Source: Macrostomum lignano
Lineage: Eukaryota
Direction of reading: 5' to 3'
NCBI GenBank assembly: GCA_002269645.1
Contig: NIVC01002753.1
Location: forward strand, 1,541 to 65,540
Length of the DNA stretch: 64,000 nt
Shown here: positions 1-64,000 of the stretch, in pieces
Layout of the letters: each line of letters opens with the position of its first letter
Position numbering within the stretch: position 1 is the stretch's first letter
Program-made: the position numbers and the translations under genes
Notes under the pieces: generated by a model
Told to the model about the DNA's origin: nothing
The model's input: only the letters and a program-made list of their open reading frames with translations
The model's database searches: none

Positions 1-143
1 CCCCTGTAATCTACATGTACATGCATTAGAAACCCCTGTCACCTACATGTACATCCATTAGGAACCCCTGTCACCTACATGTACTCCATAGGAACCCCTG
101 TCACCTACATGTAACTCCATAGGAACCCCCTGTCAGCTACATG
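1..143. repeat. ~30-bp minisatellite GGAACCCCTGTCACCTACATGTACTCCATA (truncated by window edge)
   Basis: ~4.5 units. Confidence 0.85.
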
Positions 144-952
144 TTTTATGTCATGTTATGCATTGTCATGTGCCTAAGGTTGACCTGTTTCGATGTCTGA
201 AATTTCTAAACACCAGCGTAAAAACACTTTAATTACCACCCTATTTCCTCCTGTCCCGTGCTATTACCCTTGAACTTTGATTGGCCTTCATACCCAACCG
301 TAACTTGCCGCAAAAAACGCTGCTAGTTTGTAACCAAAGCTATCATTCGGTCTTTCCTTACTTTACTTGTCTTCTTTTTAACCCTCCTGCCCTCCTTCCC
401 CGGCCTCTGTTACTGGCTGCTTGCGCCTCCCCACCTTGCATCCAAATCCTCTTTCCTTAAGCACTGCCTGTTCAGCCGTGTCTGAAGGGGGAAGAGAGCC
501 GAGAGAGAGAGAGAGACGATGGAGAGGGAGAGAATGAGACAGGAAGACAGAGCCAGATACGCTTGGGTATTCTCAGTCTCTCTCGATTCTCTCGCCTCAG
601 ACTCAGCTCTCCCAACCCCTCCTCCAACCGCGTCCCCTACACTTGGCCCTAAACAAAGAATATATTACGGCTCCACTAAAGGCGTTTTTTACCTCCGCTA
701 AGTCCGCCCACACATCGCGCTAAGCAGGCCGTAATAAATAGCGTTAGCGTTACAGTAATTTAATCAGACCAACATCGACATTGAAGAGTCAGAACAACAG
801 ACACCAGGAATTTGCCTTGAGAGCTATTATTTATTGTCGTCTGATTTCACTCAAACTTGACGCCACAATGGACGTCTCTATGAGTTAATAAAATTGGACG
901 TTAACGTTAAAGTTTTGTCCACTTCAATTAGTCCGTCAATCAAGCGTATACA

Positions 953-2157
953 ATGCCGTTCAAAGGCCTGCTGTGTCGCCGGTCTGGCAGCAAAGAAAAC
1001 AGTAGTAACAGCGGTAGTGGCAATAAAGAATTTCAATCGTTGCCTTCTATGCCAGCTAGCGGCAGCCGAGGCAGTGTAAGACAGGGTCAGCAGCCGCAGG
1101 CTCCGTTGCCTGCCCAGCCTGTGCGCCAGATTCACCGCCCGCCGCCGCTTCAGCTGCCCAATCCAATACCGATTGTGGTTGAGCATCTTCTAGACGACAA
1201 TGATGAAGGTAATAACGCGCCTAGTAGCGGTGGTGATGCAGCTGCTGCCGCATCTGCTAGTTCTACCGTCTGCTATCAGGTAGATGTTGACGCGGAAGCC
1301 TCTACCACAGTCTGCGGCAGTCCATTTCGTTTAAGTTTAAACGCTCCGTCGGCTAGTCTTAGTGGCGGCAATTTATTAAGCAAGCATCGATCGAACAGCT
1401 ACGATGCCACAGGAGCCGGTAGCATGCCCAGCAGCGGAGTTTACCTCGAGGAAATGTCCACCGCGTCGAATAGTGGTGCGCCGAATTCTCCCGACGAATT
1501 GATGCTGGTGAACAGCGCTAGAGGTGGCAGCGGCGGAGGCGGCTCAACTGCAGGCAGTCCCAGTGGACGAATTGAATCGCCAACTAGATTCTTCATCAAT
1601 AAATTGGCTCTGCCCAGTTTCAATAGGAAACGCGGTCGTTCGCTTGAGATACCGAGACTGTGCGTTCACTGTGCAATTCTTGAAGAGCTGGCGGCCACTG
1701 CTGCTGCTAATGCTACGGAGCGCCCTTCCGAGCTAGATGCTGACGCTCAGTGCGCCACTAGTTGTGAGGAAGACTCGGACGACGACACTTCGTCCGTATT
1801 ATCCTCGTCATCTTCGGATTCGGCCAGCAATGCTAATCGACATCCTCCAGCAGCCATTGTTAGCAATTTTCTTCAAGTACCAAGCGCGCTTCCGCCCGGC
1901 TTCCGGTCGAGTTCGCTTGACGATCCGCGTTGGAGCGGCAGCGGCGGAAGTTCTTCCGGCGGCCCGCCCAGTGTTGCTAGCGCAGCCGCTTCGCCGACGT
2001 CGCCCGGATCGCGACGACGCCCGATGCTTGGCGAAATTGGAGCCGGCAAAGCCGTTTGCGGCGACGACGGTGGCAGCAGCGGCGGAAGGATGGTCGGGAA
2101 GCAACGACGCGCCCTTTCATTCGATGTGTCCGCTTGGTCCTTGCGTCGTCGGCTGTC
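953..2157 (+). CDS. DGKZ: DGK exon 1: long Ser/Gly-rich N-terminus
   Basis: 402-aa ORF whose stop lies within a GTGAGT donor at 2158; phase 2 matches exon 2. An additional upstream exon cannot be excluded. Confidence 0.8.
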
Positions 2158-5100
2158 GTGAGTTGTATTTGACTGCGATCGCCGTTATCGCAAAGTAACC
2201 TTTCGTGTCTTTATGTTCTTGTACGGCTTCACTGTTTTCAAAGTTGCTGTCTGTCCCAAAGTTGACGCACATGCCTTAGAATGACCAAACGCGTCTTAAG
2301 GTGACGTGACCTACAGTGGCTTACGGTGTATCTGAGTGACCGACCGTGTCTTTGAGTGAGTGAATGTGTTTTTAGAATGACCGATCGTGTATTCAGAGTG
2401 CCTAACGGTATCTAAGAATGATCTTGAATTCGACTCCAACATCAAAATTAGAGTCACTATCTTAAAATGGACAAATTTATCTAAGTATACATGGGCCCGT
2501 GTCTAATTGCCACTTTTTTCAGAGATGGGTCCTGTAGAACTGGCTGCAGCCGTAAATTAGCTATGCAGAAAACGCAATCTTGATAATTTGATTGAACACA
2601 GCGCCTATACTGTATATCTCATATTGATCGTCTTTCTGGCCCACTACTGTCGGCGTTGAACCTTGCAATGTTTTTCTGACAAGCAGTGTAAAATTCTACA
2701 TGCATGTTGCTAGCCTTCTTTCAGCCGGCTTGACACAATATCTGAAACAATCAATAACGCACAGCTGATTAGGCAAGAATGCAGGCAGGTACGCATTAGT
2801 GCACATTGCGTTGACCTCCGCTGTTGCAACTGCTGGATCCGCTGGGACAAAACCATGAGGCAAAGAAGACGAGGAAGAAATACAGAAATACAGAAATACA
2901 GAAATGGAAGAGGTTAAACTACGAGGCTGCATCTACAATATACGAGCGTACATGCAAATAATCGCTCTCCGCTAAATGCGCAAGCCAATGCTAATGACTA
3001 TGGGAACCGCTTGGGTCGTTTGTTGGGCCGTATATTATATGCTTGCATTATGTGCATATAATGCCTGTACATTTACATGTACGTTACCAGCGTCAGTGGA
3101 CATTTTGTCGCCCATCTGGAACTGCGACGACAAAAAATACGCACATTTTTTCGTTGACTCGGGTTGGGGGGGGTAGCTTTAGTTGCTGAAATGCAATTTC
3201 GAGTTATGGTTATTACTTGACTTTTCGTTCCCCCGTCGAAGTTTCAGCCCGGCTGTATCTTGTTTCCAATCTCCGCCTCTTTCATCCGCTGCGGCCCAGT
3301 CTCTAGACATACTTATGCATGCTAAGCCATCGCGCTTCGCTTCAAAAGCTATGCACTAAGGGATTTTAGTCAAACAGTCTCCTATGGCATACGTTATCTG
3401 CTAGACCATGTAGCACTACCGGTAATCCTCCTATGGCTACAACAAAAAGCAGCTATAATAGTTGAGATTTAAGACGCATTGATGACAAATCCTAATAATC
3501 TTCTAAGTCGGACGGAAAGGTGTATTATATTGCTGGATAATGACACTGCATTCTAGTTAGGAAAAGTGTGCACGTGGTTCTATATGCATATCGTTATAAA
3601 CTTATCGGATTTTACAGTTCTCCGACTAGGCCTACTGTTTACCCTGCGTTTTTAGTTTCTTCACATCACACATGATTCATCTCACACCTTCATCACGCAA
3701 GGAGGGAGCTTTAACAACGGCAACAAAGGACATTATTACTTTGAACCCCAATGTCACGGCTATGCGCACTTCACTGTGCCTTGGGGTTGACTCTCAAGGG
3801 CGTTAATTGTACGGCTAGAACCAAACCGAAGTTTCGGAGGGGAGCCGTAGCCGTAACGATAAAGTGCCCTTGTGCATATTCTTACGTACGCATAATATAT
3901 ATATGTACTTTACACACACTATTTAAGAGATATGAGTTTAGTTAGAGGCAGGGGCTGCGTGCACCCTGGCGCACTTTAAGCGACATTGTCGCACAACCCG
4001 GCGAGAGGCATTGCTGCCCATTCCGCCGACTCCCCTGAGCAGGCGCACAAGCGCGCGGATACGTACGCAGTCATACGCACAGGCACACACTCACACAAGA
4101 GTGTACAGCGGCCCTAACTTTATTTATCGCTAGGCATGTACACCAATGTGCCTTGGGGGTTGGCTCCTCAAGGCCGTTAATTGCACGAGCAGAGCCAAGC
4201 CGAGATTCCAATTTAGCCCCAGATTAATATCACTGCACTTGGAATCGAGCCTGGGCCGCTAGCATATCCAGAGTCATATAGTTCTTTATGATTGTTTTCC
4301 GTCTGAGTAACCCGGTGTTTGGGTCTCATCTATAATGTCTCCTCATTTGTTGGGTTACAAAATTTAAGATGTCGTTATCTTTTAGCAAATCAAATATGCT
4401 TTTTAGACTTTTTCATTCCCTTGCGGCTTCGAAATGGTTCGCCCAAGCTCTTAAAAATTGAAACAGTTTTTTTAATGAAAGAGACTTTTTCGTCAAGTTG
4501 CACATTAACTCGCCCTGACAGGCAGACAGTGCCACAAACGGAATTATTTAATAATAAGGTTTTAGGTTTCTCACTAATATATGTAACTATAAATAATCCG
4601 TATCTTTCGTCTGGCTACTTTTGCGGATAGAATGACGCTGCTGTAGGATCGATTAAGATGATCATTTTTTACGGTTGGTTTAGTTCTGGGAGATGTGGCA
4701 GGATTATGTAGAGGCTGTTATACTTTTAGCAAACAGGCTCAACTAAAGAGTAGAGGGGAATTTATTGATTTTCTAGAAACTTCTTTAACCAAGCATGTTG
4801 CGTGCTGTTGTTAGTGACAAGTTTCTGTATAAAGAGTCAAGCATTTTGCCTGCTTCCACAAGACGAACAGTGAGCAGTTGGAGTTGTAAGGTTAAGCTGA
4901 AAAGCTCTCTCTTGAAAGAAAATCAATAGCATGATGACAAACTGCATATGCTGACTACCTTTGCGCCTCATTTTGTACTTTCTCGCTTTCTAAGCCCTTC
5001 TCACTTGAGCTGAGTGATGTGTGCTTGTGCTTCCTACGTGCTATCAATATACTTGCACCGCATGACCTTTCTCCTCTCAGATGTAGTTAGTAGCGGGGGG

Positions 5101-8100
5101 TTATAATGCGAGCATAGAATCTATATTAATAATTTTTCCATTTTTTCTGTCCAACTTCTCTTCCTCTCCTCTCTCTCTCCTCTCTCTCCTCTCTCTATTT
5201 CTTTCTGGTCAATTTTTCTCTTTTTGCTCGGGCATCGTTATTGAGGCATCGGGCTGCAAGCTGGAACGATTCTTCTTTAATTAATTCATCCTTCTATTCC
5301 TCATTTCTCTCTTCCCTCTCCCCTTCCTAGTCATTTCGTGCTCGATCGAACCAATTCCTGACGATAACCTCCGGTTATCCGTTTTTTTTAATTCTATACA
5401 TACACACTGCACTTTAGACGAAACTATTATGTAGAGTATTCTGCTCATAGAGTAAGATCACTTAGGCTCAGATCAATTTAATATATTCATACTTGTACTG
5501 GGGGCTATTGATTGCCCCGATGAATTAAAATTCCTGCGTAGGCCACTGATTAGAGGTCTGCAGAATGAGTGCTTGTCTAAAAAGTATTCTTTTTTGATGA
5601 CCCAACATCAGGAAGTCTCCCGGAACATCAGCGACCTCCGCTGCAGCCGCCGCGGACCCCAATGTCAGCTGCCTGCTGCACCCGAGCCACGCTGAATTCG
5701 GCTACCTGCCGGCTAAGGCTTGGAAAAACTCCGTGGATTGGACTGTGAGAGTTGCTATGACCCTTGTTATGACCGATCATTGAATGACCTGGGTGATGAC
5801 CAGCCCCTTGTTATGACCGATCATTGAATGACCTGGATGATGCCATACCCTTGCTTTGACCGATCATCTAATGACCTGAATGATGACCGACCCTTGTTAT
5901 GACCGATCATCTAGCTATATTTACCTGAATTATGAGCAACGCATATTATGAAATTACCAATGTAATACCAATTGCAGGACTCTGCCGTGAACGGTGAGCA
6001 CACCTGGATTGACACCGGAGCTAGCGGCGATTTTTGCTACGTTGGAGAGTCCGACTGTTGCGTGAGTTCAGTGTCACTCAGTCGCTTGATTTTTTTATTG
6101 AGTCTTCTATGCACAATATTTCTCATTCCTTTGTAATAATTCGAGAAAGCGTCTTCCTTTTGCAGAAATCTGGCAGTAAAAAGAAGTGCACAGCTTGTAA
6201 AATTATCATTCACACTGGCTGCTTTGCTCAGCTAGAAAAGGTGAGATGCTTTGGGGGCTGGTGTTTGCCGAGATGGTTGAGAGACGGTTGAGAGACGGTT
6301 GAAAGAGGGTTGAGAAAGGGTTGAGAAAGGGTTGAGAGAGGGTTGTGAGACGGTTGAAAGAGGATTGTGAGAAGGTTGTGAGACGGTTGAGAGATGGGAT
6401 GCTTGAAAGACGGTTGAGAGATGGGATGGTTGATAGATGGGATGGTTGTGAGACGGTTGAAAGAGGGTTGTGAGAGGGTTGTGAAAGGGTTGAGAGATGG
6501 TTGAGAGATGGTTGAGAGACGGTTGAGAGAGGGTGTTGAGAGACGGCCGGCGTTTTAGGGCAGAGGGCAGAGGCTTATGTGACGGTATAAATAAACATGC
6601 TTGGTAAAAATTTGATAAAAGAGATCTTCAACAAAGGAAAGCAAAGTTGCAGTTAGACAATTGAGAAGGTTGGAACGTAGCAATCAAGGATTTATATTTG
6701 GATCAACAGAAGAATAGGATGAATGAGAAAATACTTATATCGATAGCTACTAGCGTAGATAAATATAGCTTTGATCGACCGACTGCAACTTATAATTGAA
6801 CGGGATCGATAATTAGCTAGGTATATTGTAAGCATAAAAAACTTTTACAATCGTGACAATTTCGTGTTATCTCAGTTCAGTCATTTTCCAACCTTTTTTT
6901 CCTCTTCCTATAAGGAAGTAGCGAAGGAAGGCGCAGTTCGTTTGCATTTGCACAGCACACAAAAGGCGTTGCAGCTGGGTCTATGCGAATGGTACTGTCT
7001 GTTTAAGCTAGTGTGACAAAGCCCATATACCCGTGATAATAGAGCTAGTTTTTTAGGGGCGTATGGTGGGGTTGCCAAGCTGTGGAAAGGCAAGACTCTG
7101 GACTGTTTGCCATTGATTGCTATGCTAGTGAATTCAGATAGGATTTCAACGGCATGGGGATTAGTGTCTTTCGTTGACATTTAATCCCGTTGGGTGTTTC
7201 CCTTGAATTTGTCTCATTAGGTTTATCCCTTTGGATTTATCCCCTGGGATTTATCTCCTGGGATTCATCCCCTGGGATTCATCCCCTGGGATTCATCCCC
7301 TGGGATTCATCCCCTGGGATTCATCCCCTGGGATTTATCCCCTGGGATTTATCCCCTGGGATTTATCCCCTGGGATTTATCCCCTGGGATTTATCCCCTG
7401 GGATTTATCCCCTGGGATTTATCCCCTGGGATTTATCCCCTGGGATTTATCCCTGGGATTTATCCCCTGGGATTTATCCCCTGGGATTTATCCCCTGGGA
7501 TTTATCCCCTGGGATTTATCCCCTGGGATTTATCCCCTGGGATTCTTTCTCAGTATTGATCAGTAAAAGCAGCTATAAACTGAAGAATATGTTTACATTC
7601 AATCCGCAGATTGCGTTCCGTTGCAAGCCCACTTTTCGAGAGGCAAATCTAAAAAATTATCGCGATGGACGACACGGAGAGGTGGGAAAGTTTTTCTTGA
7701 TTTTTCTTTTTTTGCTTGAATCAGCAGATTAATGTTTTCGTGAAATATGTTTTTTTCAACCCACAGCTGTTTATTAAACATCATTGGGTGCATCGGAGGC
7801 GGCAAGAGGGAAAGTGTAAAGCTTGCGGAAAGGTGAGGATGGGATGCTGTTCGTAACTGTAATAACTGCACTCCCATGATGGCGCTTCCTGATATTTTCT
7901 CTATCTTGTGGCGCTTTTAAGTTAGCGCCCCTGACTGGCGCCTCTTGATGGCGCTTCTTGACTGGCGACCCTTGATAGCGCTTCTTGACTGGCGCCCCTT
8001 GATGGCGCTTCTTGACTGGCGCCCCTTGATGGCGCTTCCTGATATTTCTCTATCTTGTGGCGCTTTTAAATTGGCGCCTCTGACTGGCGCCTCTTGATGG

Positions 8101-11100
8101 CGCCTCTTGATGGCGCTCCTTGACTGGCGCCCCTTGATGGCGCTCCCAGAATGGCGCCCCTTGATGGCGTTCTTTGACTGGCGCCTCTTGATGGCGCTCC
8201 CTGATTGGCGCCCCTCATTCAACATCATTTCAACCTTCACCGCAGCCTTCATTTACTGCCATCCCTACCATCCTATACTCAATCCATTCCAGTCATTCCA
8301 ACAGAAGTTCCCATTCAACAACAAGGAAGTGATAGCGATCTCCTGCAGCTGGTGCAAGGCCGCCTACCACAACAAGATCAACTGCTTCATGATGCATTTA
8401 ATTGAAGAGTCCTGCAACTTCGGTTCGCACGCCTCCATCATACTGCCGCCGTCGTGGATAATTAAAGTCCCCGGCAAAGCCAAGAGTCGTTTGTCGACCA
8501 GGCGTCGAAGCAGTCACGGAAAGACGTCGTTTAAGCGTCGAAAATCCAAGACCGGATTGCAGGTGCCGGCCAACGCTGCCGCCGCTGCTGCCGCCGCCGC
8601 CGCCGCCGCCGCTGCCGCCGCTGTGGACTCGAAACAGGTCGTCGGCGGTGGCGGCGACGGTGGAAGTCCGCCTAATGGATCCCAGGGTGCCACCGCCGCA
8701 GCCATTGCTGTTGTTGGCACCGTCAGTGCCTCCGCATCAGGTTTGTTGGTGGCCTGGGGTAGAGTGGGTGATTGAGTAGAGTGGGTGATGGAGTAGAGTG
8801 GGTGATTGAGTAGGAGTGGGTGATTGAGTAGAGTGGCTGATTGAGTAGAGTGGGTGATTGAGTAGAGTGGGTGATTGAGTAGAGTGGGTGATTGAGTAGG
8901 AGTGAGTGATTGAGTAGTGGGTGATTGAGTAGAGTGGGTGATTGAGTAGGAGTGGGTGATTGAGTAGAGTGGGTGATTGAGTAGGAGTGAGTGATTGAGT
9001 AGAGTGGGTGATTGAGTTGAGTGGGTGTTTGAGTAGAGTGAGTGATTGAGTAGAATGGCTGATTGAGTAGAGTGGGTGATTGAGTAGAGTGGGTGATTGA
9101 GTAGAGTGAGTGATTGAGTAGAGTGGGTGATTGAGTAGAGTGGGTGATTGAGTAGAGTGGGTGATTGAGTAGAGTGGGTGATTGAGTAGAGTGGGTGATT
9201 GAGTAGAGTGAGTGATTGAGTAGAGTGGGTGATTGAGTAGAGTGGGTGATTGAGTAGAGTAGGTGATTGAGTAGAGTGGGTGATTGAGTAGAGTAGGTGA
9301 TTGAATAGAATGGGTGATTGAGTAGAGTGGGTGATTGAGTAGAGTGGGTGATTGAGTAGAATGGGTGATTGAGTAGAGTGGGTGATTGAGTAGAGTGGGT
9401 GATTGAGTAGAGTGGGTGATTGAGTAGAGTGGGTGATTGAGTAGGAGTGAGTGATTGAGTAGTGGCTGATTGAGTAAGAGTGGGTGATTGAGTAGAGTGG
9501 GTGATTGAGTAGGAGTGAGTGATTGAGTAGTGGCTGATTGAGTAGGAGTGGCTGATTGAGTAGAGTGGGTGATTGAGTAGAGTGAGTGATTGAGTAGAGT
9601 GGGTGATTGAGTAGAGTGGGTGATTGAGTAGAGTAGGTGATTGAGTAGAGTGGGTGATTGAGTACGCTCGTAGAGTGGGTGATTGAGTAGAGTGGCTGAT
9701 TGAGTAGAGTGGGTGATTGAGTAGAGTGGGTGATTGAGTAGAGTGGGTGATTGAGTAGAGTGGGTGATTGAGTAGAGTGGGTGATTGAGTAGAGTGGGTG
9801 ATTGAGTAGGAGTGGGTGATTGAGTAGAGTGGGTGATTGAGTAGAGTGGGTGATTGAGTAGAGTGGGTGATTGAGTAGAGTAGGTGATTGAGTAGAGTGG
9901 GTGATTGAGTAGAGTGGGTGATTGAGTAGAGTGGGTGATTGAGTAGAGTGGGTGATTGAGTAGAGTGGGTGATTGAGTAGAGTGGGTGATTGAGTAGAGT
10001 GGGTGATTGAGTAGAGTGGGTGATTGAGTAAGAGTGGGTGATTGAGTAGAGTGAGTGATTGAGTAGAGTGGGCAGGGAAGTACGGTAGAGTGGTAGACTC
10101 TTCCAGGAGAAATAGATGATCAAGCATCAAACAGTCTGAATCGCTCATTCCTAGAATCTCACCTCTTCTCCCCCTCCCCCCGACCTTGCGCAGCCGCCGC
10201 CTTAGCCCAGAGCGCCGCCCAGAGCACGCCGTTCATGATCAAACCGGTGCCGTCGCCACACGTCCGACCAGTGCTGGTGTTCATCAACCCAAGGTCCGGC
10301 GGCAATCAGGGCGCCAAGCTGATGCACAAATTCCTGTGGCTGTTGAACCCGCGACAAGTGTTCGACATGGCCCAGCACGAGCCCTCGTTTGCCTTGGAAC
10401 TGTTTCGCAAGGTGCCGAATCTGAGGATACTGGTGTGCGGAGGCGACGGCACTGCAGGCTGGGTGCTGTCTACCATAGACAGGCTGGGCATCAGTCCCTG
10501 TCCACCGGTTGCCATTCTGCCGCTGGGCACTGGTAACGATCTGGCCAGAACGTTAAACTGGGGTGCCGGGTACACTGACGAGCCGTTGTCTAAGATTCTC
10601 TGCTGCGTTGAAGAGGGTCGGGTAGTGCAGCTGGACCGGTAAGCGAGGCTGCGTCTGCTACTGCCGCTTGTCCTAGAAATTTTTCCATAATGTACGACCT
10701 GAGCATCGCAGCTAATCTACCCATGAGAATCGTGCCTAATCTATCCATGAGAATCGTGCCTAATCTATCCATGAGAATCGTGCCTAATCTACCCATGAGA
10801 ATCGTGCCTAATCTACCCATGAGAATCGTGCCTAATCTACCCATTAGAATCGTGCCTAATCTACCCATGAGAATCGTGCCTAATCTACCCATGAGAATCG
10901 TGCCTAATCTACCCATGAGAATCATGCCTAATCTACCCATGAGAATCGTGCCTAATCTACCCATGAGAATCGTGCCTAATCTACCCATGAGAATCGTGCC
11001 TAATCTACCGATAAGAATCGTGCCTAATCTACCCATGAGAATCATGCCTAATCTACCCATGAGAATCGTGCCTAATCTATCCATGAGAATCGTGCCTAAT

Positions 11101-14100
11101 CTACCAATGAGAATCGTGCCTAATCTACCCATGAGAATCGTGCCTAATCTATCCATGAAAATCGTGCCTAATCTACCCATGAGAATCGTGCCTAATCTAC
11201 CCATGAGAATCGTGCCTAATCTACCCATGAGAATCGTGCCTAATCTATCCATGAGAATCGTGCCTAATCTACCAATGAGAATCGTGCCTAATCTACCCAT
11301 GAGAATCGTGCCTAATCTACCCATGAGAATCGTGCCTAATCTACCAATCAGAATCGTGCCTAATCTACCCATGAGAATCGTGCCTAATCTACCCATGAGA
11401 ATCGTGCCTAATCTACCGATAAGAATCGTGCCTAATCTACCCATGAGAATCGTGCCTAATCTACCCATGAGAATCGTGCCTAATCTACCCATGAGAATCG
11501 TGCCTAATCTACCCATGAGAATCGTGCCTAATCTACCCATGAGAATCGTGCCTAATCTATCCATGAGAATCGTGCCTAATCTACCCATAAGAATCGTGCC
11601 TAATCTACCCATGAGAATCGTGCCTAATCTACCCATGAGAATCGTGCCTAATCTAACCATGAGAATCGTGCCTAATCTACCCATGAGAATCGAGCCTAAT
11701 CTATCCATGAGAATCGTGCCTAATCTATCCAAGAGAATCGTGCCTAATCTACCGATAAGAATCGTGCCTAATCTACCCATGAGAATCGTGCCTAATCTAC
11801 CGATGAGAATCGTGCCTAATCTACCCATGAGAATCGTGCCTAATCTACCCATGAGAATCGTGCCTAATCTATCCATGAGAATCGTGCCTAATCTACCAAT
11901 GAGAATCGTGCCTAATCTACCCATGAGAATCGTGCCTAATCTACCCATGAGAATCGTGCCTAATCTACCCATGAGAATCGTGCCTAATCTACCCATGAGA
12001 ATCGTGCCTAATCTACCCATGAGAATCGTGCCTAATCTACCCATGAGAATCGTGCCTAATCTACCCATGAGAATCGTGCCTAATCTACCCATGAGAATCG
12101 TGCCTAATCTACCCATGAAAATCGTGCCTAATCTACCCATGAGAATCGTGCCTAATCTACCCATTAGAATCGTGCCTAATCTACCCATGAGAATCGTGCC
12201 TAAACTATCCATGAGAATCGTGCCTAATCTACCCATGAGAATCGTGCCTAATCTACCCATGAGAATCGTGCCTAATCTACCAATGAGAATCGGGCCTAAT
12301 CTACCCATGAGAATCGTGCCTAATCTACCCATGAGAATCGTGCCTAATCTACCCATGAGAATCGTGCCTAATCTACCCATGAGAATCGTGCCTAATCTAC
12401 CCATGAGAATCGTGCCTAATCTACCCATGAGAATCGTGCCTAATCTACCCATGAGAATCGTGCCTAATCTACCCATGAGAATCGTGCCTAATCTACCCAT
12501 GAGAATCGTGCCTAATCTACCCATGAGAATCGTGCCTAATCTACCCATGAGAATCGTGCCTAATCTACCCATGAGAATCGTGCCTAATCTACCCATGAGA
12601 ATCGTGCCTAATCTACCCATGAGAATCGTGCCTAATCTACCCATGAGAATCGTGCCTAATCTACCCATGAGAATCGTGCCTAATCTACCCATGAGAATCG
12701 TGCCTAATCTACCCATGAGAATCGTGCCTAATCTACCCATGAGAATCGTGCCTAATCTACCCATGAGAATCGTGCCTAATCTACCCATGAGAATCGTGCC
12801 TAATCTACCCATGAGAATCGTGCCTAATCTACCCATGAGAATCGTGCCTAATCTACCCATGAGAATCGTGCCTAATCTACCCATGAGAATCGTGCCTAAT
12901 CTACATAGAAGCTACATGTAGTTTATTAAAAGATTTGTATTGTATTCTTTGTTGGCTTCCCATCGAAGGGCGCTGATTGCTAGTTTATATCAAATTTTGC
13001 ACAGCTCAATAATTATCTGTAATTATCAGTACGGGCGTTAATCTACCTACCTGCCTGCCCCACTCATCAGGTGGAACATCACGGTGGAGCCCAACCAGGA
13101 CTGCCAGCAGGAGCCGGACCCCACCGACAGGAGCACCGGCCGGCCCTACCTCAGCGTGTTTAACAACTATTTCAGTCTGGGTGCTGACGCTGCCGTGGCT
13201 TTAGAATTTCACGAATCCAGAGGTACAAAAAAGTGTTTACCTATGGCCGTGTCGGATTTATTTACAACTGACAGCTGACTTTTTCTATTTATTAGTTTCT
13301 TACTAACCGAATGTTTTCTGTGTGGGTACTTTTAAACTTGTTTATCTAACTGAGCCGCTCTCTTGTTTACAGAAGCAAATCCGGAGCGTTTTAACAGTCG
13401 GTTAAGGAATATCATGTTTTATGCTGGGGTAAGTTTTTAGTCACGCCTGTGAAGTAGCTATGACTGTTTTTTATGTTTGTAGAATTTTGCAGAGATCTAA
13501 TATTCGACAATTATGATTGATTAAGTAAATACACTGACTGACTGACTGACTGACTGACTGACTGACTGACTGACTGACTGACTGACTGACTGACTGACTG
13601 ACTGACTGACTGACTGACTGACTGACTGACTGACTGACTGACTGACTGACTGACTGACTGACTGACTGACTGACTGACTGACTGACTGACTGACTGACTG
13701 ACTGACTGACTGACTGACTGACTGACTGACTGACTGACTGACTGACTGACTGACTGACTGACTGACTGACTGACTGACTGACTGACTGACTGACTGACTG
13801 ACTGACTGACTGACTGACTGACTGACTGACTGACTGACTGACTGACTGACTGACTGACTGACTGACTGACTGACTGACTGACTGACTGACTGACTGACTG
13901 ACTGACTGACTGACTGACTGACTGACTGACTGACTGACTGACTGACTGACTGACTGACTGACTGACTGACTGACTGACTGACTGACTGACTGACTGACTG
14001 ACTGACTGACTGACTGACTGACTGACTGACTGACTGACTGACTGACTGACTGACTGACTGACTGACTGACTGACTGACTGACTGACTGACTGACTGACTG

Positions 14101-17100
14101 ACTGACTGACTGACTGACTGACTGACTGACTGACTGACTGACTGACTGACTGACTGACTGACTGACTGACTGACTGACTGACTGACTGACTGACTGACTG
14201 ACTGACTGACTGACTGACTGACTGACTGACTGACTGACTGACTGACTGACTGACTGACTGACTGACTGACTGACTGACTGACTGACTGACTGACTGACTG
14301 ACTGACTGACTGACTGACTGACTGACTGACTGACTGACTGACTGACTGACTGACTGACTGACTGACTGACTGACTGACTGACTGACTGACTGACTGACTG
14401 ACTGACTGACTGACTGACTGACTGACTGACTGACTGACTGACTGACTGACTGACTGACTGACTGACTGACTGACTGACTGACTGACTGACTGACTGACTG
14501 ACTGACTGACTGACTGACTGACTGACTGACAGACAGACAGACAGACAGACCGAACTTCCGAACAAAGAAACCGAACAAACCGAACTTCCGCATCCCGCAG
14601 GAAGGCTCGCGGTCCATAATTAAGCGTCCCTGGCGCGAACTGAGCCAAGTGGTTAACCTGGAGGTGAGCCAACTTTTTTCAAAAAAATTCATTGTCGATG
14701 ACTCATCTTGCAGTTTAATTTGCAGTCTTCACTGTCAAACTAAGTTATAGAATGTCAGATTTTTGCCAATGAATTCTTTCTAACTGAACAAATTGCATCT
14801 CAGTGTCTGATGCCAGCCATCGTTCCTCTCTCCCATCTCCACGGATAGGGTTTCGTTTTTCCCATTTGACTCAAAATGTACTCAAATTGGGTAAAAAATA
14901 CCATTTGAGTCGCATCCAAGTTCCTAAAGCTCTCACTTACTTAATTAGTTCTGCCTAATTAGCCGAGTTGCGTGCACACAGATTTTCCTAATATAGAGAG
15001 AGAGAAAGTTTTCTAGACTCTTCTTCGCAGTGAGCTCAATTTTAATTGAAAACGGAATTGCCCCAACAGCCCTATTGTTGATTCTGTGGGACTCCGCCTG
15101 TCTCCGCCTCCGTTAGTCATCGTGACATCGTGCGTGCATCAGTTTTTTTGTCCCTTCCTATTCCCTCTATTTAATCATTTATTTTATTCCAATATTTAAA
15201 AGTCAATTATTTAGGCAAGGCAGGCATTAGGCGGGGGAGCTTGTGTCACAGTCGGAATACTCATTTTTTTCTATAGTCTGTCTAAATTAAAGTTGACTGG
15301 GTTGTCTGTCTCTGTATTAAATTGCGAGAGAATAAATTCTTTTATTTCTAATTTCAAAACGTTTTTGCATTTGCTTCCATTGTATTTTAGCATTATTTGT
15401 ACTAGCTCGTAAATCGCTATTGAGAAACCGGGGTTGTACTTTTCTGCTCAATCATTTGTCTATCAAATCTGTTTTCTTAGAATTCACGTTAGAATTTCTT
15501 AGAATTTGTTTTTTTTCTTTTTTTCTTAGAAACCATCCGATTTTCTCGAAATTAGTTTTCAATTTTCTTAGAATCAATCCAGTTTTCTTGGAAACTTCTG
15601 TTTGTTAGAATCGATCCATCCAGATTTCTTGGAATATTTTTTGTAGATTTTTTAGAATTTAGCCAGTTTTCTTGGCATCTGTTTCTACTTTCTTAGAATC
15701 AATTCAGATTTTTTGGAATCTTCTCTGTTTATTAGAATCAATTCAGATTTCTTTGTACTCTTTTCTATTTCTTAGAATCTACCCATATTTCTTGGAATAT
15801 TTTCTGCTTCTTAGAATCAATCCAGTTTTTTTGGAAACTTCTGCTTCTTAGAACCGATCCATCCAGATTTCTTTGAATCTGTTGCTTTTTTCTTACAATT
15901 TAGCCAGTTTTCTTGGAATATTTTCTGTTTCTTAGAATTTAGCCAGTTTTCTTGGAATCTGTTTCTACTTTCTTAGAATAAATTCAGATTTGTTGGAATC
16001 TTCTCTGTTTCTTAAAATCAATTCAGATTTATTTGTACTCTTTTCTGTTTCTTAGAATTTCGCCAGTTTTCTTGGAATATTTTCTGTTTCTTAGAATTTA
16101 GCCAGTTTTCTTGGAATATTTTCTGTTTCTTAGAATTTAGCCAGTTTTCTTGGAATATTTTCTGTTTCTTAGAATCTATACAGATCAAGGATCATATATA
16201 CACAAGATAAGCCACTCACAAACCACTTATTTGGACAAAGAAGATCATTTGAAAAATAATTGCAACTCGCGACAGCGTGAAAATCAGTTATTGAATTCAG
16301 TTTCCTCAATAGTCTCCGTAGTGCATGCATCATTTCTAATTTTATTAGGTATTTAATCTAAAGTCTAAGATGAAGGTAATATATAAGATTCATAATCCAG
16401 ATTTCTTTTTGGATCTGTTGAATTTTAAAATAAATTATCTTGATCTCTTAGAATCTGCCTGGTTTCCTTATAAACCATCTATATTTCTTATGTAGCTTCC
16501 TATTTCTAGTTTTCTTGGAAAACCGCTCATATTTCTCAGGACCCACGTTGATATTCTCAACCTAGGTTGCTTTATATATTTGTAATGTCTTAAAAAATCA
16601 AAATGAATTTCTCGGATAAAGATTACTCACAATCCAGTTCATTCTGGTTCCATCGTTAATCGTCTTCTTGACGCAAGGATATGCATTAAACTAATTATGC
16701 CAACGAAACCATTCCAGTGCGACAGCGTCAACATGACCGATCGAATACGCGAACTTCGAGTCAATTCCATCTTGTTTTTAAACATTCCCAAGTACAGCGC
16801 CGGCGCCATGCCCTGGGGCAATCCGACTGGTAGTCAGGGGTTCGAACCCCAACGACCCGACGATGGTTACGTTGAAGTGATCGGATTCAGTTCGAGTCAT
16901 TTGGTAATCATTGGTTGTTTAAATGATTTGTGTCGTTCAAATTGAGCTTATAAGATGGTTAAATGGGAGCTTATAAGATGGTTAAATGGAGCTTATAAGA
17001 TGGTTAAATGGGAGCTTATAAGATGGTTAAATGGGAGCTTATAAGATGGTCAAATGGAGCTTATAAGATGGTTAAATGGGAGCTTATAAGATGGTTAAAT

Positions 17101-20100
17101 GGGAGCTTATAAGATGGTTAAATGGAGCTTATAAGATGGTTAAATGGGAGCTTATAAGATGGTTAAATGGGAGCTTATAAGATGGTTAAATGGAGCTTAT
17201 AAGATGGTTAAATGGGAGCTTATAAGATGGTTAAATGGGAGCTTATAAGATGGTTAAATGGGAGCTTATAAGATGGTTAAATGGAGCTTATAAGATGGTT
17301 AAATGGGAGCTTATAAGATGGTTAAATGGGAGCTTATAAGATGGTTAAATGGGAGCTTATAAGATGGTTAAATTGAGCTTATAAGATGGTTAAATGGGAG
17401 CTTATAAGATGGTTAAATGGGAGCTTATAAGATGGTTAAATGGAGCTTATAAGATGGTTAAATTGAGCTTATAAGATGGTTAAATGGAGCTTATAAGATG
17501 GTTAAATGGGAGCTTATAAGATGGTTAAATGGGAGCTTATAAGATGGTTAAATGGGAGCTTATAAGATGGTTAAATTGAGCTTATAAGATGGTTAAATGG
17601 AGCTTATAAGATGGTTAAATGGGAGCTTATAAGATGGTTAAATGGGAGCTTATAAGATGGTTAAATGGGAGCTTATAAGATGGTTAAATGGAGCTTATAA
17701 GATGGTTAAATGGGAGCTTAGCTCGTATAAGATGGTTAAATGGGAGCTTATAAGATGGTTAAATTGAGCTTATAAGATGGTTAAATGGAGCTTATAAGAT
17801 GGTTAAATGGAGCTTATAAGATGGTTAAATGGAGCTTATAAGATGGTTAAATGGGAGCTTATAAGATGGTTAAATGGAGCTTATAAGATGGTTAAATGGG
17901 AGCTTATAAGATGGTTAAATTGAGCTTATAAGATGGTTAAATGGGAGCTTATAAGATGGTTAAATGGGAGCTTATAAGATGGTTAAATGGGAGCTTATAA
18001 GATGGTTAAATTGAGCTTATAAGATGGTTAAATGGAGCTTATAAGATGGTTAAATGGGAGCTTATAAGATGGTTAAATGGGAGCTTATAAGATGGTTAAA
18101 TTGAGCTTATAAGATGGTTAAATGGAGCTTATAAGATGGTTAAATGGGAGCTTATAAGATGGTTAAATGGGAGCTTATAAGATGGTTAAATTGAGCTTAT
18201 AAGATGGTTAAATGGAGCTTATAAGATGGTTAAATGGGAGCTTATAAGATGGTTAAATGGGAGCTTATAAGATGGTTAAATGGGAGCTTATAAGATGGTT
18301 AAATTGAGCTTATAAGATGGTTAAATTGAGCTTATAAGATGGTTAAATGGGAGCTTATAAGATGGTTAAATTGAGCTTATAAGATGGTTAAATTGAGCTT
18401 ATAAGATGGTTAAATTGAGCTTATAAGATGGTTAAATGGAGCTTATAAGATGGTTAAATGGAGCTTATAAGATGGTTAAATGGGAGCTTATAAGATGGTT
18501 AAATTGAGCTTATAAGATGGTTAAATGGAGCTTATAAGATGGTTAAATGGAGCTTATAAGATGGTTAAATGGGAGCTTATAAGATGGTTAAATTGAGCTT
18601 ATAAGATGGTTAAATGGGAGCTTATAAGATGGTTAAATGGAGCTTATAAGATGGTTAAATGGAGCTTATAAGATGGTTAAATGGAGCTTATAAGATGGTT
18701 AAATGGAGCTTATAAGATGGTTAAATGGGAGCTTATAAGATGGTTAAATGGAGCTTATAAGATGGTTAAATGGAGCTTATAAGATTGTTAAATGGAGCTT
18801 ATAAGATGGTTAAATGGAGCTTATAAGATGGTTAAATGGGAGCTTATAAGATGGTTAAATTGAGCTTATAAGATGGTTAAATGGAGCTTATAAGATGGTT
18901 AAATGGAGCTTATAAGATGGTTAAATTGAGCTTATAAGATGGTTAAATGGAGCTTATAAGATGGTTAAATGGAGCTTATAAGATGGTTAAATTGAGCTTA
19001 TAAGATGGTTAAATGGAGCTTATAAGATGGTTAAATTGAGCTTATAAGATGGTTAAATTGAGCTTATAAGATGGTTAAATTGAGCTTATAAGATGGTTAA
19101 ATTGAGCTTATAAGATGGTTAAATGGAGCTTATAAGATGGTTAAATGGGAGCTTATAAGATGGTTAAATGGGAGCTTATAAGACGGTTAAATGGGAGTTT
19201 ATAAGATGGTTAGATGGTTAAATGGGAGCTTATAAGATGGTCAAGTGCAAAATTTAACCGCAAATTGCAATTAAAAATCGATTCTTGATAACAATACAAC
19301 GCCTTGAACCGAACGCAGGCCACAGTGCAGATGGGCTGGCACGGGCACCGGATCTGCCAGTGCAAACGGGCGATAATACGCACTAGTCGAATCATTCCCA
19401 TTCAGGTACGCATACTTGCACAGTTTCTCATAAATGTCATTGAGTCAGATTGGTCCTCATTGAGTCAGATTGGTCTTCATTGAGTCAGATTGGTCTTCAT
19501 TGAGTCAGATTGGTCTTCATTGAGTCAAATTGGTCTTCATTGAATCAGATTGGTCTTCATTGAATCAGATTGGTCTTCATTGAATCAGATTGGTCTTCAT
19601 TGAATCAGATTGGTCTTCATTGAATCAGATTGGTCTTCATTGAGTCAGATTGGTCCTCATTGAGTCAGATTGGTCTTCATTGAGTCAGATTGGTCCTCAT
19701 TGAGTCAGATTGGTCTTCATTGAGTCAGATTGGTCTTCATTGAGTCAGATTGGTCTTCATTGAATCAGATTGGTCCTCATTGAGTCATATTGGTCTTTAT
19801 TGAGTCAGATTGGTCCTCATTGAGTCAGATTGGTCTTTATTGAGTCAGATTGGTCTTCATTGAGTCAGATTGGTCCTCATTGAGTCAGATTGGTCTTCAT
19901 TGAGTCAGATTGGTCTTCATTGAGTCAGATTGGTCTTTATTGAGTCAGATTGGTCCTCATTGAGTCAGATTGGTCTTCATTGAGTCAGATTGGTCTTCAT
20001 TGAGTCAGATTGGTCTTCATTGAGTCAGATTGGTCTTCATTGAGTCAGATTGGTCTTCAAATTAGTCAAATTGGTCTTCATTGAGTCAGATTGGTCTTCA

Positions 20101-23100
20101 AATTAGTCAAATTGGTCTTCATTGAGTCAGATTGGTCTTCATTGAGTCAGATTGGTCTTCAAATTAGTCAAATTGGTCTTCATTGAGTCAGATTGGTCTT
20201 CATTGAGTCAGATTGGTCTTCATTGAGTCAGATTGGTCTTCAAATTAGTCAAATTGGTCTTCATTGAGTCAGATTGGTCTTCATTGAGTCAGATTGGTCT
20301 TCATTGAGTCAGATTGGTCTTTATTGAGTCAGATTGGTCCTCATTGAGTCAGATTGGTCTTCATTGAGTCAGATTGGTCTTCATTGAGTCAGATTGGTCT
20401 TCATTGAGTCAGATTGGTCTTCATTGAGTCAGATTGGTCCTCATTGAGTCAGATTGGTCTTCATTGAGTCAGATTGGTCTTCATTGAGTCAGATTGGTCT
20501 TCATTGAGTCAGATTGGTCTTCATTGAGTCAGATTGGTCTTCATTGAGTCAGATTGGTCTTTATTGAGTCAGATTGGTCTTTATTGAGTCAGATTGGTCC
20601 TCAAATGAGTCAGATTGGTATTCAAAATAAGCAAGCAGTTTTTGCCAACAGAACAGCATAACAATGCTACAAAGCAGAATATCCAAAACTTGCGGTCTAC
20701 ACTTAACTCTATTTCTAGCAACTTGTCAGATCTGACTATTCGACTATTTGATTATATTTAGATTGACGGTGAGCCCTGGCGTCTCCAGCCGTCCGTAATT
20801 GACATATCGTTGCACAACCAGGCCAACATGATTCAGAAGCCCAAACGGCGGAATAGCATTCCACTGCTGACTGAGTAAGTTGAGATATTTTTTCGATTTT
20901 GTTATCTATTATTATACTACTGCTATTGTTAGTAGTTGAATAGGAGCTTATTGTAAAAAAGGCTAAACTATGAAAACCATTTTTATCATAAATTTCAGCC
21001 TGTCAATGTAAGACAATTGTGAAATAGAAAAAATAGTTCTTCGTTTTAATTTTGTCTTTCAAACCTGCATGCAGTTGTGTTGTCAAGTGTACATTTGGTT
21101 TAGTGGCAAATCGTTTCCTCGAAGCTTTACACACCTTGTGTCTACATGCATACATACTTTACATACCTTGTGACTACATGTATACATACTTTACATACCT
21201 TGTGTCTACATGCATACATACTTTACATACCTTGTGACTACATGTATACATACTTTACATACCTTGTGTCTACATGTATACATACTTTACATACATTGTG
21301 GCTACATGTATACATACTTTACATACCTTGTGTCTACATGCATACATACTTTACATACCTTGTGACTACATGTATACATACTTTACATACCTTGTGTCTA
21401 CATGCATACATACTTTACATACCTTGTGACTACATGTATACATACTTTACATACCTTGTGTCTACATGCATACATACTTTACATACCTTGTGACTACATG
21501 TATACATACTTTACATACCTTGTGACTACATGTATACATACTTTACATACCTTGTGTCTACATGCATACATACTTTACATACATTGTGTCTACATGCATA
21601 CATACTTTACATACATTGTGGCTACATGCATACATACTTTACATACATTGTGGCTACATGCATACATACTTTACATACATTGTGGCTACATGTATACATA
21701 CTTTACATACATTGTGGCTACATGTATACATACTTTACGTAAGTTTCCAAGGTAGCTGGATTGCTTTAGCTTTTTGTAAATCTATTTTCTTCAAAGTTCG
21801 GTTCTACTCGACGCGTTTTAACCTTTAGTCGATAGTTTGGAAGCCCCTGATAATTTTCCTTGCTAAGTTTCTTAACATGTGAGAGCTGTGCGAGCCACAG
21901 CCTGGTGTTGTAGCTGGCAGTATGTGCCAGCGGCCCAGGCTCGATTCCAAGTGCAGTCACATTAATTTGGAGCTAAATTGGAATCTCGGCTTGGCTCTGT
22001 TCGTGCAATTAACGCCATTGAGAGCCAACCCCCCAAGGCGCAGTGCAGTGTACATGCCTAAGGTGTAATAAAGTTAGGGCCGCTGTACACTCCTGTGTGA
22101 GTGTGTGACTGCATACGTATCCGCGCGCTTGTGTGCCTGCTCAGGGGAGTCGGCGGAATGGGCAGTAATGCCTCTCGCCGGTTGTGTGCTAATGTCGCTT
22201 AAAGTGCGCCAGGGTGCACACAACCCCCTGCTTCTATTAAAAATAACATCGTCAGTCGTAAAAGTAAAGTGAACGTTTTGATTTTGTTGTGTATTTGAAT
22301 AACAAATGTTGTAACATTTCCATGAATTTCTTCCCGCACAAGAAGATGCTTCTGTCTTAGCTGCTGCCGCGGTGGCTTTCGCAGAAATTCCTATTTTATG
22401 TTGGATTTCGATAGCCAAGATCGCCAGGATCGTACGAATTCAACTACTACTACTAATATTAATAAGTGCGATTAAATTGATCATTCTCATTTGGCCTAAT
22501 GCTGGTTACGTTTGCGCCTATTTAAACAAGAATTAGTCGGAAACCAATTTTGCTGATTAGTTTTTTGTCCAATTTTATTTTTTGTTTGATGGGATTAAGT
22601 TAAAGTCGCTAAAACACTACCTTTAATCATCCCTCTATCCGGCAGTCTGGAAAGCTTTTTGACCAATAATAATTAGTTAGAGCGAAAAAAACATTATCTG
22701 TAATATTTTACTCAACAAAAATTCAATGATACCCTTTTTCAAATCGTCTTCCTAATGTTTGTCAGAGTCTATGAGTAGTCTGAGTAGTATATGCGAGTAG
22801 TAAGCTGGATACAGCAGCACCTCCCGGTCCAGCTGCAGGCTTAGCTGCTGAACTTCCAACTTTAAATATTTAGAGAGTGAAAAAGCACAAATTTTGAACT
22901 TTTTGTGAGTTTCAAATTCGCGGCAGAATTTTTTTTGTTTTAACAAATATTTGCGAGCGTAGAATGTGCCATGTAATTCATTCATAAAACCGCTAATTTT
23001 TCTAATCAAGCTCTCAAATTTCTGAAGATAAAAGCCGCAAGCCAAGATGTTGAGCAATTTGCGAAGCCAAAAAAAGCGCAAAAAAACTTTATCTATCTAA

Positions 23101-26100
23101 AGTAGTTAAAGTAATTAAACAAAAATTTCCAGGTCGTTTTTTCAACAAAAAAATTTCATTGTCTTTATTCAAATCATTGAAGCATAAAGTCAATCATTTT
23201 AATATATGGAGTTAGTTTCATAATTTCCTGGTATCTCCATAAAGTGCGCACATCTTTTAGAACCAACTAAGCCTTCAAAACCTTTCTTAGAAACGAAGTC
23301 ATCCGTCTTTCGAATTCTATTTTGACTATTGAGCTCGTAAACATCCGATTATGTGTTGACCCTGAATCTAAAATTGGTTTTTTAAACTTTTACTAATATG
23401 GATCGTTTTTTTTCATTATTGCCTACTTATCTAGAATGTGTCAGTAATAGGAACCAAGCTTACATCTAAAATTAAACATTTGATTCTCGATAAGTAAACA
23501 TGTTTTACATTTACAGTGCGCAACGAATTAAAGCCAGACGTCAATTTGCCAGAAACGTTAGGAAATTTTGTCTGACTCCTATCCCAGCCGAGTAGTAAGG
23601 ACAGCAGAGATTTTTTAAAATTAACCATGAAGAGTTAATTCAGAATTTTATTGAAATCATAACCAACGTTTTAAACTAAAATTCTGTGTTTAAACATTGT
23701 ATTTACAGTTTAACAATTTAGCAATACCTTTGTGCGTGACTTCAAAAACTTTCGAAAATCTATCCGACCGCTGTAATGCTCCAATTGTGATTTTTAAAAA
23801 AAACATTTTTAGCGACGGGGACTATGGATTCAGTCAGGGGGCCGCACCGAGTAGTCAGCCGCTAATTATGGAACGGCTGCGCATTCAGGTGTCCGTCATC
23901 TCCATGACCGATTACGAGAGTCTGCAGTACGACAAGGAAAAGCTGCGCCTAGCTTGTAAGTTTTACCGGAACTTGAAGTTTCATTTTGAGGTTTCTGAGA
24001 TATTTTTATTAAATTGTTTTTTTTTGCAGCGTACCCTCTGGGTATCATCTTGGTTGAAGTGGACTCGGATCTCGAACACGTTCGAACCCATATTGATCGA
24101 CTCGCATCGGTAAGCTGTTCTGAATGTAGGTAGTTGTTGCTGTTGTTGAGACGGGGTGCCTAGCAGTGCTGGGGCGTGGATGAGCCCGGAAGAGGATTTG
24201 TCGTTGGGGTGGGGGGGGCCTGGGTGGACTCGGTCCTAGCACCGTCCCTGATTCCACTATGGGTTGGCGGTGTCTTAGTCCATAGACATTGAGCTGGTAG
24301 CCCCAATTAGGTTTCGCTACCAGGCAATGAGTCCTGGTCCCAATCGTGGCCTCTCGGGCTTCGGCCCCTGGCAGTATGGCCCACTTCAATATCTTAGCGG
24401 CAGAGCCCTTCCCTGGGCTGATCCGCGGGGCCCCTAGGCTACCCACCCTCAACAACAACAAGAGGATTGCTGGAAGCAGAGTGGGTCCACCAGGGGTTAC
24501 TAGACCCGGGCCACTACCTGAGAAATTGGAATCCTCCTTTTCGTAGCACAAGGAAGAGAGCCTAAGCCATAATAGGCAAGATTGGGCTCCATCAAGGGCG
24601 AAAATTTTTGGGGGTCTTTACTGCGAAGCTCAGTTCTTAGTCTTAGTTTGTTGTTCAAGTCCGGCCTCCTCAGAGAACATCATCCACTGACGCAAAATAC
24701 CCTTTGGACAGGGTCGCTGTAGGCAGCCGAAAGAGATCGATTGCACCACCGGGCGGTGCCGCAGACAGGTGTAATAGCCTGTCGCCAAGGCCGCCGAAAG
24801 CATTTCCACAGCCTAGGATCCCCGAATTCCTGGCGGGTTCCACTGGCAGGGTACCAGCTTCTGAGGCACAAGCCTTCTAGGTGGTCCATTTACCAGCTCT
24901 CAACTCAAGTAGGTTCACCTAGCGCAATGGTAGCTCAAAGCCGCTAACCAGCAATGCAAGATCACCAGTCAGAAGCCCCATGCTGCACCACAACCCTCCG
25001 GGCTTAGTACGCCAACTCTGGCAATCTCAAAAAGACCGTCTTTAATGTAGGTAGTTACGACAGCCTAAAAAATAACTCGTCTAACTAACAAGCTTTCAAA
25101 GCAATGAAAATATTATAGTTGATAGCAAGTCAACTTTACATGTTTTCCTTTTGATATTTTGTTTTAAGCTCTGTAGTTCCTTTTCGATTACTAAAATTTT
25201 AATTGTGGAAAAATATCGTTTAAAGGACACCTGCTTGATCACGCAAACCGGAAAATCTCGACTGTCAAACAACTGGGTCTTTCTAGACTGTAAGTAAACA
25301 CTGTTTAAAATTTGTCAGTTTTTATGAATAGCTAATATTAAAACAAGCGTGATTAATCTGTGCACTGTGTCCCACAGCCACCACAGCTGAACGATTCTTC
25401 CGAATTGACAAGCAGCAAGAGTCGTTGCACTTCATCACGGACATCAGCTCGGAAGATCTGTACGTTCTGGACCCGGAGCTGATCACTGGCAGCTCTGACG
25501 AACGACTGTTCCCAGTTGAGCGGGTGCACAGCGAGGAAACTCTGCCAAAGATGCTAGTCCATAGCCCGGATATTGAGGTTGCAGCCAGTCCCGATCCCGA
25601 CTATCGCTGCTCCAGGTAAGTAAGCCTTGGTTAATTAATTCCTGGTTTTGTTAATATTTAGTAAGAAAATAAACGTCAACACAAACATAAAAAGTAAACC
25701 TTGTTTAATTCTAGCCAACGCGTTTCGTCAAACACTAGACGTCGTCAGGGCAAATTCACTCAACCTAAGATCATACCACCAATATATTTAAGCAAAAATC
25801 ACTGTACAATCCAGAGGCGGGTCAAATCAGTCCGGTAGAATTAAGAAAGTGCCAAGTACACAACAAAGTGAGAGAGAAAAAAAAAATAAATAGGCACGGC
25901 TCTGCTCACAGTACTCTTAGCTCACGCTCCACCCCATTGCCAGCAAGCTGCACATTCAGGTTGGGTTTGTGCATTCTGATATACGAAGCTTCGATAATCT
26001 TAAGCTTATGGTCAAATTTGCACCCATCCAGCACTTTAAAGAGCTGAATCGGTTCACCATCACAGCATTTTTTACAAACAAGCAGATGGTCATTAATCGC

Positions 26101-29100
26101 AGAGCTTTTTAGCCAATGTTCCCTAGCTCTAGTGTGCAGGTGTCGCTTCGTTTTTCCAATATAGGAAACGCTCTGATCCTCAGAGCAGCGAAATTGGTAA
26201 ACAACACCAGCCCTTAGAGCAAGTGGAACAGCTGACTTGAGCCTGCTAGCATAGCGACCGATCTTTTCGGTGCGAAACACAATCCTAACGGTGCACTTAA
26301 GCCATTTGCTAAACGTTTTCTCAAGTTTTTTCCTGAAGTCAAGCGAAGCGTTGCCAAAAAAAGGGAGAACCAACAGAGCGTCCCAAGAATCTATCTCCGG
26401 TTGCCTGGGTCTCGCATCGCTGGAAAATTTCAGCGCTGGAAAAAGATAGATTCTGGAAAAAAATGGCTTAAGTGCACCGTTAGGATTGTGTTTCGCACCG
26501 AAAAGATCGGTCGCTATGCTAGCAGGCTCAAGTCAGCTGTTCCACTTGCTCTAAGGGCTGGTGTTGTTTACCAATTTCGCTGCTCTGAGGATCAGAGCGT
26601 TTCCTATATTGGAAAAACGAAGCGACACCTGCACACTAGAGCTAGGGAACATTGGCTAAAAAGCTCTGCGATTAATGACCATCTGCTTGTTTGTAAAAAA
26701 TGCTGTGATGGTGAACCGATTCAGCTCTTTAAAGTGCTGGATGGGTGCAAATTTGACCATAAGCTTAAGATTATCGAAGCTTCGTATATCAGAATGCACA
26801 AACCCAACCTGAATGTGCAGCTTGCTGGCAATGGGGTGGAGCGTGAGCTAAGAGTACTGTGAGCAGAGCCGTGCCTATTTATTTTTTTTTTCTCTCTCAC
26901 TTTGTTGTGTACTTGGCACTTTCTTAATTCTACCGGACTGATTTGACCCGCCTCTGGATTGTACAGTGATTTTTGCTTAAATATATTGGTGGTATGATCT
27001 TAGGTTGAGTGAATTTGCCCTGACGACGTCTTGTGTTTGACGGGGCGCGTTGGCTAGAATTAAACAAGGTTTACTTTTTATGTTTGTGTTGACGTTTATT
27101 TTCTTACTATTTGTTCGACGAGCGACACTTCCACAATTGATAATATTTATACTAGGAGTAAAGTGCTACTATTCTTTAAGCAGTTCTAATGCATGCTTGA
27201 TAAATTTGTTTAAATTGCGCGAGTGAAACAGTTTACTATTGAAAGTAAACTTGCATGTTTATTAACTTATAGCATGGTTTTTCGATAGAAAAAGTACATG
27301 TATTGAATCTTATCGGCTTTTGAAATTAGTCTGCATAAATTTATCCTATTTTAACCTTTTCTGCATGCGACAAGTGTATAGCTTGTCGTACTTTACCTAA
27401 TATAAATATTTCTAAATATATACTACTTAACATTCGAAGGCTATTTAATTTTTTCGCTAATAAATTTAATGCACTAGCACTATATTAATCATCATCTTTT
27501 CTAATCAGGTTATTGTATTAATTTAAATTTTGTGCGTTCTATATATTTACTTACACAACGACACGTTGTTGCACTTATTGCGTTTAAAACGGATTTTCCG
27601 CGGAAATTCCGCGGTTTTTCCTTGTCTTAAATCACCTATACGAATATGTACAAATATATGTAGGCCATCAGCCAGAAAGGGCAGCGAGGCGGTTGCCAAT
27701 CCGCCCCCTTCGGCTGGCTTGCGTCTTCGCTTGCGTCGAGCCACCGCCATTTCGGACAATTTTCTGGCCAAAACAACCGAACAGCAAGAGAAGCCGGCTT
27801 ATTCGAGGTTGGGAAAGAAAGGGTTGCTCGTGAGATAGAGGCTTGCTAGTGTTGGAGAGTGAATGTATCGATTGTGTTATGTGTCATAACCTCACTTTTC
27901 TGTCTATTTATGCCGCCATGTGAACTCTGGTATAGCAAGTAATGAAGTTCCAGTATCTAAAATGATAAATTATTAAGATTCGAAAAGTCTAATTATTGTA
28001 ATGACTATTTGGGAATGACTCTCAAGGTCACTTTGAATGAAAGCACGCCACTGCCTCGTGGAATTATCTCAGATGTCCGCACAACACCAAGCAGTGAAGT
28101 GATTTCAATGTGACCTTGATAGAATTTCCAGCATTTAGAAACCGACGGAAAAACATTTCAATGTCACCTGAGTTCACATGTCAGAATCAGAATAATGTCA
28201 CTGTTTTGCCTAGTTGGTTGTGTCATCTGACTTTTTTATTCATTTTGTTTTGATTAATTGATAATTAGTCAAAGCGCTTGCTGTTATTGTGACGTTAAAT
28301 TTTACGTGTCCGTACATGTACTTGTAACTTGTGACGTACTTTTCGATTTGTCGCTGCATAGTTTAGATAGTTTAGCGCATGCGTACGCTGGGGGGCCGTA
28401 GCCCAGCGGTAGCGCAGCTGCTCTGGTGTGCCAGCGACCCAGGCTCGATTCCAAGTGCAGCCACATTAATTTGGGGCTGAATTAGAATTTCGGCTTGGCT
28501 CGCTTGTGCAATTAACGCCATTGAGAGCCAACCCCCCAAGGCGCAGTGAAGTGTACATGCCTAACGATAATATAAAGTTAGGGCCGCTGTACACTCCTGT
28601 GTGAGTGTGTGCCTGCGTAACGTATCCGCGCGCTTGTATGCCTGCTCAGGGGAGTCGGCGGAATGGGCAGTAATGCCTCTCGCCGGTTGTGTGCCAATGA
28701 CGCTTAAATTGCGCCAGGGTGCACACAACCCCCCTGCCTCTAATAAAAAAGGCCAATTTAAACAGATAAGGAAATTAAAGTTCTGGGACTATAAAACCGA
28801 GCAAATGTACATTCATCTAAGAGCAGTTGTTGGTTCTCATCAACTTAAGGAATAAGGGCGAGGGTTTTTATTACCCCCAATGTACATTACATGCTTGTAT
28901 ATTGGAGATTAATTGCAAGATAAAAACAAGTGTACAACGTATCTTGGGTTGTTGGTAAGACATAATAATTAGGCTTAATGCGATATATTTTAAGTTTTAG
29001 TGGGTGTTTAATTTTACAAATGAAATTAATTAAACTTGTGCATCAAAAGTTATTGGATGGCTTAAAGTGTACATTAATGCAATCTACATAAGAGCATTTT

Positions 29101-32058
29101 ATTTTACCAAAATACATGTACGTTAAGGACTTGAATCACAGACCATTCTAATAGATTGAAGTACGAACGCGAAAATGAAGAAAAACGCAATTTAATTTTC
29201 CTGACAAACGCTACAATTGATACTATAGCTATTGATAAATAGGAGCGCTAAATGCACACTTGTCACGTGATCCAAACGAATTTTTTTGTCTTATCACTGT
29301 TTATCAGTGGCGGCGCAGGGGGGGGGGGGGCGGGGGGGGCGGGCTGCCCCTGGGTGACCACCCCTCACCACCCTCAGGGGGTGACCACCCCCAGGGGGTG
29401 ACCACCCACTTAAAAAAAATTGGTACTTTCGTCTTTACCATATTTTTTCAAAAGTGTGGTCACCCCATGGGGCATGGGGGTGGTCACCTGAGACCTCAGG
29501 GGGTGGTCACCCGGTAGGGCCTGTAGGCTGTAAGGGTGGTCACCCTTTGAGGGCGAACCGCGAACTGGGCCTGGGCGATAACGAATCCTAACGATTTTGG
29601 AAAGCTTTTTCTTTTTTTTTTGATAATTTTTTCTGGGGGTGACCACCCAGCCGGGGGGGTGACCACCCAACCACCGCCCCCCCCCCCCAGCTGGAGGTCC
29701 TGCGCCGCCACTGCTGTTTATTATTGTACTTACAGTCCTGCTTGTAAACTTCACAGCTCGTCGTGTATAATGTCACAAATGCAAAGAGCACCATTCACTA
29801 GCATATTTGTCTTATATGTTCTCTGTTTGGAAACTATTTTTGTTGCAGATCTTAATTTATATAGTCTAGAAATCAATTAAATAAATCTAATGGCTAATGT
29901 TTGTTTGTTTGCGTTCTAAGTCTAGGGAAAATACTTTTTGGCGTTATTAGATATTCCTGAGTGGGACCATCGACAAAGTGTTGCGCTGTTACGCAGTCTC
30001 AAGTACCACAAAATGCATAGCTACTCACAAACGTCCCATATACTCCTGTGTCTAGTAATTTAGATAAACCTGTTTCAACTAATCATTGGTATAAATTATC
30101 AAAATTATAGTTATTCTTGCTTGCTGTTTTGAGGATTTTTCATCAGACCATCCACCTCGTTCCGCGTCCTTGGGAAACCCCAGTTTATTGGCTAATTAAA
30201 ATTTTCCATCTTTCAATTATCCGCCTGACTCCGCGTCCTTGGGGAAACCCCAGTTTATTGGCTAATAGATTTTAAATCCATCCATCCCCCTCACCCCGCG
30301 TCCTTGGGGAAACCCCAGTTTATTGGCTAATAGATTTTAAATCCATCCATCCCCCTCACCCCGCGTCCTTGGGGAAACCCCAGTTTATTGGCTAATAGAT
30401 TTTAAATCCATCCATCCCCCTCACCCTGCGTCCTTGGGGAAACCCCAGTTTATTGGCTAATAGATTTTAAATCCATCCATCCCCCTCACCCTGCGTCCTT
30501 GGGGAAACCCCAGTTTATTGGCTAATAGATTTTAAATCCATCCATCCCCTCACCCTGCGTCCTTGGGGAAACCCCAGTTTATTGGCTAATAGATTTTAAA
30601 TCCATCCATCCCCCTCACCCTGCGTCCTTGGGGAAACCCGAGTTTATTGGCTAAAAGATTTTCGATCCTCCAACTATCAGCCTCACTCCACGTCCTTGGG
30701 GAAACCCCAGTTTATTGGCTAAAGTATTTAGCCGTTCTATCCACAATGCTCCGCTTCAAAAGCCCCGGTTGCTTAGCTACAGAACTTTTTCCCTTCCATT
30801 CCATGCAACTCTACCCAATCAACTTCCGCCATAATCACAGCTCGGAGCCCGGCTCGCCAGACTCTGACAACGCCGCGGCCGTCGGTCCCCCAGTCGGCCA
30901 GCTAGTGCGCAGGCGCAACAGTTTCCTATCGGCTATGAATAAAAATCTTATCGAAGCTTGCAAACGCGGCTCGCTAGACAAAATGCGATCGCTCAGAGAC
31001 GAGGGCGCGGATCTGTGCGCCGCCGATGGAGCCGGCATGACCTGTCTGCATCATGCGACTCGCTTCGGCTACAAGGACATTGTTGCCTATCTCATAGAGA
31101 ATGGTGAGAGATCTTATTTTTTTATAAACTTGACATTTTATATACACCTTTCTACTTATATTAGGAGTAAACGAGACAAAATTACCTAATAAATTCAGGC
31201 CCGCCGCAGCTATTAGACATGATCGACACAGAGAAAGGTCAAACTGCCCTACACAAGGCTAGCTGGTATCAGCGAAGGCAGATCTGTCATCTGTTGGTGC
31301 AGGCGGGAGCCAGTCTGACCATTACAGATTTCTCCGGCCTGACGCCGAGACAGCAGGCGCAGCGGGCTGAGGACAGCGAGCTGGCACTGTGGCTTGAGAG
31401 TGAGTCAATAATGACCCCCATCGTGAGCAAGTCGGAAGGGTCCTACCTGTTCAATTCTAAATGCCATAATGTGATATTCTCTATGGCCTGCTACCCCAAC
31501 CCCCATTCTTATTATCTATGGCCTGCTACCCCACTCCCCATTCTTATTATCTATGGCCTGCTACCCCACTCCCCATTCTTATTATCTATGGCCTGCTACC
31601 CCACCCCCATTCTTATTATCTATGGCCTGCTACTCCACTCCCCATTCTTATTATCTATGGCCTGCTACCCCACTCCCCATTCTTATTATCTATGGCCTGC
31701 TACCCCACTCCCCATTCTTATTATCTATGGCCTGCTACCCCACTCACTATTCTAATTATCCATGGCCTGCTACCCCACCCCATTCTTATTATCTATGGCC
31801 TGCTACCCTACCCCCATTCTTATTATCTATGGCCTGCTACCCCAACCCCCCAATCTTATTATCTATGGCCTGCTACCCCACTCCCCATTCTTATTATCTA
31901 TAACCTGCTACCCCACTCCCCATTCTTATTATCTAAGGCCTGCTACCCTTGCCAAAATGGTGCTATTTCTAGGAAAAGCAACAAAAACCATTTTTCGTAT
32001 TGCAGCTCAGGAGCACATGCAGCTGGTCAAGAAGGAGAACCAGGAGACTGAAGTCTGA
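953..32058 (+). CDS. DGKZ: Type IV diacylglycerol kinase (DGK zeta/iota, rdgA-like), 22-exon gene, ~1449 aa (1401 without candidate exon 19)
   Basis: join(953..2157,5612..5744,5978..6061,6166..6240,7610..7681,7767..7832,8293..8740,10194..10638,13071..13222,13373..13428,14601..14663,16718..16903,19319..19405,20762..20874,23834..23955,24030..24109,25226..25289,25378..25615,27664..27807,30841..31103,31199..31399,32006..32058) = 4350 nt. All introns GT-AG with consistent phases. Two C1 domains, [14 protein letters not shown]-like motif, NPRSGG and GGDGT catalytic motifs, ankyrin repeats, C-terminal ETEV (vertebrate DGKzeta ends ETAV). Zeta versus iota cannot be resolved. Confidence 0.95.
3767..3836 (-). 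mobile_element. Older diverged SINE family 1 fragment
   Basis: CACTTCACTGTGCCTTGGGGTTG..TCAAG..GTTAATTG similarity. Confidence 0.6.
3937..4273 (-). mobile_element. SINE family 1 copy (5'-truncated)
   Basis: Reverse complement colinear with the 28391 copy from the B box to the tail. Confidence 0.85.
5612..5744 (+). CDS. DGKZ: DGK exon 2 (...AWKNSVDWT)
   Basis: AG at 5610-11, GT at 5745; matches the DGKzeta pre-C1 STVDW motif. Confidence 0.9.
5757..5925. repeat. ~43-bp tandem repeat CCCTTGTTATGACCGATCATTGAATGACCTG... in DGK intron 2
   Basis: 3-4 degenerate units. Confidence 0.8.
5978..6061 (+). CDS. DGKZ: DGK exon 3, C1a start ([28 protein letters not shown])
   Basis: CAG acceptor, GTGAGT donor; matches the GEHxW...SGDFCYVGE motif. 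Confidence 0.95.
6166..6240 (+). CDS. DGKZ: DGK exon 4, C1a end ([20 protein letters not shown])
   Basis: CAG/GTGAGA boundaries, C1 Cys/His pattern. Confidence 0.95.
6272..6545. repeat. ~11-bp GGTTGAGAGAC minisatellite
   Basis: Direct reading. Confidence 0.85.
7220..7543. repeat. 14-bp ATTTATCCCCTGGG minisatellite
   Basis: ~22 units. Confidence 0.95.
7610..7681 (+). CDS. DGKZ: DGK exon 5 ([11 protein letters not shown]...)
   Basis: CAG/GT boundaries, FRCKP motif. Confidence 0.93.
7767..7832 (+). CDS. DGKZ: DGK exon 6, C1b start ([18 protein letters not shown])
   Basis: CAG/GTGAGG boundaries, highly conserved motif. Confidence 0.95.
7876..8215. repeat. 27-bp GATGGCGCTTCTTGACTGGCGCCCCTT minisatellite with a longer duplicated block
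   Basis: Direct reading. Confidence 0.9.
8293..8740 (+). CDS. DGKZ: DGK exon 7: C1b end, MARCKS-like basic region, poly-Ala
   Basis: FQQKF...[14 protein letters not shown]; donor at 8741 gives phase 1, matching exon 8. Confidence 0.92.
8756..10071. repeat. 17-bp GAGTAGAGTGGGTGATT minisatellite
   Basis: ~77 units. Confidence 0.97.
10194..10638 (+). CDS. DGKZ: DGK exon 8: catalytic domain ([15 protein letters not shown]...CGGDGTAGW...[11 protein letters not shown])
   Basis: Canonical DAGKc motifs; CAG/GTAAGC boundaries. Confidence 0.97.
10711..12905. repeat. 24-bp CCTAATCTACCCATGAGAATCGTG minisatellite
   Basis: ~91 units, no indels seen. Confidence 0.98.
13071..13222 (+). CDS. DGKZ: DGK exon 9 ([12 protein letters not shown]...FHESRE)
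   Basis: DAGK accessory-domain motif; phases fit. Confidence 0.96.
13373..13428 (+). CDS. DGKZ: DGK exon 10 ([19 protein letters not shown])
   Basis: Conserved motif; AG/GTAAGT boundaries. Confidence 0.96.
13534..14550. repeat. (GACT)n ~1 kb uninterrupted microsatellite ending in (GACA)5
   Basis: Direct reading. Confidence 0.98.
14601..14663 (+). CDS. DGKZ: DGK exon 11 ([21 protein letters not shown])
   Basis: CAG/GTGAGC boundaries, phase 0/0. Confidence 0.9.
15470..16175. repeat. Degenerate ~39-bp (2 x ~20) TTTCTTAGAATTTAGCCAGTTTTCTTGGAATATTTTCTG repeat
   Basis: Direct reading. Confidence 0.85.
16718..16903 (+). CDS. DGKZ: DGK exon 12 (CDSV...[16 protein letters not shown]...[10 protein letters not shown])
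   Basis: DAGKa motifs. Confidence 0.96.
16942..19242. repeat. 23/24-bp GAGCTTATAAGATGGTTAAATG(G)G minisatellite
   Basis: ~98 units, three main variants. Confidence 0.98.
19319..19405 (+). CDS. DGKZ: DGK exon 13 ([15 protein letters not shown]...IPIQ)
   Basis: DAGKa motif; CAG/GTACGC boundaries. Confidence 0.94.
19438..20620. repeat. 20-bp CATTGAGTCAGATTGGTCTT minisatellite
   Basis: ~59 units. Confidence 0.97.
20762..20874 (+). CDS. DGKZ: DGK exon 14 (IDGEPWRL...[11 protein letters not shown])
   Basis: DGEP motif; TAG/GTAAGT boundaries. Confidence 0.95.
21126..21740. repeat. 32-bp TACATACTTTACATACCTTGTGTCTACATGCA minisatellite
   Basis: ~19 units. Confidence 0.95.
21920..22243 (+). mobile_element. 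SINE family 1 copy (5' end diverged)
   Basis: Colinear with 28420..28750. Confidence 0.85.
23834..23955 (+). CDS. DGKZ: DGK exon 15 ([27 protein letters not shown])
   Basis: Matches DGKzeta LRIQVSR.SM.DYE.L.YDKE; an in-phase alternative acceptor ~21 nt downstream is possible. Confidence 0.88.
24030..24109 (+). CDS. DGKZ: DGK exon 16 ([24 protein letters not shown])
   Basis: Conserved motif; phases fit. Confidence 0.92.
24136..25043. mobile_element. GC-rich 908-bp insertion bounded by a 13-bp direct repeat; probable non-LTR retroelement fragment
   Basis: AATGTAGGTAGTT at 24123..24135 and 25044..25056; GTT-repeat at the left end; sharp GC contrast with the AT-rich intron. Confidence 0.55.
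25226..25289 (+). CDS. DGKZ: DGK exon 17 (...[10 protein letters not shown])
   Basis: Matches DGKzeta LSPKWCFLD; AAG/GTAAGT boundaries; bridges phase 0 to 1. Confidence 0.88.
25378..25615 (+). CDS. DGKZ: DGK exon 18 ([22 protein letters not shown]...LYVLDPEL)
   Basis: Conserved motif; CAG/GTAAGT boundaries. Confidence 0.94.
25714..25751 (-). ncRNA. Minimal type I hammerhead ribozyme (PLE-type), intact core
   Basis: Minus strand GCC-CTGACGA-C-GTC(TAGTGTTT)GAC-GAA-ACGCGT-T-GGC: CUGANGA and GAAA core, stems I and II, palindromic ACGCGT stem III, GUU cleavage triplet. Confidence 0.8.
25906..26373 (-). pseudogene. PLE ORF 3' fragment: linker (LPFFG) and GIY-YIG endonuclease, no RT
   Basis: ORF translation; 5'-truncated. 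Confidence 0.85.
26461..26862 (+). pseudogene. PLE GIY-YIG fragment, inverted copy
   Basis: Identical nucleotide sequence to the minus-strand copy. Confidence 0.85.
27017..27054 (+). ncRNA. Hammerhead ribozyme copy with destroyed core (GAAA changed to GGGG)
   Basis: GCCCTGACGACGTCTTGTGTTTGACGGGGCGCGTTGGC; mirror image of 25714..25751 with 4 substitutions. Confidence 0.75.
27664..27807 (+). CDS. DGKZ: DGK candidate exon 19, symmetric 144-nt cassette exon
   Basis: GC-rich open 48-codon island in an AT-rich intron; TAG/GTTGGG boundaries; phase 2/2 fits neighbours; no recognised homology. Confidence 0.55.
28391..28750 (+). mobile_element. tRNA-derived SINE family 1, full-length copy
   Basis: tRNA-like head with A box TAGCCCAGCGG and B box GGCTCGATTCC ending GCCA, ~290-bp body, AATAAAAAA tail; several similar copies in the window. 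Confidence 0.85.
29305..29713. mobile_element. Non-autonomous hAT-type MITE (409 bp)
   Basis: 15-bp TIR CAGTGGCGGCGCAGG / CCTGCGCCGCCACTG; 8-bp TSD CTGTTTAT at 29297..29304 and 29714..29721; many subterminal GGTGACCACCC motifs in both orientations. Confidence 0.9.
30150..30725. repeat. 65-bp minisatellite (…GCGTCCTTGGGGAAACCCCAGTTTATTGGCTAATAGATTTTAAATCCATCC…)
   Basis: ~9 units. Confidence 0.95.
30841..31103 (+). CDS. DGKZ: DGK exon 20: ankyrin repeats 1-2
   Basis: [10 protein letters not shown]...[20 protein letters not shown]. Confidence 0.95.
31199..31399 (+). CDS. DGKZ: DGK exon 21: ankyrin repeats 3-4
   Basis: [27 protein letters not shown]. Confidence 0.95.
31478..31950. repeat. 35-bp CTATGGCCTGCTACCCCACTCCCCATTCTTATTAT minisatellite
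   Basis: ~13 units. Confidence 0.95.
32006..32058 (+). CDS. DGKZ: DGK exon 22, last ([16 protein letters not shown])
   Basis: Class I PDZ-binding C-terminus typical of type IV DGKs. Confidence 0.93.
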
Positions 32059-32397
32059 TTTGCTAGTACATTTAATCGTTGTTTATTGATCGGCTTTTTT
32101 CTACCCATTTGAGTCCTTCGTGTCCTTGACGTCATAGCACTGACACTCTGGTATTACTGGCCGATACAAAAATCAAATCTTTTGAGATTTTCGGCTCAAT
32201 AATATTCTAGGATATCATATAATTTTTTTCATTTTTATTCGAGCATTATTGTTTTATTTAGCATTGCACTATTTGCTGTGTTTGAGTTGCTTCCTCGGTT
32301 TCGGGAAATTCTTATTACTCTCAGATAGAACCATATTTTATAGAGGTGAAGCTAAAATTCTGAGAGTAACTCTTACAATTGCTAATTAGACGTACAA

Positions 32398-33150
32398 TTT
32401 GCCGTTGCTAAGCGGAATTCCCCGTTGCTAAGTGGAATTCCCCGTTGCTAAGCAGAAATCCACGTTGCTAAGTGGGATTCCCCGTTGCTAAGTGGAATTC
32501 CCCGTTGCTAAGCAGAACTCCCCGTTGCTAAGTGGAATTCGCCCTGTTGCTAAGTTAAATTCCCCGTTGCTAAGCAGAACTCCCTGTTGCTAAGCCAAAC
32601 TCGCCGTTACTAAGTAGACTTCTCCGTTACTAAGCCAAACCCTCATTGCCGAGCAGAACCGCCGTTACTAAGCCGAACTCCTCGTTGCTAAGCCAGACTA
32701 CCGTTGCTAAGCCAAACTCCCGTTGCTAAGTAGAATTATCCCTTGCTAAGCCGAATCCCCCGTTACTAAGCTGAACTCCCCGTTACTAAGCCGAACCTTC
32801 CGTTGCTAAGCAGAACCCCCGTTGCTGAGCAGGACCCCCGTTGCTAGGTGGAACTCTCAGTTGCTAAGCAGAACCCCCGTTGCTAAGCCAAACTACCGTT
32901 GCTAAGCCAAACTCTCCGTTGCTAAATAGAATTCTCCGTTGCTAAATAGAATTCTCCGTTGCTAAGTAGAATTCTCCGTTGCTAAGTAGACTTCTCCGTT
33001 ACTAAGCCGAACTCCCCGTTGCTAAGCCGAACTCCCCGTTGCTAAGCCAAACTCCCCGTTGCTAAGCCAAACTCCCCGTTGCTAAGCAGAAATTTCTATT
33101 GATTAACTAGTAGTCGTTGTTGCTAAGTGAAAATCCCGTTGCTAAACGAA
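32398..33150. repeat. ~20-bp CCGTTGCTAAGCAGAACTCC minisatellite
   Basis: ~37 diverged units. Confidence 0.92.
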
Positions 33151-33687
33151 GCTCCCAGTTGCGAAGCGCACTGGACTGATTGAAGGCCAGTTGTCATATC
33201 TGCTTGTTCCATTTCCTACATTTTTCTTTGACTTTTGCCAGATTCTGATTGTATTGTTACTAAATCTTTATCTGTAAATTATTTCGTGTGTTTTTTTAGC
33301 TTTGTTGTCAGCTGTTTCTGAACTAAGTCGTTTTCTGAACTAGCTACTTAGCTTAGTAACCATGGACGAAAATTGTCGTAGTGAAGTGAAAATAATTATT
33401 TTGCTTTTATTTTAACAATACTTTGCTTGTATTATTATGTTTTTAAAAGAAATCATTGCGCGTGTAAGACTAGTTTCGTGTGCCACCCAATCACTGCAAC
33501 TTTTTTAATGCACTGGTTTTAATGGATTTGCAGTTCTCAGCAGGATAAGGTATACTTATAGTTGTGAAAAAGCGTTTACATGTATCATGTTTCTTACCGC
33601 GCGGTTTTGCATTTATATTCTTTAACTACTGGACTTTATCAGGTCATACTTCTCTGAAAGTTCACGGCTCGCTCGAGCCCTTGCAGT

Positions 33688-34382
33688 AGTCAGGGGTCGC
33701 TTGCTATCGTTCTAGAAGTTTAGGGGTCGCTTGACCTCCCCCTCAGAAGTTCAAGGGTCGCTTGACCCCCCCCCTTAGTAGTTCAGGGGTCGCTTGACCT
33801 CCCCCTCAGTAGTTCAAGGGTCGCTTGACCTCCCACTCAGTAGTTAAGGGGTCGCTTGACCTCCCACTCAGTAGTTCAGGGGTCGCTTGACCTCCCACTC
33901 AGTAGTTAAGGGGTCGCTTGACCTCCCACTCAGTAGTTCAAGGGTCGCTTGACCTCCCACTCAGTAGTTCAGGGTCGCTTGACCTCCCACTCAGTAGTTC
34001 AAGGGTCGCTTGACCTCCCACTCAGTAGTTCAGGGGTCGCTTGACCTCCCCCTCAGTAGTTCAAGGGTCGCTTGACCTCCCACTCAGTAGTTCAAGGGTC
34101 GCTCGCTTGACCTCCCCCTTAGTCAGTAGTTAAGGGGTCGCTTGACCTCCCCCTTAGTAGTTCAGGGTCGCTTGACCTCCCACTCAGTAGTTCAGGGGTC
34201 GCTTGACCTCCCACTCAGTAGTTCAAGGGTCGCTTGACCTCCCCTCAGTAGTTCAAGGGTCGCTTGAGTAGTTCAGGGGTCGCTTGACCTCCCCCCTTAG
34301 TAGTTCAGGGGTCGCTTGTCCCCCTCTTAGTAGTTCAGGGGTCACAACCTCCCCAATAGTACAAGGGTCACTTGACCTCTCC
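33688..34382. repeat. ~30-bp GGGGTCGCTTGACCTCCCACTCAGTAGTTCA minisatellite
   Basis: ~22 units. Confidence 0.93.
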
Positions 34383-35182
34383 CCTTCCGAGTAAATTTGA
34401 ATTATTGTGTGTAACTTTACAGGGTCAATAATCTAATATGTGCACTTTTATCGTTAGTGCACTGGCTCCTCTAGAATTTAAAAGTGCATTATTAGTCTGC
34501 ACAGATAGTTTAGTAGGGTACCTATTCCGCGTGTGTTAGCATTATTTAGAATTTTTATTGTGTGCAAATCACTAAATATTATTCCGTGCCATTGTAATGC
34601 AAATTGTAAGAGAATTATTTCTAATCATGGCAATATTGTCAGACGTTTTTAAAAACCTAAATATTGACATTAATTTGTATTCACTTTGCCCAGTTCCAAT
34701 TTCTCTTGGCAATTAATTTTTTGTATTTGAAAGGGTTTCTATAAATATTTTACTGCGATAATTCTATTTATATCCGATATAAATTTATTGCAATCTTATT
34801 CATTTTTAACTCGTGTCTCACACAACTGAGAGAGCAAATATTATTTTGTTATATTTGCGATTTTTAAACGGATTTTTATTAATAATAATAATAACTCTAT
34901 ACTACTACTTCAGTGTGTCCGTATATTTTGCGAATATATATGCCTAAATGGTTAATCAGCTGTCTGTAAGAGCGCGCTGACTGACCTGAGTTGACAGCTG
35001 TTGTGTTGCGCGTCTGGTCGCTTATTTTGAGAAACGAATTTAAACAAAATGTTTTCCTTGTCTCTCTTCATTTTTGTGAGGTTTTTCAGCTTGCAAACTG
35101 AATATTGGCGGGGCTGTTTTACGATTTGGAAATGTCAAGCCTCTGAAAGTCACCTCTTCATGGCACAGTTTCTGGTGCGGGC

Positions 35183-35560
35183 GCCCCTGGTGCTAAAGCC
35201 CATGGTGCTAAAGCCCTTGGTGCTAAAGCCCCTGGTGGTAAAGCCCCTGGTGCTATAGACCCTGGTGCTATAGACCCTGGTGCTAAAGCCCCTGGTGCTA
35301 AAGCCCCTTGGTGCTAAAGCCCCTGGTGCTAAAGCCCTTTGTGGTAAAGCCTTGGTGCTAAAGCCCCTGGTGCTAAAGCCCATGGTGCTAAAGCCCCTGG
35401 TGCTAAAGCCACTAGTGCTAAAGCCCTGGTGCTAAAGCCCTTGGTGCTAAAGCCCCTGGTGCTAAAGCCCTGGTGCTAAAGCCCCTGGTGCTAAAGCCCC
35501 TGGTGCCCTGGTGCTAAAGCCCTGGTGCTAAACCCTGGTGCTGAAGCCCTGGTTCTAAAG
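35183..35560. repeat. 14-16-bp GGTGCTAAAGCCCCT family, array 1
   Basis: Direct reading. Confidence 0.93.
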
Positions 35561-36014
35561 CGACATCTGACAATCAATCAAACGTGTCGTGAGCTCAGCG
35601 CACAGAAAAACAAAGAAGTTTGGCAGTAATGAGGGAGGCCCTGTCATATAGTAAAGAATCAATTACATTTGACTCGGCAGGGTCAAACAAAAAGAGTGCG
35701 CCCACCCTACAGTATGTTGTCCAATTCTGTTTAGCTATCAACCAGCTGCTTAGCTCGACTGCATGGGCGGTGCGATGACACATGCAGCGCGTGGGCGTAT
35801 TTTTTTTAGTGAGAAACTGCTCTCGCTTTCTTGCGTATAGATAAAATCCCATGCCTTCAGTGGACATTTCTTCCCTTTAATTGACTGGTTGCACAGCTTG
35901 GCCATGTGCGTGGGAGGCTGGCACTTTGGGAGCTCTTTCAACAGCAGTGTCAACTTCATCCCATTCCTTTGATCCCCTCTTTGTCGCCTCCTTGTCTCAA
36001 CTATCTTGTCTATC

Positions 36015-38345
36015 CCGTCTCATCCGTCTGCTCACCCCTCTGCCCAATACTCTGCTACATCCTGTCTGTTTCATCCTCTGCTTCATCCTCTGCTTCATCC
36101 TCTGCTTTATCCTCTGCTTTATCCTCTGCTTCATCCTCTGCTTTATCCTCTGCTTCATCCTCTGCTTTATCCTCTGCTTCATCCTCTGCTTTATCCTCTG
36201 CTTTATCCTCTGCTTCATCCTCTGCTTTATCCTCTGCTTCATCCTCTGCTTTATCCTCTGCTTCATCCTCTGCTTTATCCTCTGCTTTATCCTCTGCTTC
36301 ATCCTCTGCTTTATCCTCTGCTTTATCCTCTGCTTCATCCTCTGCTTCATCCTCTGCTTCATCCTCTGCTTCATCCTGTGTGTCTCATCCTCTGCTTTAT
36401 CCTCTGCTTTATCCTCTGCTTTATCCTCTGCTTCATCCTCTGCTTCATCCTCTGCTTCATCCTGTGTGTCTCATCCTCTGCTTCATCCTGTGTGTCTTAT
36501 CCTCTGCTTCATCCTGTGTGTCTCATCCTCTGCTTCATCCTGTGTGTCTCATCCTCTGCTTCATCCTGTGTGTCTCATCCTCTGCTTCATCCTGTGTGTC
36601 TCATCCTCTGCTTCATCCTGTGTGTCTCATCCTCTGCTTCATCCTGTCTGTCTCATCCTCTGCTTCATCCTGTGTGTCTCATCCTCTGCTTCATCCTCTG
36701 CTTCATAAATCGTGACTTTGACAATCGGCACTGTGTGTCTCATCCTCTGCTTCATCCTGTCTGTCTCATCCTCTGCTTCATCCTGTCTGTCTCATCCTCT
36801 GCTTCATCCTGTCTGTCTCATCCTCTGCTTCATCCTGTGTGTCTCATCCTCTGCTTCATCCTGTGTGTCTCATCCTCTGCTTCATCCTGTCTGTCTCATC
36901 CTCTGCTTCATCCTGTGTGTCTCATCCTCTGCTTCATCCTGTGTGTCTCATCCTCTGCTTCATCCTGTGTGTCTCATCCTCTGCTTCATCCTGTGTGTCT
37001 CATCCTCTGCTTCATCCTGTGTGTCTCATCCTCTGCTTCATACTGTGTGTCTCATCCTCTGCTTCATCCTGTGTGTCTCATCCTCTGCTTCATCCTGTGT
37101 GTCTCATCCTCTGCTTCATCCTGTCGGTTTCATCCTCTACTTCATCCTGTGTGTCTCATCCTCTGCTTCATCCTGTGTGTCTCATCCTCTGCTTCATCCT
37201 GTCTGTCTCATCCTCTGCTTCATCCTCTGCTTCATCCTGTGTGTCTCATCCTCTGCTTCATCCTCTGCTTCATCCTGTGTGTCTCATCCTCTGCTTCATC
37301 CTCTGCTTCATCCTGTGTGTCTCATCCTCTGCTTCATCCTCTGCTTCATCCTGTGTGTCTCGTCCTCTGCTTCATCCTGTGTGTCTCATCCTCAGCTTCA
37401 TCCTCTGCTTCATCCTGTGCGTCTCATCCTCTGCTTCATCCTGTCTGTCTCATCCTCTGCTTCATCCTCTGCTTCATCCTGTGTGTCTCATCCTCTGCTT
37501 CATCCTCTGCTTCATCCTGTCTGTCTCATCCTCTGCTTCATCCTCTGCTTCATCCTGTGTCTCATCCTCTGCTTCATCCTGTGTGTCTCATCCTCTGCTT
37601 CATCCTGTGTGTCTCATCCTCTGCTTCATCCTGTGTGTCTCATCCTCTGCTTCATCCTGTGTGTCTCATCCTCTGCTTCATCCTGTGTGTCTCATCCTCT
37701 GCTTCATCCTGTGTGTCTCATCCTCTGCTTCATCCTGTGTGTCTCATCCTCTGCTTCATCCTGTGTGTCTCATCCTCTGCTTCATCCTGTGTGTCTCATC
37801 CTCAGCTTCATCCTCTGCTTCATCCTGTGTGTCTCAACCTCTGCTTCATCCTGTGTGTCTCATCCTCTGCTTCATCCTGTGTGTCTCATCCTCTGCTTCA
37901 TCCTGTCTGTCTCATCCTCTGCTTCATCCTCTGCTTCATCCTGTGTGTCTCATCCTCTGCTTCATCCTGTGTGTCTCATCCTCTGCTTCATCCTGTGTGT
38001 CTCATCCTCTGCTTCATCCTGTGTGTCTCATCCTCTGCTTCATCCTGTGTGTCTCATCCTCTGCTTCATCCTGTATGTCTCATCCTCTGCTTCATCCTGT
38101 GTGTCTCATCCTCTGCTTCATCCTGTGTGTCTCATCCTCTGCTTCATCCTGTGTGTCTCATCCTCTGCTTCATCCTGTGTGTCTCATCCTCTGCTTCATC
38201 CTGTGTGTCTCATCCTCTGCTTCATCCTGTGTGTCTCATCCTCTGCTTCATCCTGTGTGTCTCATTCTCTGCTTCATCTTGTGTGTCCCACCCTTTTTCT
38301 CATCCTCTGCTACACCCTCTGTCTCACTCTGTCTCATCCTCTGTC
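36015..38345. repeat. Composite 12-bp TCATCCTCTGCT / 26-bp TCATCCTGTGTGTCTCATCCTCTGCT array
   Basis: Direct reading. Confidence 0.97.
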
Positions 38346-38879
38346 TTACCCTCTATCTCATTGTTTGTCCTTTCCTTTGCCGCACCGCAGAAACGCTACA
38401 ACCCTGCACTTTTATATATTGACGGTAAATCTAGGCCAAACAATTATAAGGTATGACTAATATTTTCTACAAAAATTCGTACAAATTTACAGTTGATTGA
38501 ACTCAAAAAATAGTCTATGAGTCCGCATGAAGCCCCCTACCCCGTCGTAGTCACATTTAGTGATTAAAGCATATTGGATATGTTTTGGCAGCAGGGGGGT
38601 AGGGGGGAACCTAAGGGCTAGAATCTAGATTAGGCTAGTGCTGAGGGGAGTACAGCGCATGCAGATGACCACCAGCCAAGGGTTGGGGCGCCAGACAGAC
38701 AGGCCAGGCAGACTGAGGAATGGGGTGTGGGGTGAGCGTGGGAGAGAGTGTTTCTAGGAAGTGCACGTGGTGGGGAAGTGGGAAATGCGGCGCTCATGGA
38801 GACCGAAACAGAGAACTCTCTGGATTGCCCAACTGCCAACTCATCAACAAGCAGTGCTGGTTGTTTGGCGTTGTAGCTT

Positions 38880-39062
38880 CTCTCCCCTCTCTCTTCTCTC
38901 CTCTCTCCTCTCTCCTCTCTCCTCTCTCCTCTCCCCTCTCTCCTCTCATCTCCCGTCTCTTCTCTCCTCCCCTCCTTTCCCTTTCCCTCTTTCATCTCCT
39001 CTCTTCCCTCTCCCCTCTCATTATCCCCTCTCCCCTTTCCTCTCTCATCTCTCATCTCTCCT
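38880..39062. repeat. CT-rich low-complexity tract
   Basis: Direct reading. Confidence 0.85.
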
Positions 39063-39805
39063 CAGTAATCAGTTGCCGACCCCTGCGCGGCCATAAATCG
39101 TGACTTTGACAATCGGCACTGCATGCAGATCCCTCGATCAAGATCTCCTTGAATAGGATAGAGAAACAGAGAGAGAGGGGGTTCAGTGAATTGAAATTGG
39201 CTCGGGGGGGGGGCAGAGGGGTAAAAGCTTTATTGGGAATGGACGAGACCCAAGCTCATGCTATTGGCTGGCTTGGTTCCGGGTGGGGCTATAGAAGGGA
39301 TGACAAACACAAGGGGTTGGTTGGTTGAAGGGAAGTGGGGAAGCACAGTTCAAAGAGCGTATTAACCCCCCCCCACCCAACCACACCGAAAAAGCCGTTC
39401 CGTCAGTTTCCTAATTTAGTGTATAAAACTGACTGACTGGACAAGGGCTTAAGGAAGGGAGCAACCCGAACGGAAAGGTTTAGCTTAAACGGTGCATCGC
39501 GGTTCAAGACTTGCTTCTGTCCTGTAAGGTACGCGTCCTACACGTACGAGGGTACTACAGCGTTTGATAGTGGAAGACCGGGTCGGATATTAAAACAGGT
39601 AAGTTTCAGTTTGCACTTTTGCAGATGAATAATACTAGTTAGTTAGAACTGATGTCACGTAGTTGAAAACAGCTGTACCTGTTTATTATAAACAATTAGT
39701 AGTCGAATTACCGTGCATGAGTATGTTGTACTTTGTTGAAATGTTTTGGATTGACAAGTGGGTAAATTAGCAATGAGTCATAGAAGTGCATTGCTCCTAA
39801 CTCGT

Positions 39806-40664
<859 letters not shown>

Positions 40665-41247
40665 CTTAATTAATAATCTCTCTCTCCCCACTGCCCTTTG
40701 TCCGGCCTCAATCATTCCCTGTCTCGGTCGCACTACTCTGTTGTCAATTCACCAGACTCGATTTAGGAGCAAGCTCACGAGCAAAGCTAAGCATGGATGA
40801 CGGGTCTATGAAAGGCAAGATTAGTCTTCAGTCTTTACCATCAGAGCACCTGGCCATCCATCAGGACGGACACAATAAAGAATGCTAATCTAGCTAGCTC
40901 ACAAGGCTGTGCCGCACGGGTGCCAGGTTAAAAAAGGCCGTACTAAGAGCTCAGAAGCGCCGTTTAATCATCAAGTTTACATAAAATCTTTTCCACTATC
41001 TACAGAGGTCTTTCTAATTTCTTTTTATAGCTTTTACAGTTTGGCTTGACTCTGAAGCCAAGGCTTGCAGCGACTGCCCATAGCATTTATTTTCCATCTT
41101 CAGCCTTCCGTACACTCGTTACCCCTACCTCACCACCTTGTCTATGCTGTTTATTTTCTTAATATGACAAGCGAAATATAGATGTGACTATAAGTGATCG
41201 ACTACAGATTGACACAGGTCCTATCCAAGGCTTCTATCCCTCCAGTT

Positions 41248-41820
<573 letters not shown>

Positions 41821-42155
41821 ATCAACCTCACTCCGGTTTCGTCACAGCCAAACAGGCTATTTTTGGTAGCACAGGAATGACGCACAGATTATCTGTGTAA
41901 CAAGAGCCAGTAAAATATTTCGTTGCAAAATATTTTTCAAGTTATTGTTGCCTCGCATCGGAGCTGCTATGACTTACTGACTGTGTTTATTAAACAGACA
42001 TTGACCTCCTCTTTAAGCTGCAGTCGTTAAACTTTCTGCGTAAATTAAAACTATTTATTTGTCGCTGAAAAGCTGCAAGGCTATAGAGCTTGAAGCAAAT
42101 TAGTTTTTGTCACGGTATAGTTTTCCACTATAGTCTAGATAGGTTGTGGATTAAA

Positions 42156-42188
<33 letters not shown>

Positions 42189-42461
42189 GCCGGGGTGAAG
42201 AGTCGTACAGTCAAGGTTAGGACAGTCTGACACTTCAGCAAAAACCGGTTCAACACCCCAGTGGCATCATAAAAGCTAGAAGCTTCAGCGATAGAGTGCA
42301 ACAATTTAAATAGTAATTAGCATTTGCATTAGTCATTGCTAACTAGCTCGTATAAAAATACTTCATTCGTAATTTACTTGCCTTGCCGTTTAACTATTTC
42401 AGAGATGAATCCAAGGAAACAGTTGTTCAAACTGTCTTCAAATTGTCTTTAGCGCGGCGTT

Positions 42462-63857
<21,396 letters not shown>

Positions 63858-64000
63858 AGACTTAAGGGGGAAGGCTGCCTTAAAAGTTGTTGTGCATGAA
63901 AAATCTTGTCAAATTCATACAAAACCTCACTCTATTCTCCACTGTTTGAGCAGACCTGCAGATTATTCAGTGCAATGCAATTATTATACATGTATCATTT

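What the first reader, a model, noticed from the sequence alone, without database searches (positions are those of the whole stretch)
25714..27054. Hammerhead ribozyme pair in a host intron: intact antisense copy, core-destroyed copy on the host-sense strand
Seen: the two 649-bp arms of the Penelope-like inverted repeat are identical by manual comparison except for 4 bases, and all 4 lie within the 38-nt hammerhead motif of the right arm (27032 A>T in loop II; 27043-27045 AAA>GGG, turning the catalytic GAAA into GGGG). The left copy (minus strand, antisense to DGK) keeps a full CUGACGA...GAAA core. Known: PLEs carry minimal hammerheads with palindromic stem III that cleave mainly as dimers, and the GAA of the core is essential. 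Inference: only the copy that would be transcribed into DGK pre-mRNA has been knocked out, either by selection against host transcript cleavage or through ADAR-type A-to-G editing of the hairpin RNA before reverse transcription. This points to a possible host-versus-ribozyme safeguard.
Basis: partly seen in the sequence, partly recalled or inferred. Interest (0 to 1): 0.85.

Follow-up and report, generated by a model that had tools for sequence, protein, structure and literature searches.

The report
Twin Penelope retroelement ends, one dead ribozyme
Two truncated copies of a Penelope-like retrotransposon sit head-to-head in an intron of a diacylglycerol kinase gene; one copy's small hammerhead ribozyme carries a 4-base lesion, which is a real curiosity, but one locus gives no evidence that the host disabled it.

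Summary
Arms 25659-26307 and 26461-27109 are 645/649 complementary. The only differences are 27032 (T, expected A) and 27043-27045 (GGG, expected AAA), all inside the 38-nt motif.

The locus is a standard complex Penelope-like element (PLE) insertion: two 5'-truncated 3' ends joined head-to-head. The left copy is 802 nt on the minus strand and the right copy is 649 nt on the plus strand. Each carries a GIY-YIG remnant, a 3'UTR, a PLE-type minimal hammerhead and a 55-nt tail. It lies inside a type IV DGK gene on the plus strand.

The left motif meets every published sequence feature of PLE min-hammerheads, although Rfam models do not detect it. The right copy has lost A13, A14 and A15.1.

The host-safeguard reading is not supported:
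- It rests on one locus, and arm choice is a coin flip.
- One substitution would be enough to kill the core.
- Zero changes in the other 635 positions leave no time for several selected mutations.
- Monomeric min-hammerheads are inactive in vitro.
- In DGK pre-mRNA both arms would be locked in a 649-bp hairpin.

All four changes hit adenosines of the PLE sense RNA, and all keep or create pairs in a competing hairpin. I infer a single RNA- or cDNA-stage event. This is unproven, because no outgroup copies could be found.

The parts
25659..26460 (-). Left PLE copy: a 5'-truncated 3' end of a Penelope-like element, 802 nt, with its 3' end at 25659
   Evidence: Inverted repeat. The minus-strand frame stays open from the stop at 25906-25908 through the whole 'spacer' up to 26460, with a PLE-like [15 protein letters not shown] linker.
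26461..27109 (+). Right PLE copy: a 5'-truncated 3' end, 649 nt, with its 3' end at 27109. It is in the same sense as the host DGK gene.
   Evidence: It is identical to the left copy except at 4 positions.
25906..26373 (-). GIY-YIG endonuclease remnant of the left copy (C-terminus of the PLE ORF, stop codon included)
   Evidence: Pfam GIY-YIG PF01541, E=8.8e-7, 29.6 bits against a cut-off of 22.6. There are 1989 homologues. The long ones are 770-880 aa, with RVT_1 and the match at the extreme C-terminus.
26461..26862 (+). GIY-YIG endonuclease remnant of the right copy (stop codon included)
   Evidence: tblastn gives 100% identity over 133 aa; ORF list.
25714..25751 (-). Intact PLE-type minimal hammerhead. 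Helix I is GCC/GGC. CUGACGA is at 25748-25742, the extra C at 25741 and helix II GUC/GAC at 25740-25727. GAAA is at 25726-25723, the palindromic CGCG at 25722-25719 and U16.1-U17 at 25718-25717. The predicted cleavage site is 3' of 25717.
   Evidence: It is the only descriptor hit in the window, with 0 hits in 300 shuffles. The features match PMC4209133. There is no Rfam hit.
27017..27054 (+). Core-destroyed copy of the same motif. 27032 is A>U in loop II / the helix II extension. 27043-27045 are AAA>GGG (A13, A14, A15.1).
   Evidence: mismatch list. Searches show the four changes lock a competing hairpin (-7.5 kcal/mol).
25659..25713 (-). 55-nt 3' tail of the left copy, downstream of the hammerhead
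   Evidence: It is part of the perfect repeat. PLE RT initiates downstream of the HHR region (PMC11167929).
27055..27109 (+). 55-nt 3' tail of the right copy
25647..25652 (.). Possible target-site duplication TTTGTT, left copy. It is followed by 6 extra bases AATATT at 25653-25658.
   Evidence: Read directly from the sequence. This is a weak, T-rich 6-mer and counts as inference only.
27110..27115 (.). Possible target-site duplication TTTGTT, right copy
   Evidence: Read directly from the sequence. Inference only.
25425..25617 (+). Putative host exon ending at a consensus 5' splice site (CAG|GTAAGT), 41 nt upstream of the insertion
   Evidence: Open frame plus splice consensus. There is no Pfam support. 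The host strand is fixed by DAGK_cat at 10.2 kb, the DGKI domain at 23.8 kb and Ank at 30.9-31.4 kb, all on the plus strand.

Best explanation
This is one young, complex insertion of a canonical (RT plus C-terminal GIY-YIG) Penelope-like element into an intron of a type IV diacylglycerol kinase gene.

Two 5'-truncated cDNAs were primed outward-in from the two sides of the target break. They were joined head-to-head at 26460/26461. This gives 649-bp inverted arms, each ending in a 3'UTR, a PLE-type minimal hammerhead and a 55-nt tail.

The four differences between the arms are one clustered lesion in the right-hand cDNA. It destroys A13, A14 and A15.1 of the ribozyme core and freezes a competing hairpin. 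I infer that it arose at the RNA or cDNA stage of that retrotransposition event: adenosine-specific editing or modification, or RT misincorporation, or use of a sibling template RNA that already carried it. It would then be neutral for the host. That it lies on the DGK-sense strand would be coincidence.

Shown: the architecture, the host strand, the motif features and the effect of the changes on predicted folding. Inferred: a single insertion event, the timing and cause of the lesion, and its neutrality.
For: Architecture:
- The left ORF is open to the junction, so the spacer is PLE sequence.
- The GIY-YIG domain is confirmed. Homologues are 770-880-aa RVT_1 proteins with the match at the C-terminus.
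- Inverted 5'-truncated copies and tails are described as typical of PLEs (PMC8557442).
- A purified PLE protein cleaves and extends both DNA strands (PMC11167929).

Motif:
- It has CUGANGA, an extra nucleotide after A9, G10.1-C11.1, GAAA, a palindromic CGCG and UH. This matches PMC4209133.
- It is the single descriptor hit in the window, with 0 hits in 300 shuffles.

Lesion:
- All four changed bases are A on the PLE sense strand, where 7 of the 38 motif bases are A.
- All four keep or create pairs in a local RNA hairpin, three of them as G.U wobbles, which have no meaning in DNA.
- The stabilisation is -7.5 kcal/mol. Only 0.7% of random 4-substitution sets reach this, and the observed set ranks 2 of 81 at the same positions.
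- No local donor exists for a DNA template switch.
- There are 0 differences at the other 635 positions.

Neutrality:
- Monomeric min-HHRs are inactive in vitro.
- The arms are predicted to form a continuous hairpin in a plus-strand transcript.
Against: - No other copy of this PLE family could be retrieved. The ancestral state at the four sites is therefore inferred from the hammerhead consensus only. I cannot tell whether the T/GGG haplotype pre-exists in other genomic copies.
- A>U is not an ADAR change. The first edited A follows a G, which is a disfavoured context. The local hairpin is short for an ADAR substrate.
- The folding statistic was computed after seeing the data.
- The hammerhead region is not the most structured part of the element: 12% of 45-nt windows are as stable. 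A purely structure-directed lesion is therefore not compelled.
- An assembly or consensus error cannot be tested here.
- The target-site duplication is weak.
Confidence: 0.6

Rival explanations
1. Host safeguard. After insertion, natural selection fixed mutations that disable only the hammerhead that is transcribed as part of DGK pre-mRNA, because self-cleavage in the intron would reduce DGK mRNA.
For: The dead copy is on the DGK-sense strand. The lesion hits three invariant core positions. An intronic self-cleaving ribozyme can lower host gene output, as shown for the Cpeb3 HDV-like ribozyme (PMC10919898, abstract seen). Retrozymes are modestly depleted from Xenopus introns (bioRxiv 10.64898/2026.07.22.740005).
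Against: - There is one locus, and orientation is a 1-in-2 outcome.
- One substitution is enough to kill the core, yet four are present, including one outside the core.
- Zero differences elsewhere in 635 positions leave no time for several sequential fixations.
- Single min-HHRs do not cleave detectably in vitro.
- The sense motif would be buried in a 649-bp hairpin in the pre-mRNA.
- Sense intronic hammerheads are conserved in amniotes.
Confidence: 0.05
2. Specifically ADAR-type A-to-I editing of the template RNA before reverse transcription. The inosines are copied as G into the cDNA, leaving a DNA footprint.
For: Three of the four changes are A>G on the PLE sense strand. The middle A lies opposite a C in the competing hairpin, and an A.C mismatch is a favoured ADAR target (established knowledge). 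The other two lie opposite U.
Against: - The A>U change at 27032 is unexplained.
- The first A has a 5' G.
- The local helix is only about 8 bp with two mismatches.
- Only 3 of the 159 As in the 649-nt arm changed. Long-dsRNA hyperediting, such as of a hairpin transcript from an inverted source locus, is therefore excluded.
Confidence: 0.15
3. A DNA-level event after integration. This could be a single complex multinucleotide mutation, or a short-tract ectopic gene conversion from a diverged paralogous PLE copy elsewhere in the genome.
For: The clustering is far tighter than independent mutation would give. PLE min-HHRs are reported to be extremely variable within genomes (PMC4209133), so diverged donors probably exist.
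Against: No donor exists in the 64-kb window. Pairing compatibility through G.U wobbles and restriction to sense-strand adenosines are not expected from a DNA-level process.
Confidence: 0.15
4. Assembly or consensus artefact. Both arms are really identical, and the four differences are polishing or basecalling errors in a repeat that is hard to assemble.
For: Inverted PLE structures are noted to cause problems in whole-genome assemblies (PMC8557442). The differences are confined to one short patch.
Against: Mis-mapping between arms would tend to make them identical, not create differences. AAA>GGG plus A>T is not a typical homopolymer or indel error. The repeat itself is not a fold-back artefact, because the flanks are unique and the centre is asymmetric.
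Confidence: 0.1

Closest known systems
Complex tandem or inverted insertions of canonical EN+ Penelope-like elements (pLTRs, with an adjacent inverted 5'-truncated copy)
   Same: Both copies are 5'-truncated, lie in inverted orientation and are immediately adjacent. Both have complete 3' ends with a short tail. The ORF ends in a C-terminal GIY-YIG, and an HHR sits near the 3' end. All of this matches PMC8557442 and PMC4209133.
   Different: No full-length or RT-bearing copy is present. The unit is just two 3' fragments joined head-to-head. The PLE clade (Penelope/Poseidon, Neptune or Nematis) could not be assigned, because the RT and linker are missing.
PLE minimal hammerhead ribozymes (min-HHR; Cervera and De la Pena 2014)
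   Same: The CUGANGA and GAAA boxes, an unpaired nucleotide between A9 and G10.1, the G10.1-C11.1 pair, a palindromic helix III (CGCG), a short helix I, and dual motifs on opposite strands 100-700 bp apart are all described in that paper.
   Different: Helix II is short: 3 bp plus a U.U and one A-U, compared with 6-8 bp in the Schistosoma and Drosophila families. The two motifs are about 1.3 kb apart. One copy has GGGG instead of GAAA. Activity is untested.
Intronic self-cleaving ribozymes that affect host mRNA (Cpeb3 HDV-like ribozyme; amniote HH9/HH10 hammerheads in RECK, CTCL and DTNB)
   Same: A sense-strand ribozyme motif inside an intron of a protein-coding gene.
   Different: Those ribozymes are conserved, full-length, monomer-active and retained by the host. 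Here the sense copy is a dead, recent transposon fragment, and the live copy is antisense.
Twin priming in LINE-1 inversions (own knowledge: Ostertag and Kazazian 2001)
   Same: Both strands of the target break prime reverse transcription, which gives an inverted structure in a single event.
   Different: L1 twin priming copies two different parts of one RNA. Here both arms contain the same 3'-terminal 649 nt, so two full 3'-end primings are needed. That fits the two-strand extension seen for a PLE protein.

Membership tests
Canonical EN+ Penelope-like element | C-terminal GIY-YIG endonuclease domain at the end of the single ORF | tested here: met
   Pfam PF01541, E=8.8e-7, above the curated cut-off. 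The domain runs to the stop codon in both arms.
Canonical EN+ Penelope-like element | PLE/TERT-like reverse transcriptase upstream of the endonuclease | tested here: inconclusive
   It is absent from the window because both copies are 5'-truncated. By proxy, all 10 homologues scanned (364-879 aa) have RVT_1 N-terminal to the region matching the query, which lies at their C-terminus. PLE-specific RT motifs were not examined.
Canonical EN+ Penelope-like element | 5'-truncated copies arranged as direct or inverted pseudo-LTR structures | tested here: met
   Two truncated copies of 802 and 649 nt lie head-to-head. The arrangement is described in PMC8557442.
Canonical EN+ Penelope-like element | Hammerhead motif in the repeat, near the 3' end | tested here: met
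   The motif lies 55 nt from the 3' end of each copy.
Canonical EN+ Penelope-like element | Target-site duplication flanking the whole unit | tested here: inconclusive
   TTTGTT occurs on both sides, but with 6 extra bases on the left and in a T-rich context.
PLE-type minimal hammerhead (type I) | Conserved boxes C3-U4-G5-A6-N7-G8-A9 and G12-A13-A14 with A15.1-U16.1 and H17 | tested here: met
   Left copy: CUGACGA ... GAAA CGCG U U. Right copy: the first box is met; the second box is NOT met (GGGG).
PLE-type minimal hammerhead (type I) | Extra unpaired nucleotide between A9 and G10.1, plus a G10.1-C11.1 pair | tested here: met
   The sequence is CUGACGA-c-GUC...GAC-GAAA. The feature is listed in PMC4209133.
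PLE-type minimal hammerhead (type I) | Palindromic positions 15.2-16.2 / helix III that allow dimer formation | tested here: met
   ACGCGU is self-complementary. The dimer energy could not be evaluated, because the two-strand structure is not nested.
PLE-type minimal hammerhead (type I) | Self-cleavage at H17, as a dimer | not testable with these tools
   This needs in vitro transcription. In silico, the hammerhead helix II has only about 0.19 probability in the isolated 45-mer, against 0.79 for a competing hairpin.
Rfam hammerhead families (Hammerhead_1, _3, _II, HH9, HH10) | A match to the covariance model at or near the gathering score | tested here: not met
   There is no hammerhead hit at gathering thresholds in the window, none at E<=10 in 1.6 kb, and none at E<=10 in a 76-nt search. 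This is expected for motifs that lack helix III and the loop contacts, but it is a negative result.
ADAR editing footprint in a retro-copied sequence | Changes are exclusively A>G on one strand, lie within dsRNA, and depleted of a 5' G neighbour | tested here: inconclusive
   Three of four changes are A>G and one is A>U. All are on the sense strand. One site has a 5' G. The local helix is about 8 bp with mismatches.

The most novel reading that the evidence does not exclude
The two arms are sibling cDNAs of one retrotransposition event that differ only inside the ribozyme, and only at adenosines. They could therefore be a direct snapshot of an RNA-stage, adenosine-directed process aimed at the PLE hammerhead. 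That process could be host editing or modification read out by the RT, or an element-intrinsic one. It would diversify or inactivate the ribozyme at each round of copying. It would also give a mechanism for the unexplained hypervariability of PLE min-hammerheads within genomes that Cervera and De la Pena noted.
Probability: 0.12. Interest if true: 0.6.

Novelty: new member of a known kind. Interest (0 to 1): 0.3.

Why it matters
As it stands, this is an ordinary Penelope-like insertion with its expected hammerheads.

Its one unusual feature is that two otherwise identical arms differ only by a 4-base, adenosine-only lesion in the ribozyme that is compatible with RNA pairing. If this recurred across many twin insertions, it would time the origin of [19 protein letters not shown] to the retrotransposition step itself. 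That would bear on an open question about why PLE hammerheads are so variable and what they are for.

I found no such analysis in the literature I could search; the 2026 retrozyme preprint contains no occurrence of the word 'orientation'.

Tried and rejected
Searches for outgroup copies, all unsuccessful:
- The search for homologous proteins with the GIY-YIG fragment found nothing.
- A protein scan and a DNA pattern scan of viral contigs found nothing.
On reading, it is an unrelated bacterial-looking contig, so a chance match.
- Exact-product look-ups for five window ORFs found nothing. These included the two 45-aa ORFs that span each hammerhead.

Distant relatives:
- The closest relative found through the representatives library is P0121, at 61% aa identity. 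It sits on a 1.7-kb Logan contig that is 66.5% identical in DNA and ends in a microsatellite before any hammerhead, so it cannot serve as an outgroup.
- Three distant full-length relatives (L003-L005) were scanned. Only L005 shows a CUGAUGA-g-helix II-GAAA motif 3' of the ORF.

Ideas considered and rejected:
- Quasi-palindrome or template-switch correction. The new bases are not the Watson-Crick complement of the opposing hairpin arm, and no donor k-mer of 9 nt or more exists in the window.
- Fold-back sequencing artefact as the origin of the repeat. The flanks are unique and the centre is asymmetric.
- A structure-directed lesion at the most stable RNA element. The hammerhead window is only in the top 12%.

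Other attempts that led nowhere:
- Organism identification failed. The DGK exon's best hits are about 70% identical and come from scattered metazoans. The plexin exon gave no hit.
- The energy of the hammerhead dimer could not be computed, because the structure is non-nested.

Full report
OBSERVATION. The region was read directly. It was then scanned for inverted repeats and compared base by base. There is one inverted repeat, with arms at 25659-26307 and 26461-27109, each 649 nt. The arms are perfectly complementary except at four positions. Position 27032 is T where A is expected, and 27043-27045 are GGG where AAA is expected. The left-arm partners are 25736 and 25725-25723. If four differences were independent and uniform, falling within 14 nt of 649 would have a probability of about 4e-5 (my arithmetic). 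The cluster is therefore real and non-random.

ANATOMY.
- Each arm encodes the C-terminal part of an ORF with a GIY-YIG endonuclease domain (Pfam PF01541, E=8.8e-7).
- The ORF is followed by about 155 nt of 3'UTR, the 38-nt motif and a 55-nt tail.
- On the minus strand the reading frame of the left copy stays open across the entire 153-nt 'spacer', up to 26460. The spacer is therefore just the extra 5' length of the left copy.
- The locus is thus two 5'-truncated copies, 802 nt on the minus strand and 649 nt on the plus strand, joined head-to-head at 26460/26461 with their 3' ends pointing outwards.
- The flanks are unique sequence. A weak candidate target-site duplication, TTTGTT, lies at 25647-25652 and 27110-27115, with six extra bases on the left.
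- An exhaustive HMMER search of 1.84 billion representative proteins found 1989 relatives of the fragment.
- All ten relatives I scanned (364-879 aa) carry an RVT_1 reverse-transcriptase domain N-terminal to the region matching the fragment, which lies at their C-terminus. RT followed by a C-terminal GIY-YIG is the architecture of canonical Penelope-like elements.
- Frangieh et al. show that a purified PLE protein cleaves and extends both DNA strands and starts reverse transcription internally near the 3' end (PMC11167929).
- I infer that the two arms are sibling cDNAs of one insertion event.

THE MOTIF. Read on the minus strand, the left copy is GCC-CUGACGA-c-GUC-UAGUGUUU-GAC-GAAA-CGCG-U-U-GGC. 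It meets each sequence feature that Cervera and De la Pena give for PLE minimal hammerheads (PMC4209133):
- both conserved boxes;
- an unpaired nucleotide between A9 and G10.1;
- the G10.1-C11.1 pair;
- a palindromic helix III, which implies action as a dimer;
- a short helix I.

That paper also notes dual motifs on opposite strands a few hundred bp apart. A descriptor I wrote from those features hits once in the 64-kb window, at this site, and never in 300 dinucleotide shuffles. I wrote the descriptor after seeing the sequence. On the negative side, no Rfam hammerhead model matches at gathering thresholds, at E<=10 in 1.6 kb, or at E<=10 in 76 nt. Activity cannot be tested here. In the right copy G12 is kept, but A13, A14 and A15.1 are G. 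By established hammerhead mutagenesis (own knowledge) that abolishes catalysis.

HOST CONTEXT. Three Pfam domains all lie on the plus strand: DAGK_cat at 10.2 kb, a DGK-iota-like domain at 23.8 kb and ankyrin repeats at 30.9-31.4 kb. The insertion therefore lies inside a type IV diacylglycerol kinase gene. The insertion begins 41 nt after a consensus CAG|GTAAGT. The exon status of 25425-25617 is only inferred.

WHAT THE FOUR CHANGES DO.
- All four changed bases are adenosines of the PLE sense RNA (A>U, and A>G three times). Only 7 of the 38 motif bases are A.
- In the isolated RNA, the intact motif already prefers a competing hairpin, CGUCUAGU/ACGAAACG. Its pair probability is about 0.79, against about 0.19 for hammerhead helix II.
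- The four changes convert the two mismatches of that hairpin into pairs, and convert two A-U pairs into G.U pairs.
- This stabilises the hairpin by 7.5 kcal/mol. Only 0.7% of random four-substitution sets do as well, and the observed set ranks 2 of 81 possible replacements at the same positions.
- G.U compatibility has meaning only at the RNA level.
- No donor sequence for a DNA template switch or local conversion exists in the window.
- The hammerhead region is not the most structured part of the element.

ORIGIN OF THE LESION.
- There are zero differences at the other 635 paired positions, so the 95% upper bound on background divergence is about 0.5%. Two to four independent post-insertion substitutions in 38 nt are therefore very unlikely, with or without selection.
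- I consider a single event most likely. I favour the RNA or cDNA stage of the retrotransposition itself: editing or modification of adenosines, RT misincorporation, or a sibling template RNA that already carried the patch.
- ADAR-type editing fits three changes, including one at an A.C mismatch. It does not fit the A>U change. One site has a 5' G and the helix is short.
- Hyperediting of a long dsRNA is excluded, because only 3 of the 159 As in the 649-nt arm changed.
- A DNA-level complex mutation, a short conversion from an unseen paralogue, or an assembly error remain possible.
- I could not obtain any other copy of this family to polarise or count the variant.

THE SAFEGUARD IDEA. It does not follow from this locus, for these reasons:
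- Arm choice is a coin flip.
- One substitution would be enough to kill the core.
- Single min-hammerheads show no detectable cleavage in vitro, and even dimers cleave poorly.
- Only one sense copy would be present in the pre-mRNA.
- In a plus-strand transcript the whole right arm is predicted to pair with the left arm (MFE -1311 kcal/mol). The changed positions form G.U wobbles and one U.U mismatch, so the motif could not fold as a ribozyme in either state.
- Sense-strand intronic hammerheads are conserved in amniote genes (PMC6155905).

The general concept is not absurd. The intronic Cpeb3 ribozyme does lower host expression (PMC10919898), and retrozymes are modestly depleted from Xenopus introns. 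It needs a genome-wide orientation test, which I could not run.

COMPARISON AND NOVELTY. The element is a new member of a known kind: a canonical PLE insertion with PLE-type min-hammerheads. It differs from described examples only in details. Helix II is short, no RT-bearing copy is present, and one core is dead. The unexplained residue is the hammerhead-confined, adenosine-only, pairing-compatible lesion between otherwise identical sibling arms. This echoes the unexplained hypervariability of PLE hammerheads noted in 2014. It would be interesting only if it proved recurrent.

VERDICT. The structural interpretation is supported. The functional interpretation is not supported by the evidence available. 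Interest is modest (0.3).

Noticed in passing
window 25617-25659: The 1.45-kb inverted repeat begins only 41 nt downstream of a consensus 5' splice site (CAG|GTAAGT at 25617/25618, plus strand). A long hairpin this close to a donor site might affect splicing of that intron. The exon itself (25425-25617) has no Pfam support.
   Followed up: partly
window 27014-27058 (and 25710-25754 minus strand): The hammerhead sequence competes with an alternative hairpin (CGUCUAGU/ACGAAACG) that is already the dominant predicted fold of the intact copy. This may be a built-in inactive conformer, as in viroid hammerheads.
   Followed up: partly
window 25647-25658 and 27110-27115: A candidate 6-bp target-site duplication, TTTGTT. 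Six extra bases, the palindrome AATATT, lie between it and the left copy's 3' end.
   Followed up: partly
window 10580-12900, 13380-14560, 35900-38400, 39720-40670, 41200-41900, 46000-47800, 55500-56400: Very long micro- and minisatellite arrays fill the introns. One is a 24-nt unit repeated about 95 times, and several are 8-nt units repeated more than 100 times. They create long spurious ORFs on both strands.
   Followed up: no
window 42462-63300 (+): A second host gene lies downstream on the same strand. It is a plexin (PSI, IPT/TIG and two Plexin_cytopl exon matches). Its cytoplasmic exon found no relatives at E<=1e-15 in the word-indexed protein search, which is odd for so conserved a domain.
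   Followed up: partly
L005 2704-2747 (ENA ERZ17100596 contig): A distant full-length relative of the PLE (769-aa RT protein) has a CUGAUGA-g-helix II-GAAA motif about 320 nt downstream of its stop codon. This is consistent with the same ribozyme placement in the wider family.
   Followed up: partly
L002 1660-1723 (Logan SRR31628435 contig): The closest relative found (61% aa identity) runs into a CT-rich microsatellite right after its stop codon. This fits the reported PLE insertion bias towards microsatellites.
   Followed up: no
window 27081-27109: An ATG in the 3' tail opens a short frame ([10 protein letters not shown]...) that runs off the element's end. In Poseidon PLEs the ORF starts close to the hammerhead, so the tail may contain the start of the next tandem unit's ORF.
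   Followed up: no
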